Virus record (IMG/VR): IMGVR_UViG_3300025715_000026
Coordinates: 2,428-66,427 of that record
Length of the DNA: 64,000 nucleotides
Direction: 5' to 3' (one strand)
Origin: a virus
Lineage: Duplodnaviria; Caudoviricetes
Positions 1 through 64,000 of the stretch are shown piece after piece. The translations under genes and the position numbers were made by a program. The notes under the pieces are model-generated. The model saw only the letters and a program-made list of their open reading frames with translations, did no database searches and was not told the DNA's origin. Positions within the stretch are counted from its first letter, which is position 1. Each line of letters begins with the position of its first letter.

Positions 1-49
1 GGTTGACGCGTCGGACGAACGTGGCCTTGTCGTGGGGCATGGTCTTCTC

Positions 50-373
50 CTACTTTTTGGGCCAGCCGTGAATCAGCCAGCGCCCTCTCTCCCCACCATG
101 TACTGTGCGCATGGCGGTATCCCACAGGCGGGCCGGAATCATCTCGCGGACGGCAGAATCGCGATGGCTAATGCCCGACAGCGCCCGGCGCACATCTCCG
201 TATTCAAAGCGCATCGCGGCGTCGTGAAACAGCTTCAGGGCATGCGCGTCCCCATCCAGCATATTGCGGACATCCCCCCTCGTCGCCTTGTCTGCGAGTT
301 GGCGGTTGATGTCATCTATGATGGCCTCCAGCCTACGCAGATCCGCGACGTGGCCGGCATATGCGCTCTTCAT
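50..373 (-). CDS. Hypothetical protein (107 aa)
   Basis: Continues the minus-strand operon after the lipoprotein gene; AGGAG upstream; no motif recognised. Confidence 0.55.
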   Translation of the reverse strand: MKSAYAGHVADLRRLEAIIDDINRQLADKATRGDVRNMLDGDAHALKLFHDAAMRFEYGDVRRALSGISHRDSAVREMIPARLWDTAMRTVHGGERGRWLIHGWPKK

Positions 374-383
374 TTCCGCTCTC

Positions 384-1037
384 CTACTTCTTCAACGCGC
401 CCAGGCGCGTGCGGACCCGGTCGAGCCAGGCGTCGACGTCGTTGTCGATGACCTGGCGGAACTTCTCCTTGTACCCCGGCACGTCGGCCTTGATGCCCTC
501 GACGGCCGTGACCACCTGGTCGACGGCCTTGTGGTCCCGTTTCCACCAGGCGAGGAGGACCAGGCCGGCGAGCACCGCCGCCCCGGCGACGACCCAGGGC
601 ATGTACGGCAGGACCGCCGCGACGCCCAGGCATAGTATAGCCAGGCCGGCGGAGGTCAGCGCTCCGTAAATGAACCATTTTCGCAGGCCGGACAGGTAGA
701 CGGCCCCGACGATGCAGCCGATCATGGCCAGGAAGAGGATGCCCACCATCCAGTAGAGCTTGTGCTGCCGGGCGGTGGTGACGGCCTCGGAGAGCTCTTT
801 CTCCTTGTCCTTCACGGCGGCCTCGGCGGCCCGCTCGGCCTTCTTTGCCTCGGCCAGCTCCTTCTCCAGCTCGTCGACCGACTTGGGCTTGTCGACCTTC
901 GGCTTGGCCGGCTCGGGCTTGGCCTCGGCGGTCACCGGCCCCACAACCACCTGGGGCTGCGGCCAGCAACCGGGGGCAACGCTGAGGAGCAAGCCGGCCA
1001 GGAAGCCGGCGAGGACGGACAGATGGGCGGTTCTCAT
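384..1037 (-). CDS. Putative lipoprotein with coiled coil and three TM helices (lysis/spanin-like candidate)
   Basis: Hydrophobic N-terminus ending VAPG-C; Pro-rich linker; EK-rich coiled coil; three hydrophobic segments; charged C-terminus. Confidence 0.6.
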   Translation of the reverse strand: MRTAHLSVLAGFLAGLLLSVAPGCWPQPQVVVGPVTAEAKPEPAKPKVDKPKSVDELEKELAEAKKAERAAEAAVKDKEKELSEAVTTARQHKLYWMVGILFLAMIGCIVGAVYLSGLRKWFIYGALTSAGLAILCLGVAAVLPYMPWVVAGAAVLAGLVLLAWWKRDHKAVDQVVTAVEGIKADVPGYKEKFRQVIDNDVDAWLDRVRTRLGALKK

Positions 1038-1045
1038 GGCATCTC

Positions 1046-1267
1046 CTAGGTGGTGAGCTCGGTGATGGCCTGGTTGATGAGCACCCCGACGGCGGCCGGG
1101 TCGGCGCTCAGCTTGGCCTGGGCCTCCTGCAGCAGGGCGACGGCCCGGCGGATGCCGGCCTTGGTCTGGTCGACCGGGACGGCCGGAGGCTTGGGGGCCT
1201 TCGGCGCGGCCGACTCGGACTTGTCGGTGGACTTCTCGGTGGGCTTGACCAGCTTGATCTTGGCCAT
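1046..1267 (-). CDS. Small hypothetical protein (73 aa, MAKIKLVK...)
   Basis: Start re-assigned to ATG 1267 behind AAGGAGGAG. Confidence 0.7.
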   Translation of the reverse strand: MAKIKLVKPTEKSTDKSESAAPKAPKPPAVPVDQTKAGIRRAVALLQEAQAKLSADPAAVGVLINQAITELTT

Positions 1268-1280
1268 TGCAGTCTCCTCC

Positions 1281-1778
1281 TTACAGGGCGTTCTGTGCCC
1301 AGGGGACAAGCTGAAAGCAGTTCATGCGGCAGAAGTAGCCGCTGCTTGCCGGGGCCTTGCCGACCACCGCGACCTTGAGCTCCTGAACCCCGTCGGCGAT
1401 GACGACCTGGGAAACGAGATCCACGATGTTGGGGGCAATGACCGCCCCATAATAGCTCTGATTGGCGATGAGGGGAAAGCCGTTCAGGGTGATGGTCGCG
1501 ATGCCGTTGTCGGGGCAGCGCGGGATCCACTGGCGATAGGTGTAGATGCCGGCGACGGCGACGAAGCGGAAGGAGATGCTGTCCCCGTTGGCCGCCGGAA
1601 CGCCGAAGCCGTTTGAGAAGTAGCCGCCGAAGGCATAGGCGGGATCGGCGGTGAATCCCCACGTGCCGACCACGTCGAACTGGGCCATCAGACGCGGGTC
1701 GATGTCGTACTGCGCCTGGACGTCGGCATTGTTCTCCATGCCGGTCCGTGCGGCGACGACGATGGTTGGCGCGGGCAT
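1281..1778 (-). CDS. Beta-sandwich (CBM-like) virion accessory protein, paralog of the C-terminal domain of the 924-aa protein
   Basis: PRLMAQFDVVGTWG vs PKMMAMFNVTGDWG; DGVQELKVAVVGK vs NGVQRVKVTVAGK; RBS AAGGAGGAG. Confidence 0.7.
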   Translation of the reverse strand: MPAPTIVVAARTGMENNADVQAQYDIDPRLMAQFDVVGTWGFTADPAYAFGGYFSNGFGVPAANGDSISFRFVAVAGIYTYRQWIPRCPDNGIATITLNGFPLIANQSYYGAVIAPNIVDLVSQVVIADGVQELKVAVVGKAPASSGYFCRMNCFQLVPWAQNAL

Positions 1779-1788
1779 CGGCTCCTCC

Positions 1789-4563
1789 TTACAGCGTCCC
1801 GTACTGGTACGGAACGAGCTGCATGTTGATCATCCGGAAGAAGAAGTTTGAGCTCGCCCCGTTCTTGCCGGCCACGGTGACCTTGACGCGCTGGACGCCG
1901 TTGCTGAGCAGCACGTTGGGGACCACGATGACGTTGTTCGGATCGAGCGCAGCGGCGTACAGGTCGACGCCCACCGCGACCGGGAAGTCGTTAATGTACA
2001 GGTCGACGATGCCGCAGTCCGGCCCCTTGGGAGCCCACACCCGGAAAGTGTATGGCCCCGCTGGGATCGCCGCCCTGAACTCCGCCGTCTGGCCCAGGGC
2101 CGGCAGGCCCGACAGCGAGTTGACGAAAAACATGTTCTGCGGATAGGTGGGTTCGTTGACCTTGAGCCCCCAATCCCCCGTCACGTTGAACATGGCCATC
2201 ATCTTCGGGACCAGGGTGAATGCCTGGTACGGCACCGAGTGGTTGTCGGGGTATTCCCGCGTGGCCGGGATGCCGCCGGCCGGCGGGGCCGGCGGGGTGG
2301 GCGGCGTCGGGCCGATGGGCTGGGTCGTGAACTGGACCACGACCTCGTCGGCGCTCGCCGGGCTCGGCCCGGCAACCACCAGCGACAGCAGGAAATCGCC
2401 GTCGGTGGTCGGGGTGAACTCGAGTGTGCCGCCGGCCAGATCGGCCAGGGTGCGAGGCACGCCGGCCGTGAAGTCGAAGAGCCCGGTGGGGATGAGGTAT
2501 CCCAGGAGCACTGGCGCGGCGGGGTTGGTGATGTCGTATGCGGCCAGCTCTATGGAGACGCCGGCCGTGTCGGCATCGAACACAACCTGGCCGCCCACCG
2601 GGTATGAGGTATCCTTGGAACCGCGCAGGATCTGGTAGGTCTCGGTCGGGTCCATGATGCTGGCGTCCTGGACGGCACCACCGCCGCCGGCCGCCAGCTC
2701 ACCCTCCAGCGTCCCGTAGAAGAACATCACGCCGTCCTCGACCTCGGACGCCGCCGGGAAGTCGGTAACGCTGACCTGGACCTGCCCGCTCACCGTGCCA
2801 ACATCAACGCCCGAGATGGTCCATTCGAAGTAGGTCAGGGTCCGGGTGGTGGGCGACGGGGTCATCTCGATGGCCGCCCCGGCGATGTCCTCGAAAGTCT
2901 GGTTGACCCCGTTGACGAAGTTGAAATCCTCGTCGACCAGCAGCGTCGGGACGCCGTTGTCGTATCCGGTGACGGTCAGGTGGGCCGATCCGTCGCTCTC
3001 GGGCTGGATGGTGCCGGCCAGCCGCACCGTCTGCCCCAGCTGGCAGGCCCCCACGATCTCGAACGTGTCCGGGTCTATCGCGTTGGCGATCACCCGCAGC
3101 CGGGGCTTCGGCATGGTCCCCTCGACCGTGCCATACTGCGTATAAACGCCGCTGGCCAGCTGCCCGGCGGCCGGGAAGTCGGTGATGTTGAAGGGCACGC
3201 TCAGGTTGGGGTCGGAGATGCCGTCGGCTGAGACGCTGATCTCGATCTTGTTGTTGATGCCGTACTCCCCGGCCGCCGGCTCAAAGGTAACCTCAGATCC
3301 GACGATGTCGGCGATGGAGTACCAGTTGCCGGCCACGAAGTTGAAATCGTCGTCGAACACCACCGTGGGGACTCCGGCAATCGTCAGGGTTATCGTAACC
3401 CCGGCGGTCTTGGTCTGTTGCAGGCTGAGGTAGCCCTTGACGTATCCGGTCTGGCCGATCTGGACCGCGCCCACCTTCTCGGCCGCGACCTCCACCCAAG
3501 CCTGGGTCAGGGGCATCTCCTCGCTCGTCCCGGTCACCGTCTCGTACTGCGTCTTAACCCCATAACGCAGCTCCTCGGCCAGCGGGAAGTCGGTGGCGGC
3601 GAGCACCTGCTGGGTCGAGGCCATCAGTGTGGTCTTGCCGCTGTCCGTGTAGACGTCGATCCGGAGGATCCCGCCCCAAGCGCCGGGGGTGGCCGGGAGA
3701 TCGAACGTGGGGTTGGCCCCGAAGATGTCCTCAAACCAGGTCTCGTCGTCGGCCACGAAGCTGTAGGTGTCGCTGTCGAGCAGCTGCTCGGCCCCGCCGA
3801 ACGGGGTGAAGATGGCCTCCACGAACGCGTCGATGGACACCGGCATCTCGACGGACCCCACCGCCGCAAGCTCGACCTCGGTTTGCGCGGCGGCCACCTG
3901 GTTGCCCGACTCCTCTGCGTGGATGGTCAGCTTCGGGCGGATGGGGAGGGAGGCAACGGAGATGACCCCCGCGACGTTGTATCCGTTCGAATCCCACTCG
4001 CCGTTTATCGCATCTATGACCAGCTCGTCGCAAGTGAGATCCCCCACCTGTACAAGCGTGGCATTGCCGCTCAGTTTGATGTTGCGGAAAGTCTTGCCGC
4101 GAGTGGTGAATTGCTGGGTTCCCGCCGATGCGGCAAATTGGACGATGCTATCGCCGGCATAGGGGAAATACACGGTGCCATTGAAGTCGGCATCTCCTGT
4201 GATCTTCAGCTTTGCACTGGGTTCGTATGTAACCGTCGGCATGGTCATCGTGCCGCCGGTCAGAGAGAATGTGCCGATTTCCATGTCGGCATATTCGCAG
4301 TTGATGACTGCGCCACTCGTAAAGACTCCAGCCTTGATCTTCTTGTGTCCTGACAAGATTCCGGCGGATGCCGCATCGATAATTATTTCTGCGACATCTA
4401 CATCGATGTCTATCTCGCAAGCATAGAGGGAGTTCACGTCGAAGATCGCCCGGTCGCCTGGTCCGGGGGGGCCGAACCCTGTGGAGCCGCCCGACATGTC
4501 CGACCACATCAAAGGATCGGACCAGGGGGCAGCGGCCGGGTCACCGATGAAGTAAAGGTCCAT
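1789..4563 (-). CDS. Large modular spike/receptor-binding protein (924 aa)
   Basis: Beta-rich; N-terminal W-x5-W...GG...P...D...FD motif; repeated Ig-like units separated by TDFP linkers; C-terminal CBM-like domain. Confidence 0.65.
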   Translation of the reverse strand: MDLYFIGDPAAAPWSDPLMWSDMSGGSTGFGPPGPGDRAIFDVNSLYACEIDIDVDVAEIIIDAASAGILSGHKKIKAGVFTSGAVINCEYADMEIGTFSLTGGTMTMPTVTYEPSAKLKITGDADFNGTVYFPYAGDSIVQFAASAGTQQFTTRGKTFRNIKLSGNATLVQVGDLTCDELVIDAINGEWDSNGYNVAGVISVASLPIRPKLTIHAEESGNQVAAAQTEVELAAVGSVEMPVSIDAFVEAIFTPFGGAEQLLDSDTYSFVADDETWFEDIFGANPTFDLPATPGAWGGILRIDVYTDSGKTTLMASTQQVLAATDFPLAEELRYGVKTQYETVTGTSEEMPLTQAWVEVAAEKVGAVQIGQTGYVKGYLSLQQTKTAGVTITLTIAGVPTVVFDDDFNFVAGNWYSIADIVGSEVTFEPAAGEYGINNKIEISVSADGISDPNLSVPFNITDFPAAGQLASGVYTQYGTVEGTMPKPRLRVIANAIDPDTFEIVGACQLGQTVRLAGTIQPESDGSAHLTVTGYDNGVPTLLVDEDFNFVNGVNQTFEDIAGAAIEMTPSPTTRTLTYFEWTISGVDVGTVSGQVQVSVTDFPAASEVEDGVMFFYGTLEGELAAGGGGAVQDASIMDPTETYQILRGSKDTSYPVGGQVVFDADTAGVSIELAAYDITNPAAPVLLGYLIPTGLFDFTAGVPRTLADLAGGTLEFTPTTDGDFLLSLVVAGPSPASADEVVVQFTTQPIGPTPPTPPAPPAGGIPATREYPDNHSVPYQAFTLVPKMMAMFNVTGDWGLKVNEPTYPQNMFFVNSLSGLPALGQTAEFRAAIPAGPYTFRVWAPKGPDCGIVDLYINDFPVAVGVDLYAAALDPNNVIVVPNVLLSNGVQRVKVTVAGKNGASSNFFFRMINMQLVPYQYGTL

Positions 4564-4592
4564 GAGCTATCTCCTTTGCCGGGCGAAAAGGT

Positions 4593-4652
4593 AAGGGGCC
4601 AGCGCTCTTCCAGTGCCTTGCGGCTCAGTTGAGTGCGAAGGCGTGGCCCCTT
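4593..4652 (-). terminator. Intergenic GC hairpin between the 830-aa and 924-aa genes
   Basis: AAGGGGCCA (4593-4601) pairs with TGGCCCCTT (4644-4652); short T-run follows on the minus strand. Confidence 0.35.
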
Positions 4653-4659
4653 TCCCCAA

Positions 4660-7152
4660 TCACGCCCTGCGGCACGCCGCCGCGAAGAAGTCCTGCCGGG
4701 CGAAGAAGCGCCGGGCCACCCGGCGGGCAACGGCCACCGCCTGGGCCGGCTTGGCCCCCTTCGCCGCCGCCTTGACCGCAGCCCTCTTGGCCACGACCTT
4801 GGCCTGGGCGACCGCGCCCAGGCCGAAGAACCCCCGCGCCCGGAAGTTGCGCTCGGGCACAACCTCCTGCTCGTAAGCCCACTCTTCCTCCCCGGTGACC
4901 GTCGGGATCTCCTGGCCGGGGTACGGGGTCAGGCTGCCCTCGGCCTCGACGGCCCCGGCGGCCTCCTGGTACTCGACGTCGCCCTCGTCGGCCGTGTCGA
5001 CCAGCTCAGCCTCGGCGGCCTGGGTGGCCGGCGGCTCATACTGCAGCTCGTCCCAGGGCGAGCTCTTGGCAGGCATGGCGATGGCCCACGCCTCGTCTCC
5101 GCCCTCGACCTGCTCGGCCTCCGGGTAGCCCTGCTCGGGCACCGGGGTGGCCCAGGCGCTGGCGGCCGGATCGGCGTACTCGGACGCCTGCATCAGCGGC
5201 TCGACCTGCGCCGGGGAGTTGACCAGCGGCTCGCCGGGGTACTGCTGGGCGTCGTAGGCCATCGCGGAGGCGGCGGCGGCCTCGGGGGTCGCCCCCTGCG
5301 CGGCGGCCTGGGCGGCCTGGTCGCGGACCTTGGCCAGGCGGGAGGCCCGCTTGGCCTCGGAGAGCTCGGCCTTCTGCTTCGCCGCCACAACCTTCGCCGC
5401 CGCTCGCTCCTTGGCGATGTCGAGCTTGGCCGACTTCTTGGCGGCGACGACCTCTTTGCGCTTGGCCAGAAGCTCGACGGCCCTGGTCTTGGCTGCGGCC
5501 CGCAGCTCGACCTTCCGCAGGGCGACCGCCTTGGCCGCCTCGCGCTTGGCCGTCTTGACCTCGGCCTTCTGCGCCTTGGACGCCTTGACCGCGCCGAGAC
5601 CGTCGTTGTTCGCTCCGAAGAACATGTCGTCTCCTCCGTCCTCTCCCAGGGCCACCAGAGTAACCAGGGCCGCGCCGGCCGCAAGGGCCGCGCCCGCACC
5701 GCCGGAGCCGCCGCCCGACGCGTGCGTCCCGGCCTCCACCGCCACCGCCTCGGCCGGGGCCATCTCCTCGTAGGAGCGGGCCGCCGGGGCGGATATCATC
5801 TTGGGGTTGTTGGCCAGCAGCTTGCCGGCAACCGCGCCGGTCAGCGTGGCCGACACGACCGCCGGCTCCTGCACCAGCACGTCGTTCATGATGCGGCAGT
5901 CGCGGGCGGCCTGGAGCAGCATCCGCAGGGTCTGCTGCCGGCCGATGCGGTTGGCGTCGGCCTCCAGGGAGTTCAGTTTCTCGGCCGGGGCCGGCGGCTT
6001 GCCGGGGATGGGCCGCCAGTTCTTGTCGCTGTTGGCCTTGGCCTTATCCGCGACGTCGATGGCATCGATGTTCTTCCGGGCCTGCCAGGCCGCATCGATC
6101 TGCGCGGTGGTCTTGCTGCCCAGGCGGGCGAGGGCGGCCTTGAAGGCCGTCTCCCGGCGGGACATCTCGGCGGCGATGGCCGCCTTCTCGGCCTCGTGCC
6201 ACGCCTTATTCTTGACCAGGTACTCGGCCTGCAGGGCCGGGAACCGCTTACGGAACTCGTCCAGCCCGTTGGCCTTGGCCTGGTACGCCCGCGCCTGGGC
6301 CGCATAGTGGTTCCACAGGCGGGTGCCGTCGCCGGTCTTGCCGAGAACCACGCCTCGGGCGACGAGGTTGTTGGCGAGGGCCTGGGCGTCTTTGACCAGC
6401 AGGTCGGAGGCCGACTTGACGCTCTTGATGAGGCTCTCCCACCGCTCCTCTTCGCGCTCGGCTGCCTCGCCCGCCTTCCTCATGTCGACGAAGGACTTAA
6501 TGGCCATCCCGGCCCCGATTGCCCATCCGATGACCGGAAGCGTCGTCGATACTGCGCCTGCGGCACAGAGCCCCGCGCTGACCACCCCGATTGCCGTGTT
6601 CAGGCTGGCGGCCCGGTTGGCGAACGCCCCCTTGGGGTCAAGGATGATGTTGGCCGCCTGTACGCCCAGGCGAGCGGCGGGGGCGTACCCCAGGGCCGTG
6701 GCGGCGGTGGTCGCGGCCCCCGTTTTCACGGCGTCGATGGCCGCGTCTTTTGCGAGCTGCTTGGTGTCTATGCTTACCCCGGCCCCCAGGCCGGCGGTGC
6801 CGGCGGGGTTGCCCTTTGCCGCAGCTTGCGGCTTGGCCAGTTTGACCTTGCGGGGGACCGTCCCTCGGATGACGGCGACCGCCGGGCTGGCCTCAGCCAG
6901 CGAAGGCTGGAGCGGGCCGCCATACTTTAGCTCAGAATCGCCCGGCGCGGGGTCCCCCGGCGAGTAGTATGGGGACACCCGCTCGACCGTTGCGCCGAAC
7001 GCCCCGGCCGCCGCCTCCAGAATCGGGGCGATGGCAGCCAGGCCCTGCTTCACGATCTTGTTGACGGTCTCATCGCCCCCCTCCGGGGCCGCCCCGGAGT
7101 GGTAGTACCCGCCCCAGGGGTACGAGGGGTCGATCTGGTTGGGGGCTGCCAT
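4660..7152 (-). CDS. Ala-rich virion protein (830 aa), possible DNA-delivery/internal protein
   Basis: Hydrophobic helical segments, coiled coils, Lys/Ala-rich and acidic blocks; several GLG/FFG motifs. Confidence 0.6.
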   Translation of the reverse strand: MAAPNQIDPSYPWGGYYHSGAAPEGGDETVNKIVKQGLAAIAPILEAAAGAFGATVERVSPYYSPGDPAPGDSELKYGGPLQPSLAEASPAVAVIRGTVPRKVKLAKPQAAAKGNPAGTAGLGAGVSIDTKQLAKDAAIDAVKTGAATTAATALGYAPAARLGVQAANIILDPKGAFANRAASLNTAIGVVSAGLCAAGAVSTTLPVIGWAIGAGMAIKSFVDMRKAGEAAEREEERWESLIKSVKSASDLLVKDAQALANNLVARGVVLGKTGDGTRLWNHYAAQARAYQAKANGLDEFRKRFPALQAEYLVKNKAWHEAEKAAIAAEMSRRETAFKAALARLGSKTTAQIDAAWQARKNIDAIDVADKAKANSDKNWRPIPGKPPAPAEKLNSLEADANRIGRQQTLRMLLQAARDCRIMNDVLVQEPAVVSATLTGAVAGKLLANNPKMISAPAARSYEEMAPAEAVAVEAGTHASGGGSGGAGAALAAGAALVTLVALGEDGGDDMFFGANNDGLGAVKASKAQKAEVKTAKREAAKAVALRKVELRAAAKTRAVELLAKRKEVVAAKKSAKLDIAKERAAAKVVAAKQKAELSEAKRASRLAKVRDQAAQAAAQGATPEAAAASAMAYDAQQYPGEPLVNSPAQVEPLMQASEYADPAASAWATPVPEQGYPEAEQVEGGDEAWAIAMPAKSSPWDELQYEPPATQAAEAELVDTADEGDVEYQEAAGAVEAEGSLTPYPGQEIPTVTGEEEWAYEQEVVPERNFRARGFFGLGAVAQAKVVAKRAAVKAAAKGAKPAQAVAVARRVARRFFARQDFFAAACRRA

Positions 7153-7170
7153 CGTCCGCTCCGGGCCTCG

Positions 7171-7200
7171 CTTACCGCCGCTTACCGCCGCTTACCGCCG
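7171..7200. repeat. Three perfect tandem copies of CTTACCGCCG (10 bp)
   Basis: Directly visible; encodes the last nine codons and stop of the 133-aa gene. Confidence 0.95.
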
Positions 7201-7573
7201 GAACCACCAGGGCGGCCAGGGCCAGGACGCCCGCCCCGATGCCCACAGGCAGCACCCAGGCCGGCAGGGCGGCCTTGGCCGCGCCAGGGGCCGCCGGGGC
7301 CGGGATGCCCGTTTCGGGGGCCACCGTGGCGGCCTGTGCCCCGGCAGGGGCCGGTTCTGCGGCCGGTTTCGCCTTGCCGCCGCCCCCGGATCCGCCGGAA
7401 TCGCCGACCAGCTTGCTGGTGAGCTTCGGCACCACCGCCGCCGCCAGCGCCGTGACGGCAATCGTGGGCAGCTTCGTGGCCAGGTCCTTCACGATGTTCT
7501 TGGCCAGATCCCCCACCGTGCTGGTGATGGAGCTGAAGTCGAAGGCCAGGCCGGGCGCGGGCAGGCGGTTCAT
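7172..7573 (-). CDS. Tail-anchored membrane virion protein (133 aa)
   Basis: C-terminal LPAWVLPVGIG TM segment followed by KRR. Confidence 0.75.
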   Translation of the reverse strand: MNRLPAPGLAFDFSSITSTVGDLAKNIVKDLATKLPTIAVTALAAAVVPKLTSKLVGDSGGSGGGGKAKPAAEPAPAGAQAATVAPETGIPAPAAPGAAKAALPAWVLPVGIGAGVLALAALVVPAVSGGKRR

Positions 7574-7576
7574 GGC

Positions 7577-8005
7577 CTAGTCCTGCGACACCGGCTTGGG
7601 GTTGGCCGAGATGCGCGAGATCATCAGGATGGCCAGGACCGCAACCACCCCGATGGCCACCGGGACCACCCAGGAGGGCAGGGTGTCGAAGAAGCCGGCG
7701 GTCCCGGTATCCTTGACCTGGACCTCCACCTCGTCGACGGCGACCATCGTCGGGTCGCGCTGGTTGAGGGCCTGACGGGCGAGGGGGTGGTACATGACGG
7801 TCGGATCCTCGGCCACCGTGCCGACGGGCACCTCCTGGCTCTTGAAGAAGAGCGGGGTGTAGTAGTTGCTCCGGGCCATCCGGGCGGCCACCCGCCGGCC
7901 GATCAGCGCGGCCTGGGACGGCTCAGCGCCGTTGACGTAAGCCTTGCGGGCCGCCTCGCGGGCAACCTTCCGGGCCTTGACCGCCTGGGAAATGCGCGTC
8001 GCCAT
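7577..8005 (-). CDS. Tail-anchored membrane virion protein (142 aa)
   Basis: C-terminal LPSWVVPVAIG TM segment. Confidence 0.75.
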   Translation of the reverse strand: MATRISQAVKARKVAREAARKAYVNGAEPSQAALIGRRVAARMARSNYYTPLFFKSQEVPVGTVAEDPTVMYHPLARQALNQRDPTMVAVDEVEVQVKDTGTAGFFDTLPSWVVPVAIGVVAVLAILMISRISANPKPVSQD

Positions 8006-8006
8006 C

Positions 8007-8411
8007 CTACTTCCTCCCCTTCTTGCCGGCCTTGAGGTAGATCCCGATTCCGATGGCCGCGACGGCGGCGATGCCGACCGGAATCACCCAGCCGGGCATC
8101 CCAGCCTTGGGGGCGGGGGCCGCCGGGACCGGCAGGGCGGCCGGCGTCGGGGCCGGCTTGGCCGCCTTGGTCTTGACGGTCTTGGCCTGGGCCTGGCCGA
8201 CCTTCGTGGCGACGGCCGCGCCGATGACCGGAGCGAGCGCCTTGAAGGTGTCCGAGCTGATCGCGCTCTGGACCCCGCCGATGATCTTGCTCAGCAGGCT
8301 CGGCTCGGCGGCCGGGGCCGCCTTCTGAGCCGCGTCGAAGGCCGCCACCTCGGCGTCGACCTTGCTGAAAACGGGCTCCTCGCCCATGCCAAAGAAGTTT
8401 CTGTTGTTCAT
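8007..8411 (-). CDS. Tail-anchored membrane virion protein (134 aa)
   Basis: N-terminal RNFFGMG; C-terminal MPGWVIPVGIA TM segment plus KKGRK. Confidence 0.75.
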   Translation of the reverse strand: MNNRNFFGMGEEPVFSKVDAEVAAFDAAQKAAPAAEPSLLSKIIGGVQSAISSDTFKALAPVIGAAVATKVGQAQAKTVKTKAAKPAPTPAALPVPAAPAPKAGMPGWVIPVGIAAVAAIGIGIYLKAGKKGRK

Positions 8412-8420
8412 CCGCGACTC

Positions 8421-8633
8421 CTACAATCCGGCGAACTTGGCCAGCAGGGGAAGGATGATGTCCTTCCCGAAGCTCCCGATGGTTGCCGCCGCAGCAACCA
8501 TCAGGATGATTTCCATGCGCCCCTGCCGTTTGTCCAGGGCAAGAAGCACCTCGACCAGCGTCTTGTGTGCCTCGCAAGTGCTCGGGGTTTCAGGTTTGAT
8601 CGCCGTCAGCTTGACCTTGGTGTCGGTTCCCAT
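8421..8633 (-). CDS. Small membrane protein (70 aa)
   Basis: Short helix then a hydrophobic C-terminal segment; in operon. Confidence 0.6.
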   Translation of the reverse strand: MGTDTKVKLTAIKPETPSTCEAHKTLVEVLLALDKRQGRMEIILMVAAAATIGSFGKDIILPLLAKFAGL

Positions 8634-8645
8634 CGACGTTCCTCC

Positions 8646-11117
8646 CTAACCGAAAGTGGGCAACTGGGTCGACACGGCCAGGTTGTGCTGGCCGCCGCCG
8701 GAAGATTCCCCCTCGGTCTGAGTTACGGTCAGCGACTGATAGTCGCCGCCGCCCACGTTGGGGGCAAGCCGCCGACCCCGGTCGTCCACAAGCGCCAGGG
8801 CGAAGTAGTAGGTGGTGAGCAGGTTGAGGTTGTCGAGCATCGCAAACGGAATATTCGTCTTGCGATGCCAGTTGTTGGCCCCCGCCAAGAACGCTGCCGC
8901 CCGCGCCGTCAGGTTCGCAACGGAGGTATCCACCAGCCAGCAGTACTGGATGGGGCCGATGTTGTTATCCGCCAGCAGGTCGATGCCGACGTCATCGGTG
9001 ATGAGCTTGGCCATGCCCTTGGTGTTCAGGGTCCAGCCAAGGTTGTTCCCCAGGTCTTTGTTGGAGAGGCCGCCGACCGGGGCTACCGGCGACGTCGAGG
9101 CGTCGCAGTCGCGGGGCCATATCTGCGACAGCGACGTGATCGCCCCGGTCACCCGCCAGACATAGCGGGTGTTGGGGATCGAGCTGACGAACTGGACGCA
9201 GCCGTCCGGGGCCTGAACCTGGGAGTTGAAGGTGCCGATGCTGAACGTGCCCAGCGCCAGGTGGACGACGATGCCCGGCGTCGGCCGGTCCTGGATGGTG
9301 AAGGTGCCGATGGTCATGGACGACTCAAGCTGGAGGCGGTTGCACTGTGGCGTCATGACCAGGTTGGTGGGGTTGAAGCCGGACAGGCGTTCGAAGCCCC
9401 CGGTCAGAACCACGTTGGCCGTGGCCAGGCCGTTTATGACGCCCGAGTTCAGGATGCCGCCGCCTGCGAAGATGGTGCCGGTGCCCAGGCTTATGGTCCC
9501 GGCGTTGGTCAGTACGTTGCGGATGGTCAGCACGGAGCCCGCCGTTATCAGCCCGGCCGTGATGTTCATGTTGAGGCAGTTGAAGGCGGTGGGCAGGGTG
9601 GTGGAGCCGCCGCCGGTAAACTCAACCGTCGGCATCGGCTCATTGAACAGCGTGGCGATGGTAAACGCCCCGGCGGCGGTGAAGCGCAGGGTGCCGACAT
9701 CCGGATACCTGAAAGCCGCGACCTTGTTGTTGACGTTGCCGGAGTCCCAGTTGCGCCCCACGGTCATGAGCGAGCCGGCGGCCATCTGGATCGCTCGGGG
9801 GGAGCTAAGGGCTGCGCGGTTGAAGAAGAAATCGCGCCCGACGTTCACCTGGCCGGCGGCCCCGATGTTCATATAGTAGCCCGGCGACAAGGAGGATTGG
9901 GATATCCAGTCCAGGATCATGTCGGTCCCGACGTTCAGCGTCGAGTTTCCCACCTCTAGGACATACCCCGACTGTCCGGTATTCGGGAAGCCGAACGTCC
10001 CGGTGGTGGTCAGGTTGAAGCCGTTCAGATTGAAGGACACCACCCCGCCATAGGACGAGGAGTCGTCCCCCGCCGAGAAGCTGGCCACGGTGGACGAGCG
10101 GCCGAGCTGGAAGGTGGTCGCCCCCGCGTTCGAGGTGCCGATGGAGAACGGGCAGCCCATAACCGTGGGGAGCTTTATGGTCACCACCCCGGTTTGGCCA
10201 GCGGCCGTCTGCCCCAGCGCGATGCCGTTGACCGACGGGGCGAAGTTGACGGTGGTTGCCGGGTCCATGTCGATGGGCGTCCCCGGCCCGCCGGTGCGGT
10301 ACAGGACGGTCAGGCTGCTCATGTAATTGCCCGACCCGCCGCCGACCGCTATCGAACCGCTGCCCGTCGTAAGGATGTTGTAAACGGAGAACCCGCCGAA
10401 GGCCGCCGCGTTCTGCGACAAGGTCGTGGTCTGCCCCGGCTCGGCCAGGTGGAGGTTGTAGAACGCCTGACTGGTTGCCCCGTAGATGCGCATCGCGCCG
10501 GTGCCGGTCATGCGGAACATGCTGGTGCCGCGATCCACCACGCCGGCCACCCGGAACTCCGCGTCGCGCCGGACCTCGATGGTGCCGCTGCCGAGGGCGC
10601 AGCCGTTGGCGGCCATCGTCACCCGGCAGTACAGGTCGCGCTTGATGACGGCGTTCTGGTTGTTGAACTGCCATGTGCCGGCTACCAGATCCAGGTCGAG
10701 GGTTACGGTCAGCCCGTCCTGGAGCTGGTAGGTCGCCCCGGCCCCGGCGTTGCCAGCGCGGATGCCGTTGATCTCGTTCGCGGCCGTGGTTATCTGGACC
10801 GTGCCGGCCGTGGCCACGAAGTCGAGCTCGGGGTTGGCAGTCCCCTTGACGTATGCTCCGGCCACCAGTTTGCAGGTGAGGCCGTAGACCGTCAGGCTGA
10901 AGGTGTTCATCGTGAGCGTCGCGGCGTACCCGGTCTGGTCGATGGTCAGGCACACCCCGTTGACGTCCATGTTGCAGGCCGGGCTGGCTGCGTCGAAGAA
11001 CACGTCGTCGGCGTTCGTGGGTACGCCCGAGCCGCCAGGGCCGCCGGAGGCGACGTCCCAGTTGCCGGCGTTGTTCCACTTGTCGTCGATGGCACCGACG
11101 AAGTATCTTGAGGCCAT
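8646..11117 (-). CDS. Beta-helix adhesin/spike protein (823 aa)
   Basis: G/T/N/A-rich beta-strand repeats; N-terminal KWNNAGNW...GG...VP...DDVFFD motif shared with the 924-aa protein. Confidence 0.65.
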   Translation of the reverse strand: MASRYFVGAIDDKWNNAGNWDVASGGPGGSGVPTNADDVFFDAASPACNMDVNGVCLTIDQTGYAATLTMNTFSLTVYGLTCKLVAGAYVKGTANPELDFVATAGTVQITTAANEINGIRAGNAGAGATYQLQDGLTVTLDLDLVAGTWQFNNQNAVIKRDLYCRVTMAANGCALGSGTIEVRRDAEFRVAGVVDRGTSMFRMTGTGAMRIYGATSQAFYNLHLAEPGQTTTLSQNAAAFGGFSVYNILTTGSGSIAVGGGSGNYMSSLTVLYRTGGPGTPIDMDPATTVNFAPSVNGIALGQTAAGQTGVVTIKLPTVMGCPFSIGTSNAGATTFQLGRSSTVASFSAGDDSSSYGGVVSFNLNGFNLTTTGTFGFPNTGQSGYVLEVGNSTLNVGTDMILDWISQSSLSPGYYMNIGAAGQVNVGRDFFFNRAALSSPRAIQMAAGSLMTVGRNWDSGNVNNKVAAFRYPDVGTLRFTAAGAFTIATLFNEPMPTVEFTGGGSTTLPTAFNCLNMNITAGLITAGSVLTIRNVLTNAGTISLGTGTIFAGGGILNSGVINGLATANVVLTGGFERLSGFNPTNLVMTPQCNRLQLESSMTIGTFTIQDRPTPGIVVHLALGTFSIGTFNSQVQAPDGCVQFVSSIPNTRYVWRVTGAITSLSQIWPRDCDASTSPVAPVGGLSNKDLGNNLGWTLNTKGMAKLITDDVGIDLLADNNIGPIQYCWLVDTSVANLTARAAAFLAGANNWHRKTNIPFAMLDNLNLLTTYYFALALVDDRGRRLAPNVGGGDYQSLTVTQTEGESSGGGQHNLAVSTQLPTFG

Positions 11118-11129
11118 GAATCCAGTCTC

Positions 11130-11759
11130 CTACGGCACCAGGTGAAGCTGCCAGTTGGCAACCTGCGCGTCGACGCCTGGGAAGCCAAAGGCGGTGTCGG
11201 CCAACTGCGGCTGGCTCGCGTTGGGGAAGTCCTCGATCTTGACCGAGACCTGCACCCCGTAACACACGGCGGTGGTGACGAACCCGTTGAGCAGCGAGGA
11301 CAGGAAGGACGTGATCTGGAAGTTGCCGAAGTTCCCACCGACCACTGCGGCGGTGGATGCGAAGTTGACAACATTTTGTCTCACCAGGCTCTTGGCGATG
11401 CCGTTGGCCGTGTTCCAGGTTTCGACCGCCGGGTTGAAGTCGGCATTGATCGTGTGCAGGTAGTAGTAGCCGGACGCCGCGCAAGGAACGGTGGTGGGGG
11501 TGGTTTGGAGGGTGAAGTCGCTATTGCGGCAGACCAGCCCCCGGATCCTGGTGCCGATGGGCAGGGTGGCGGCCAGCTTAAGCAGGAACCGCACCTCCTC
11601 CTGGGGGGTGCCAGGCACCGCAGCGTCCTTGTAGAGGGTGCCACGCTGGTTGTTGTAGTTGACGGCCGGCGCTCCCAGGCGAATGGAGCACCAGCTCGCG
11701 AACGTGACCGGTGTGGGATAGTATGGCGGCGGCAACCACCCGCTCGGCGCAGCACCCAT
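11130..11759 (-). CDS. Beta-rich virion accessory protein (209 aa)
   Basis: In spike cluster; RBS upstream; no family recognised. Confidence 0.55.
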   Translation of the reverse strand: MGAAPSGWLPPPYYPTPVTFASWCSIRLGAPAVNYNNQRGTLYKDAAVPGTPQEEVRFLLKLAATLPIGTRIRGLVCRNSDFTLQTTPTTVPCAASGYYYLHTINADFNPAVETWNTANGIAKSLVRQNVVNFASTAAVVGGNFGNFQITSFLSSLLNGFVTTAVCYGVQVSVKIEDFPNASQPQLADTAFGFPGVDAQVANWQLHLVP

Positions 11760-11771
11760 CTCGTCGCCCTC

Positions 11772-12632
11772 CTATGGCGTAATGACCCGCACGCTGCTTC
11801 CGCCGGTTGCCCAGCTTGGCGCGACGGGCCAGGGGTCGTAGCAGCCGGCGTAAATGCGCGTGTTCGGGCCGGTGCGCATCCGGCGATTACCCTGCAGGGT
11901 CGTGCGGATGATGGCGCTGCCGGGCACGTAGCACTTGCTGTCGGGGTTGAGCTGGAAATTGCCGCCAGCGTAGTTGACGAAGGAGATGTCGGCCAGCTGC
12001 ATCCGCGTCAAGGACAACGCCCCGGCCGCCGTGCCGTCGTCCGAGAAATTCCAGCAGCAGTATTGGGCGAAGCTGTTGAGGAATCCCTGGTTGTTGCAGT
12101 TGTACGCCAGGCACGCCTTGAAGTCGCCGTTGTTGGTGTTGCCGCTCAGACCGGAGGCGGTCATGTTGACCACGGTCACGTGGCGCATGATGACCTGCCC
12201 CGGACACGAGGGCTGGAGGCCGATGCTGGAGTCGCGGATCAGCAGGTTGTCGGCGTACTGCCCGAGCAGCGCCCGCTTGCCGGCGGTGAAGATCTCGCAG
12301 CGGCTGATCCAGTCCTCGGCCACGTTGCACTGGATGACGTTCGCGTTGCCCGATCCGACGTTCGAGACCTTGAAGTTCTCGACGATCATGCCGCCGGTGC
12401 CGGTGCTCTGGATGGCGGGGGCGGCCCCGCCGCCGGCCCCGGAGATGGTGATGGCCTGGGGCGTGTCGCCGCCGCCCACCAGGCGGATGCGCTTGTTGTT
12501 GATGAGCACGGCCTCGGGGTAGACGTTGCCCACATTGGGGTTGGCCCGGACCGTGCCGCCCGAGGGCGCGGCGTTGACCGCCGCCTGGATGGTCGAGTAT
12601 GGAAACCCGGTGCCGACATCTAGGAGAGCCAT
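11772..12632 (-). CDS. Right-handed parallel beta-helix (pectin-lyase-like) protein, possible depolymerase
   Basis: N-terminal YSTIQAAVNAA...G.V...Y.E.V.I....LVG is the typical beta-helix cap; Asn/Cys ladders. Confidence 0.75.
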   Translation of the reverse strand: MALLDVGTGFPYSTIQAAVNAAPSGGTVRANPNVGNVYPEAVLINNKRIRLVGGGDTPQAITISGAGGGAAPAIQSTGTGGMIVENFKVSNVGSGNANVIQCNVAEDWISRCEIFTAGKRALLGQYADNLLIRDSSIGLQPSCPGQVIMRHVTVVNMTASGLSGNTNNGDFKACLAYNCNNQGFLNSFAQYCCWNFSDDGTAAGALSLTRMQLADISFVNYAGGNFQLNPDSKCYVPGSAIIRTTLQGNRRMRTGPNTRIYAGCYDPWPVAPSWATGGSSVRVITP

Positions 12633-13168
12633 TGAACGGCCTCCTCAACGGTTGCGACCTTCTTGTAATCGGCCAGCTTGCCGGCGACGTCGTTGATGCG
12701 CAGCGCCCACAGGGGCCGGGAGCTGTCGTCGCCCCACCCCTGCATCAGGATGCCGTCGCCGTCGCGCACCGATCCCCACATCTCGTCCTCGGTGTCATAG
12801 GTGGCCCCGGTGCGGACGTTGACGAAGCGGGTGGGGATGATGCCCTCGGACTCCGGGCACATGACCAGGGCGGCGTCGTTGTAGATGTTGGCCTCCCCCG
12901 AGTAGTCCAGGGCCTCCGCGAGCTTGAAGAGCCGGAGCTGGAGGGGGCGAACGCTGAGCGGCACGCCCTCGGCGACGGTCAACCCCGCCGGGAGGATGAG
13001 CTTATCCGGCAGGGGCTGACCGATGATCTCGCCGTTGGGCAGCCGCAGGGCGTCGGTGCGGATGATGGTGTGGCGCTGCGGGTCGAGCTCGGCCCATCCC
13101 CAGGTCCAGCCGGTGGGCATGTCGACCAGGAAGTAGCCGGTGACGGCGTCGAAGAGGTAGTCGCGCAC
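12620..13168 (-). CDS. Hypothetical protein (182 aa)
   Basis: GTG start behind AGGAGG; overlaps next gene. Confidence 0.6.
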   Translation of the reverse strand: MRDYLFDAVTGYFLVDMPTGWTWGWAELDPQRHTIIRTDALRLPNGEIIGQPLPDKLILPAGLTVAEGVPLSVRPLQLRLFKLAEALDYSGEANIYNDAALVMCPESEGIIPTRFVNVRTGATYDTEDEMWGSVRDGDGILMQGWGDDSSRPLWALRINDVAGKLADYKKVATVEEAVQWLS

Positions 13169-13212
13169 TTACGCGCCTCCTAAAACTGCCTCCCGTCGCC
13201 CCGGCAGGGCGG

Positions 13213-13692
13213 TCAGGTGGCGAACTGGGAAACCGAGACGACCGTGCCCGCCGCGTTGCTGATGGCGTAAATCCGCACGATCTCCCGCATGGGAAATGAC
13301 CGAGAGCTCAGGGGCGGGATCTTCTCTCCCAGGTTAACCCTGGCCGTCGAATCCGGGCCGATCCAGACGTCGTTGGTGGCGTGGGTGTTGGTGATGACCA
13401 CCGACCGGCGGTTGCGGCGGAAGGGCTCGTCGACGAGGATGGCGGTGGTCGTGCCCAGCAGGTAGCTGTTTACCTGCCACGCCCCGAACGGAACCTCGGC
13501 GACGGGCAGGCCGCCGAGGATGGCCCGGAGGACGTCCTGGGCCTGGCCGCCGGGGAACGCCAGGTCGCCGCCCTCCACCAGGGGGTTCGGCGGCCGGCGC
13601 AGGGAGCCCGGCAGGATGGCGTCGAGGGGGAGGTCGCCCATCCCTCGCGGCATCCCGCCGAGCATCTGCAGCTCGTTGGGCCTAGCCGACAT
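13213..13692 (-). CDS. Putative penton/vertex minor capsid protein (C-terminal single jelly-roll-like domain)
   Basis: C-terminal ~85 aa with RRSVVITN..NDVWIG...GEKIPP.SS..F...IYAIS..GT.VSV pattern of small vertex jelly rolls; immediately follows the capsid genes; fold is inference. Confidence 0.5.
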   Translation of the reverse strand: MSARPNELQMLGGMPRGMGDLPLDAILPGSLRRPPNPLVEGGDLAFPGGQAQDVLRAILGGLPVAEVPFGAWQVNSYLLGTTTAILVDEPFRRNRRSVVITNTHATNDVWIGPDSTARVNLGEKIPPLSSRSFPMREIVRIYAISNAAGTVVSVSQFAT

Positions 13693-14641
13693 AGATCATT
13701 CTCCCCGCCAGGGTCAGGTAAACCGTGTTGGGGGCCGCGCTCAGGTCGACGAACTCCAGCCGGAGCTGGGTGTTGGGCTGCCAGACGACCGGCTCGGGCA
13801 AGATGAGCGGCAGCGGGCCAGCGCCGGTGCCGGCATTGACGTGGATCCAGTCGTTGGAGAGGACGCGGCCGTTGCGCGAGTCGATGATCCGGTAACGGAA
13901 CGCGCCGGTCGAGACGGCGGCGATCTTGGCCACCTCGAAATGCCCGGTGGTCGGGATGCGGATGAAGGCCAGGCCGGTGCCGCCGGCCAGGAGGGCCAGG
14001 TCGCCGGCAGCGTTGGCCGGGCTGCAGTTGTCCAGGGTCATCCAGAACGGGGTCGACAGGCGGGCGCGGGCGTTGCGCTTCTCGATGGCGACGGCCATCT
14101 CCTCGGACGGGTTGGCGTACCCGTAGAAGCGCCGGCCGATCACCGTGGGCCAGACCGTGTTGCCGGCCGCGCCGTCGATGAGGGTCATGAAGAGGGACCG
14201 AGTGGCCTCGATCCACAGCGTTTCATGCATCAGGTGCGGCAGCATTCCCGCCTGCACCGGGCCGGCTCCCGTTATCTTCCGGCCGAAGATCGTGTCGATG
14301 TGGGTCTGGCGGTTGGTCAGGTTCAGCTTCGACCCCTCGTCGAAGATGTTGACCCACAGCAGGGTGTTGTTGAGGCGCTCGTGGGTCAGGTACATGGCCT
14401 CGAACGGGCCGTCCTGGCTGACCGAGCAAGGCAGCGGGCCGCTGGACGCGCCGGCCGCCACGACCACCGGGTTGTTGGGGGCATCCGGGGTCAGGAAGAA
14501 GCTCTGAGTGTCGAGCTTCCGGGGGTTGATGATGAGCTTGCCGGCGGCATTGCGAGCGAAAGTGTCGATGCGTTCCACGAAGGTCTCCTTCCCGTCACCT
14601 AACCCGAGCGACGTAAGAGCTATGTCGCGTCTCCCCGGCAT
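13682..14641 (-). CDS. Putative double jelly-roll capsid protein (319 aa, two tandem repeats)
   Basis: Internal duplication: G.FE / I.D / L.N...H / LP....E / NTV..T..GR..Y in both halves; beta-rich. Confidence 0.55.
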   Translation of the reverse strand: MPGRRDIALTSLGLGDGKETFVERIDTFARNAAGKLIINPRKLDTQSFFLTPDAPNNPVVVAAGASSGPLPCSVSQDGPFEAMYLTHERLNNTLLWVNIFDEGSKLNLTNRQTHIDTIFGRKITGAGPVQAGMLPHLMHETLWIEATRSLFMTLIDGAAGNTVWPTVIGRRFYGYANPSEEMAVAIEKRNARARLSTPFWMTLDNCSPANAAGDLALLAGGTGLAFIRIPTTGHFEVAKIAAVSTGAFRYRIIDSRNGRVLSNDWIHVNAGTGAGPLPLILPEPVVWQPNTQLRLEFVDLSAAPNTVYLTLAGRMIYVG

Positions 14642-14669
14642 AGGGGGCGGGCCTGTCGGCCCGCCCCCT
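14642..14669 (-). terminator. Perfect 12-bp GC hairpin after the 196-aa capsid gene
   Basis: AGGGGGCGGGCC-TGTC-GGCCCGCCCCCT; weak U-tract. Confidence 0.5.
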
Positions 14670-14694
14670 TCCCGAGTTCAGGCACCGACCTGGA

Positions 14695-15285
14695 CTACAG
14701 GCCGATGTACAGCGTCCCGACCATGTAGGCCCGGACCATCGTCACCGCGCTGAGGGTGATGGCACCGCTGGGCCAGAAGAGCCGGACCTGGAAGGTCTCG
14801 GTCGCCTTGATCGGGTACGGGCTGCCGTCCGGCTGGACGAAGGGGTAGTATTCCCGAACGCTCGGGGACCCGTTCGCCAGGTTCGGGCTGGCCGCCGCGC
14901 CGGAGCCCACGCCCTGGAGCGAGGTGCCCTGCGGGACGCGGCTCAGCGGGACCTGGAGCCAGATCCGCTGGGTGCCGAAGCTGAACTCGAACACCCCGCG
15001 AGTGTACAGCAGGATGTGGTCGGCCACGACGGTCCCGATCTGGACTTCCAGCTGGAAGCCGTGGAGATCGAACATCTGCGGGTTGGCCAGCTGGCCAGCC
15101 TGCGAGAGGTTCGTGTCGGCCTCGGTCTTCCGGACCGCCGACGCGTTCAGCTGCCCGATGGGAACCTGGAACAGCCGCAGCTGGTTGGTGGCCGCCGCCA
15201 GGATGTTGTCCGTGTCGTACAGGGGGTTCCGGAGGGCACGGACGTACCCTGCCGGGGCCGGCTTGGAGACGACTACTGACCTCAT
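14695..15285 (-). CDS. Putative major capsid protein (single jelly roll, 196 aa)
   Basis: Very strong RBS (AAGGAGGAAGG); beta-rich with PLYD, LFQVPIGQ, KTEADTN and terminal VRAYMVGTLY strand; centre of structural operon; two paralogs at 59-60 kb. Confidence 0.6.
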   Translation of the reverse strand: MRSVVVSKPAPAGYVRALRNPLYDTDNILAAATNQLRLFQVPIGQLNASAVRKTEADTNLSQAGQLANPQMFDLHGFQLEVQIGTVVADHILLYTRGVFEFSFGTQRIWLQVPLSRVPQGTSLQGVGSGAAASPNLANGSPSVREYYPFVQPDGSPYPIKATETFQVRLFWPSGAITLSAVTMVRAYMVGTLYIGL

Positions 15286-15355
15286 CTGCCTTCCTCCTTC
15301 TGAGCCGGCGAGCGCCGGCCTCAGTGAGCTTGCCCCTTTCCGCCCAGGGGCGTTG

Positions 15356-15383
15356 CGGGGGGCCGGGCCATCCCGGCCCCCCG
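15356..15383 (-). promoter_or_regulatory. Perfect 12-bp GC hairpin upstream of the 196-aa capsid gene
   Basis: CGGGGGGCCGGG-CCAT-CCCGGCCCCCCG. Confidence 0.5.
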
Positions 15384-15397
15384 TATGCGGATCTTGC

Positions 15398-16417
15398 TCA
15401 GATCACCTGCGCCGAGGGGACGTCGGCCATGCCGGGCTGGAGGTAGTCCGACATTCCGGGCTGGAGGTAGTCGCCCACCCCCGGCTCCATGAAGTCGGCG
15501 GTCCCGGCGGGCAGCATGTCGCGCAGCCCCTGCCGGGCCAGCTCGGCCTCGACCGCCTTGTCCACGGCCGCCTCGACCTGCGAGGGGAGGGCACCCATGC
15601 CGCTCACGCCCACGGCGGTGGCGACCTTGCTGGTCAGCGAACCGGCCGGAGCGGTGGCCGCCTGCTTCTTCAGCAGGTCCAGCACCAGCGTGTTGACCGT
15701 GAAGGCCACGCCGCCGATGAGGAAGTTCTTGGCCAGGCGCTTCTTGCCGAACCAGCCGGCCGCGCCGGAGGCCACCGCAGCGGCGGCCAGGTTGACCAGG
15801 TACTTGCCCCACCCGGTCTTCAGGATCTCCGGGGTCACCTTGGCCACCGGACCCCAGTTCATGACCACGTTCGGCAGGGCCACGGAGAGCAGCCCGCCGC
15901 CGGTCACCTCGGCCGCCTCGATGAAGGTGTCGACCTTCAGCAGCTCCTTGAAGGACTCCTTGAAGCTCGCCATGCCCTTCTTGGCGAAGGTGCCGGCGTT
16001 GGCCGCGAAGGAGTAGCGCTTGCCATACTTCCGGCTGGCACCCCTGGTGCCGAGGCGCGAGAAGTAGCGGTGGACCGAGGTGCCCGCAGCCGCCACGGTG
16101 ATCTTCTTGCTCGGACGAGCCTTGAAGATCTTGCTGGCGGTCTTCTTGGCGGCGGCCTTGAAGGAGCGCTTCACCCCGCGCTTGCTGCTGCCCTTTCTCT
16201 TCCAGAGCTTGGCGGCGGCCTTCATGGACTTGCCAGCCTTCATCTGCTTCCCGACGAACCTCGCGTAAGCGGAAACCTTCCTTGCCATCTTCCTTCCCTT
16301 TCTGTTCAAGCTTGGCCGACCCCCCGTAGATGGCCAGCCGGCGAGCGCCTCCAGCTCCTGGCGGGAGAGCTTCACCGGCCTGATGGGCGGGTTCAGCACG
16401 ATTGCTTCGACTGCCAT
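15398..16417 (-). CDS. Virion protein with basic N-terminus, hydrophobic middle and acidic repeated C-terminus (339 aa)
   Basis: K/R-rich first third, TM-like helices, SGMG motif, three D-x3-PG repeats; directly upstream of the capsid gene. Confidence 0.65.
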   Translation of the reverse strand: MAVEAIVLNPPIRPVKLSRQELEALAGWPSTGGRPSLNRKGRKMARKVSAYARFVGKQMKAGKSMKAAAKLWKRKGSSKRGVKRSFKAAAKKTASKIFKARPSKKITVAAAGTSVHRYFSRLGTRGASRKYGKRYSFAANAGTFAKKGMASFKESFKELLKVDTFIEAAEVTGGGLLSVALPNVVMNWGPVAKVTPEILKTGWGKYLVNLAAAAVASGAAGWFGKKRLAKNFLIGGVAFTVNTLVLDLLKKQAATAPAGSLTSKVATAVGVSGMGALPSQVEAAVDKAVEAELARQGLRDMLPAGTADFMEPGVGDYLQPGMSDYLQPGMADVPSAQVI

Positions 16418-16428
16418 GCGAAACCTCC

Positions 16429-16478
16429 GAAAGAAAAAGCCCCAAGCAAGCCGCCCTTCGGCAGCCGGCTTGGGGCTA
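16429..16478 (-). terminator. Intrinsic-terminator-like hairpin plus U-tract in the capsid-operon leader
   Basis: Minus strand AGCCCCAAGC...GCTTGGGGCT then TTTTTCTTT, ending just before the GGAGG RBS. Confidence 0.65.
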
Positions 16479-16537
16479 CAAGGCCCCTACGAGATGTCTG
16501 CAGGGCGGTCAGCCCCGCGCTCATGGTTTCCGGGGAT

Positions 16538-16574
16538 ACTCTAGCAATCGAACATCCCCTTGTCCAGCCCAATT
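16538..16574 (-). promoter_or_regulatory. Left-arm promoter P3 (capsid operon)
   Basis: AATTGGGC-TGGACA-N17-TAGAGT; 17-bp block identical to 26850-26866. Confidence 0.65.
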
Positions 16575-16613
16575 ATTCGGCTTTTCAACCTCCCTTCACG
16601 CCTGGGCCAACCG

Positions 16614-16685
16614 CTATCCGTGGATCCACGCCTCGCCGTCCGGGCCTGCCTTGACGGCGTGCGTTGTTGGTGTCATACGGGTGCA
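16614..16685 (-). pseudogene. Displaced original 3' end of the 452-aa virion gene (includes the predicted TnpB guide)
   Basis: Reads (V)HPYDT then, after a ~50-nt deletion, THAVKAGPDGEAWIHG* versus VHPYSQ...THGVRAGADGEAWIHG* in the intact gene. Confidence 0.85.
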
Positions 16686-16830
16686 TCGTTCTCCAGGACT
16701 TATGCATTGTCAGGCTCCTGCCAGCGCAATGCTGCCTGGTTCCTGCTTCATCGCCAAGCTGCTTATGGCTCTGCAGGCGTTTTGCGTCTCCGCCGAACTG
16801 GCGGCGACAAGGATGTTAATGGCCGCATTG
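16666..16830 (-). ncRNA. Predicted TnpB omegaRNA (scaffold overlapping tnpB 3' end; guide starting about 16685)
   Basis: TnpB omegaRNAs derive from the element right end and use the flank as guide (established); right-end-like GCATAAGTCCTGGAGAACG at 16687-16705; boundaries approximate. Confidence 0.55.
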
Positions 16831-18011
16831 AGATCGCGATCCATTTTTAAGCCGCAAGAGTCGCAGGCGTACTCCCTATCGGACAGCGCCAGGCGATTCT
16901 TCACGCGCCCACACGCCGAGCATCTCTTGCTTGATGGGTAAGTCCGCGAAGCTACTGCCAGCCGAGATCCGTATTTCCGGGTTTTGTATTCAAGCATATG
17001 CCGGAATTCAGCAAATCGCGCATCGGCCACATGCCGTCCGAGAGAACGGTTCTTCAGCATCCCCTCTACGCACAAGTCCTCAATCGCCACCAGGCCGTGG
17101 TTTTTGGCCAGGTGGGTAGTGAGCTTATGCAGAAAGTCTGCCCTGGCATTGTAAGCCCTCCGATGCGCGTTCCCGATTCGGGCGATGAGCTTGGCGCGGT
17201 TTCGCCCTCCCTTCTTGCTTCGCTCCAGCTTCTTGTTGAGAATGCGAGTCCTGCCCTCTAGCCTGGCCAGGGGGCGCGGGGCCACAAAACTCTGGCCCGT
17301 AGACAGGACGGCAAAAGTCTTAACGCCCAAATCAACCCCCACCGATGGCTTGCCGTTCGGGGCAGGGGAACACGCTGGAAATTCGCAAGATACCGCCAGG
17401 AACCACCTGCCGTATCGCTCTATGATGGTGGCCCACACAATCTTCCGCCCCGCCGGGATGTATCCGCGTTCTTTGAGACGGACCCAGCCTATTCTGGCAA
17501 GCCTGGCGCTTGTAACATCCACCTCCACCCCGCAAAGCCGGAAGGATCCGCGCCCCTCGCGCTTACGTTTGAATTTTGGGAATCCTGGCTTTTCGCCAGA
17601 CTTGACTCGCCGAAAAAAACGGACAAACGCCCGCGCTAGATCGGCCAGGGATTCCTGTGGCACCCACTTGCTAACATCGTGAAGCCAACAAAGCTGGTCA
17701 TTCTTTAACGCCAGAAGTTCACGATGCTGAGCTATGGGGTTTGTGCCCTTGCCTGTCTTCTCGTATTCCTCAATTCGACGAGATAACCCCCAATTCCAGG
17801 CGAAGCGAGCAGCGCCCGCCGCTTTAGCCAGCGCCGTGCGCTGCCTGTTGTTGGGGTCTAGTTCGACCCGGAAGTGGCGGTATTCCACCTCAGCCATGAA
17901 TCCAGGCTTCTCCGTCTGCTCCTGCGCGAACGCCGTGTGTGCCGGGAAGAGTAATGATGGTCTTTCCGTCCACAGTGACGACCTTCTCTGGTTTTTGCGA
18001 GTAAGGATGAA
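16686..18011 (-). mobile_element. Solo TnpB element (IS200/IS605-IS607 superfamily) carrying a recoded host-gene 3' end; no TnpA
   Basis: Lower-GC block bounded by TGGG at 18015-18012 and the displaced gene tail at 16685. Confidence 0.7.
16710..17897 (-). CDS. tnpB: TnpB RNA-guided endonuclease (395 aa)
   Basis: HTH-like N-terminus (ELDPN...ARFAWNWGL), GFPKFK, RuvC-I VGVDLG, RuvC-II IEDL, C4 zinc ribbon CSACG/CDSCG, RuvC-III DRDLNAAINI; start re-assigned to ATG 17897. Confidence 0.95.
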   Translation of the reverse strand: MAEVEYRHFRVELDPNNRQRTALAKAAGAARFAWNWGLSRRIEEYEKTGKGTNPIAQHRELLALKNDQLCWLHDVSKWVPQESLADLARAFVRFFRRVKSGEKPGFPKFKRKREGRGSFRLCGVEVDVTSARLARIGWVRLKERGYIPAGRKIVWATIIERYGRWFLAVSCEFPACSPAPNGKPSVGVDLGVKTFAVLSTGQSFVAPRPLARLEGRTRILNKKLERSKKGGRNRAKLIARIGNAHRRAYNARADFLHKLTTHLAKNHGLVAIEDLCVEGMLKNRSLGRHVADARFAEFRHMLEYKTRKYGSRLAVASRTYPSSKRCSACGRVKNRLALSDREYACDSCGLKMDRDLNAAINILVAASSAETQNACRAISSLAMKQEPGSIALAGA

Positions 18012-19248
18012 CCCAAATCCTCCCGGCTTTCTGACTCCCCTTCGGCGGCTCGTAGCTCTCTGCCGGCGCTTTCCCCATGCCGACCAGCACGACCCGGCCG
18101 GTGACCTTGTTGTCGCCGGGGCCAAGCCGCAAGATGGTGCGCTTGACGCTCTTGGGGTCGCAGCCGTGGATCTGGCGGTAGAGCTTCAGCCCCTTCTGGA
18201 AATCCGCCGTCCGGGCAATGCTGCCCATGTCGGTGCCTGGGTTGGCCTTTGCGCGGGCGCTGGCGATCTTCGCCCACCGGCGCTCCAGGTCACGGACGTG
18301 AGCCTGGCGCTTGCGCTCCAGGGCCGCCCTCTCCTTGCGAGCCTGGGCCAGCTGGGACTTGTACGTGGTGGGGTTAGGCATGATGCCGCTCCAGCCTGCC
18401 CGCTCGATGTCCTCTGCGGCCTTCGTGTATGTCGCCTTCCGCTGCCTGCGCGACACGGACGCTGCCAGGCTGGCAGCGTGCGCCCTGGCGAACAACCGGT
18501 GGTCCCGCCCCTGCCCCAGCAGCCCCTGCTTGTCCGCAAGTTTCGCCCTGGCCCTTTCGGCCAGCTCCATGCGCTTGTGCCACTTGGCGCTGGGGTTGGG
18601 CTCATACCCCAGGAACTTTCCGCAGCTCTTCACGTAAAGAAACTGCTTCCCGCGAGCGCGTTTCTTCATCCGCCGGATTTTGGATTCCAGTTCTCCTGGC
18701 ACCCGGTATTCGCCCGTTTTCCCATTGGGGAAACGAACCTGGACATAAATGCTGGGGTCTCCAGGCTCGCGATACAGCCTCGTAACCGCCGGGGGAGCCG
18801 CCCGCTTCTTGGGGACATTCGGCACAACCATGAGCAGGGGGTTACGGCCGGAGCGAATCACGAACCTGTCCCGAGCCGGATTTGTCGCCAGCATTCTCAC
18901 CTTTGATCCTCCTACGTCCCATGCGTCCACGTCGCCGGGCCACCCCTCGTACTCTATGACGCTGGCAGCCTTGCGCAGAATCCCTGGATCTGCCTTGAAC
19001 GCGCCGGTCAGGGTGAGCCGCTCAAATCCTCGCGGCACGGTGCGGGTTATGGCAACGGCTCCGCTGCTCCTAATTGCGAGGGCGACCAGCTTGTGCTTGT
19101 CGAGATCTCGGGACACCTGCCTCGGCGTGAGCCGGAACCTGGCGGGATATTTGCGGACGTATCCGGCGTGCTCAATGTCCCCGGCGTCAACCAGCGTCCC
19201 GGAGGGAAAGAGCCAGTAATGACGAAGCGGGTCCTGCATGGCCATCAC
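17890..19248 (-). CDS. Basic NP-motif virion core protein (452 aa) with recoded C-terminus
   Basis: RBS TAGGAGG; K/R-rich; five NP motifs; codons become AT-rich at third positions from about 18040. Confidence 0.75.
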   Translation of the reverse strand: MMAMQDPLRHYWLFPSGTLVDAGDIEHAGYVRKYPARFRLTPRQVSRDLDKHKLVALAIRSSGAVAITRTVPRGFERLTLTGAFKADPGILRKAASVIEYEGWPGDVDAWDVGGSKVRMLATNPARDRFVIRSGRNPLLMVVPNVPKKRAAPPAVTRLYREPGDPSIYVQVRFPNGKTGEYRVPGELESKIRRMKKRARGKQFLYVKSCGKFLGYEPNPSAKWHKRMELAERARAKLADKQGLLGQGRDHRLFARAHAASLAASVSRRQRKATYTKAAEDIERAGWSGIMPNPTTYKSQLAQARKERAALERKRQAHVRDLERRWAKIASARAKANPGTDMGSIARTADFQKGLKLYRQIHGCDPKSVKRTILRLGPGDNKVTGRVVLVGMGKAPAESYEPPKGSQKAGRIWVHPYSQKPEKVVTVDGKTIITLPGTHGVRAGADGEAWIHG

Positions 19249-19255
19249 GCGCCTC

Positions 19256-19426
19256 CTATTGCTTGCCTTCGCCCTGGGTATTGATGAGCACGAAGTTCCG
19301 CAGCTCCTCGCCGGCCATCGTCCTCATCCGCTTCTTGCCCTCGGGCGGCTGAGCCTCGTAACACCGGGCCACGCGCTTGACCCACTCGCGCCGGGCGAGG
19401 AGTAGCTTGGCGATCTGCTCGGACAT
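19256..19426 (-). CDS. Small protein (56 aa, MSEQIAKLLL...), not in the ORF track
   Basis: AGGAG RBS; fills the operon gap; resembles the C-termini of the two upstream genes. Confidence 0.7.
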   Translation of the reverse strand: MSEQIAKLLLARREWVKRVARCYEAQPPEGKKRMRTMAGEELRNFVLINTQGEGKQ

Positions 19427-19435
19427 ACCGCGCTC

Positions 19436-20893
19436 CTACTTGCTGTGCTTGCGGACGAACAGCACGAGCTGCTCGGGGCTCATCCGGCCCATGAGCTTCT
19501 TGATGTGGTCCGGCTGCGCCCGGTAGAACTTGAGGACGGCCTTGGCGATCAGGTCGCGCCGGGCGGGGTTCCGGGTTATCTTGCCGGCCGCCACGGCCGC
19601 CGCCTCGGCGCTCAGCGCCCCCTGCCAGTACTCGGCCGCGTCCTTATGCTTGGCCTTCAGGTCACCGGCCAGGAGGCGGGAGTAGCGGGCCTGCTCTCGC
19701 TTGTGGTAGGCCGCTCCGGGGTTCTTACAGATGCCGGTCTTCGGATCGACGGCGATCCCCGCCGCCTTGGCCGCCGCGATGGCCGCCGCTCTTGACGGGA
19801 AGCTGCGCACGCCTCGGATGTCGATGATCTGCTCGCCCCAGGTCATCACCCACCGCTGGTTGACCGGCAGGTACTGGATGCGGAACGGGGGGCTCTTGTG
19901 AACGCCGGGGTTCTTTCTCAGCCGCTCCATCTTGCTGCGCTGGCATATGACATACCAGAGGCCGGCGTCGGGGATGCTGATGACCTTGACCAGCCCCTTG
20001 TGCCCCCTCCGGGCCTGGATGTTGCGTTGGCGGGCCGCCTCCCGGCGATCCTTGAAGGGACCGGCGAGCACCTTGATGCCTCCGGCCATGCCGGGGTTCC
20101 TCCCGGGATTCTTGTCCAGCCCCCGGAACGCCACCTCGTCGAGCACCGGGATGAGCTTGGCGTACAGGGCAGGGCGGGTGATCTTGAGCGTCGGCCGGTC
20201 ATAACCATACTGGCCGCCGCCGCCCTGCCGCAGCTCCTTGTCCAGCCGGACCCACAGCCGGTAAAGCTGCTTGTCGGTCAGCTTGGTCAGGTCGGGGTTG
20301 CGGCGAATAAACACCGCATAGTGTGGGTGTCCCTTGGGCCGCGAGGGCACCTTGCGTGCCTCCGCCTTGCGGTGCTGGCGCTCCGCGACCTTCTGCGCCA
20401 GATAGACCGCGTGCTTCTTCGTGAAGAACCATCCAGGGCCGGACCGAACCACATCTGCCCCCATCTGGCTCCACCGACGGCGCTTTCCGGGATTCCGGTC
20501 GACCTTCTGCCCCGCCGCGTACTCGTCCAGGCGGCGGGTGATGATCCGTCCGCGATGGACGCCGATCAGGTCGCGCATGTTCATCAGGGCATTGAAGAGG
20601 GGCTTGCGGATCAGCGCCTTGCCCTCCAGCCCCTGGGCGTTGAAGCCCTCCTTGCCGGTCAGCGGGGCCGTGGTGTACGGGGAGCGGCCGACCAGGGCCA
20701 TCGTGTTGAGGCCGCCCTGGGCCAGCTCGCCCAGGGGCACCTCCAGGATGGCCTCGCGGTAGAACCAGGCGTCCTTGGGCCACGGCCCCTTGGGGCGGGC
20801 TCCGATCTTGAACCACGGCTCCTCAAGCAGCTGCGCCAGCAGGGGCCGGATGTTGGCGTGGGTGACGATCTCGGGAACCTGGAAACGCGCCAT
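19436..20893 (-). CDS. Basic NP-motif virion core protein (485 aa)
   Basis: K/R-rich; seven NP motifs. Confidence 0.75.
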   Translation of the reverse strand: MARFQVPEIVTHANIRPLLAQLLEEPWFKIGARPKGPWPKDAWFYREAILEVPLGELAQGGLNTMALVGRSPYTTAPLTGKEGFNAQGLEGKALIRKPLFNALMNMRDLIGVHRGRIITRRLDEYAAGQKVDRNPGKRRRWSQMGADVVRSGPGWFFTKKHAVYLAQKVAERQHRKAEARKVPSRPKGHPHYAVFIRRNPDLTKLTDKQLYRLWVRLDKELRQGGGGQYGYDRPTLKITRPALYAKLIPVLDEVAFRGLDKNPGRNPGMAGGIKVLAGPFKDRREAARQRNIQARRGHKGLVKVISIPDAGLWYVICQRSKMERLRKNPGVHKSPPFRIQYLPVNQRWVMTWGEQIIDIRGVRSFPSRAAAIAAAKAAGIAVDPKTGICKNPGAAYHKREQARYSRLLAGDLKAKHKDAAEYWQGALSAEAAAVAAGKITRNPARRDLIAKAVLKFYRAQPDHIKKLMGRMSPEQLVLFVRKHSK

Positions 20894-20905
20894 GATGTCC
20901 TCCTG

Positions 20906-22795
20906 TTAACGCCGCTTGGCGTTCTTGTAGGCGTACCCGGCCAGCTCCATGACCGGCTCCTTGGCCAGCCGCTCGGCGTTGGCCGGGGCCTGGGCCGCCA
21001 GGAACTTGAGCACGGCCCCGGCGATCACCGGGTCGATCTTCCGCCCGTCGACCACGCCGGCCTGGCCGGACGTGGCGATGGTACGCAGCTCGCAGATGCG
21101 CGGGGTGAGCAGATATCCGGGGTTCCCCGCCGGAGGCTTCAGGAACATCTTGTGTCGGGTGCTAATCGTCACCCACCGGGCCGACGCCGGAGCGCCTGCG
21201 CGGCCGGGGTGGACCGAGGCGACGTACCCCTCGCGGTTCTTCTTGGCAACATACTTCTCGGCCTCCGCCTTCGACTTCCATCCGAGGACGACCGAGTCGC
21301 GGCCCTTGCCGCCGGGGACCAGCGTGCGGCCGGGGTTCCACCGCACCCCGCCCTTACGACGCTCGGCGTCCATGTCCGGCAGGGTCCGGACGATCCACCT
21401 CATCTCGGACTTCAGGGCCTTCAGGACCGCCGTGCGGATCGCCGGCTTGTCGGGTATCCCTGCGATCCGAATCTGGTCGGCCACGTGCCGGCCGTGCTTG
21501 GCGTCGAGGAACAGGCGCACGGTGTAGGGCTTCCACCCACCCTTGAGCAGCTCCTTGAACGCCACCTCCCAGGCGTATTCGGCCACGGCCTGGCCGTACA
21601 TCTGAGCCGTGGTGCCGAAGAATCCCCACGCCTCATTGGCGGTCTTGAGGACCAACGGGTCGCCCTTGCGGGCCTTGGCGGGGTTGCGCCCCAGGCGCAT
21701 TCCGTGCTCCTTCTCCCACCTCTTCCGCCGCGCATCGCTGGCCATTGCGCGGGTGATGTGGTCCTTGGCCCAGGCAATCGCGGCGGCCTTGGAGTCGGCC
21801 CCGGACCCACCAGATGAAGCCGCACCGTGGATCGTATTCGTGCGCCGGACGGCCCAGTGCCACGAGGGGTATCGGCCGCCGGAGCTCTCGACCGCGTAAA
21901 CGTATCCCCGGCCGAACGGCACCCACTTGATGCGCGGGTTGGGCACGACCATGAGCAGGGGGTTGGCCGCCACCTTCATCTCGGTCTTCCTTTCCGCCGC
22001 CGTGGCCTTGCGGACCAGCACGGCCTGAACCTCGGTGCCACCCTTGCACTTGCCGCCGACCGTTGGCACGGCCTTCGGGCAGGCGATGATCATCTTGTGC
22101 GCCCCGCTGCCGGGGCTGATGACCCGGAAGCTGCCCTTCTGAAACTCCTTCGGGCTGGCGATGCGGACGCGGGCGAACCGGGCCTTCTTCCCGCCGAACT
22201 CCGCGCCAGCGCCCGCGAGCTGGTGCGTGCCGGCCTTCATGGCGCGGGCAACGGCCGTCCGGCGGGCCGCCTTGACCTTCGCCGACAACGGCCGCCCCAC
22301 AAGCGCCCGCATGGCGGGATTGGCGCGGATGCCCAGGAGCTTCTCCGTGCGCTTGATCTTGCCGATCTGCTTCTTGATGCCCCCCAGCGCCCGGCTCCAC
22401 AGCATATCCCGGCCGGCGGCCGTCTTGGCCCGCAGGGTCTTGCCCATCGTGTCGGCCAGCTTGAGCCTGGAACGCTCAAGCTCTTTCACGCGGGCCAGGT
22501 ATGCCCGCAGCTGCTTCCTCGATGCGCGAACCAGCACGCCCTTGCGCGTCACCATCTTGGGGTTCAGTCCCAGCATTGCCATCCCCGCTTTCGTTGCCAG
22601 GGCCTTGGTGGCTACTCCGGCCCCCGCGCTGGCGGCCCCCTTGAGCAGCGCCAGGCCGGTGCCCACCACCAGGGCCTTTTTCGTCGAGTCGTCCTTCTTC
22701 CGCTTCCCGCCGGGGTTCAGGCCGAGCAGGCCCATCCCCGCCTGGGTCGCGACCGCCTTGGCGGCAAAGGCCGCCACGTCACGCAGTGAGGCCAT
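20906..22795 (-). CDS. Basic NP-motif virion core protein (629 aa)
   Basis: K/R/A-rich; eight NP motifs; GMG near N-terminus. Confidence 0.75.
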   Translation of the reverse strand: MASLRDVAAFAAKAVATQAGMGLLGLNPGGKRKKDDSTKKALVVGTGLALLKGAASAGAGVATKALATKAGMAMLGLNPKMVTRKGVLVRASRKQLRAYLARVKELERSRLKLADTMGKTLRAKTAAGRDMLWSRALGGIKKQIGKIKRTEKLLGIRANPAMRALVGRPLSAKVKAARRTAVARAMKAGTHQLAGAGAEFGGKKARFARVRIASPKEFQKGSFRVISPGSGAHKMIIACPKAVPTVGGKCKGGTEVQAVLVRKATAAERKTEMKVAANPLLMVVPNPRIKWVPFGRGYVYAVESSGGRYPSWHWAVRRTNTIHGAASSGGSGADSKAAAIAWAKDHITRAMASDARRKRWEKEHGMRLGRNPAKARKGDPLVLKTANEAWGFFGTTAQMYGQAVAEYAWEVAFKELLKGGWKPYTVRLFLDAKHGRHVADQIRIAGIPDKPAIRTAVLKALKSEMRWIVRTLPDMDAERRKGGVRWNPGRTLVPGGKGRDSVVLGWKSKAEAEKYVAKKNREGYVASVHPGRAGAPASARWVTISTRHKMFLKPPAGNPGYLLTPRICELRTIATSGQAGVVDGRKIDPVIAGAVLKFLAAQAPANAERLAKEPVMELAGYAYKNAKRR

Positions 22796-22798
22796 GCC

Positions 22799-23929
22799 CT
22801 ACTCCCGGCGCTTGGGGATGGCCGACATGATCTGCGGCAGGGCCATCAGGCCGATGAGCGCGACGCCGCCGATGGCCAGCCACTTGAAGTCGATCCCCAG
22901 GATGCCGCCGCCGGCCGACTTGGCCGTCTCTGCGGCCTGCTTCGCGGCCACCTGGGACTTGTCCCCGGCGGCCTTGACCGCAGCCTCGGCCTCGTCGGCG
23001 CTCTGCAGCTTCAGGGCCGCCCCCTGGTCGGCGGTCATCTTCCCGGCGGTCACCGCAGCGTCGACGGCCGCGTCAGCGGCGGCCTTCTTCTGCTGGGCGG
23101 CCAGCACCTCGGCCTGCCGCTGAGCCTCGGCCATCTCGGCGAGCTTGTCGGCCACGGCGGTCTTGCGGGCCGAGACATAGGCCCAGCAGATCGAGGCGAT
23201 GCCGATGGCCACGCCGGCCACCACCACGGCCACGGCGGCGATGGCTCCCAGGCCGGTGCGCCCGGTCTCGTCGGTCGCGCCGGGCACCCACTTGGTGAGG
23301 TTGGCGATGGAGCTGTCGATGCCTTTCGCCTCGGCCTGCACCAGGGCGAAGCGGTCGGCCGTCAGCGTGCCCTGGGCGATGGCCAGGGCGTCGTTCGTGG
23401 CCTGGACGTCGTTGCGGATGTTGCCCAGGATCTCGTTGAGCTTCTCCAGCGCCTTGGCCCCGGAGACGTACTCCATCGTGGTTCCGATGGCGTCCCACAG
23501 GGCGACGTTGGCGGCGGCAGTCTTGGCGTCCTCCAGAACCTGCTTCTTGACCTGCTCGCGGACCGACTGCCGGAGCCCCCACAACCCGGTGTCCTGCATC
23601 ATCTTGTAGTAGGAAACCTTAGCGAACGCGTCCTGCTTGATGGCGTCGGTGATCGCCGGGGTGGCCAGGATGCCATTGTCGGCCCCGGTGGTCATCCACG
23701 AGTACTCGGCGTCGGTGATCGCCCCGCTGGAGCGCAGGCCCTTGGCGACGTCGACGATCTGGTTGCGGATGGCCGTCCGGAGGGCGTCGTCGCCGACGTC
23801 GCCGAACGCCTCAACCTGCCAGGTGTAGCCGCTGAGCTTGCCGATGTTCAGCGACACCTGGGCGTCGTAGTTGTAGGCTTCCAGGCCCATGCACCTGCGG
23901 CCGTAAACCCGGCCTCGGTAAAAGAACAC
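22799..23929 (-). CDS. Membrane virion protein (376 aa) with internal and C-terminal TM helices
   Basis: TGLG followed by a hydrophobic helix; Ala-rich coiled coil; C-terminal TM plus KRRE. Confidence 0.7.
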   Translation of the reverse strand: MFFYRGRVYGRRCMGLEAYNYDAQVSLNIGKLSGYTWQVEAFGDVGDDALRTAIRNQIVDVAKGLRSSGAITDAEYSWMTTGADNGILATPAITDAIKQDAFAKVSYYKMMQDTGLWGLRQSVREQVKKQVLEDAKTAAANVALWDAIGTTMEYVSGAKALEKLNEILGNIRNDVQATNDALAIAQGTLTADRFALVQAEAKGIDSSIANLTKWVPGATDETGRTGLGAIAAVAVVVAGVAIGIASICWAYVSARKTAVADKLAEMAEAQRQAEVLAAQQKKAAADAAVDAAVTAGKMTADQGAALKLQSADEAEAAVKAAGDKSQVAAKQAAETAKSAGGGILGIDFKWLAIGGVALIGLMALPQIMSAIPKRRE

Positions 23930-23932
23930 GGC

Positions 23933-24973
23933 TCACCGCCCCTTCTGCATGGAGCGGATGACGAACAGCCCGGCGACCACCGCCGCGCCGACGCCCAGGA
24001 CGATCATGCCATAGGGGGTCTTGGCGGTCTGCACCACGGCCGCCGGCAGGGCCTTGATCGTCTCCTTGGCCACCGACACCTGCTGCTTGGCCTTGGCCTT
24101 CTTGGCCTCCTCGGCCAGGCGCTTGAGGGCGGTATCCAGCACCGTCTTGTAGGTGCCGGCGGCGGCGGCGAAGGGCACGCCGTTGGTGGTCACGGTCGAG
24201 GGGTCGGCCTTCATGGCGCTGTAGTACTTCTCGACGTCGGCCCGCAGCGCCGTGTACGGGGCAATCGTCGCCTGGAAGACGCCGGGGTTCTGCTGCATGA
24301 GGCTGGTCTCGCGGTTCTTCAGCCCGGCCATCGTTGCCTCGATGGGAGCCATCGCGATGGAGGCCAGGGCGGTGAGAGGCGAGGACGCGCCCACGGCAGT
24401 GATCGTCGCGGGGTCCGTGGTCGGCACGCTGACCTCCAGGCCCAGGCCGGCCAGGTTGGCGTTGGCCAGCCGGCGCGTCCGGGTGGCGAACATCCCATCA
24501 CCAAAGAACCCCTGGCGCGTGGGCCGCACGTGCATCTTGCTCTCGGGGATGACCGACGGGTCCAGCGGCTCGTCGCTGCGCTGGACGTAACGCCGGCCGC
24601 CGCCGGGCTTGAAGGGCAGCCCCAGCTTCTCGGCCTGGATCAGCTGCTTCGGCCGGACCTGCGCGTCGATCCGCACCGGCAGGTTGGTGGACCCCTCCTT
24701 GACCGGCTCGGTGTTCGCCGGCATCCCGGCGTTGGGGTCCATCGGGTACTCGTCCTCCCGCAGGAAGGACACCGGCGTGCCGCCCTCGGGGATGGTCGGC
24801 CGGGGCCACTCGCCACGCGGGGTGGAGACGAAGTCCGACTCGGGGCCGCGTCCCGCGTCCAGCGGGTTGAAGGTTCCGCCCTCCCCGTAGAAGTCGGGCT
24901 TGATGCGGATCTGCGGCTTGGTCCGAACGGCGTGGACCGGCATCAGGTCGAAACGATTGTCGTCGCCAGGCAT
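23933..24973 (-). CDS. Tail-anchored membrane virion protein (346 aa, MPGDDNRF...)
   Basis: Start re-assigned to ATG 24973 next to the protease stop; Pro-rich N-half, FFG/AGLG motifs, C-terminal TM. Confidence 0.7.
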   Translation of the reverse strand: MPGDDNRFDLMPVHAVRTKPQIRIKPDFYGEGGTFNPLDAGRGPESDFVSTPRGEWPRPTIPEGGTPVSFLREDEYPMDPNAGMPANTEPVKEGSTNLPVRIDAQVRPKQLIQAEKLGLPFKPGGGRRYVQRSDEPLDPSVIPESKMHVRPTRQGFFGDGMFATRTRRLANANLAGLGLEVSVPTTDPATITAVGASSPLTALASIAMAPIEATMAGLKNRETSLMQQNPGVFQATIAPYTALRADVEKYYSAMKADPSTVTTNGVPFAAAAGTYKTVLDTALKRLAEEAKKAKAKQQVSVAKETIKALPAAVVQTAKTPYGMIVLGVGAAVVAGLFVIRSMQKGR

Positions 24974-24974
24974 C

Positions 24975-26534
24975 TCAAATCCTCCAAGACCTCTTCTCCC
25001 AAAACCGCTCGGGCTCCCAGCCCAGGCGGCTGCGGGCAACCGTGCTGTCGCAGCCCACCCACTCGCCGTCGATAAGCAGGCGAGGGTACACGTGGCTGAA
25101 ATCGGCCGGTCGGCGGGGATCGGCCTTGATCGTTGCAAACTCGGCGGGGATGCCCAGGACCATACCGATGGCGGCGATCAGGGTGGAATGGTCGTCGCAG
25201 TTGGAGAGAATCGCCCCGTCCTCAGCAACGAAGTTGTGCGTTCCTGCCACCGAAATGTCACAAACCTCTGCCTCGCCAACGTCGTCTATTTTCTTGATGG
25301 TTATGTTCTCAACCCCCGGCTGGCGCTCCAGGTGGCAGCGCCTGTTCTCCAGATCCTTGCAGGCGATTCTCCACATTGGGCGCTGGATGCGCCCTGCGCC
25401 CCTGGGGTTCCGCTGATACCAAGGAGAAACCGGCCGCCCCAGGATCATGTGCATGACGATCAACTGGTGGGCCAGCCTGTCCGAGTTGGTGTTGTATATC
25501 TTGGAGGCCCGCTCATGCCAAATGCCTCCCGGCTTGGGGATGTAGGCATCCCCCAGGCCGTAGGCCAAAAGCAGAACCTCCATTGCGTCTCGCGACAGGG
25601 ACAGGTATTCGTCGGGAAAATGCTTGACCCACGAGGTTCTTCCGAACATTTCATGGAGGCGCTTTGTGAGCCAGCTCGCCTTAAGGTAAACTAGGCGAAC
25701 CCCATCCTTGCGAAGACGCAGGCGATATGGGATGCCGAGCTGGTCAAGGCAACGGCAGGTGTAGTCTATCAGCGTCTCGTTCTTGTTGGCGATCTCGGCC
25801 CTAAACGGTTCGCCGGAGAACCCCTCTGCCGTGTATAGCCCCTCAATGAAGAGTTGCGCGGCCGAAATACCCGGCGTGCCATTAAGGCTTGGGAGCCGGT
25901 GGGCGCACATTACGCCGCGCATGTACGGCCTGGAGAAACCGGCAATGCCTGCAAGCGGCTCGCGGTGCGGGGTGAAGCGCGAGCTCTTCAGGGTCCAGAT
26001 CTTGTGGTCGGGCGTACAGAAGAAGCTCTGCCCCGAACGCAGGCGTACCCGCTGGACGGGCTTCTTCCCCTTGTCTATCCACTGCGTCACCGGGCTAAAC
26101 ACCCACTGCCGCCCATCCATCGCGTAAGACAGGGCCTCGTAATCGGAGAAGTTCTCCCGAATGTCCCCGACCGCCTTTACCGCATATTGGCCGCTCGCCT
26201 TATCCCGAAGGATGATCTTCTGGCTCAGTGGGATGCAATCGCCAGCCTTGCGCTGAATCGTCCGCAGCGGGGCCTGTACCAGCTCCATGCCCTGCGGCAC
26301 GCCGTCCTCGTCGGCGGCGGTCACCGGGTCGGGCACGTATTCGATGTGCTTCTTGACCCACTCCAGGATGCGCTCGCCCTGGCCCCGGAAGTTGCGGGGC
26401 ATGCCGAAGGCGAACGGGGTGGCGATGCGAATGAACCCCCAGCTCTTGGCGGCTGCGACCGCCAACTCCCTCATGTGCTGGATGGTTCTCTCAGTTCCCC
26501 GCCACCCGGAGGGGATGTACTCGTAGAGGGGCAT
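24975..26534 (-). CDS. Transglutaminase-like cysteine protease (173 aa after splicing) interrupted by an intein
   Basis: Extein join gives GD-CDD; downstream FSHVY and CDST supply His and Asp of a Cys-His-Asp triad. Confidence 0.85.
   Translation of the reverse strand: MPLYEYIPSGWRGTERTIQHMRELAVAAAKSWGFIRIATPFAFGMPRNFRGQGERILEWVKKHIEYVPDPVTAADEDGVPQGMELVQAPLRTIQRKAGDCIPLSQKIILRDKASGQYAVKAVGDIRENFSDYEALSYAMDGRQWVFSPVTQWIDKGKKPVQRVRLRSGQSFFCTPDHKIWTLKSSRFTPHREPLAGIAGFSRPYMRGVMCAHRLPSLNGTPGISAAQLFIEGLYTAEGFSGEPFRAEIANKNETLIDYTCRCLDQLGIPYRLRLRKDGVRLVYLKASWLTKRLHEMFGRTSWVKHFPDEYLSLSRDAMEVLLLAYGLGDAYIPKPGGIWHERASKIYNTNSDRLAHQLIVMHMILGRPVSPWYQRNPRGAGRIQRPMWRIACKDLENRRCHLERQPGVENITIKKIDDVGEAEVCDISVAGTHNFVAEDGAILSNCDDHSTLIAAIGMVLGIPAEFATIKADPRRPADFSHVYPRLLIDGEWVGCDSTVARSRLGWEPERFWEKRSWRI
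25200..26237 (-). mobile_element. Intein (346 aa) with LAGLIDADG homing endonuclease
   Basis: Cys1 CIPLSQK, block B CTPDHKIW, EN motifs LFIEGLYTAEG and LLLAYGLGDAY, block F VCDISVAGTHNF, terminal Ser-Asn followed by Cys+1. Confidence 0.92.
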
Positions 26535-26742
26535 GCCCTTCTCCTCTTTTCTGCCACGTCTCGTGACGGGGCTCGACCTTGACCTGGGCCTCGTCGATTC
26601 GCAGCACGGAGATTGCCTTGCACTTCACGCAGCGGAACGAGATTACGATTCGCGTCCCACCGTACAGCCTGGCGAGGTGCGCATTGCACTTGGGGCAGTT
26701 GAGGTCGAGGTATGGCAGGCCATCGGTCGGTCCTCGCGCCAC
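26491..26742 (-). CDS. Com-like zinc-finger protein (83 aa)
   Basis: CPKC-x21-CVKC spacing and size like Mu Com; GTG start. Confidence 0.6.
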   Translation of the reverse strand: MARGPTDGLPYLDLNCPKCNAHLARLYGGTRIVISFRCVKCKAISVLRIDEAQVKVEPRHETWQKRGEGHAPLRVHPLRVAGN

Positions 26743-26753
26743 GCCGAACCCCC

Positions 26754-26810
26754 TAGAAAATAGCCCCGCCGGACGCGCACTTCGCGCTCGACGGGGCTAT
26801 GTAGCCGCCC
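26754..26810 (-). terminator. Intrinsic-terminator-like hairpin plus U-tract in the leader of the zinc-finger/protease operon
   Basis: Minus strand TAGCCCCG...CGGGGCTA then TTTTCT. Confidence 0.6.
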
Positions 26811-26829
26811 CTTCCAGGATGTCGGTCAG

Positions 26830-26866
26830 ACCTTACCGATAGTCCATCGCCTTGTCCAGCCCAATT
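26830..26866 (-). promoter_or_regulatory. Left-arm promoter P2
   Basis: AATTGGGC-TGGACA-N17-TAAGGT. Confidence 0.65.
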
Positions 26867-26872
26867 CCGGGG

Positions 26873-27304
26873 CTACCGGACCCGGCGGAACTCGGCGTCC
26901 ACGACGTTGCCGTCGCCCCCGCCCGCCTCGTCTCCGCTGCCATCGTCCCCGCCGGCATCGCCATCGCCGTCGTCATCGTCGGACGTCGCGCCGGCCTTGG
27001 CCAGCTCCTCCTCGGCCATCAGGCGGATTGTCGCCTCGGTCCAGCAGGTGAGGAAGTCCCGAATGTCGGGCTTCTTCCGCAGCTCGCCGGTGTCCTCGTC
27101 GCCGAACTTGTTAAAGATCTGCTCGGCGAAGTAGCGGTTGATGACGGTCAGCTCCTGCAGCGTGCTGGCGAGACCATCGAGAATGGCGGCCTTGTCCTCC
27201 TCCGGCACGTCGCCGAAGAAGCGGGCCAGGGCCTGCTCGCCGAACTTGGCGGCCAGGCCGCCGATCACATCGGCACCGGGCCGTGGGGTTGGATTCTCAG
27301 GCAT
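26873..27304 (-). CDS. Acidic hypothetical protein (143 aa, MPENPTP...)
   Basis: Start re-assigned behind AAGGAG; helical with D/G-rich tail. Confidence 0.7.
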   Translation of the reverse strand: MPENPTPRPGADVIGGLAAKFGEQALARFFGDVPEEDKAAILDGLASTLQELTVINRYFAEQIFNKFGDEDTGELRKKPDIRDFLTCWTEATIRLMAEEELAKAGATSDDDDGDGDAGGDDGSGDEAGGGDGNVVDAEFRRVR

Positions 27305-29279
27305 TGGCGGATGCTCCTTCCGGCTGAGCCGGGGTCGTGGCGGCCGGGGCCGCCGGTTCGGGTTTCGCGGCCTTCTTGGCCTTCGGCTTGGCCGGCGCGG
27401 CGGGCGGTTCCTTCGCCCCCTGGGCCTTGGGCGCGTCCGTGGGGGCCGCAGCTGGGGCATCCGCCGGGGCCGCAGGCGCGGCCGGTGCCGGTGCCGGCGT
27501 CGGGGCCGGCTTGGCGGCGGCCAAGCGCCGTCCATAGGCCGCCTTGATGGCCGTGACCTGGTTCAGGGTCCACTGCTGGGCCTCGGCGTCCAGGAGCTTC
27601 GCCCCGACCGCGCCGATCTGGTCGGTGGGCACGTAGGGGGAGACCATCGAGATGATCTCGGTGATCTTCTCGGCCTTGCCGATGCCGGCCATGAAGGACG
27701 GCGGCCCGGCGAGGACCATCTCCGTGAACTTCGACTGCGCCGGACGGGTGTCGAGCTCGGCGCTGAGCTGCGCCCATACCGAGCGGATGAACTTGGACGT
27801 GTCCGGCGCGGCGGGCGGTGGCGCAGCCGGGGCCGCGCCGGGCTTGCCGGCGGAGACACGCGCCAGCACCCGGTCGGCGATGCGCTTGGCAGCCGACTCG
27901 ACCGCCTCCTGCGACATCGCGTCGGGCTTCTGCTGCGCGGCGGCCTGCTCGGGCGTGGGCAGGGTCGGCGACATGGCATTCGTGGCCAGCTTGCCGGCGA
28001 TGATCTGCGTCAGCATGTTCCCCGCCTTGTTGGCCCAGCCCAGGTCGGGATCGCCGTCACCGCCGCCGCCGCCGAGCTGCTTGGCGAACTCCATCCCCTG
28101 CTTCATCAGCTCCATCTGCTTGTCGGCCGTCAGCATGGCCATTTCCTGCTTGGCCCCGGCCGCCTCCAGCAGCAGCTCGGTCTCGCGGGAACGGGCCGAA
28201 ACCTGCGACTCGACCAGGGCGCGGTTGTTGGCCTGGCTCATCTCCATGAGCTTGAGGACGTTCGAGAATTGCTCCTTGCTGGACTCGTTGGCCGACTTGA
28301 TCTGGTCGGCCACGTTGGCCACGACGATCTTCAGCCCCTCCATCATGGCCGTCGTCGACTGCTGCATGGCCTGGATGATGGCCGCGTTGCCGCCGTCGTT
28401 GCCTCGGGAGCTGCGGAGCTCGGCGATGAGCGTCTCGAACCGCCGGTTGCTGTCCTCGCGGATGTCCCGGATCTCGTGCTTGATCGAGAGGCGCTCCTCC
28501 TGATCCTGCAGCAGCCGTTGCACCTCGTCTTCGCTGAGGCCGGTCTCCATCGGCAGCATGGGCTCGGCCGCCGGGGCGGGGTCCTCCTCCTTCGCCACCT
28601 CCTTGGCGGCCTGCAGGCGCAGGCGGCGGGTCTGCAGCAAGCGCGTCATTCGCTCCTCCCGGATTCGCTCCTTCTCGATGTCGTCGAGCGGCTCGGTGCC
28701 GTCGACCTCGTGGTCCCCCATCGTCAGCTCGGGGTCGAACTTCGGCGGCTCGTCGATGTTCACGTTGATCGCCCGCAGTGGCTTGGCGTCGTGCTTCACG
28801 ACGAACACGTATTCCTCGCCGCCCTGCTCGGCCTCCAGCCGGGTCTTGACCACCTCGACGTCGAAGGGCCAGTTGCAGCAGTAGCCGCGAAGCACGCCGA
28901 GCTTGACCTTCTTGCGCTTGTAGACGGCCGGGGCGCGACGCTCGACGGTCAGCGTGCATTTGTAGGGGTCGATGGCGTTCTTCACCAGCCAGATGATCGG
29001 GCGGCCGGTGACGGCGGAGAGGGCGCGGTAGTCCTCGATGGGAGCCAGCAGCTTATCCGACGGGGACATCTGCCTCTTGAGCTCCTCCAGCTCGGACGGA
29101 TCGACCATCTCGATCCCGTCGCTGTCGACCGCCACGCCGGTGCCGTTGCCGTCCGGGGATCCGGGGTCGGCGACGGGCTCGGAGATGCGGATGTGCCGGC
29201 GGGGGCGACCACGCTTGGCGGGGCGTTGCGCGGCGGCCCGCTCCAGGGAGTCCTGCAGTTCAGGGCTATCGTCTGGCAC
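27297..29279 (-). CDS. Large coiled-coil protein (about 660 aa) with Pro/Ala/Lys tail
   Basis: GTG start behind AAGGAG; long E/Q/M-rich helices; first gene of the left arm. Confidence 0.7.
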   Translation of the reverse strand: MPDDSPELQDSLERAAAQRPAKRGRPRRHIRISEPVADPGSPDGNGTGVAVDSDGIEMVDPSELEELKRQMSPSDKLLAPIEDYRALSAVTGRPIIWLVKNAIDPYKCTLTVERRAPAVYKRKKVKLGVLRGYCCNWPFDVEVVKTRLEAEQGGEEYVFVVKHDAKPLRAINVNIDEPPKFDPELTMGDHEVDGTEPLDDIEKERIREERMTRLLQTRRLRLQAAKEVAKEEDPAPAAEPMLPMETGLSEDEVQRLLQDQEERLSIKHEIRDIREDSNRRFETLIAELRSSRGNDGGNAAIIQAMQQSTTAMMEGLKIVVANVADQIKSANESSKEQFSNVLKLMEMSQANNRALVESQVSARSRETELLLEAAGAKQEMAMLTADKQMELMKQGMEFAKQLGGGGGDGDPDLGWANKAGNMLTQIIAGKLATNAMSPTLPTPEQAAAQQKPDAMSQEAVESAAKRIADRVLARVSAGKPGAAPAAPPPAAPDTSKFIRSVWAQLSAELDTRPAQSKFTEMVLAGPPSFMAGIGKAEKITEIISMVSPYVPTDQIGAVGAKLLDAEAQQWTLNQVTAIKAAYGRRLAAAKPAPTPAPAPAAPAAPADAPAAAPTDAPKAQGAKEPPAAPAKPKAKKAAKPEPAAPAATTPAQPEGASANA

Positions 29280-29450
29280 TTGATGCTCCTTCTGGAATGC
29301 CCCGCCGCCCAATGCGGCGGGGACTCGTGACTCGCGGCCCGACGGGGGCGGCGAGGGCGGAGATTGCTCGGTCTACATAAGGCACCCCCTGCGCCAGGGG
29401 GCGCGGTTTGACGGGCATTTGCTCATCGGGCCTATGGTACGCACGCACGC

Positions 29451-29483
29451 AGCTTAGGTCGGCCCCAGGGCGTTGTCCAGCCT
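29451..29483 (-). promoter_or_regulatory. Left-arm promoter P1
   Basis: GGC-TGGACA-N17-TAAGCT, same class as P2/P3. Confidence 0.6.
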
Positions 29484-29626
29484 GAAAACCCGGAATTCGG
29501 GGCACATCTTTGGCTTCGTGTAGCGTTGAGGCCGATTTTCGGGCTTATTTCGGCCAAAGATGCGAGAAAATGTCGCCTCATAAGTGCCAAAATTGGGCGA
29601 GATGTCGCCTAAAATTTGGTTTTTTC

Positions 29627-29655
29627 TTGCTTCGTGTAGCGTTTTGGGGTATGCT
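29627..29655 (+). promoter_or_regulatory. Right-arm promoter
   Basis: TTGCTT-N17-TATGCT behind an AT-rich tract. Confidence 0.6.
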
Positions 29656-29752
29656 CCGGGTGGCCGCAGGGTGGGCCGGGGTGCCCCGGCAACCTGCGGC
29701 GGGACAAACGGCACAGCCGATAGTTGAGCGGCGGCCGAAGGAGGCTGGGAAC

Positions 29753-30283
29753 ATGGAACTCAAGGTGATCGCAGAGGGAACCATTGGCTTCATCGAGGAA
29801 GAACGCCTATCGGATGGATCGCTGGCCCACAACGTAGTCCTCAAGAGCGACGACGACGCGCCGGTGGCCAGGATGGCCTGCCGCAGCCTGGAGGCGGCGA
29901 TAGCCCTCCACAAGGAGATCGAGAAGGTCGTGTGGGTGCAGCCGGCCTGCTCGTGCCCGGCACGTCCGACCAACGACGCGTCCGGCTGCCCAGGCGGTAA
30001 GCCCGCCCCCGGCCCCTGGAGCCTCCGGAGCGATGGGCACCCCGACCTGCCCGGCAGCCTGTGGATCGACGCGCCCTGCGCCGACAAACCGGCCATCGCG
30101 TTCGGCCAGGCCAACGGGCGGCTGATCGCCGCCGCGCCAGAGGCGCTGGAGTTGGCCAGACGCGTGGCCGCACACCTGCGCAATGGATGCCCGGCCGAAG
30201 GCGATCCGACCCGGTATATGCGGGCCGACGAGGTCTCGCTGTACCAGGCAGCCAGGAACATCATCTCCAAGGCCAACGGATAG
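29753..30283 (+). CDS. Phage protein with PGPW...ANGRLIAAAPE module (176 aa)
   Basis: Common phage early-gene motif; AAGGAGG RBS. Confidence 0.7.
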   Translation: MELKVIAEGTIGFIEEERLSDGSLAHNVVLKSDDDAPVARMACRSLEAAIALHKEIEKVVWVQPACSCPARPTNDASGCPGGKPAPGPWSLRSDGHPDLPGSLWIDAPCADKPAIAFGQANGRLIAAAPEALELARRVAAHLRNGCPAEGDPTRYMRADEVSLYQAARNIISKANG

Positions 30284-30368
30284 CTGGCCTCCCAACCCCG
30301 CCGGGGCGGCCGGGGCGTACCCGGCTGCCCGGAGCGCGGGGCGGAGGCGGCAAGAAGGAGGACGCATC

Positions 30369-31466
30369 ATGAAGGCTGGCAAGAACCTGCAGGAACTGGC
30401 GACCGAGGTGAAGCGGCAGAAGGAGACCAAGCGCGACTTCGTCGGGCCGACCACGGCGATGGGCATGTTCGTCGACGGCGGCAACCCGGCCAACCGGGTC
30501 GCCCGGCTGCGGGTGGGCCGCAACGGCGACGCGGCCAGCTTCGACATCAACGACCTGGCCCACGAGCAGATCGGCGACCGCCTGGAGATCCCCCGCCGCT
30601 ACTACGAGCGGATGCTCCAGAGCCAGCCGGATCTGCTGGCCGACAACGTCAACACCTGGCTCCGGGCCAAGCCCGAGAAACGCCTGGTCCGCACCCTCGA
30701 CAACCGCGTGCGGGCCTTCCTCAGCGACCGCTACCGCCCGCTCGACAACTTCGACCTGGCCGAGGCGGTCCTGCCCGACCTGCTCGGCACCCCCGGCCTC
30801 CGGGTGGAGAGCGCGGAGGTCACCGACCGGCGCTTCTACCTCAAGGTGGTCAACGAGCGCGTCCAGGGCGAGGTGAAGAAGGGCGACGTCGTCCAGGCCG
30901 GGCTGGTCATCAGCAACAGCGAGGTCGGGGCCGGCTCCCTGGCCATCCAGCCGCTGGTCTTCCGCCTGGTCTGCCTCAACGGCGCGATCATGAACGACGG
31001 CGCTCTCCGGAAGTACCACGCCGGCAAGGCGATGGGCGGCGGGCGCGACGGGGCCGACGAGATGCTGCCCTGGGAGCGGCTGTCCGACGAGGCCCGCAAG
31101 GCGACCGACGCCGCCCTCTGGCTGCAAGTCCGCGACCTGGCCAAGGCCGCGTTGGACGAGGCCATCTTCTCCCAGGCGCTGACCAAGATGCAGGCGGCGG
31201 CCGGGGAAAAGCTGGTCGCCGGCCCCACCGAGGTCGTGGAGGTGCTGGACAAGCGGTTCAGCCTGCGCGAGGGGGAGAAGAAGGGCATCCTGGCCGCCCT
31301 CATCGAGGGCGCGGACCTGAGCCGCTGGGGCGTGGCCAACGCCATCACGGCGGCCTCGCAGAAGGTCGAGAACTACGACCGCGCCACCGACATGGAGCGC
31401 CTGGGCGGGACCATCCTGGAGCTGCCACCGACCAGCTGGAAACTGATCTCGGAGGCCAAGAACTAA
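30369..31466 (+). CDS. DUF932/DUF945-like phage protein (365 aa)
   Basis: RAFLSDRY, GDVVQAGLVISNSEVG, FRLVCLNG motifs. Confidence 0.8.
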   Translation: MKAGKNLQELATEVKRQKETKRDFVGPTTAMGMFVDGGNPANRVARLRVGRNGDAASFDINDLAHEQIGDRLEIPRRYYERMLQSQPDLLADNVNTWLRAKPEKRLVRTLDNRVRAFLSDRYRPLDNFDLAEAVLPDLLGTPGLRVESAEVTDRRFYLKVVNERVQGEVKKGDVVQAGLVISNSEVGAGSLAIQPLVFRLVCLNGAIMNDGALRKYHAGKAMGGGRDGADEMLPWERLSDEARKATDAALWLQVRDLAKAALDEAIFSQALTKMQAAAGEKLVAGPTEVVEVLDKRFSLREGEKKGILAALIEGADLSRWGVANAITAASQKVENYDRATDMERLGGTILELPPTSWKLISEAKN

Positions 31467-31531
31467 GGCTGTGCGGGCAGGCGGGGAGGCGGGCAATACG
31501 GCCCGCCCCCATAGAGGAAAGGAGCGATCAC

Positions 31532-31957
31532 ATGAGCCAACCCGCACGATACACTTCCGAGCATGCTGCGTGGCTTCTGTCCACCGTCGGCGATCTTGCA
31601 ACACCCGACACCACGATCCGTGACGTGCTTCGGATCGTTCTCCCCGACTGGCACAAGCTGACAGGGCATACATGCACGGCCGAGTCCCTGGAGGTGGTCT
31701 ACCACAAGTTCAAGCGGCGGCTGCGGCCGGCGGCTACCGCCCCCGCCGTCGAGCCCCACGCTCCCGGCGAGTACAAGGCCCCGATCCTGCCGCCGGACCA
31801 CGTGGTCATCGCCATCAAGAAGGCCGGCGGGGAGCCGCTGATCTTCTCGACCTACCGCGAGGCCCTCGCCACCGTCAACGGCAACGCCGGGGAGTTCCGG
31901 TTCTTCGCCGCCCGCGAGCTGCGGGCCAGCTACCGCACGATCCTGGCGCTGGAGTAG
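31532..31957 (+). CDS. Hypothetical protein (141 aa)
   Basis: AAGGAG RBS; GC3-rich codons. Confidence 0.6.
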   Translation: MSQPARYTSEHAAWLLSTVGDLATPDTTIRDVLRIVLPDWHKLTGHTCTAESLEVVYHKFKRRLRPAATAPAVEPHAPGEYKAPILPPDHVVIAIKKAGGEPLIFSTYREALATVNGNAGEFRFFAARELRASYRTILALE

Positions 31958-31967
31958 GAGGACACAG

Positions 31968-32219
31968 ATGAGCGTCTCAAAGAAAAAGCTGTCCGCAAGC
32001 GCGGCCGGGGCAGCCCCGACCGGCCCGAAGTACCCCCACGTCAAGGTGCGGCTGGTGGGCAAGGACGGGAACGCCTTTTTTATCCTGGCCCGCGTCAGGA
32101 AGGCAATGGAACAGGCCAAGGTGCCCGACGAGGAGTGGCAGGCGTTCCGGAAGGAGGCCACCAGCGGGGACTACTACCACCTGCTGGCCACGGTCATGAA
32201 GTGGGTGGACGCCTCGTGA
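31968..32219 (+). CDS. Conserved small phage protein (83 aa)
   Basis: LVGKDGNAF...SGDY.HLL pattern seen in phage hypotheticals. Confidence 0.7.
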   Translation: MSVSKKKLSASAAGAAPTGPKYPHVKVRLVGKDGNAFFILARVRKAMEQAKVPDEEWQAFRKEATSGDYYHLLATVMKWVDAS

Positions 32220-32380
32220 AGCGCTCCTGCGCCTGGTGCGGCAAGGAGCTGCCGCCCAACGACCTGCCGCCGGCACCGGAGCTGCCTCCCGACACGGTCA
32301 GCCACGGCATGTGCGACCAGTGCAAGGAGCAGATGGAGGCGCAACGCCGGCCCGAGGAGGGGGAGAATGACGCTCGGTAG
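32216..32380 (+). CDS. Small zinc-finger protein (CAWC...HGMCDQC)
   Basis: GTG overlapping upstream stop. Confidence 0.55.
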   Translation: MKRSCAWCGKELPPNDLPPAPELPPDTVSHGMCDQCKEQMEAQRRPEEGENDAR

Positions 32381-32654
32381 CAGCCAGAAGGCCAAGCTTG
32401 GAAAGTACTGCGACCCCCAGGGGCTCTTCGGCGTGGCCCTGGCCCGCAAGCGCCTGCGGGCCAGGCTGTCGCAGAAAGAACTGGGAGTCATCTTCGGCGT
32501 CCACCGGGTGACGGTCGCCAGGTGGGAGACTGGGGTCATGATCCCGAGGCCGAAGGACATCCGCCGGAAGGACGCCATGTGGCTCCTCGACAAGCTCGCC
32601 GGGGCCAGCGACTTCGAACGGCGGAAGATACTGATCGAGAAGGGGATCGTGTAG
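32367..32654 (+). CDS. XRE-family HTH regulator
   Basis: RLSQKELG..FGVHRVTVARWETG. Confidence 0.85.
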   Translation: MTLGSSQKAKLGKYCDPQGLFGVALARKRLRARLSQKELGVIFGVHRVTVARWETGVMIPRPKDIRRKDAMWLLDKLAGASDFERRKILIEKGIV

Positions 32655-32656
32655 CC

Positions 32657-34570
32657 ATGCCTGACAGCATACAGCCCGTCGGCGGTGACCCCCAGCGCAT
32701 CGAGAACGAGCGCCCCCGCGTGAAGATGGGCGACTGGTATTGGGCCGACATCGAAGAACACGACCACAATTACAATAACCTGCCGTCCCGCAAGCGCCTG
32801 GTCTGCGTGGTCAGGGTCGGATCCAACTACGTCAAGCTCGCCCGGCCCAGCGGCTACAACTGGCGGCACGCTCTGGCCGAGTTCCCCGGCGACCTGGTCC
32901 ACGAGCCGAACCCGACCAAGTTCCTGCGGGAGGAGGTCGACGAGGCCCAGGCGAACGTCCTGTCGGTGACCAAGAAGATCGAGGCACTGTGCCTGCGCCT
33001 GGGGCTTACGCCCCGCGAGGCCCTGCCCGAGAAGGCGGCGTCGGATATCGGCACGGCCATCGTCAAGGCCACCGGCAAGGACGACGTCAAGGCGTATAAA
33101 CGGGCGCTGGTCCGGGCGAAGGAGAAGCAGCTGCCGGAGCTATTCAAGGAGCTCAAGCACCACAACGAGAAGCTGGCCACCGCAATGAAGGCCGAGCTTC
33201 TGCCGCTGGAGGGGTATGCCAAGGCCCTGGAAAAGCGCATGGGCCTGATCGAGGACCGGATCTTCCACGTCGAGCTCTATGGCGGGCTGTGCGAGACGGT
33301 GGTGCAGGTGGCCGAGGGCACCCCCGCCGGGATGGGCGAGAGGCTCCGGGTGCTGCAGCGCCGGTTGTACATGGACGAGGAGTGCCTCCTGGACTACGAT
33401 GCTGGAGGAATGGACTTCACCCGCGTTCGGGACTTCGACAAGTGGGTGGCCCGGCCGCACAACCGCGACCGGCTTCTCCCCTTCCCCCGTTGCGTGGCGG
33501 CCTTCCGCGTTCGCCGAAACCCCAAGAGCTACGGTCCGCTGGACAGCTTCATCAAGTTCTCGTGGGATGACGCCAACAACTCCACCTATCTGTACCTCCG
33601 CAACGGCGACAACCTCTACCGGCTGTCGACCGACCTGGATTTCGGATCCCGGCTGTTTCCGGGCAAGGCCGAGTTCGACTTCACCCAGCCCGTCTATGCC
33701 AAGATGTTCTGCGAATCCATCGACCGCATATACACCGAGGGCGAGGTCGTGCAGATGCGTTCGCGGCGAGCGGAGGCGCGGAAACGGCTCGACGCGTGGA
33801 GGGCGGCCCATCCCAAGAAAGATCCCCGGTTTGACGCGCCGTGGGTGGAGAGCAAGGAGTGGGAGCAGCTTTTGTGGTACGACGACGACCCGGACCGGCT
33901 CCGTCGGTTCTCTCCGGACGACGTGTACTACGACGACATCAAGCGCCACTTCGACAGCCAGATCAAGGCTTACAACCGCATCACGGTCGTGCTCCAGGGG
34001 CTGCTGGACCGGAGCCCGGTGTTCCAGCCCCACCCGCCGGTGAAGCTGTGGAAGGACCGCGATTTCGAGTTCATCGAGCTGGTCTACGACGACGACCGGG
34101 CGCTATACGCCGGCCCCAAGCCCGACTTTGCGGCGTACCAGGCCCGCCTCAACGCCAGCATCGCGGTCGGCACGATGGTGGTGGGGCAGCGGGCCTACTG
34201 GAACGTCGCAACCACCCACCCCGATAAGCGCCAGGCGGGGCAGGACGACATCCCCCATCTCCGGGCGAGCTATCAGAACAAAGGCCCGGCCAAGGTGGCC
34301 GGGGTTGCCCGCCGCCACCGCGCATCGTGCGACTTCGTTTGGGAGCGCGAGCGGGCCTGGAGCCGCTACTGGCGGGCCAAAGAAGGCCCCGTCAAGTCGT
34401 GGCTCAAGCGCGTGCCGCTGTCGTGGCTGCTCAACGTCGACGCCTATACGCCGGGGGACTTCAAGCAGTTCTTCGCCGACCCCCGGACCCGCAAGGAGTA
34501 CATGCAATGGGCCGGTCTGATGCTGGAGGCCGAGCGGCACAAGGCCGGGGGAAAGGACGAGGAGGACTGA
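32657..34570 (+). CDS. Large hypothetical phage protein (637 aa)
   Basis: Long GC3-rich ORF with a coiled-coil segment; function not recognised. Confidence 0.7.
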   Translation: MPDSIQPVGGDPQRIENERPRVKMGDWYWADIEEHDHNYNNLPSRKRLVCVVRVGSNYVKLARPSGYNWRHALAEFPGDLVHEPNPTKFLREEVDEAQANVLSVTKKIEALCLRLGLTPREALPEKAASDIGTAIVKATGKDDVKAYKRALVRAKEKQLPELFKELKHHNEKLATAMKAELLPLEGYAKALEKRMGLIEDRIFHVELYGGLCETVVQVAEGTPAGMGERLRVLQRRLYMDEECLLDYDAGGMDFTRVRDFDKWVARPHNRDRLLPFPRCVAAFRVRRNPKSYGPLDSFIKFSWDDANNSTYLYLRNGDNLYRLSTDLDFGSRLFPGKAEFDFTQPVYAKMFCESIDRIYTEGEVVQMRSRRAEARKRLDAWRAAHPKKDPRFDAPWVESKEWEQLLWYDDDPDRLRRFSPDDVYYDDIKRHFDSQIKAYNRITVVLQGLLDRSPVFQPHPPVKLWKDRDFEFIELVYDDDRALYAGPKPDFAAYQARLNASIAVGTMVVGQRAYWNVATTHPDKRQAGQDDIPHLRASYQNKGPAKVAGVARRHRASCDFVWERERAWSRYWRAKEGPVKSWLKRVPLSWLLNVDAYTPGDFKQFFADPRTRKEYMQWAGLMLEAERHKAGGKDEED

Positions 34571-34615
34571 TTTTTATAAGAATTACCTTGACTCGCGCAC
34601 GGCCAGGGGTAAGGT
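34568..34615 (+). promoter_or_regulatory. Right-arm promoter with AT-rich upstream block
   Basis: TGATTTTTATAAGAATT-N3-TTGACT-N16-TAAGGT. Confidence 0.7.
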
Positions 34616-34640
34616 GGTGGGGGCTACAGGAGTGGACGCG

Positions 34641-34973
34641 ATGACCCGCGAACAAGAAATCCTGGGATTCAAGATCGAACACGATGACGCCGCAACCGCC
34701 CTCCGGGGCAACGGGATCATCATGTGTACCTGCATCGGCGTCGCCCCGATGGGCAGCATCTGGCTGCGTCGCCGGGGCGCGACCTGGGAGGCCCGCCAGC
34801 ACGTCGCCATCATGGGCGGGTGCCCGGAGGACGACGAGTGCGAGGGCCGCAGCCCGTTCGCCGATAACTTCACCGCCAACCTCGCCAGGGGCGTGGGGCT
34901 TACCAAGGAGGCGGCCATCAAGGCGTTGGTGGCCGACCGCAAGAAGATGGCCGACTCGCTGTTCGGCGAGTAG
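34641..34973 (+). CDS. Hypothetical protein (110 aa)
   Basis: AGGAG RBS; first gene after promoter. Confidence 0.6.
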   Translation: MTREQEILGFKIEHDDAATALRGNGIIMCTCIGVAPMGSIWLRRRGATWEARQHVAIMGGCPEDDECEGRSPFADNFTANLARGVGLTKEAAIKALVADRKKMADSLFGE

Positions 34974-34991
34974 GCAGGCAAGAATGGAGGA

Positions 34992-36314
34992 TTGATGACA
35001 ATGCCCATCAAAGGCTTGAGCGAGAAACGCCGCATCCCCCGCATCTCCAAGATCCACCTTGGCATCAAGGTGTCGACCAAGGACGGCGAGAAGCAGTACC
35101 CCAAGGCGGTGGACTTCTTCGTGCTACCCATGCGGGAGAACTCCGGCGACGCCTTCCTGGCCCAGGCGGTCCGCTACCGGCAAGCCGAGGCCGCGCAGGT
35201 CAGCCTCACGCCGGTCGACCGGGCGGCCCTTGAGGCCACGATGAACGACGCCCGCCTGAAGATGGAGGCGCTGTTCACCCCGGAGGGGCGTCAGATCAGC
35301 GCCGTCTACGGGCCGCTGCCCCGCGAGCTCGACGTGCTATTCCCCAGCGACAAGCCCGAGGAATGCTTCCCGCAGAGCTACAAGTCCTATAACCGGGGCA
35401 CCGGCCTGTTCTGCAAGGGCGACGGCGTCAAGGCCATGCGGGTGGGCGAAAACGGCGCGATGACCGAGATCGACTGCGCCGGCCCCGAGTGCCCCATCTA
35501 CAAGGACAAGAAGTGCTCCGAGATGGCCAACCTCATGGTCATGATCCCCCGCGTCAGCATCGGCGGCTGCTGGCAGATCGACACCGGCTCGGTCAACTCC
35601 ATCATCGACGTAAACTCCGGCATGGACCAGGTCAAGGCCCACGTCGGCCGGCTGGCGATGGTCCCCTGCAAGCTCCGCGTGGTGCGCCGGCAGGTGACCG
35701 CCGAGGGCAAGAAGAAGAGCATCTTCACGCTCCAGGTCGGCATCAGCTCCTGGGAGGACTGCCGCAACTTCGCCCGCGAGCTGACCGCCCTGCGCCGGGA
35801 GTTCCGCGAGGGCCTGGCCCTGCCGGCCCCGGAGCAGAGCAAGTTCGAGGAAACCCACCTCATCGCCGCCGACGTCCAGGGCGACGAGCCGACGGTGGTC
35901 CTGCCCAGCGGCGAGCGGGTCAAGCCGGCAACCGGCGAGATCGTCGAGGCCGAGTTCGATCCGGTTGCGCCGGCCGAGGGCGAGAGGACGGCCGACGACC
36001 TGCTGGCCGAGGCGGTCGCCGGAGGGGAGGAGGACCGGTTCAACGACCTGGCCGGGGGGCACGGCGGGACGTTGTCGCCCGAGACCCCGGCCGCCAGGCC
36101 AGCCAAGAAGCCCAAGGCCGACCTGTGGCACCACGCCGGCCAGCCAGCCCCAACGGCGGCCCCCGACGCCCCGCAGAAGGCCGCCAGGGCGAAGAAGGGG
36201 GCCGGCAAGGCCCCGGCGGCCCCGGCCCCCGAAAAGCCGGCCACGGCGGCCCCTGTGGCCCCACAGGAGGCCCCAAAACCACCGTCAGGGCCGGCGTCCG
36301 GGGTGGATTTCTGA
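34992..36314 (+). CDS. Gp3-like (recombination directionality factor-like) protein with disordered tail
   Basis: RIPRISKIHLG, FCKGDG, C-x4-CP-x6-C, IDTGSVNS pattern. Confidence 0.65.
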   Translation: MMTMPIKGLSEKRRIPRISKIHLGIKVSTKDGEKQYPKAVDFFVLPMRENSGDAFLAQAVRYRQAEAAQVSLTPVDRAALEATMNDARLKMEALFTPEGRQISAVYGPLPRELDVLFPSDKPEECFPQSYKSYNRGTGLFCKGDGVKAMRVGENGAMTEIDCAGPECPIYKDKKCSEMANLMVMIPRVSIGGCWQIDTGSVNSIIDVNSGMDQVKAHVGRLAMVPCKLRVVRRQVTAEGKKKSIFTLQVGISSWEDCRNFARELTALRREFREGLALPAPEQSKFEETHLIAADVQGDEPTVVLPSGERVKPATGEIVEAEFDPVAPAEGERTADDLLAEAVAGGEEDRFNDLAGGHGGTLSPETPAARPAKKPKADLWHHAGQPAPTAAPDAPQKAARAKKGAGKAPAAPAPEKPATAAPVAPQEAPKPPSGPASGVDF

Positions 36315-36321
36315 GGGAGCC

Positions 36322-36552
36322 ATGACGCCAATCGAGGAACGAGCCGTGAAGGCGCTGCGGACCGATGGGCCGATGCGTGCCAGCGACCTGGGCCAGATAC
36401 TATGGGGCTCCAGGCGCAACTCCGGCGGCGGCTCTCACGCGCACAACCGGTTCTGTCGGCCGGCGGGGCGGCTCCTAAAGCGCCTGGAGCGCCAAGGGCT
36501 GGTGCTAGGATACCCCACAGCGCATTGCTGGCTTTGGGCTTCGCTGAAATAA
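36322..36552 (+). CDS. Winged-helix-like small protein (76 aa)
   Basis: GPMRASDLG...LLKRLERQGLV. Confidence 0.55.
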   Translation: MTPIEERAVKALRTDGPMRASDLGQILWGSRRNSGGGSHAHNRFCRPAGRLLKRLERQGLVLGYPTAHCWLWASLK

Positions 36553-36561
36553 GAGACGCGA

Positions 36562-38401
36562 ATGATGACCGACGACAAGATCGATCAGCTCCGGGCCGCT
36601 TCCGAGGCCCGCGAGATGAGGGACCGCCAACGCAGAGCGCGGCAAGAGTTCCTGGGCGACCTGCATCGGGAGGTTCACCTGTTCCGTTATCGGCGCTTGG
36701 CGCGGTTCCCCGAGGTTCCGTTGCCGACACTGCCGGGGACTAGGGTGGCGGCGGCTATTTCGGTGGCCCGAAGGAACCGACGCGGAACCGGGCGCGGATC
36801 CGAAGGCGGAGGACATTGGCGGCTCAGCGAGCCCTGCGTTAGTTACGGGCGCTGGCCGGGGGCAGACGGATTTTTTGCCTGAGTCGAGAGGGCGTGGGAC
36901 CGGATGAACGAGGAGCGCTGCCGATGACCAGAGATGAATTCCAGACCGAGGTGGAGGAATTCCTCGGCATATACCCCGACTTCGGGCTGACGGCCAAGGA
37001 GGGCTGGACGGTCGAGGAGGATGACGAGCTCGACGAGGGCTTCTGGCGGGCGACCGTTACCCTGACCATCGGCAGCCCCGACGAGGAGGAGTTCGTCATC
37101 GTCATTCGGCAGAACCCCGACGACAAGGACCGGCCGGCCATCGAGGCCGGCGAGGATTCCTACCTGTCGCTCGATGGCGACGGGCTATACGCCTGGCTGT
37201 GGGTCGAGACGTTGATGCGGTTGCGGAGGCTGAAGGAGGCCAAGCATGGCACCTGAGATTCGGGCATTCCTGGTCAGCCCCGGCCGGGGCGGGGCCGACT
37301 TCACCTGCTACCCCTTCAAGGCCGACGACGCGGCCGGGATGGAATCGGCCGGCGAAAGAGCAAAGGAACACATCGCCGAGGCGGCTGAAAACCTGGAGCT
37401 TGGTGAAGAGGCGACCATCGAGATCCGCGTGGTGGAGCCAGACGAGTGCTCCGAATGTCGAAGCGATGACGACGAATGCGAGTGCCGGCAAAGCTCCGCC
37501 AACCCCGACTTCCGCCCGGCGTGGGAGGCGGAAGGAGAGGGGCGACCGTGCTCCACGGAGGAGGCCAAGGGACAATGAGCCTGGACAGCATAGACACCGC
37601 CTATCGCCGGGTGAAGCAGGCGAACGAGCGCCTGGCCCTGGAGGTAGCGACCAGCTTCCCGGTCGGCAGCCGAACCACCTGGGAGAAGCAATACGGGGTC
37701 ATCTGCGGAGGCGAGGTGCTGGACATATCCGGCGACTGCCTCAAGGTCCGCAACGACCGCACCGGCAAGGAGTACTGGATCGGGGCGTACGACATCCTGA
37801 AGGCCCACGGCAAAGTCTAGGAGGGAAAAGTCAATGGCAACCGAACTGACCGCTGAACAGGCCGAAATGCTGCTGCCCGGTCGCAAGATGCACGTCATCG
37901 AGGAGATAGGCATAGCCCGCAGGTCCAGCGAATGGGCTCCGGCCGAGGTGCGGGATCTCCTCCTCCTTAAGGCCGAGAAGATCGAGCGACGATCCGGTAT
38001 TGACGAGCCCTATGGCCACGAGCTGGCCATCCTGGTCATGGGCAAGTGGTTTTTCGTGGCAATTTAGATGGCGTCGAAAGACGCGAAGGAGAACGACGAT
38101 GTGCGCAAAGATGTCCGCTGCCGCCCGCGAACTAATGTATGGGGCTCCCCCGCCGCCCCCGTCTCCTCGGCCCGCGACGGAAACGTACACGATCTCCAAT
38201 TGCGGAATCGGATGGCGGCAAAGCCGGTGCTGCGCTGAATGCAAGCACCTGTGGACCGGAGACAAAGACTGCTCGCCTGCAAATCCCGAATGCTGGCACC
38301 CATCGGTCAAGCGAATGCAGCCGTATCCCCACGGCCCGGTCGTCAACGAAAAGCACGAGGTCGAAGATGGGTGCTGCGGCAAGTTCAAGGAGCGGGCGTG
38401 A
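36562..38401 (+). CDS. Run of six small hypothetical ORFs (36562-36882, 36924-37256, 37246-37578, 37575-37820, 37834-38067, 38099-38401)
   Basis: Abutting or overlapping start/stop codons with RBSs; two are Cys-rich. Confidence 0.55.
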
Positions 38402-39561
38402 AGGCACGAACTTACAGCCAGAGCTTGTGCAAGGCCGCCGGCTGCCCCAAGCTCTTCTTGCACCGCCTGGACGCCCCGCGCACCGGCAGCCAGTCGCTCC
38501 TGGCCTCCCTGGGTACGGGCCTGCACAAGTTCGGCCAGCTCTACCAGGACCACTGCCTCAAGCTGGGCGTGCAGACCGACGTGGCCTGCGCCCGCAACCT
38601 CGCCGCCCAATGCCTGGCCGACAGCGGCCTCGACAGCGGCCACTTCGACGACCTGCTATGGCTGGCCGAGCGCTTCGCCGAGCAGGAGGTGGTCGACCCG
38701 GCCAAGCGCACGATCTTTGAGGAGAGGATGGATGCCGGGCGTTTCTACGGCACGCCGGACAAGGTGGTCATCCTGGACACGGATCCCGCCACGCGGTATC
38801 CGACCGCCATCGAGATCTGCGATTACAAGAGCGGTTGGAAAGTTCCGAGCCACGACGAATGCCGCAAGGACATCCAGCTCCAGATGTACGCCGGACTGTG
38901 GCGGGCCGCCGCCCCCAGCATCCAGACGTTCGTCTGCCGCTACATCTACCTGCGCTCGGGCCGCGAGCGCAAGTTCGCCCTGACCGCCGAGCAGGTCCGG
39001 GCCTTCATGACCGACATGGAGGCCCTGGCCTATAAGCTCGACGAGATCAAGAAGCCCGAGCCGCACCCCGGCCCGCTCTGCGACTATTGCGAGATCGCCA
39101 CCACCTGCTCGATGGTGGTCGATGGCCGGGTGCGGGCGCTGATGTCCCCGGATCAGGCCGTCAAGGCCGCCGAGTTCCTGTGCGCGTTGCGCGGGGCGCA
39201 GCGCGAGCTTGAGGCGCGGCTGCGGCCCTGGGTTGAGCAGAACGGCCCCATCCGCCTGGCCGGCGGGGCAACACTCGGGTTCCACCCGACCCGCAAGAAC
39301 GAGTTTCGGACGCTGGAGGTCATGTCCTGGCTGGCCCGCAAGACCAAGCTCAAGGCCGCCGACATCATGCAGTGCTTCCGCATCGGCAAAACCGGCATCG
39401 GCAAGCTGGCCAAGGCGGCCGGCCTGGATGCCGCCGCCAAGAAGGAGCTCAACGCCCTCCGGTGGGAGGTGCCGTCGAGCAAGTTCGGCTTTGCCAGGAA
39501 CGCAGCCCCACCCGATGCCACACGCGTTCTCGGGCACGAGGACAGACCCCATGAGCACTAG
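38398..39561 (+). CDS. PD-(D/E)XK exonuclease, Cas4/RecB-like with Fe-S cysteines (387 aa)
   Basis: GCP, GTGLH, GTPD, CDYKSG, QLQMY, C-x2-C-x5-C. Confidence 0.85.
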   Translation: MKARTYSQSLCKAAGCPKLFLHRLDAPRTGSQSLLASLGTGLHKFGQLYQDHCLKLGVQTDVACARNLAAQCLADSGLDSGHFDDLLWLAERFAEQEVVDPAKRTIFEERMDAGRFYGTPDKVVILDTDPATRYPTAIEICDYKSGWKVPSHDECRKDIQLQMYAGLWRAAAPSIQTFVCRYIYLRSGRERKFALTAEQVRAFMTDMEALAYKLDEIKKPEPHPGPLCDYCEIATTCSMVVDGRVRALMSPDQAVKAAEFLCALRGAQRELEARLRPWVEQNGPIRLAGGATLGFHPTRKNEFRTLEVMSWLARKTKLKAADIMQCFRIGKTGIGKLAKAAGLDAAAKKELNALRWEVPSSKFGFARNAAPPDATRVLGHEDRPHEH

Positions 39562-40018
39562 ATGGGCAGATCCCGAAGCCGTCCGAAAGTACATGACGAA
39601 GTGGCGGAAGAAGAACCGAGAAAAGATGCGGGATTACGCCGCTGAATACTACAGGAGAAACAGGAAAAAGATAATATCTAAAGTTCGACAACGGGCGCGT
39701 CGGATGAGACGGAAAAACAGAGAATGGGCGCGTGCAGACTACCGGCGCAAGCGGGCAGACTATATTGCTCGCATCCGCGCATGGTCAGCCTCCCATCCCG
39801 AGGCCGTTCGGGCCTCGTGGATAGTGGCCAAGGCCATCAGGCGGGGCAAGATTTCTCGTCAGCCGTGCGAGAAGTGTGGCGCAAAGAAAACCGTTGCGCA
39901 TCACCCGAATAGCAACAGGCCACTGAAGATTCGCTGGCTTTGCGGAAGTTGCCATCGCCGGCTACACGCAGCCAGACGGCGGAGAGCACAGAACAAGAAA
40001 GAGAGGGCCACGCAATGA
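39551..40018 (+). CDS. HNH endonuclease (155 aa)
   Basis: Basic N-terminal helix; CEKC...AHH...WLCGSCH...H; lower GC than flanks. Confidence 0.8.
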   Translation: MSTRWADPEAVRKYMTKWRKKNREKMRDYAAEYYRRNRKKIISKVRQRARRMRRKNREWARADYRRKRADYIARIRAWSASHPEAVRASWIVAKAIRRGKISRQPCEKCGAKKTVAHHPNSNRPLKIRWLCGSCHRRLHAARRRRAQNKKERATQ

Positions 40019-41787
40019 GACTGACAAGGCTGACGATCCAGGATTTCTTGGGGATACGCCGGGCCGAGATTGACCTGGCCCAGGCCCCGCTGCACATCTT
40101 CATGGGGCCGAACAACTCCGGCAAGAGCTCGGTGTGCGACGCCGTCGAGTTCGCCCTGACCGGCCTCGCCAGGACGATGGCGAAGAAGAAGGACGCCGGC
40201 ACGTTCCTCCGTCGCCGGGGCGCGGAGCACTTCGCCGTCGAGCTCGCCTGGGAGGGCGGCCAGCTCCGGCGCACGGACTCCGGCTGCTCCCTGGCCGAGC
40301 GCGACGTCTCCGCCATATTCGGAGACGAGAGCGTCGTCCGCGCCAGCCTCAGCGGCTTCCGCTTCCTGGCCTCGCCCCCGTCGGCCCGCCGGGAGCTGGT
40401 GGCTGGCGTAACCGGCAAGAAGGCCGACCTGGGCGCGGCCCTGGCCAAGGTATGCAAGGAGGCCGGGCTGCCGGCCGACCTGACCGAGAAGCTGGTGAAG
40501 ATGGCCGACGAGGACATCGACCACGCCGAGACCTTCGCCGTCGAGCAGCGCAAGGCCGCCAAGCGCTCCCTGGAGGCGTACACCGAGGGCGACCCGCCGC
40601 CGGGCAAGGTGACCATCGATGGCAAGGAGTACGACCTAACCAAGACCGACTGGCTCGCCATCGAGAAGCGCCTGGCCGAGCGCAAGGCCGAGCGCGACAA
40701 CGCCCTCCGCGCCGAGGGCGAGGCCAAGCTGCTCGACGCCCCCGAGGCCATCAGCGCCAAGATCGCCGCGCTCAAGGACGAGATCGCCAAGATCCCGGCC
40801 GCTGCCGCCGCCGGCAAGGCCGACGCCGATGCCAAGAAGGCGCTGGCGGCCATGACCGCCGCCGAGATCGAGCTCGGCCGCGCCCAGGGGGCGCTGGAGG
40901 CCGCCCGCAAGAACGCCGAGAACATCGACAAGCTCGGTGCCCTGGGCAAGTGCCCGACATGCCGCCAGGCCATCGACCAGAGCTTCGTCGCCAAGATGTA
41001 CGACGAGGCCGTGAGCGACGGCGACAAGTGCAACGAGGCCGTCGAGCAGGCCAAGGCCAAGCTCGCCGGGCTCCGCAAGGCCAACGACGACGCCCAGGCC
41101 GCCGCCAAGGCCGCCCAGGTCGGCGCAGGCAAGGCCAGCGAGCTCAACGCCCGGCTGAAGGGCCTGGAGGATGACCTGGCCGACGCGATGGCCTATCCCA
41201 AGCTGGCCGCCGAGAGCGCCCGCCTAACCGCCGCCGTCGAGCTCGGCGAGAAGCTGCTCCAGGCCGCCCAGCGGTATTCCGCCTGGCAGGTCCGGGCCAA
41301 GAACGAGGAGGGGATCAAGCACAGCGTCGCCGTGTGGGACAAGATTGCCAAGGCGCTGGGCAAGGAGGGCGAGATCCGCAAGATGACGTCGACCGGCTTC
41401 GACCTGTCCGTGGTCCGCTCGGCCGCCGCCGCCCTGCTCGGCCCCGACCGCACGGTGGACGTCGACGAGAGCTGGAACATCACCTGCGGCGGGCTCCTGG
41501 GGCCGGGGCTGTCCCGCAGCGAGCGCCTGCGCCTGGGAGCCGGCTTCGCCACCGCCTTCGCCATCGCCAGCAAGCTCGGCGTGGCCGTCATCGACGAGGT
41601 CGACATCCTGCAGGCCGAGAACCGCAAGGCGCTGACCGGCTGGATGCTCGGCCAGGCCGACAAGGTCGGCACGTTTATCCTGGGGTCGACGCGTGGACGC
41701 GGCCCCAAGGGAGAATTGCCAGCCCCATCAGGCGACCCCAGGGTGAAGTTCTGGTGGTGCGAGAACGGAGAGGTGGTGGCCGTATGA
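40015..41787 (+). CDS. SbcC/Rad50-like ABC ATPase (590 aa)
   Basis: Walker A GPNNSGKS, coiled coils, zinc hook CPTC, signature LSRSE, Walker B VIDEVD. Confidence 0.88.
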   Translation: MRLTRLTIQDFLGIRRAEIDLAQAPLHIFMGPNNSGKSSVCDAVEFALTGLARTMAKKKDAGTFLRRRGAEHFAVELAWEGGQLRRTDSGCSLAERDVSAIFGDESVVRASLSGFRFLASPPSARRELVAGVTGKKADLGAALAKVCKEAGLPADLTEKLVKMADEDIDHAETFAVEQRKAAKRSLEAYTEGDPPPGKVTIDGKEYDLTKTDWLAIEKRLAERKAERDNALRAEGEAKLLDAPEAISAKIAALKDEIAKIPAAAAAGKADADAKKALAAMTAAEIELGRAQGALEAARKNAENIDKLGALGKCPTCRQAIDQSFVAKMYDEAVSDGDKCNEAVEQAKAKLAGLRKANDDAQAAAKAAQVGAGKASELNARLKGLEDDLADAMAYPKLAAESARLTAAVELGEKLLQAAQRYSAWQVRAKNEEGIKHSVAVWDKIAKALGKEGEIRKMTSTGFDLSVVRSAAAALLGPDRTVDVDESWNITCGGLLGPGLSRSERLRLGAGFATAFAIASKLGVAVIDEVDILQAENRKALTGWMLGQADKVGTFILGSTRGRGPKGELPAPSGDPRVKFWWCENGEVVAV

Positions 41788-42227
41788 AGCCGCTCAACAT
41801 GATGGGGCACCAGGTCGTCGTCCGCGCCGTCTACCGCAAGAAGAAGACCTGGGACGGCGAACGCCGCCGCCACGTTCTGAGCTACCTGGTCGTCGACCTG
41901 CCCAAGCCCCGGACGGGGTGGTATGTCGGGGAGCGCAACCTGCGGACCGGGGACGTTGTCCCCGGCGGCTATGAAGACCCGCCCGAGTTCCGGGGCGGAG
42001 GGAACATCAAGGCCCACGCCGTCGTGTTCTGGCCGACCCTCGCCCCGGTCCTGGTTCCGGACGGATTGCTGGTCCCGCGATGCCACACCGGTCCCCTGGC
42101 GGATCCGGCCCCCTACTCCCCGCAAGGATCGCCCGAGGCCAGGGCGCAGGCGCTTGCCGCCTACCAGACCCAGCAGTTCAGGGGCGAGAACGCCCGCGAT
42201 GCCCGAGGCCGATTCATCGGCGGATAA
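41784..42227 (+). CDS. Hypothetical protein (147 aa)
   Basis: ATGA overlap with the ATPase stop. Confidence 0.6.
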   Translation: MKPLNMMGHQVVVRAVYRKKKTWDGERRRHVLSYLVVDLPKPRTGWYVGERNLRTGDVVPGGYEDPPEFRGGGNIKAHAVVFWPTLAPVLVPDGLLVPRCHTGPLADPAPYSPQGSPEARAQALAAYQTQQFRGENARDARGRFIGG

Positions 42228-42289
42228 TTTTTTAGAGGTTTTTAGGGTTTTTCCCTGGCCATCTCACGGTGGCGCGGTAAGCTCGCGAG

Positions 42290-42417
42290 TGCAAGGGCAG
42301 GAGACCCCAGGGAACCATGAGCAGAGCCTGCGGAGTTCCGGTCGGCTGGAGAAAGCACGCGCCCCTAGGGTCCGTGCCCTTGCAACTCCACGTCGACCGG
42401 GACTCCGTGGGCTCTGC
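42290..42417 (+). ncRNA. Structured leader upstream of primase-helicase (31-bp stem, possible pseudoknot)
   Basis: 42321-42351 pairs with 42386-42417 with four G-U pairs and one bulge; loop 42375-42384 is complementary to 42290-42299. Confidence 0.6.
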
Positions 42418-42427
42418 GGGGTGATCG

Positions 42428-44797
42428 ATGGACGATAAATACCTCCCCGGCGTTGAGCGGCTGTATGGGCTGGGCGCAAGCTTCACCCCGCTCAACGGCA
42501 AGGTTCCGATCACCAAGGAGTGGGCGGCCCAGCCCCGCGAGAGCCTGGAGCAGGCTCTGGCCTGGGCTGCGGCCGGCAACATCGGCATGCGCACCGGCGG
42601 CAACTCCGGCGGCATCATCGCGGTCGACGTTGAGTCCGACGCCGAGCCGGGGGCATACGAGGCCCTGGGCCTGCCGCCCACCCTGGCCGTCCGGACCGGG
42701 TCCGGCGGCTTCCACTACTACTTCCGCGCCAACGGCCACCGCATCAAGAACAGCGCCAGCAAGCTGGTCCCTGACATTGACGTGCGCGGCGAGGGTGGCC
42801 AGGTGGTGTTCCCCGGCAGCATCCATCCCGAGACCGGCCAGCCCTACGAGTTCCTCAACCCCGACCAGCCCATAGCGCAGATCCCCGAGGAGTTCGTCCA
42901 GCAGTACGCCCCGAAGATACTCAAGGACTGGAAACCGCCGAAGCCGGCGGCCACGCCCCCGCCGGTGGCGATCCCAGGCGAGCACCCATACCTGCGCCGA
43001 GCGCTGGAGGGGGAGTGCCGCAACGTGGCCACCGCGCCCGAGGGCACCCGCAACGACACCCTCAACACCGCCGCGTTCAAGCTCGGCTCCCTGGTCGGGG
43101 CCAACGCCCTGCACCGAGACGAGGTCGAGGGAGCGCTCCTGGCCGCCGCCTCCCAGTGCGGCCTGCCCGAGCACGAGGCCAGGGCGGCCATCCGGTCGGG
43201 CCTGGAGGCCGGGACGCGCAACCCCCGGACGCTGCCCGACAGCGTTACCCATCCCCGAGAGCCCTGGCAGCCGAAGGACGAGGATGTCCCCGACCACTGC
43301 CTCGACGCCGTTCCCGAGTTCGAGATCCCTCCCGAGCTGATCGAAGAGCGCGGGGAGCCGGGGGCGAAGCCCCCGAAGGGCAAGGAGCCGCCGGCCATCT
43401 TCTCGGTCGACAACGTGGTGCAGGGGTTCACCGACGAGCGCCAGAGGATCGTGTACTACCGGGACATCCTCTACCAATACGACGGCCGGTGCTACCATCC
43501 GCTGACCGACAACCAGGCCCGAGCCCGCCTGGTAGAGCACGTCGTGGGGGCCAAGCGCAGGCGGAAGATCTGGCTGATACCCGGTGAGCCCGGCGAAAGC
43601 CCAACGCCCGAGATCGTCAACCCCAAGCCCGCCTTCCTGAACCACGCGCTTGACATGGTTAAGGGGTTCGGGGTCATAGACTACCGCCCGAACATCCCCT
43701 TCTGGATAACGACGGGGATGCCAGCCGACAACCACGTCGCCCTGGAAAACGGCATCCTCAACCTCGACACCTACGAGCTCGCGCCCCACGACCCGGACTG
43801 CTTCATCCTTGCCGCCTTGCCCTATGGCTATGACCCCGAGGCCAGCTGCCCCAGGTTCATGGAGTTCCTGAACGAGATCATGCAGGGCGACGAGCGGAAG
43901 ATCATGGCCATCCAGGAGGTGTTCGGGTACTGCCTGCAGAGCACCCAGGACGGTCAAAAGGTGTTCGTGTTCATCGGCGAGGGAAAGAACGGCAAAACGG
44001 TCACGGCCAACGTTCTCAAGATGCTGATCGGCCCGTCCAACTGCTCGGCCGTGCCCCTGGAGAACCTGCACGACCCCCACGCCACCGCCGGCATGGTTGG
44101 CAAGATGCTGAACTTCTCGATGGAGTGGAAGTACATCGAGCCGCAGGCCGAGGGCGTGCTCAAGGCCATCTCCGGCGGCGATCCGGTCAACGTCAACCCC
44201 AAGAACAAGCCCCTGTTCGCCACCGTGCTGCCGACGAAGATCGTGGTCATCTCCAATGAGCCGCCGCACATCAACGACCGCACGCAGGGGATGTGGAGGC
44301 GCATCCACCTCCTCCCGTTCAACTACACGGTCCCCGACAACCAGACCATCCCGATGGAGACCCTGCTCGACGCCTTCCGGAAGGAGCTGCCGGGCATCCT
44401 GAACTGGGCCGTCGAGGGCCTGCGGGCGTGGAGAATGCAAAAGTGCTTCACCACCACCCAGGAGATGGACGTCGCCCTCGACACCTACCGCAAGGGGTCG
44501 TCGACGGTGTGGTCATGGGCCGAGGAGACCGTGGTGGTTTCGGCCGATGGGCGGTATCTGGCCGCCGATGCCTATAAGGGCTATGTCGAGTGGTGCAAGG
44601 ACAACGGCCACAAGTCGTCCTCAAGCATCAATTTTGGCATCGACCTGGCCCGGTGGTACAAGCAACGCTCGTCCGGAGGAATACTCAAGAAGAACCGCGT
44701 CATGGTGGCCGGATCACGCGAGTACTACTACGAGGGGATCGCCGACATCCAGACCGCCACCCTGCCTCCAGGGCTTGAGGCCGGAGGCGTTTTATGA
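42428..44797 (+). CDS. Primase-helicase: bifunctional Prim-Pol + PriCT + D5/P4-type SF3 helicase (789 aa)
   Basis: GNIGMRTG, VDVE, TGSGGFHYYF, DVRGEGGQVVFPGS, GTRNDTL, Walker A GEGKNGKT, RTQGMWRRI. Confidence 0.92.
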   Translation: MDDKYLPGVERLYGLGASFTPLNGKVPITKEWAAQPRESLEQALAWAAAGNIGMRTGGNSGGIIAVDVESDAEPGAYEALGLPPTLAVRTGSGGFHYYFRANGHRIKNSASKLVPDIDVRGEGGQVVFPGSIHPETGQPYEFLNPDQPIAQIPEEFVQQYAPKILKDWKPPKPAATPPPVAIPGEHPYLRRALEGECRNVATAPEGTRNDTLNTAAFKLGSLVGANALHRDEVEGALLAAASQCGLPEHEARAAIRSGLEAGTRNPRTLPDSVTHPREPWQPKDEDVPDHCLDAVPEFEIPPELIEERGEPGAKPPKGKEPPAIFSVDNVVQGFTDERQRIVYYRDILYQYDGRCYHPLTDNQARARLVEHVVGAKRRRKIWLIPGEPGESPTPEIVNPKPAFLNHALDMVKGFGVIDYRPNIPFWITTGMPADNHVALENGILNLDTYELAPHDPDCFILAALPYGYDPEASCPRFMEFLNEIMQGDERKIMAIQEVFGYCLQSTQDGQKVFVFIGEGKNGKTVTANVLKMLIGPSNCSAVPLENLHDPHATAGMVGKMLNFSMEWKYIEPQAEGVLKAISGGDPVNVNPKNKPLFATVLPTKIVVISNEPPHINDRTQGMWRRIHLLPFNYTVPDNQTIPMETLLDAFRKELPGILNWAVEGLRAWRMQKCFTTTQEMDVALDTYRKGSSTVWSWAEETVVVSADGRYLAADAYKGYVEWCKDNGHKSSSSINFGIDLARWYKQRSSGGILKKNRVMVAGSREYYYEGIADIQTATLPPGLEAGGVL

Positions 44798-45186
44798 GTA
44801 GGTGGTGGTCCACAAGCATCATGGGGGCGTTCAAGCTCAACGGGGGCCGAGCTTCGGCAAACTTCCCCAGGGAGCCCGGAGTCTATGTGGTGTATGCCAT
44901 CGACAACGGCGATAGAACGCTCATCTACATTGGGTCCTCAGACAACCTGCGCGTTCGGTGGGATGACTACGTTCGTCCCCTGAAACTCTGGAGGCGGTTT
45001 GCCGACCCCGTTAAGCATAAAAGCATTTTCTTCAAGACCTGCCGTCGCCAGGGGTACTTCGACGACATCGTGGTCAAGATGCGCTTTTCCAAGCGGCCAG
45101 GCGAGCACCTGATGGCTGAATATCGCCTGATAAACAGGGTCAAGCCCCCCTGGAACCGCTCAAACAAGCGAAACAGTCATGATTAA
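44794..45186 (+). CDS. GIY-YIG endonuclease (130 aa)
   Basis: PGVYVVY...IYIGSSDNLRVRW; terminal E...I...P.WN; lower GC. Confidence 0.85.
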   Translation: MSRWWSTSIMGAFKLNGGRASANFPREPGVYVVYAIDNGDRTLIYIGSSDNLRVRWDDYVRPLKLWRRFADPVKHKSIFFKTCRRQGYFDDIVVKMRFSKRPGEHLMAEYRLINRVKPPWNRSNKRNSHD

Positions 45187-45400
45187 TTGCCCTAGGTTTG
45201 CCCCCCCACTGCCCTATACCCTATGGGGCAGTGCATCCCTCAAGATAAATACCCCTTGCGCCAATTTGCCCTATGTGTCCTACCAGATCGGTGGTCCTTT
45301 GCCGACACTCAGGGGGAGTCGTTGTGTGGCGGGGGGATGCGTTTCGATAGGACACATAGGGCACCCGGCCGAATTAGGCCACTTAGGGTATAGGGCAATT
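45186..45400. repeat. Nested inverted repeats with TGCCCTA cores (origin candidate)
   Basis: TGCCCTATACCCTA 45210-45223 / 45384-45397; TGCCCTATGTGTCCTA 45267-45282 / 45348-45363; extra TGCCCTA 45188-45194. Confidence 0.8.
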
Positions 45401-45473
45401 TTCAAGATTCGTCAGACCGCCCGCTCATCCCGTTCGGGCCGGTTTTTAGCGCCACAGGCGCAAGGAGGACCCC

Positions 45474-46289
45474 ATGCCCCGGAACCCCGAAGTCGCCCCC
45501 GATCCCGCCACGTCGGCCAACGCTGGCCCGGCACGGCCCCCTGTGGAGGGCAGCGCAGCCCCCGCCGGGGAGGACGCCCTGCGCATACCCATGCCGGCCG
45601 GGGTTCCGGCCAGGACGCCCTTGCCGGGCGCGGTTGACCTGGCCAACGTTCGGCCGCTGATGGGCCAGGCGGTCCCGGCGGCCCCCCGGCCCCAGGCCAT
45701 CAACCTGGGCGGCCTGGTGGAGATGGTGCGGGACGTCGTCGTGCGCATGGACAAGCTGGAGGCCGACCGGGCCAGGTTCTTCGCCGAGGCCAGCCGGCGG
45801 CTGGATGGTGAGATCTCCCGTCTTCGGGCGGAAACGCAGGCGGCCTGCGAGGCGATTGGAAGCCGGGCCGAGGACCGGGCGCGGGAGATCGGGGCCAGGA
45901 TTGACCATCGGTATGCCGGCGAGTTCGAGGCCATGCGCACGCTCCGGGCGGGCGTTGGGGATTTGCTCCAGAACCTGAGCGCCGTGGCCGATGAGTCCAA
46001 GAAGGCGGCCGAGGCGGCGACGGCGCAGGCGGGGCGGGTGGGCCTGGCCAACACGAAGATCGACATGCTGAGCGCCAGCTTCGACCGGCTCAAGACTGAC
46101 CTGGCGTCGAAGGCGGCGGCCGACGGGGAGGCGCTGGTCAAGAAGATCACGGCGGCCGTGGACGACGCGTCGAAGGCGCTGCGCGACGCCGGCCAGGCTG
46201 CCAAGGACTTCTCCCTGCTCAACGGCCGGGTCCAGGCGCTGGAAAACTACCGGGACCGGGCGTCGAAGGCGGGAACGGGGAGGCGGTAG
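45474..46289 (+). CDS. Coiled-coil protein (271 aa)
   Basis: Pro-rich N-terminus, long heptad helices. Confidence 0.65.
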   Translation: MPRNPEVAPDPATSANAGPARPPVEGSAAPAGEDALRIPMPAGVPARTPLPGAVDLANVRPLMGQAVPAAPRPQAINLGGLVEMVRDVVVRMDKLEADRARFFAEASRRLDGEISRLRAETQAACEAIGSRAEDRAREIGARIDHRYAGEFEAMRTLRAGVGDLLQNLSAVADESKKAAEAATAQAGRVGLANTKIDMLSASFDRLKTDLASKAAADGEALVKKITAAVDDASKALRDAGQAAKDFSLLNGRVQALENYRDRASKAGTGRR

Positions 46290-47079
46290 ATGGGCGTCGG
46301 CGACGAGGCGAAAGAGCTGCTGCGGATGGCCGGCGGCCGGCTGGTGATATCCGAGGGGGTGGTCTCCCCGCAGTTCGTCGCCGACTATGGTGCGCCCGCT
46401 GGGATGGTGAACATGCACGCCAGGGCGCTGCAGGAGGAGTGGGCGGGGAAGCGCGTGGTGCTTCCGGGGGCCGTACTGATCCTGTTCAGGCAGAACACGG
46501 TGATGACGGTGGTCATGGGCGTGCCGGGACATCTGTGCCTGTTGGACGGGATGCTGGCGGTGGCCGCCTTTGCCATGCGCTACAGGCCGACATCCGTGGC
46601 CCTCGTCTCGTCCGGCCTGCTCCTGCCCGACGCCAAGGACATGCCGGACGATATCATCGAGAAGCTGCTGGTCGCGGCCAGCAAGGGGTCGGAGCCCGCC
46701 GGCAACGTCCAGGTCACCAGGGTGATCACCGTGGCCGCCCGCAACATCCAGGGGGACGTGGCGCTGAGCGTTTTCACCCCCATGATGCGCGACGGGGTCA
46801 TTGCGGGGTTCGCAAGGGAGGACATGCCCACCGAGGAGATCTTGGCGGGCGGCAATCCGTGCATGGCCCTGGAGGCCATGTTCCTGTGGCGAGAGCGAGA
46901 GGAGAATGGCTGACATGGAAAACAACCAGGGCGGGCGATGGGACAGGGACGAGATCGAGGCTGCGGAGCCCGAACGGCCCGAGGACAGCGGCGGGGTGTG
47001 CGGGTGCATAGCCACGATTCTGCTGGTCCTTCTGGTCGGGGGCGTTGCCGTCGCCATCTGGTTCCTGACGCGCTCTTGA
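46290..47079 (+). CDS. Hypothetical protein (46290-46913) and small TM protein (46906-47079)
   Basis: Abutting ORFs; second has a C-terminal TM helix. Confidence 0.55.
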
Positions 47080-47124
47080 TTTTTATAAGAATTGTCTTGA
47101 CACGGCCATCGCCCGAGCTACAAT
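47077..47124 (+). promoter_or_regulatory. Right-arm promoter with AT-rich upstream block
   Basis: TGATTTTTATAAGAATT-N3-TTGACA-N16-TACAAT. Confidence 0.75.
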
Positions 47125-47188
47125 GCCTGCGATGCCTGGGCGTCCGGGCGTGAAGGAGAAGAACGGAAGGCACGAGGAGGAGCCGGAC

Positions 47189-47794
47189 ATGGAAGCCGAG
47201 AAGAGTTCCGCTGGGGCCGAGACAACCCAGGAGGCCAAGGGCGGCCCAACCGTGGTGACCTCGACGAACAAGAAGGAGGCCCTGCGGGCCTTCAAGGTCT
47301 GCCGGGTGGACGGCTGCAAGAACCCCCACCACGCTCGCGGCCTCTGCCACGAGCACTACGACCAGGAGAAGCGCAAGGCCAAGGCGTGCAAGGTCGCCGG
47401 TTGCGCGGGGGCGGTGGCGCATCGCGGCCTCTGCCTGGCGCACCAGGACTACGTGCCGGAGAGCAAGGCCAAGGCGGCGGTGAAGGCCCCGGAGGAGAAG
47501 GCCGAGAAGGCCCCCAAGGCCAAGAAGGAGCCCAAGCCCAAGGCGGAGAAGAAGCCCAAGGCGGAGAAGCCCGCCCGGATGGGCCAGCTTGACGCGGCGG
47601 TTCTGGTCATGGGCCGCACCCCGCAGACCTGCCAGGAGATCTGCGCGGCCATCAAGGCCAAGGGGCTGTGGGAGTCAAAGAAGGGCAAGACCCCGGACGC
47701 CACGCTGAACGCCGCGATCCGCCGGGAGATCAAGACCAAGGGCGCGGAGTCGCGGTTCGCCTGCCCCGAGCGCGGGAAGTATTGCCGGGCCTGA
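47189..47794 (+). CDS. Two C-x4-C...RGLC..H zinc modules + Lys-rich linker + HARE-HTH domain (201 aa)
   Basis: LDAA...GLW....[21 protein letters not shown]...RGK is the HARE-HTH pattern. Confidence 0.75.
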
Positions 47795-47822
47795 CGGCCA
47801 GGCAGGCAAGGATCTCCCCGCG

Positions 47823-48149
47823 ATGCTGTACCTGTGCTCTCCCTACTCGGACCCCGACCCGGCCGTGCGCCAGGAGCGTTTCGAGGCGGTCTGCCGGGCG
47901 GCGGCCAAGCTGATGGCCAAGGGCCTGGTGGTGTTCAGCCCGATAGCGCACACGCACCACATCGCCCTGGCCGGCAACCTGCCCACCGGATGGGACTACT
48001 GGCAGCGGGTGGACGAGGCGTTCCTGGCGGCCTGCAGCCGGGTGGTCGTGCTGGAGCTGCCGGGGTGGAGGGAGAGCAAGGGGATCGCGGAGGAGCTGCG
48101 GCTGGCGCGGGTGATGGGCAAGGACATCAGCTACCTGAAGCCGGAGTGA
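47823..48149 (+). CDS. DUF1937-like (nucleoside deoxyribosyltransferase-fold) protein
   Basis: YLCSPYS, VFSPIAHTH, LPGWRESKG..EE. Confidence 0.8.
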   Translation: MLYLCSPYSDPDPAVRQERFEAVCRAAAKLMAKGLVVFSPIAHTHHIALAGNLPTGWDYWQRVDEAFLAACSRVVVLELPGWRESKGIAEELRLARVMGKDISYLKPE

Positions 48150-48152
48150 ACG

Positions 48153-49565
48153 ATGAGCGACCTTAAGGCCCCCTTCACGTGGTTCGGTGGAAAAAGCCGT
48201 GTGGCCCCGACCGTCTGGAAGCGCCTGGGCGACGTGGGGTGTTTCGTCGAGCCCTTCGCCGGCAGCCTGGCCGTCCTGCTCTCGCGTCCCCACTGGCCGT
48301 TCCCGGCCGAGGGGCGGCACTACGAGACCGTCAACGACCTGAACGCCGACCTGACAAACGCATGGCGTGCGATCCAGGGGGCACCCGACGAGGTGGCCAA
48401 GTACGCCGACCATCCGATCCACGAGATCGACCTGATCGCCCGCCACCGGTGGAATAACACGGAGGCGAAGAAGCGGGTGGCCAAGCTGAAGGAGGACCCG
48501 CACTACTTCGACGCCGAGGCCGCCGGCATCTGGCTGTGGGGCATGAGCCTCTGGATCGGCCAGGGGTGGGACGTGACGCCCGGCAAGGGGTCGCCCCCGA
48601 AGATGAAGATGCCCCACTCCACGAACCAGGGGATCAACCGGAAGACCGGGGGCGGGGAGGGCAACGAGGAGCAGGACGCGGACCCTGGAACGGGGGAGGA
48701 GCGGGCGGCCTGGCTGCGGAGCTACATGCGGGCCTTAGCCGACCGCCTGCGCGGCGTCCGGGTCTGCTGCGGGGACTGGGCGCGGGTGCTGACGCCGTCG
48801 CTCACGGTACACGTTGCGCCGACGGTCGGCGTGTTCCTCGATCCCCCGTACTGCGGGGAGGACCGGGCCGACGTCTACGTCCACGAGGACTATGGCGTGG
48901 CCCACAAGGTCCGCGAGTGGGCGGTGAAGGCCGGGGAGGACAAGCGCTTCCGGATCGCCCTTTGCGGGTACGAGGGCGAATACAAGGTGCCCGACACCTG
49001 GTCGATCTTCCGGTGGAAGGCGGTCGGGGGGTTCGGGAACCAGCGCAAGGACGGCGGCAAGAACGCCAACCGGCAGCGGGAGCGGATATGGTTCAGCCCC
49101 CACTGCCTGCTCGACGACCAGGGGGCGCTGTCCTTCGGCGAGGGCGACGCGATGGCCGAGGCGAACGGCCCGGAGCAGATGGAGAACTGCACCACCGAGG
49201 AGAAGGACAAGGTGGTGGTCCCGGTGGCCAAGCCGGATCCGTCGCCCCGGCCCGCCCGGCCGGCGGCCGTCCTGGGCAAGCAGGACGGCATGTTCGGTGG
49301 GCCTGTCGCCCAGGGCGTTATACGGGATGTGCAGACCGTCGATGAGCTTGAAGGGGATTCTCCTGCCGACCCGGCCTTGTCCGCAACCGGGCAGCCGGTC
49401 ATCCCCCCGGAGGCGGCGTCAGTCTCGGGGGCAGGCAACGGTGGGGGCGGCGGGGAATGCGAGGCTGGTGGGGAGGGGGAGGCCGAGGTGGTTTCCGGCG
49501 ACCCCAAGGCTGAACCCTCCCCCCAACCCGAGCCCGCCGGCAAAGACGCCGAGGGATGGTTCTAG
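48153..49565 (+). CDS. D12-class (Dam-like) DNA adenine methyltransferase with acidic C-terminal extension
   Basis: WFGGKS, FVEPFAGS, VNDLN, FLDPPY. Confidence 0.9.
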   Translation: MSDLKAPFTWFGGKSRVAPTVWKRLGDVGCFVEPFAGSLAVLLSRPHWPFPAEGRHYETVNDLNADLTNAWRAIQGAPDEVAKYADHPIHEIDLIARHRWNNTEAKKRVAKLKEDPHYFDAEAAGIWLWGMSLWIGQGWDVTPGKGSPPKMKMPHSTNQGINRKTGGGEGNEEQDADPGTGEERAAWLRSYMRALADRLRGVRVCCGDWARVLTPSLTVHVAPTVGVFLDPPYCGEDRADVYVHEDYGVAHKVREWAVKAGEDKRFRIALCGYEGEYKVPDTWSIFRWKAVGGFGNQRKDGGKNANRQRERIWFSPHCLLDDQGALSFGEGDAMAEANGPEQMENCTTEEKDKVVVPVAKPDPSPRPARPAAVLGKQDGMFGGPVAQGVIRDVQTVDELEGDSPADPALSATGQPVIPPEAASVSGAGNGGGGGECEAGGEGEAEVVSGDPKAEPSPQPEPAGKDAEGWF

Positions 49566-49578
49566 GAGAGGAGAGGCA

Positions 49579-50677
49579 ATGTCCGAGGACAAGAACATCA
49601 AGATGGCCCTGCTTTTTGAGCTTCGCAAGAAGCTGAGCTTTGAGATGCAGGACATGGTCCGCAACCCGGCGAAGTACAACAACGCCGACGTGCAGGACTA
49701 CATCCGGGACTTCTGCAAGCGGCACAACCTGCAGTTCCTGGTCCGGCCGCAGAAGGATGCCCCGAACATCCTGCACCTGTTCGTCCGCGACCCGGTGCTG
49801 GAGGCGGTGGACTTCACGCCGGGGGCAGCCAACGCCACGCATCTCGGCTGGGTGGAGAAGAACACGCAGTCGACCTGAAAGGGGGATCGCATGGATCTGA
49901 GCATCGACATCAAGGTTCCGCTGGAGACGCCCGACAAGGCCGAGCGCCGGCTGGTCATCACGGTCAATCCGTTCACGGTTGCCGCGACCAAGGAGCTGGC
50001 CGTGCGGGCCGAGGAGGTGGCCGGCGACGGGACGGTCAAGGTCCTGGGCAAGGCCGACCTCAAGCTCGGCTCTCTCCTCAACCTGGCCAAGCAGTCGTCG
50101 AAGGGCGGCAAGTAGCGTGTCCCCGCGCAAGGGGAAGGCCAAGGGGCGGCCCCCGACCAGCTACAATCGCCGCGTCATGTGCGGCTATGTCGCGGGGCCG
50201 GAGGTGATCAAGGGCTACCAGGCCCTGGTCCGGCGCATGAACGACGTTCGCCCGAAGGGCGAGCACAAGATCACCGTGTCGGCCCTGGCGGGCCGGCTGC
50301 TGGAGGGGATGCTCCCGCTCATGGAGAAGCATACTCCGGAGCAGGTGCTTAAGGGGCTTTACGGTGCCAAGGCCAAGGCTGAGCGATAAGGCCCGCGAGG
50401 TGGTGCGGGACGTCATGGCCCGGCCCAGCGTGAGGGGGCCGAAGCCGAAGGGCAAGAAGGGCGGCAAGCGGTGAGCAGCAACGGCAGCGACGCCGAAGGC
50501 AGCGCGATGACGGGGATCATCATCTTGGCGGTGATCGCGGCCCTCGCCATTGGCTTCTTCTACCTGGTGCGCCACTTCTCTTCCGCCCCGAAGCCGCCCC
50601 CGGTGGCCGTGGTCAAGTGCCCGCATTGCGGCAAGGACGTCCCCATCCGGGTGGTGCGGCCGGAGGAGGAGAAGTAG
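49579..50677 (+). CDS. Run of small hypothetical ORFs (49579-49878, 49891-50115, 50117-50389, 50471-50677)
   Basis: Tight operon spacing; last has TM plus CPHC. Confidence 0.55.
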
Positions 50678-50679
50678 CC

Positions 50680-50955
50680 GTGGCCGTCTACGTCGACCCC
50701 CTGATGGACCACGGCTGGTGCTGGGCCGGCAAGCCGACCAAGAGCTGCCACCTGTTCGCCGACAGTCTCGACGAGCTGCTGGCCTTCGCCCTCAAGATCT
50801 GGCTCAAGCGCGAGTGGCTTCAGGGGGTTGACCGCCAGCCGCCCTTCCCCCACTTCGACCTCATCCCGTCCAAGCGCCGGGCGGCGATCAAGGCCGGGGC
50901 GGTGGAGTTGACGAGGGAGGAGGCGGTGGCGAAGTGGAGGGGAGGCGAGGGATGA
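50680..50955 (+). CDS. DUF4031-like protein
   Basis: VYVD...CHLFADSLDEL..FA...HFDL...KR..AI.AGA. Confidence 0.8.
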   Translation: MAVYVDPLMDHGWCWAGKPTKSCHLFADSLDELLAFALKIWLKREWLQGVDRQPPFPHFDLIPSKRRAAIKAGAVELTREEAVAKWRGGEG

Positions 50956-51668
50956 GCAACGAGAACGCCGTGGAAATCTGCACGGGCTGCACCGATCTTG
51001 ACGGCCGCCATAAGGTGGTAGACGGCCGGTGCTGGTTCTGTGGCGGGCAGGTGCCCAAGGAACCCGACGAGGCGACCTTTACCCCCCGCCTGCTCATCGG
51101 TCCGGACGCGTCCACCGTTAAGAACCTGGCCATGCTGGTTCGGCGGATGGCCAGCCTGCTAAAGGGAAGGCCCATCGCCGCCCAGGCGTGGCGCTACCTA
51201 TGCATCAAGGGGCTGCAGGGTAGTCCCCTGCGCGAGGACGACCACGATCCCGCCCCGACGACGGAGGACGGCCTGAGCTTCCGCCGCTGGCAGCGGATCA
51301 ACGTGGTTCGCTGCGCCGAGGCGTTTGCCCACGACGTGGACGGCTGGAACCTGCTGGAGTGGGCCGGCGCGACGGCCGGCGAAGTGGGTGAAGTGGCCAA
51401 CGTCTGCAAGAAGATCCGCCGCATAGAAACGAACACCGGCGGCAAGTGGTCAAAGAAGGATCCGCCGTTGCCCGAGCTCAAGGCCAAGCTGGCCGACGAG
51501 ATCGGCGACGTTCTGGCCTACCTGGCCCTGCTGGCCGAGGCCGCCGGCCTGGACATGGGGGCGTGCGCGGCCGGGAAGTTCGACAAGGTGAGCGATGCGG
51601 CCGAGTGGCCGGGGGAACGCCTGGTGGCCGCGCCCGCCGCGCCGGACAAGAAGGGGGGCGGGGCGTGA
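50952..51668 (+). CDS. MazG-like nucleotide pyrophosphohydrolase with N-terminal phage modules
   Basis: GEVGEVANVCKK...LADEIGDVL...KFDKVS. Confidence 0.85.
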   Translation: MSNENAVEICTGCTDLDGRHKVVDGRCWFCGGQVPKEPDEATFTPRLLIGPDASTVKNLAMLVRRMASLLKGRPIAAQAWRYLCIKGLQGSPLREDDHDPAPTTEDGLSFRRWQRINVVRCAEAFAHDVDGWNLLEWAGATAGEVGEVANVCKKIRRIETNTGGKWSKKDPPLPELKAKLADEIGDVLAYLALLAEAAGLDMGACAAGKFDKVSDAAEWPGERLVAAPAAPDKKGGGA

Positions 51669-53082
51669 GCACGAAGCGCATGGTCTGCATCCGCGAGGAC
51701 GCCTGCCTGTTCACCGCGCCGGCCATTGCCGGCAAGCTCCGGGCGTACCTGGAGGACTACGTTAACAACTCCGACAAGCCAGTGGGGCAGCGACGGGATG
51801 CCCTGACGCTGTCGCGGTGCCTGGAAATCTGCGACGATCCCTTGGTGGTCGCCCCCGCCCAGCCCGCGCCGGACAAGTGCGGTAACTGCGACACGCTGCA
51901 GCAGACGCCGGCCGACTGCGACCTGTGCAACGGCAAGCCCGCGCCGGAAGGGAGGCAGCCATGAGCGGCCCATGTTTGTGCGGCGACCCCTACTGCAACA
52001 GTTGCTTCCCTGGCAACGACGGGGGCGCGTTGGAGGCGGCCGAAGAGGCGTTGATGGAGCGCCTGGCCAAGGAGTGGGTATCGGCCCCCGAGCTTGGCCT
52101 TGTCGCGGCGGCCGGGATGGCCGCCCTGCAGGAGCACCGGAAGCTGGTCGCGGCGGCGGCTGCCGACGCGGTGCAGGATGAACGCATGGCCAAGGAGCAG
52201 GAGAAGGCGGCCAAGGCCGAGGCCGACGAGGAGTCCCGCCCATACTGGCTCTGGCGGGCCATGTTGGAGGAGTGCGCCCGGCATGGGTGCCACCGCCCGG
52301 CCGACGACCGATGCGAAGGCTCCGGGCTATGCATCACCGAGTGGTGCGTGCCCTGCGCGGCAAAGGCGTTCCTGGCACGAGAGAAGGCGGGGGAGGAGCC
52401 CCCGCCGGCCGAGGAACCCGATCCGGTCGAGCAAGCCCTGTGCGACGCGCCCACGTCGAACGGGCTCTTCCGTTGTTACCTGATCAAAGGCCACATCGGA
52501 GACCATGCGTGCCCAGGGCACCAGTGGCCCGCCGCGCCCTGCCCCCACGACTGGAAAACCGACGGGCACAAGGATGGCGTCGGACACCTATACTGCCGGC
52601 TGTGCGGGGAGACAAGGCCCGCCGCGAAGGTTCCGTGATGGCCCACCACGGCGGCAAGCTGGAGCACTCCGGCCCCAAGCGCGGTCGCGGGGCGTTTTGG
52701 GGGCGCAAGGTCGACGCGAAGCACGAGAGCACCCGGCGGCGGCGGAAGTGGAAGCACAGCAAGGGGGACGGGTTCGAGACCTGGACCCTGCCCTAGATGG
52801 AGGACAACGATGGGCGATGACCAGAAAGGCAATGGTCCCCGGAGGGTGGGGGTCATGTACGCCGCGACCCGCATCGAGGCCGTCGAGGTGCTCAAGCCCT
52901 CGTCGGAAATCCCCATCGAGCCGGGCGACACCTGGGGCATCAAGGTGCAGCTCGCCGAGCGGGGCATCACCTTCGCCCTGCACCGCAACGAGGCGCTCGC
53001 CCTGGCCCGGAGGCTTGAGGCCGCCATCGTCGGAGAGCTGGATGCGTCGGTAACGCGCTGGGCAAGGGAGGGCAAGGATTGA
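51665..53082 (+). CDS. Run of small, mostly Cys-rich ORFs (51665-51964, 51961-52638, 52638-52796, 52810-53082)
   Basis: Overlapping stop/start codons. Confidence 0.55.
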
Positions 53083-53369
53083 GCCTGGCGGCCCCCGAGT
53101 ACATCACCCTCTACGGGTGCGACTCCTGCCCGGCGTGCCGGGCCGTGGCCCGCAAGTTGGCGGCGGCGGGGTGGGAGTTCGACGCGGTCAAGGTGGACAT
53201 CGACAACCCCGCCTCCCCGGCTAACGAGGGGCTGCGGGCCGTCCTGCCGGGCTGGACCGGCTTCGTGCCGGTGCTGGACATCGGCGGGACGGTGGTAGAG
53301 TTGGGCCAGGGACGGTTGTGGGAGGCGTTCGCCCCCTGGCCGGTGGTAAAGGAGGCTGTTTGTGTCTGA
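53079..53369 (+). CDS. Glutaredoxin/NrdH-like protein
   Basis: ITLYG.DSCPAC...KL...EF..V..D; later VPVL.IGG. Confidence 0.75.
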   Translation: MSLAAPEYITLYGCDSCPACRAVARKLAAAGWEFDAVKVDIDNPASPANEGLRAVLPGWTGFVPVLDIGGTVVELGQGRLWEAFAPWPVVKEAVCV

Positions 53370-56324
53370 CGCACCGCAGGCGTGGAAGCTGCCGGACTGG
53401 ATGAAGCCGCTGGAGCCGTTCATCAACGATGCCGGCGGGCTGTCCGTCGAGACGCTGATGAACACCTACGGGGCCAAGTGCGGCAACCGGCTCGCCCAGG
53501 CCGACGTCGAGACGAGGGCGATGATCATTAACGCTCAAGTGGGTTTGTTGGTCGCCCTCAGGGCGGCCGGGAAGCTGAAGGAGGGGGGGTAGCCATGTTT
53601 TCAGTCACCAGGACGGGCGACCGGTTCGAGTTAACGCGCACAACGATCTTCCCCGAGGGCGGCCTGAAGGCCGACGTCATCATGACCGCACCGTTTCTGC
53701 GCGAGAATGACGACAACGGCCCCGTCGTAGCCGCCCTCCTCCGCGTGGCCGGCGATCTGCTCGTGGCCGAGTACGACGCCGAGGCGCACATCAACACGGC
53801 GCGGGCGCAAGCCGAGGCCCTGGGGCAGCAGCTGGGCAAGGCCCACGAGCGGGCCGCGAGCGCCCCGCTGAACGTGGGGATCATCGGCCCGCTTCCGGGG
53901 TTCAGCCCCGGAGCAGTACATCCCGAGGCCACGCCCTGCCCTAAGTGCGGGGCCATGACGCTCCACGGCCAGTCGTGCCTCGGTTGTGAGCTGGCCGCCG
54001 AGGACATCAAGGAGAACGCGCCGGGCGGCCAGTAGCCGGTTGGGAGAACACATGGACATCGTGATTGGGCTGGCGCGGCGTTGCGCGAACGTCAGGGGCG
54101 AAGGCTCCGAATCATTGATTACGGCCGGAACGCCTGCGAGCTTACCCGGCCGCCAGCCCTTTAATAGCGCGGCCGGGCTCGTTGTCGGCTGCGTAGACGC
54201 CCGCCTCGATTCGCAAGGGGGACGCCCCGAGCTGCGGCGAGGAACCGAAGCCTCGGGAGCCGGCATTGCACCGGCCAGGCGGGCCAACCATTCGGCGGGG
54301 TTGAAATTGCCGGGCCTCGAAAACCTGGCCGCGCCTGGGGAAGAGACGGTGCGCGAACCCCGCCCCACCACGGCCCGGTTGCTTCAAGGGACGGCCTCTG
54401 AGTCCTGGCAGAACATCGGAGGGGTTGCCGGGGTACTAGCCCCCCGGCGCGAGCCGCAGCCCCCGTCGACTCCATGCGGCGGGGCCAGCAACCGGGCCTT
54501 CTACTACAACCCGCCGGGGGCGTGTGCCGCCGGCAAGGAAAGGAGAACATCGTGAATCTGACTTTCGCCAGTGAGTTGCCGCAGGAAGCACAGAATACGA
54601 TCCTGGAGCGCGGGGGGTTCTGTCACCGCCTCCCCCTGGTCGCGCCCATCCCCGTCCAGGGGGCGCTGGGCCAGCCGGACATGGTGGTCATCAGCGCCTT
54701 CGGGATGTGCCAGAAGAACCTCTGCCCCAAGTGGGACGGGGAGAAGTGCTCCGAGGCCGAGCTGGCCCACGTCATCCGGCTCCGCAATGCGGCCAACGAC
54801 GCCAAGGCGGCCGAGGCCACGGAGGCCGAGATCGAGGCGTCCGAGGCGGCGGCGGAGGGGGAGGGTGGGAAGTCAAGGCTGGTGATGCCGTGAGCGGCCG
54901 GCGGGACGAGTTGCGGCGGCACCGCAAGAGCGTCAACAACGCCAAGAACCGGGCGGCCGTCAGGGAGGAAGCCGAGATGCGCGAGCTGTGGGGCGTCGTC
55001 GGCGGCTTCCTCCTGGGCGCGGTCTTCGGCCCCCGGCTGATCTGGACGTTGTCTCGGTCGTCCTGGGGCGACAAGCTGGCCGAGATCATGCGGCGGGGCA
55101 TCCCCGAGCCGGCCATCAGCCCGTTCGTGGGCACGCCGGACGCGGAGCCGCCCCAGGAGGTGACCACGCGGGTGGTAGAGGACATGGCGAACGAGGCCCT
55201 GCGGGCCAGCTACCGGGCGGCGGAGAAGCGCAAGGCGAAGGGCAAGGCGAAGAAGGGGGCATGACGATGGGGTGCCTGTGCGGGAGCGCGACCCACGGCG
55301 TTGCGGGGAGAGAGCAGTTCTGGTCGGTGGCCAGGCACAGCAACGGCAGCGACCTCGTGCTGGTCATCGAGGACGAGCGCTACCGATCCGAGGTTCGCCT
55401 TGCCCTAGACCACGGCGACCTGGTTCGCCTCATCGCGTGCCTGGAGCGGTGCTTGCCGAAGATGGACGGGGAGCCGGGGTGGAAGGGCGAGGCCATCAGG
55501 CGCATCGAGAAGCTGGAGTCGGCCGACCTGGCGAAGCGCGTTGGGGATCTAGAGACTGACGTGACGGATCTCAACGCTGAGGCCTCCCACATCCGTAAGT
55601 ACCTCAACGACGTCGACAAGGGCGGATCTTGGCCGGCTACCAGGCGCATCGAGCGGATAGAACGCGCCGTCTCGGCCCTCCAGCACGCCGTCCAGCGCCA
55701 GGAGGGGCCGCCGAAGGCCGGGCCGGGGGAGAACGATCCGGAGCCGCCGGCCCCGAAGAGCGTCCCCGACGTCCGATTGAAGTCGCCCCGGCAGCTTTGC
55801 CGAGACTACAGCATCCAGGCGTGCCACTACTGCGAGCGCCTGGCCTGCGGGGACAACACCTCCCCCGGCGCGGCCCTCTACCGGGCGGCGAAGGCGGTGG
55901 TCGAGTCCCCCAAGGGGGTGCTGCCCGCGACCGTGGGGGATCTGGCCAGGCTGGTCGACAAGATGACGGTACTGACCGAGGCGACCAAGAAGGTCGAGGA
56001 GATGGCGTAAAGGAGATGGCGATGCGAAAGATCGCGATGGCGGTTCTGGTTCTGGCTGCCCTGGGGGCCGGGGGGTGCCATGCGGGGTTTGCCGGCATCT
56101 ACGGCTGCACCGGGCAGCAGAAGCACAAGGGGATGACGATATCCTGCCCGCGTTGCGGCAACAGCCAGAAGGTCGACCGGCTGCGGGTCTACTGGCCCGG
56201 CGAGCCCCTCGTCCCGCTCCTGACACACGAGTGGTACTGCCAGGAGTGCAAGACGTGGTGGTGTACGCGGGGGCTGAACCACTACGAGCGCGGGCCGGGG
56301 TGGCCGTGGAAGGGCAGCCGGTGA
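53362..56324 (+). CDS. Run of hypothetical ORFs (53362-53592, 53595-54035, 54552-54893, 54890-55264, 55261-56010, 56016-56324)
   Basis: Operon spacing; the last has a lipobox-like AGG-C signal and CxxC pairs. Confidence 0.55.
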
Positions 56325-56638
56325 GCGCCAACATAACCAGGGCCGAGCTTTGCCGGCGGGCGGTGGAGAAGCTGAAGGAAGGCGGCGACATCGTTTCCGA
56401 GCGGTTCGTGGGGGACGTTGTGGACGCCTTCCTGGCCGCCCTTTCGGGGGCGTTGGCCGCCGGGGGCCGGGTAGAGCTGCGCGGCCTGGGTAGCTTCCGC
56501 CCGGTAAAGTGGGCTGCCAGGCGGGTGAAACCGCCCAAGGGGCCGCTTCAGAGGGCCAAACAGGCCGGGGTCCGGGCGGTAAAGTCGGCCTTCTCGGTGA
56601 GATTCCGCCCTGGGGCGGCGTTGCGGAGGATCCGGTAG
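56321..56638 (+). CDS. HU/IHF-like DNA-binding protein (105 aa)
   Basis: TRAEL...VDAFL..L...L..G.RVELRGLGSF...VRFRPG..LR. Confidence 0.85.
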   Translation: MSANITRAELCRRAVEKLKEGGDIVSERFVGDVVDAFLAALSGALAAGGRVELRGLGSFRPVKWAARRVKPPKGPLQRAKQAGVRAVKSAFSVRFRPGAALRRIR

Positions 56639-56643
56639 CCATT

Positions 56644-56669
56644 TATCTATCGGTTAACACCGATAGATA
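56644..56669. repeat. Inverted repeat TATCTATCGGT-TAAC-ACCGATAGATA, candidate recombinase site
   Basis: Perfect 11-bp arms, AT-rich, between the HU and recombinase genes. Confidence 0.8.
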
Positions 56670-56748
56670 GGTTCGTTTTCAGGCCCACGGCGAATGGCCA
56701 ACTTCGTTCTTCTTGGCCATTCCCCCTAGGGGGACGGGGTAGGAAGGC

Positions 56749-57351
56749 ATGAACTACAAGCCAAACGAGCGGGACAAATACCTCGTGAAGGACGAGTTCG
56801 CCAGCCTGGTGGCGTGGGCGGAGAAGCATGATCTGCGCCTGGCCCTGTTCGTTTTCCTAGGCGGGGCCGCCGGATTACGCATATCCGAGGCCCGGACCCT
56901 GCCCTGGAGCGCCTTTGACCGCGTGGCCACCGAGGGGATGCTATCGGTCCGGTGCCTCAAGAAGCGCAAGAAGCGCATCACCGGCGAACGGGCCGAGGTC
57001 ATCATGGACGCCCCATTGGGGCCGAAATCGAAGGCCCGCATCCTGGGATACATGGCCAAGCTCCGAAAGCCCGGCGACCAGTGGACGTTCCCCGGCCGCT
57101 CCGGCAAGCCGATCAGCATCCGCCAGGCCACCCGGTGGTTCAAGACGGCCGCCACCGGGGCCGGCCTCAACCCCAATTATTCGTATCACGCCCTGCGCCA
57201 CTACCGGGGCATCAGCACATGGGACGCCAACCGCGAGATCAAGGCCGTCGCCTCCGTTCTTCGGCACGCCAAGGAGGAGACGTCCTACAAGTACATGCAC
57301 ATGTCGCAGGCCGAGAAGCATCGGTCGGTTGCCAGGATCGAGGAAATCTAA
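56749..57351 (+). CDS. Tyrosine recombinase, catalytic domain only (200 aa)
   Basis: GLRISE (Arg), HALRH, LRH...Y (Tyr nucleophile). Confidence 0.9.
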   Translation: MNYKPNERDKYLVKDEFASLVAWAEKHDLRLALFVFLGGAAGLRISEARTLPWSAFDRVATEGMLSVRCLKKRKKRITGERAEVIMDAPLGPKSKARILGYMAKLRKPGDQWTFPGRSGKPISIRQATRWFKTAATGAGLNPNYSYHALRHYRGISTWDANREIKAVASVLRHAKEETSYKYMHMSQAEKHRSVARIEEI

Positions 57352-57361
57352 GGAGGACACC

Positions 57362-58427
57362 ATGTCCAACTGCATCATCCCCGGTTGCCCCAAAGACGGA
57401 ACCCGCCTGCACCAGGTAGAGCAGCCCGGATCGGAGCACCTGCTATGCGAGGGCCACTACCAGTTGCTCTTTGTCTCCGGCATGGCCGGCGAAGAGGATC
57501 TGCGGGTCTACAATGCGGCCTATCAGGCCATTCTGGACGAGCGCCGGGCGGCGGCGAAGGAGAAGGAGGCGGCCCAGGGCGGCCCGGAACCGGACGACAA
57601 CGCCCGGCGGCCGACGTTTAACCGGGCTCCCGAAGTCCCCTCGGTCGTAGAGGACGCCCTGCTGGTCGAGGTGCCGGCGCTCCACGGAGCCCAGCGTATT
57701 CACCTGCACATCAACCGGGGAAACGAGGGCCATTCCTACGAGTGCTGCGTCCTGCCGAGGGGCATACCCGAGGGGGCCGTCCTGCGGTTTTCGAAGAACG
57801 TCGGGATCGTAGCCCTGAGCAGCCCCCCCGCGCTGGCCGGCAGGACCGTCCGCATTCGCTTTTGGGAGATATGGCCGGAGGGGGAGGAGATGGTCGCGTC
57901 CGGGGAGCGGGTGCGGATGCCGGACACCGACCTGCACGGCGGCCCCTGCATCCGTTGCGGCAAGGACATCCTGGTCCGGGTGGGCGTGCCCTTCAGGCTC
58001 AGCGTCGGCCTGCCGGATGGAACCCAGGTGTGCCCCGAGTGCGTAGAGAAGGAGAAGGCCGATGGCCAAGCGCAAGGCTAGGCCCGTCATGAAGTGGACG
58101 CCCGCCATAAGCAAGCTGGCCACCGGGGCGATAGCCAGCAACCTGGCCGGCGTGCTTGCCGGCAACGCGCTGGGCGGCTGGGCCAAGGACCACTTCGACA
58201 AGCGCCTCGACGCCCTTGAGGCCAAGCTGGACCGCCTGGCCACGGCCTTGGCGGCCGATCCGGGGCACAAGGGGCCGCCGAACTTCCGCATCGCCTGGAC
58301 GGGTGGCCCTCGGGCGAAGCGCCTGACGCCCGGCGGGATGTTCCTCCGGGCGGTCATGGCCGGCGTGCCGTTCTCGGTGAACGGCGTCGCCTATCGGCCA
58401 GTGCGGGCGAAGAAGGGCAAGAGGTAG
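57362..58427 (+). CDS. Two hypothetical proteins (57362-58081, 58062-58427)
   Basis: RBSs, overlap, CxxC pairs in the first. Confidence 0.55.
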
Positions 58428-58436
58428 GAGGGGACA

Positions 58437-59285
58437 ATGGGAGAGGGAACGATTCCGGTCATCCACGTCAAGGAGAAGGGCCTGCCGGCCGCCTGGGAGA
58501 AGGCGATCATCCTTCTGCGGACCAGCGGGGCCGATGCCCCCACGCAATACGACCGGCCGGGCGACCCGCCGTCGAAGGACGCGATGGTCGTCATGGAGAT
58601 CGACGAGCCGCTGCTTGAGCCGCGCATCCATGCCTTCTTCCCCGGCGGCCCCACCGACCTGGAAGAATACTGCATGGAGGTCAAGGAGGGGGTCAAGGAC
58701 CACTGGGTCCGCGACCCCAAGAACCCCGCCGACAAGCGGTGGAGCTACACCTATCACAGCCGGATGCGGACGGACTTCGGCGTCGACCAGATCGCCACGA
58801 TGGTCGAGAAGCTCAAGCGGCAGCCCTTCACCCGCCAGGCCCAGTTCACCACGTGGATGCCGGCCACGGACCCGGTTGACTACGACCCGCCGTGCCTGCA
58901 GCGTGGCTGGGCGCGGGTGCTGGAGAACGTCGAGACCAAGGAGCTGGAGTTCCACGCCCACGTCTACATGCGCTCCTGGGACGCGCTCAAGGCCGGCTTC
59001 ATGAACCTGTTTGCCTTCATCCGGCTCTTTGACGAGGACATCCGGGTGCCGGTGTCGCTGGAGCTCGGCCGGAATATCATCTTTAAGCGGTTCGTGGCCG
59101 TGGGCGACAGCTTCCACATCTACGGCAAGGATCTGAAGGACATGGCCGCCTTCCGGGCGACCTACGGCAAGCGATACCACTACGCTCCGACCGCCTCCTG
59201 GCTGGAGATGATGAACGAGGACCGGCCGGCGATCCTGGCGAAGGTTGCCGAGCAGGACGCGGCCCGCAAGGCGCGGGGGGAGTAG
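58437..59285 (+). CDS. thyA: Thymidylate synthase fold protein (ThyA, short archaeal-like form)
   Basis: YTY..R, DQI, PPCLQ, MRSWD, MN, SFHIY. Confidence 0.8.
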   Translation: MGEGTIPVIHVKEKGLPAAWEKAIILLRTSGADAPTQYDRPGDPPSKDAMVVMEIDEPLLEPRIHAFFPGGPTDLEEYCMEVKEGVKDHWVRDPKNPADKRWSYTYHSRMRTDFGVDQIATMVEKLKRQPFTRQAQFTTWMPATDPVDYDPPCLQRGWARVLENVETKELEFHAHVYMRSWDALKAGFMNLFAFIRLFDEDIRVPVSLELGRNIIFKRFVAVGDSFHIYGKDLKDMAAFRATYGKRYHYAPTASWLEMMNEDRPAILAKVAEQDAARKARGE

Positions 59286-59288
59286 CCC

Positions 59289-59789
59289 ATGTTTAAAATA
59301 GTCAGCGGACACAGGAATCTGTGGGTTGCGGAGCGCACTTTGAAGAAGAACCCCGAGGCCAGCGACCTGTCGGCCCCGCTGCTGAGTGTCTCCCTTCTGT
59401 GGCCGCAGGAGATGGACTGGTGGGCCGTGCGCATCGAGAGCGACAGCAAGGAAATGGTTCAGCGACACGCAGTCGGGTGTCACGTCTTGACCCACGCCTT
59501 GGCGCTGGAGATGTACTTCCCGAGAGACGAGGAGCATGAGGAAGAGGTTCCGTGGCGCTGGCCTCTTCACGCGCTTCCCATCACCCTGATCGATGGCCCG
59601 GCCCGGCCCATGAATAAGCCTAGTTACCGCGATTTCATGCCGGTTCGCTGCGGAGAAGCCTTACGGCTGCGCTCAACTGAGCATATTGCTGTCAGGTTCG
59701 CGCTGTTGCGGAACGCTCCCGCCAGGTGGGAGGTCAACCGCTTTCCGGTTACACTGCGGGTCTGCGTCGAGGGAATTCACTACAAGTGA
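59289..59789 (+). CDS. Diverged paralog of the 196-aa putative capsid protein (166 aa)
   Basis: LLWPQEMDWWAVRIE, PL..LP, PS.R.F.P...G....STE...VR, terminal V..EG..Y. Confidence 0.55.
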   Translation: MFKIVSGHRNLWVAERTLKKNPEASDLSAPLLSVSLLWPQEMDWWAVRIESDSKEMVQRHAVGCHVLTHALALEMYFPRDEEHEEEVPWRWPLHALPITLIDGPARPMNKPSYRDFMPVRCGEALRLRSTEHIAVRFALLRNAPARWEVNRFPVTLRVCVEGIHYK

Positions 59790-59793
59790 AGGA

Positions 59794-59955
59794 ATGGTGA
59801 CCGTGGCCCATCTCAAGCGTCGCCGCTGCCGCCGGCAGGTCCGTTGCACGCTGTGCACGGACGTCCGCTGGATGGGCAACCGCAAGGGGCGGCGGCCAGT
59901 TAGAGACGAGCGGGCCGACAAGCCAACGAGGAGGGACGACGATGTGGCCATTTAA
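59794..59955 (+). CDS. Small basic Cys-containing peptide (53 aa)
   Basis: Fills the gap between the two capsid paralogs. Confidence 0.4.
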   Translation: MVTVAHLKRRRCRRQVRCTLCTDVRWMGNRKGRRPVRDERADKPTRRDDDVAI

Positions 59956-60694
59956 GAGCGCACACAACGCGGACGCGGAGGAGGCCAAGGAGGAGAGAGG
60001 GCCGGAGGATGCCGCTTCTCCGGGCCTGTTTCAGCCTCCCCCTCCGGTTTACTTGCGCGTCCTTCGCCAGCCACTCTACGACATGGAGTGGGCGATCCGG
60101 GGGACGCCCGCAACCACCCTGTTCTCGCGGCCGATAGGCCAGCTCAACCAGCTTATGGCCGCCAAGACCGATGTCGACACGAACATGGTGCAGGCGGCGT
60201 GCTTGCCGGTGCCGATGCAATTCGACTGGTTCGCCTGGAGGACCGAGTTCTCGCCCGACGTGGCCTTTGAGTGCCTCCTCAGCTTCCGCTTCGCCTCTCG
60301 CCTCCAGGTCCGTTTTGGGCAGCGCGTCTGGTTCTCCGTCCCGCTTTCCTACGTGCCCTTCTCGCATCACCTGGCCATATGGGAAATGAACGCAATCGCC
60401 CCAATAGTCCTCAGCGCCGAGGACAAGCGCTTCAAGGAGGCGTGGAGGAGGGCCGAGGTCGTCGACGCCGACAAGATTCCCGATGTTGGCGATCTGCTCA
60501 AGGATACCGTGGGCATATACCGCACGGAACATGCGCGGAGAATAGGCGGCGGTGGCGACAACCGCCCGATGAGGATCCGGAGCCAGGAGGTTTTCATGGC
60601 CGACATCTTTACCGATTGGTCGTCTGCGCTGGTCTTGCCCGACCAGGTAGGCGTGCGCCTGTACCTTGAGGGCAACGTGTACCAGGGACTGTGA
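59942..60694 (+). CDS. Paralog of the 196-aa putative capsid protein (250 aa)
   Basis: YLRVLRQPLYD, LFSRPIGQLN, KTDVDTNMVQA, FGQRVWFSVPLSYVP, VRLYLEGNVYQGL align with the capsid protein. Confidence 0.85.
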   Translation: MWPFKSAHNADAEEAKEERGPEDAASPGLFQPPPPVYLRVLRQPLYDMEWAIRGTPATTLFSRPIGQLNQLMAAKTDVDTNMVQAACLPVPMQFDWFAWRTEFSPDVAFECLLSFRFASRLQVRFGQRVWFSVPLSYVPFSHHLAIWEMNAIAPIVLSAEDKRFKEAWRRAEVVDADKIPDVGDLLKDTVGIYRTEHARRIGGGGDNRPMRIRSQEVFMADIFTDWSSALVLPDQVGVRLYLEGNVYQGL

Positions 60695-60701
60695 GGGAGG
60701 C

Positions 60702-60977
60702 ATGAACGAGCGCTGCTGCACCTTCTGCGTCCACAACCCCTATCTGGCCCTGGAGCGGGCGGGGTGGGCGGCGAGGTTGTGGGGGGGCATCCTGACGGTC
60801 CTGTTCCGCCGCCCCCGCCGCCGGCCGGAAGGCCCGTCGGGGTGCTTGCGGAACCCCCAGCTCTTCTGCTATGACGTCCACGACAGCGCCGGCTGCCGGC
60901 GGTCCCTGGCTACCGCCCGGCCGGAGTTCCTGCCGTGCAAGGCGTGCTCGCATTTCGCCATGAAGGGGAAGGCATGA
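60702..60977 (+). CDS. Small Cys-rich protein (91 aa)
   Basis: GGAGG RBS; CxxC pairs. Confidence 0.55.
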   Translation: MNERCCTFCVHNPYLALERAGWAARLWGGILTVLFRRPRRRPEGPSGCLRNPQLFCYDVHDSAGCRRSLATARPEFLPCKACSHFAMKGKA

Positions 60978-61870
60978 CCGCCGACGGCCGCAATCCTGGG
61001 GCTTGGGGACATAAGGTCACGCTGGAGTGGTACGAGATGCTCCAGGCTTCCTTCGTCGGCGCGGTCCGTCACCTGGAGGCGCTGAGCAAAAAGTCTTCGG
61101 ACGCCTATGGCGCAGACCCAGCCAACGGATGGAGCCTTCATATAGAAGGCGCGTGCGGTGAGATGGCCTTTTGCAAGGCGTGCGATCTGTTCTGGCCGGG
61201 GACGGTTAACACCTACCGGGCTGGCTTCGATGCCGGCAACTTTCAGATCCGAACGAGAAGCCGCGACGAATACGATCTGATTGTCCGCGCTTCCGATGCT
61301 GACGACAAAAGATACGTCCTGGTGACCGGCCTTGCCCCCACCTACACGATATGGGGGAGCCTGCTGGGAGGAGAGGCGAAAAAGCACCCGGAATGGTTGC
61401 GAGAGCATGGGGGGCGGGCTCCGGCCTTCTTTGTGCCCAAGACGGCCCTTGAGCCTTTGCCTCGTGCGAGAAGGCGTTGGTCAATGAATAACGACGGCCT
61501 CAAGAAGTGTCCCCGGTGCGCCGGCAAGGGCTGGACCTACTACAAGGGGTTCAAGTGCAGCCTCTGCAAGGGGTCCGGCCGGGTACGCCGCAGCATCTTC
61601 TTGTGCGAGGGCGTCACCCGGACGCACATGCTGATCAAGCCCTGGCGCTACCGGACGGTGATCCGCCAGTGCCGGCGGCCGGCCTGCGATCACATCGGGG
61701 GCAAGCACTACTGCTGGCAGCACAGCCCGAAGGACGGATTCGCCCGGCGGGTCAAGTGGGGGCGGGGCAGGGTGGGCAAGGCCAAGCCCCTGCCGGCCCC
61801 GCCGGACGCGGCTGCGCGGTGGCGGAAGCAGCAGGCCGAGATCAAGGCCGCAACGAGGAGGGGGCGCTGA
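60974..61870 (+). CDS. PD-(D/E)XK-like phage domain fused to a DnaJ-type zinc-finger region (298 aa)
   Basis: GACGEMA..K...D...QIR...YVLV...FVP..L pattern, then CPRCAGKG/CSLCKGSG. Confidence 0.55.
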   Translation: MTADGRNPGAWGHKVTLEWYEMLQASFVGAVRHLEALSKKSSDAYGADPANGWSLHIEGACGEMAFCKACDLFWPGTVNTYRAGFDAGNFQIRTRSRDEYDLIVRASDADDKRYVLVTGLAPTYTIWGSLLGGEAKKHPEWLREHGGRAPAFFVPKTALEPLPRARRRWSMNNDGLKKCPRCAGKGWTYYKGFKCSLCKGSGRVRRSIFLCEGVTRTHMLIKPWRYRTVIRQCRRPACDHIGGKHYCWQHSPKDGFARRVKWGRGRVGKAKPLPAPPDAAARWRKQQAEIKAATRRGR

Positions 61871-62321
61871 TGGGCAAGTCGGACGCCGGCAAAGGCCCCG
61901 ACCCCCGGCCGATGACGCCGGAGGGGCGGGCCAACTACGAGCGGACCCTGCGGAACATCTACGGGGTGCGGGTGAAGATACCGCCGAATGGGCCGGAGCT
62001 GCATGAGCTGGTCGACCGGCTGTTCGGCCGGATGACGCGTGACCCCGCCATCAATGATTTACTCCTGAGCAATGATCGGCACCTGATTATGTGGACGCTT
62101 CAGGCCCTGGCCGAGGAGGAAGGATGATGGCTGGAAAAACGGTGGTTATCCCGCCGCCCGGCAAGGCTCGCCGGTCAATGTGCCGGCGGATTGGCAAGGC
62201 GGTGTTCCCGAAGGCTTACGACCCCATGAGTTACCCCACGGACTGGGGAGTGAAGCGGGGCATGGCCGCGACCGAAGCGCTCATCGAGTGCTTCCTGTCT
62301 GCGATGGAGAAAGGCAAATGA
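61870..62321 (+). CDS. Two small hypothetical ORFs (61870-62127, 62124-62321)
   Basis: ATGA overlaps. Confidence 0.5.
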
Positions 62322-62833
62322 GACCCCTACTTCGGCGCGGCGACATCATTCTGTGCTCCGATCCGTACAGCCTGATCTCGTTCCTGATCCGCAAGGTCGA
62401 GCACTGCCACTGGAGCCACGTTGCCTGGGTGGTCGACGACGACCACGCCGTCGAGGCCCTGGCCGGCGGGGTGAAGCTGACCCGGCTGGCCAAGAAGCCT
62501 TGGCACATCCCTGGCCGGCTGATGGTCGTTCGCCTCAAGGAGGGCGCGATTTCGCTGTACGGCCTGAACCTGGCCGTGGCCAAGGCCGAGTCGCTCGTCG
62601 GCCACCCCTACGACTGGCTCGGCATCGTCCGGCTGGCCTGGGCCTGGGCGACGAAGCGCCGGCACGACACGCCGGTGGATGGCAGCCGCCGGGCGTGGTG
62701 GTGCTCGGAGCTGATCGGCGAGCCGCTGTGGCAGTTCTGCGGGGGCTTCAGGTTCCGCGACGAAATTCCCCCGGAGAACACCGCCCCGAAAGACATCGCC
62801 GTCAGCGACAAGGTGGAGCAGGTATGGCCATGA
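62318..62833 (+). CDS. Permuted papain-like amidase (YiiX/YebB-like, NlpC/P60 superfamily)
   Basis: GDIILC, WSHVA, VEA, PYD, WCSEL (His before Cys). Confidence 0.85.
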   Translation: MRPLLRRGDIILCSDPYSLISFLIRKVEHCHWSHVAWVVDDDHAVEALAGGVKLTRLAKKPWHIPGRLMVVRLKEGAISLYGLNLAVAKAESLVGHPYDWLGIVRLAWAWATKRRHDTPVDGSRRAWWCSELIGEPLWQFCGGFRFRDEIPPENTAPKDIAVSDKVEQVWP

Positions 62834-63824
62834 TACCTGTCATCGAGGAGATGAAGAAGGCCCGCCGGGCGGCGGCCGGCGTTATCCGTCCTGTCCTGGC
62901 GTTCCGGATGATCGGGGCGGCCGGGGACGACCTGGGCGTGGTGGTCCGCACCCGGCGGCCGGAAGCTTGCGCCCTGGAGGTTCGTCATGCCTTGGCTGCG
63001 GTCTACCGTAAGACCAAGAACGCCGAGCCTCCGTCGGGGTGGCTTTTTCGGTTTGAGTCGGTGTCCGGTGGCTAACTGCTTCTGGTGCCGGGAGCCGTTT
63101 GTGCCAGCCACAGCGGCGGAGCGCCGGCTCTCGGTATGTGGTGGGTGTCTCGCTTGGCTGGGGGGTGGCCGCGATGCGGCGGAGGAGTCGGAGTGCCTGC
63201 AACAGGACGCGCTCAGCATCTCCGGGGGATCATCAAGAGGATCATCGAGGACGGCCGGCACTTCTGGCTCCTCGAATGCGGCCATCGCATCTCCGCCTGG
63301 CAGTCGGAGCTCTCCAACGTCACGCGCTCCCGGCGGGTGATCTGCCCGGAGTGCCAGGCCGAGGGGGGCGAGGAGCCCGCTCCCGGCCGGAAGGAGAAGC
63401 GCCGGTGCGCCCATCCGGGGTGCGACACCATTCTCAACTCGCACAATAAGGGCAGGCTGTGTAACCTGCACCGCGACGGCTCGGACGACGATCTGAGGAG
63501 GAAGCCATGACCGAGGAATCTGTCCCCATCAATCGCGCCAGCGACGAGGAGCTGTTCCACGCCCTGGAGACCGGGGTGCTTGCGCCCCTGAAGGAGGAGT
63601 ATGCCAAGGCCATCTCGGCGACGGCCGGGGTGATGGCCCAGGGGCTGGACGCCGAGACGATGAAGGCCCGCATCGGCCCGCTCTGGCGGGACGTCTGGCA
63701 CAAGCTCGACTCGGCCGACTACGTCCTGGGGCACATTCGGACCCGGATCACCCGGCTGCGGACACAGGGCGTCCTGCCGGGGGATCCCCGCGAGGCCGAG
63801 GTGCTCAAGGTGGAAGCGCCGTGA
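62830..63824 (+). CDS. Run of small hypothetical ORFs (62830-63075, 63193-63510, 63507-63824)
   Basis: RBSs and overlaps; middle ORF has LECGH/CPEC zinc motifs. Confidence 0.5.
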
Positions 63825-64000
63825 GGCGGGCGTTCGCCACGCGGTGGCAGGGGCCGTCGCGCATGACGACGGCCCAGGCGGCCGCCTATCTCGGCCTGGC
63901 CCCGGCCACGGTCCAGCGGCTCTCGCAGGAGTTCGCCACGTCCGGCGGGCGGGCGGGGCTGCAGAGGGCCGGGAAGGGGGCGAGGTTCTTCCTGGGGCAG
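63821..64000 (+). CDS. Excisionase-like HTH protein (partial, runs off window)
   Basis: MTTAQAAAYLGLAPATVQRL. Confidence 0.7.
   Translation, partial: MRRAFATRWQGPSRMTTAQAAAYLGLAPATVQRLSQEFATSGGRAGLQRAGKGARFFLGQ

Follow-up and report, generated by a model that had tools for sequence, protein, structure and literature searches.

A virus gene end replaced together with tnpB: a candidate RNA-guided counterpart of the mitochondrial mobile-ORF gene hybrids

In fungal mitochondria, endonuclease genes have been found to carry foreign C-termini for the genes in which they reside, with the native C-termini displaced (PMC3630166). Such 'gene hybrids' are described from atp6 of Allomyces macrogynus and from atp6, atp9, cox2 and nad3 of Glomus sp., and their endonucleases are protein-only enzymes (LAGLIDADG or GIY-YIG) with their own target recognition. 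In bacteriophage T4, the nuclease genes SegF, SegG, SegB and Mob adjoin conserved genes and home without an intron, the allele in cis bearing resistant substitutions and flanking markers being co-converted in co-infection (review PMC13565253). The nuclease TnpB, in turn, keeps transposons in place and drives them through plasmid populations, as described for transposon-maintenance homing (10.1101/2023.03.14.532601) and for IS200/IS605 elements that act as gene drives in multicopy plasmids (PMC11870625); there the guide keeps a record of where the element inserted, copies lacking the element are cleaved, and inheritance is biased in favour of the element. In the IS607 family, TnpB cuts the vacant site and homologous recombination restores the element, while the IStrons solve the problem of residence inside a gene by splicing (10.1101/2023.11.20.567912).

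Here we analyse a locus in a 64,000-nt stretch of virus DNA (the window), whose minus strand reads, in this order, a gene with a 452 aa open reading frame (19248-17890), in the following gene X, then tnpB, an omegaRNA scaffold, a 21-nt remnant, the site of a 50-nt deletion and the native end of gene X. A foreign in-frame C-terminus, a nuclease gene and a displaced native C-terminus matching a close relative thus follow each other in the same three-part layout as in the mobile-ORF gene hybrids, and judged by this analogy the fungal mitochondrial gene hybrid is the closest known analogue of the viral locus. The native piece is 91-98% identical to that of a close relative in the fungal hybrids (PMC3630166) and ~100% here, the inserted piece is more diverged in both (64-81% and 67%, respectively), and both read as products of endonuclease-driven horizontal transfer. 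However, the fungal hybrids lie in an organelle and the present locus in a prokaryotic virus, the nuclease would here be RNA-guided, and the displaced native end would double as a guide template.

The arrangement of the carrier is not an assembly artefact, because four studies (2016 and 2022) contain five runs in which 100% of the sampled words of its sequence are present, and because 16574-16802 is spanned with zero differences by an independent contig of 229 nt (run X12). The cassette is fixed and identical across all carrier samples. An element-free sister virus is represented by contigs of 36,642 nt (run X8) and 5,341 nt (run X6) from two sludge or wastewater studies. Its identity to the window amounts to 98.4-98.6% over 15000-16664 and to ~90% over 18035-18237, and in its contigs 94 nt separate 16664 from 18035, as compared with 1370 nt in the window.

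In the sister a single uninterrupted gene X runs straight through the position of the remnant, and its protein P0002, encoded on the 36,642-nt contig, ends THAVKAGPDGEAWIHG, identical over the last 16 residues to the translation of the orphaned native 3' end (ACGCAC...GGATAG, 16614-16664, minus strand). The original prediction had taken this downstream copy for the ancestral sequence and had expected element-free relatives to end in this way, as the sister does at the protein level. Judged from this comparison, the remnant represents the displaced native 3' end of gene X, abutting the last base of the omegaRNA scaffold. Its first piece, the guide-position DNA TGCACCCGTATGACACCAACA (16665-16685, minus strand), is unique within the window and codes for (V)HPYD..., and 15 nt of it are compatible with VHPYDN in the sister protein (a protein-level comparison). 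The earlier reading of VHPY from 16685 is right for the HPY codons, but of the valine codon only TG is left, preceded by A. Of the sister's 94 nt, 23 lie upstream of the end of TGGG and 71 after it; the remnant retains 21 of these 71, which independently confirms the deletion of about 50 nt that had been proposed. The deletion junction (16664/16665) has its left edge 15-21 nt from the scaffold end. Further downstream, the native region (16429-16566, minus strand) holds a promoter-like site (16566-16538) and a strong hairpin with a U-tract (16477-16429; -42.8 kcal/mol, z -4.2) ahead of the next operon (ATG at 16417), a layout that is also present in an element-free relative (L002).

The gene end now in use has a different history. 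The protein terminates in WVHPYSQKPEKVVTVDGKTIITLPGTHGVRAGADGEAWIHG, and its last 48 codons with the stop (17890-18036, minus strand; SQKAGRIWVHPYSQ...EAWIHG) have a GC content at third positions (GC3) of 0.51, against 0.91 in the preceding 101 codons, 0.90-0.94 in the neighbouring genes and 0.65 in tnpB (Fisher test: 3e-8 for tail versus upstream codons, 0.08 for tail versus tnpB). Over the last 51 nt the in-use tail and the remnant are 67% identical, whereas divergence from the sister in the flanks is 1.5%; the last 16 residues include 13 identities, nine of which are encoded by another codon. The compositional contrast between a GC-rich and an AT-shifted copy, noted in the original prediction, is therefore real, but its interpretation as a recoded C-terminus fails: a divergence of 33% from the remnant against 1.5% in the flanks, together with the GC3 difference, is incompatible with recoding in place. 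By composition and divergence the tail is a foreign homologue imported with tnpB, and the same two contrasts argue for a joint arrival of tail and tnpB in a single foreign block of ~1.35 kb. In the sequence comparison this block (18035-16686) is seen to have replaced the end of gene X after the split from the 98.5%-identical sister, and to contain its own homologous last 48 codons of gene X, directly followed by tnpB and the omegaRNA.

The left boundary of the foreign tract lies at ~18035/18036, both by the break in the sister alignment and by the maximum-likelihood change point of GC3 (codon 405, base 18036). The TGGG motif in the Trp-Val codons of the in-use copy (18012-18015, minus strand) is thus genuine, but foreign DNA begins 23 nt upstream of it, and a simple insertion at TGGG|TGCAC, as first envisaged, does not describe the locus. 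On account of this offset, the left junction looks recombinational rather than like a precise junction at a target-adjacent motif (TAM). As for gene X itself, its conserved C-terminal domain (~115 aa) is common to ~12 metagenomic proteins, and comparison with Pfam, PHROGs, viral structures (Foldseek) and the ESM Atlas returned no match that would indicate a function or bear out the label of a virion gene in the original prediction; the AlphaFold model has a pLDDT of 70.

The tnpB gene (16710-17897, minus strand) is a single copy in the genome and encodes 395 aa from an ATG at 17897, with an alternative GTG at 17888 and the stop at 16712-16710. Only 0-8 nt separate it from gene X, and its translation is probably coupled to that gene, since its ATG (17897-17895) overlaps the stop of gene X as ATGGCTGA. 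The protein matches the Pfam families HTH_OrfB_IS605, OrfB_IS605 and Cas12f1-like TNB (E 1e-14, 2e-22 and 7e-22, all above cut-offs) and the structures of ISDra2 TnpB (E 1e-60), with whose catalytic residues D189, E273 and D355 align; a zinc finger CxxC..CxxC is present, its C326, C329, C345 and C348 invariant. All three RuvC acidic residues are intact, as the original prediction had stated, and a nuclease-dead, TnpB-derived repressor (TldR) is thereby ruled out. Re-reading likewise bore out its other sequence statements on the locus, namely the gene ends, the codon counts and the position of TGGG.

The omegaRNA scaffold (16686-16812, minus strand) overlaps the 3' end of tnpB and terminates ..GUCCUGGAGAACGA. 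Comparison with 12 relatives revealed compensatory change in 14 of the 22 consensus pairs, with the helices kept, although a stem-loop of ~40 nt that the relatives possess is absent. The end at 16686 is supported by 28 related elements, whose right ends finish ..AACGG and are followed by variable sequence, and this end would put TGCAC... in guide position, in agreement with the place first assigned to the downstream copy. In the window the scaffold finishes ..AACGA (CGA instead of CGG), a G-to-A change at the otherwise conserved last base. Matches to the Rfam families Transposase-2 (29.8 bits, E 0.0015) and RAGATH-18 both fall below threshold, and the omegaRNA was assigned to neither; ten relatives' loci likewise contain no omegaRNA family at the Rfam gathering threshold.

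By its kinship the TnpB belongs to the IS607-type clade, because its relatives carry a serine-recombinase TnpA, ..AACGG right ends and G-rich left flanks. In five of them (L014-L017 and L052) the resolvase-type TnpA was recognised at E 2e-20, with its stop overlapping the start of tnpB. At the present locus there is no tnpA, its place being occupied by the tail of gene X; no left-end similarity was found upstream of tnpB, and the right end lacks the GG core dinucleotide of the relatives. A reading as an IS605-type element (with TTCAT or TGCAC as TAM) was dropped, because it would make the right end identical to the TAM and is at odds with the IS607 type of the relatives. TGGG is the published TAM of the IS607-type CboTnpB, whose scaffold ends UCGG (10.1101/2023.11.20.567912), in keeping with the original prediction. 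Since Trp-Val is invariant among the relatives of gene X and the empty allele must read TGGG at these codons, the homologous TGGG is a candidate TAM-like motif before the guide match; the left flanks of related elements, which end AGAG, AGGG or GGGG, speak for an NAGRG-like motif no less than for TGGG.

The Clostridium botulinum IStron (10.1101/2023.11.20.567912) resembles the locus in its omegaRNA scaffold end (..CGG, though with G rather than A as the last base), in taking its guide from the right flank and in the G-rich target motif TGGG. Unlike the IStron, however, the viral locus has no TnpA, left end or group I intron: an Rfam E-value scan of 16300-18200 found neither group I nor any other intron family, and together with the 0-8 nt between gene X and tnpB this rules out an IStron. 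The integrity of the gene is secured by RNA splicing in the IStron, and here by a second gene end carried as DNA.

How such a block could spread may be pictured as follows. The omegaRNA would bear TGCACCCGTATGAC.. as its guide, and as the same sequence would follow TGGG in an element-free gene X, the TnpB ribonucleoprotein would cut the empty allele in co-infection. Repair templated by the element-bearing genome would copy the block in, with the upstream gene tail co-converted, which could account for a left boundary that precedes TGGG by 23 nt. The carried tail would keep gene X whole, and its seed mismatches to the guide (positions 2, 5, 8, 11 and 12 of the first 12) would spare the carrier from being cut. 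We put at about even the chances that at this locus a tnpB-omegaRNA module of IS607 lineage, lacking a transposase, behaves in this way, like an RNA-guided homing-endonuclease gene hybrid cassette. Two features may be scars of a break in the TnpB cut zone: the deletion, which begins 15-21 nt past the end of the scaffold, and the substitution of A for G at the scaffold's last base. A more far-reaching version can be held tentatively, at somewhat under even chances: a working natural RNA-guided 'home-and-rescue' drive between viruses, which cuts the empty allele, copies in an uncuttable spare gene end, retains the displaced end as guide template and bears the G-to-A change and the cut-zone deletion as self-targeting scars, and which would belong to a so far undescribed but widespread class of TnpB cassettes in phages, an RNA-guided equivalent of the mitochondrial mobile-ORF gene hybrids.

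The proposed homing shares with the intronless homing of T4 (PMC13565253) a nuclease gene adjoining a conserved gene, a resistant allele in cis and co-conversion of flanking markers. The free-standing T4 endonucleases recognise their targets by protein and need no sensitive copy, whereas here such a copy would have to stay as guide template. Recording of the insertion site by the guide, cutting of element-free copies and preferential inheritance would be common to the TnpB drive and maintenance homing (PMC11870625; 10.1101/2023.03.14.532601), and restoration after cutting of the vacant site would be common to the IS607 family (10.1101/2023.11.20.567912). The IS200/IS605 drive elements are, however, complete transposons that bring no replacement for the gene they enter, while here the replicon is a virus and a replacement gene end is carried.

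Alternatively, the layout could be a frozen accident, TnpB having no role in its spread: an IS607 element transposed into TGGG|TGCAC of gene X, after which a rare event of illegitimate or homeologous recombination, with a diverged relative as partner, rebuilt a full gene end upstream and eliminated the left end and tnpA. The absence of these two parts, the change of the right-end GG to GA, the deletion in the remnant and the shortened scaffold hairpin are all expected of such a relic, as is a cassette that is confined to a single lineage, lacks close TnpB relatives and is identical in every carrier sample. Yet the tnpB reading frame and its catalytic residues are intact and compensatory changes keep the omegaRNA helices, the foreign composition common to tail and tnpB points to joint arrival instead of two steps, and the arrival was recent relative to the sister, given flanks that differ by 1.5%. 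We consider the relic unlikely, but it deserves serious weight. A second alternative, which we regard as quite improbable, is RNA-guided exclusion, in which TnpB and omegaRNA would destroy element-free sister genomes in co-infected cells, the cassette being rarely or never copied. It draws on the same sequence evidence for targeting of the empty allele as homing does; moreover, carrier and sister come from similar sludge or wastewater habitats and were not seen together among the runs examined, and phage homing endonucleases are known to kill competitors (review PMC13565253). Against it, the block was acquired by recombination at the guide-specified site, as homing predicts, and flanks 98.5% identical to the sister would permit repair from the carrier genome. 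If an ordinary TnpB element had inserted into a tandem duplication or paralogue of the gene end that existed beforehand, no carried tail would be needed. This reading accounts precisely for three viral loci mentioned below, but is highly improbable here, where the in-use tail is of foreign composition, gene X is single and directly followed by the intergenic region in both the sister genome and L002, and the remnant is the sole additional match to the C-terminal domain in the 66-kb genome (E 4e-5).

Returning to the gene hybrid cassette with RNA-guided homing, we examined related TnpB loci, 80 from cells and 80 from viruses, for a recurrence downstream of tnpB of the gene tail that precedes it, and no second carried-tail case was found. 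The scan yielded a sole match, comprising viral loci L167, L178 and L180, in which two paralogues stand naturally in tandem and tnpB has inserted into the second. Such paralogues also occur in 67 element-free loci, and the three were rejected as carried-tail cassettes, as the pair exists without the element. Single-query protein-pattern scans of viral contigs gave no match, nor did exact-pattern scans of IMG/VR for the native gene end or for the empty site as predicted, and alignment-based scans recovered only distant, element-free relatives of gene X (L002-L008). Pattern and alignment scans and a search for the tail among 5.8 billion clusters likewise revealed no second host lineage of the cassette. 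The nearest TnpB relative is 56% identical and the nearest tail in these clusters 86%, with none closer, so that no donor or second insertion is known.

Besides the maintenance of transposons in place by TnpB (10.1101/2023.03.14.532601; PMC11870625) and the splicing of IStrons (10.1101/2023.11.20.567912), the locus suggests a third solution to residence inside a gene, found in a virus, in which the element brings along, as DNA, a second version of the gene end that it displaces. The cassette may thereby offer a compact natural template for programmable homing cassettes. If active, it would amount to a natural cut-and-rescue drive, guided by RNA, between viruses; it would then generate mosaicism at gene ends and go some way towards explaining why tnpB genes lacking a transposase occur commonly in phages.

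The 66.4-kb IMG/VR virus record, almost wholly covered by the window and rated complete by CheckV, has one copy of tnpB in the window. This gene (17897-16710, minus strand, 395 aa) follows gene X (19248-17890, minus strand, 452 aa), whose stop codon overlaps the tnpB ATG as ATGGCTGA. Beyond the tnpB stop the minus strand continues with a spacer of 23 nt, then TGCACCCGTATGACACCAACA (16685-16665), and then ACGCAC...GGATAG (16664-16614), which encodes THAVKAGPDGEAWIHG and a stop; here lies the displaced native 3' end of gene X (the remnant). In their last 16 residues, the remnant and the tail now serving gene X (the in-use tail, its last 48 codons) are identical at 13, with a different codon in 9 of these 13, and the remnant is the sole other match to the C-terminal domain of gene X in the genome (E 4e-5). 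The original prediction had this anatomy and these codon counts right, and an element-free sister virus strengthens the anatomy. On the same strand, 3' of the remnant, a promoter-like site and a very stable hairpin with U-tract (16566-16429) stand directly 5' of the ribosome-binding site of the next operon (ATG at 16417), a layout kept in a distant element-free relative, L002 (5425-5560); this region may be more than the terminator of gene X and act as an attenuator-type leader.

Some twelve metagenomic proteins are related to gene X through a conserved C-terminal domain of ~115 aa, and the family C-terminus reads WVHPYD.KPEKVVT.DGKTIIT.PGTH.V..G.DGEAWIHG. The closest relative, P0002, is encoded on a 36,642-nt Logan contig and ends in ...RIWVHPYDNKPEKVVTVDGKTIITMPGTHAVKAGPDGEAWIHG; over its 16 C-terminal residues it matches the remnant exactly and differs from the in-use tail. 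Contigs from four public runs were aligned to window positions 15000-19600. Two of them, the P0002 contig (36,642 nt; wastewater, 2025) and one of 5,341 nt (sludge, 2022), show 23 and 26 differences from positions 15000-16664 (98.4-98.6% identity), pass from 16664 to 18035 with 94 letters in place of 1370 nt of the window, and continue into gene X at ~90% identity beyond 18035. The 94 nt are exactly one base plus 31 codons, as expected between 18035 and the Thr codon if the gene is uninterrupted. This joint and spacing, together with the end of P0002, indicate that the sister virus has one whole gene X, ending in the remnant sequence of the window. In the more distant L002, too, gene X is followed simply by an intergenic region and then by the next operon. 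The carrier arrangement is no assembly artefact, because all sampled words of it are present in five runs from four studies and a separate 229-nt contig of run X12 covers 16574-16802 with zero differences.

A scan of 160 related TnpB loci (80 cellular, 80 viral) for a repeated gene tail revealed no second case; in its only match (L167, L178, L180), tnpB has inserted into the second member of a natural tandem pair of paralogues, with no carried tail. Such an origin is ruled out for the window since the sister genome has a single gene X. In a comparison of L167, L178, L180, L200 and others with L191, L193 and L199-L278 (IMG/VR viruses of ~80-160 kb and low GC), the tandem-paralogue site is occupied in 13 of 80 loci and empty in 67. 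The interrupted gene encodes 66 aa, and the TnpB element is unlike that of the window. In some occupied loci 19 nt are missing from the guide position, immediately past the right end, and the left flanks of occupied and empty alleles differ as well.

GC3 is 0.90-0.94 in genes of the carrier virus and 0.91 in the 101 codons of gene X before 18036, as against 0.51 in its last 48 codons and 0.65 in tnpB (Fisher's test: tail versus upstream 3e-8, tail versus tnpB 0.08). The maximum-likelihood change point falls at codon 405, base 18036, and the sister alignment, independently of this analysis, breaks at 18035. Over its last 51 nt the in-use tail shares 67% identity with the remnant and 76% with the tails of two element-free relatives (L003 and L004), and the residues in which it departs from the remnant (G/A, R/K, A/P) also vary naturally within the gene X family. 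With flanks only 1.5% different from the sister, the 33% difference of the tail cannot have arisen by change in place; the tail is imported, which, together with its GC3, speaks against the earlier proposal of recoding in situ. We conclude that tail and tnpB came as one foreign block of ~1.35 kb (18035-16686) from an unsampled donor of lower GC; identities to the nearest sequences are 86% for the tail and 56% for TnpB. The block starts 23 nt upstream of TGGG (18015-18012), formerly taken as the insertion junction, and the left junction thus seems to be a crossover within homologous coding sequence and no precise TAM junction. On composition alone TGGG is only ~6-fold less likely as the boundary; the alignment break is in line with 18035.

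Gene X is mosaic outside the cassette too, since the sister gene is without 132 nt (44 codons) of the window (18237-18370) and has 14 nt for 382 nt of the window at the 5' end (18870-19253), and GC3 of the N-terminal part is lower (0.56-0.8). In the proteins of 452, 485 and 629 aa (minus strand, 17890-22795), Asn is followed by Pro in 5/8, 7/14 and 8/13 cases, 8-13 times expectation and mostly as basic-N-P-G/A/L; a longer motif, NPLLMVVPN, is common to the 452-aa and 629-aa proteins and metagenomic relatives. One possibility is a role in processing or as a linker.

TnpB comprises HTH, RuvC and zinc-ribbon domains and matches ISDra2 TnpB structures (E 1e-60), with D189, E273, D355 and both CxxC pairs in place. 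Its nearest genomic relatives (45-51% identity) are from Asgard archaea, Actinomycetota, Chloroflexota and Planctomycetota, and a resolvase-type TnpA, its stop overlapping the tnpB start, at five related loci (L014-L017, L052) marks the clade as IS607-type. The 3' regions share a conserved scaffold ending ..GGTTTCGGGGAACGG, followed by unrelated sequence in 12 of 12 aligned relatives; two archaeal genomes add 16 copies with the same scaffold end and an unrelated 3' flank. RNAalifold gives 22 consensus pairs, 14 with compensatory changes. The window has its own compensatory helix (CCAGG/CCUGG versus CCGAA/UUCGG in the others), a ~40-nt stem-loop of the relatives shrunk to a few bases, and A as last scaffold base, which is G in nearly all relatives. 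Its right junction reads ..GTCCTGGAGAACGA and then TGCACCCG, which, with the conserved end in the relatives, places the predicted end of the omegaRNA scaffold at 16686 and so puts the piece of the native gene in the guide position; the right junction appears to be the true element end.

The IS607-type CboTnpB has the TAM 5'-TGGG and the scaffold end UCGG (10.1101/2023.11.20.567912), while RAGATH-18-type IS607 TnpBs, according to the literature, have the TAM AGGAG or GAGGG and cut 16 nt (non-target strand) and 22 nt (target strand) from it. In two near-identical Actinomycetota copies (L016, L017) similarity starts just 3' of AAAGGG and GTGGGG, and the left flanks of 13 archaeal copies end in AGAG, GGAG, AGGG or AAGG. 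In the empty allele the Trp-Val codons, i.e. TGGG, precede the predicted guide match, so that a G-rich TAM is plausible for the window TnpB. TGGG is present in the in-use copy too; within the first 12 positions this copy mismatches the guide at 2, 5, 8, 11 and 12, and it carries Ser-Gln at a place that is Asp/Glu-x in all relatives. Natural relatives show 2-3 mismatches in these 12 positions, and the excess is suggestive but, with four synonymous sites, not significant.

The layout is that predicted by DSB-stimulated homing with co-conversion, the most likely mechanism, for which we infer the following steps. The ribonucleoprotein would cut the element-free gene X ~16-22 nt beyond TGGG, the carrier genome would be the template for break repair, and the left crossover would fall at some point upstream of the cut, here at ~18035. 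The carried tail would leave gene X whole and uncut, and the remnant would have to persist because it templates the guide. A 50-nt deletion in the remnant starts 15-21 nt past the scaffold end, within the expected cut zone, and could, with the terminal G-to-A change, be a repair scar. The original prediction of a homing element is supported in part: it retains its guide position (scaffold end 16686), empty allele (the sister) and TAM-like motif (TGGG), and loses the recoding and the junction at TGGG.

Elsewhere in the window, a 519-aa ORF (24975-26534) weakly matches intein splicing (E 2e-8) and the transglutaminase core (E 2e-4), and may be an intein within a protease-like gene. Hardly any protein of the 66-kb virus has a Pfam or PHROG match, and no terminase or portal was recognised in the large ORFs tested; the virus group of the carrier, from sludge and digesters, is poorly known.

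The closest precedent comes from fungal mitochondria, with the mobile-ORF 'gene hybrid', in which a foreign C-terminus with a LAGLIDADG or GIY-YIG gene is inserted and the native C-terminus displaced, with identity figures strikingly like those of the window cassette (PMC3630166). TnpB-driven homing and a plasmid gene drive have already been published (10.1101/2023.03.14.532601; PMC11870625), and a 2026 review regards 'non-restorative homing' into co-infecting phages as merely theoretically possible, citing a plasmid experiment in support (PMC13565253). Our literature search found no paper on a TnpB cassette with a spare gene end. Judged from its sequence, the cassette is a new, RNA-guided form of a known type of homing cassette, with a putative homing function.
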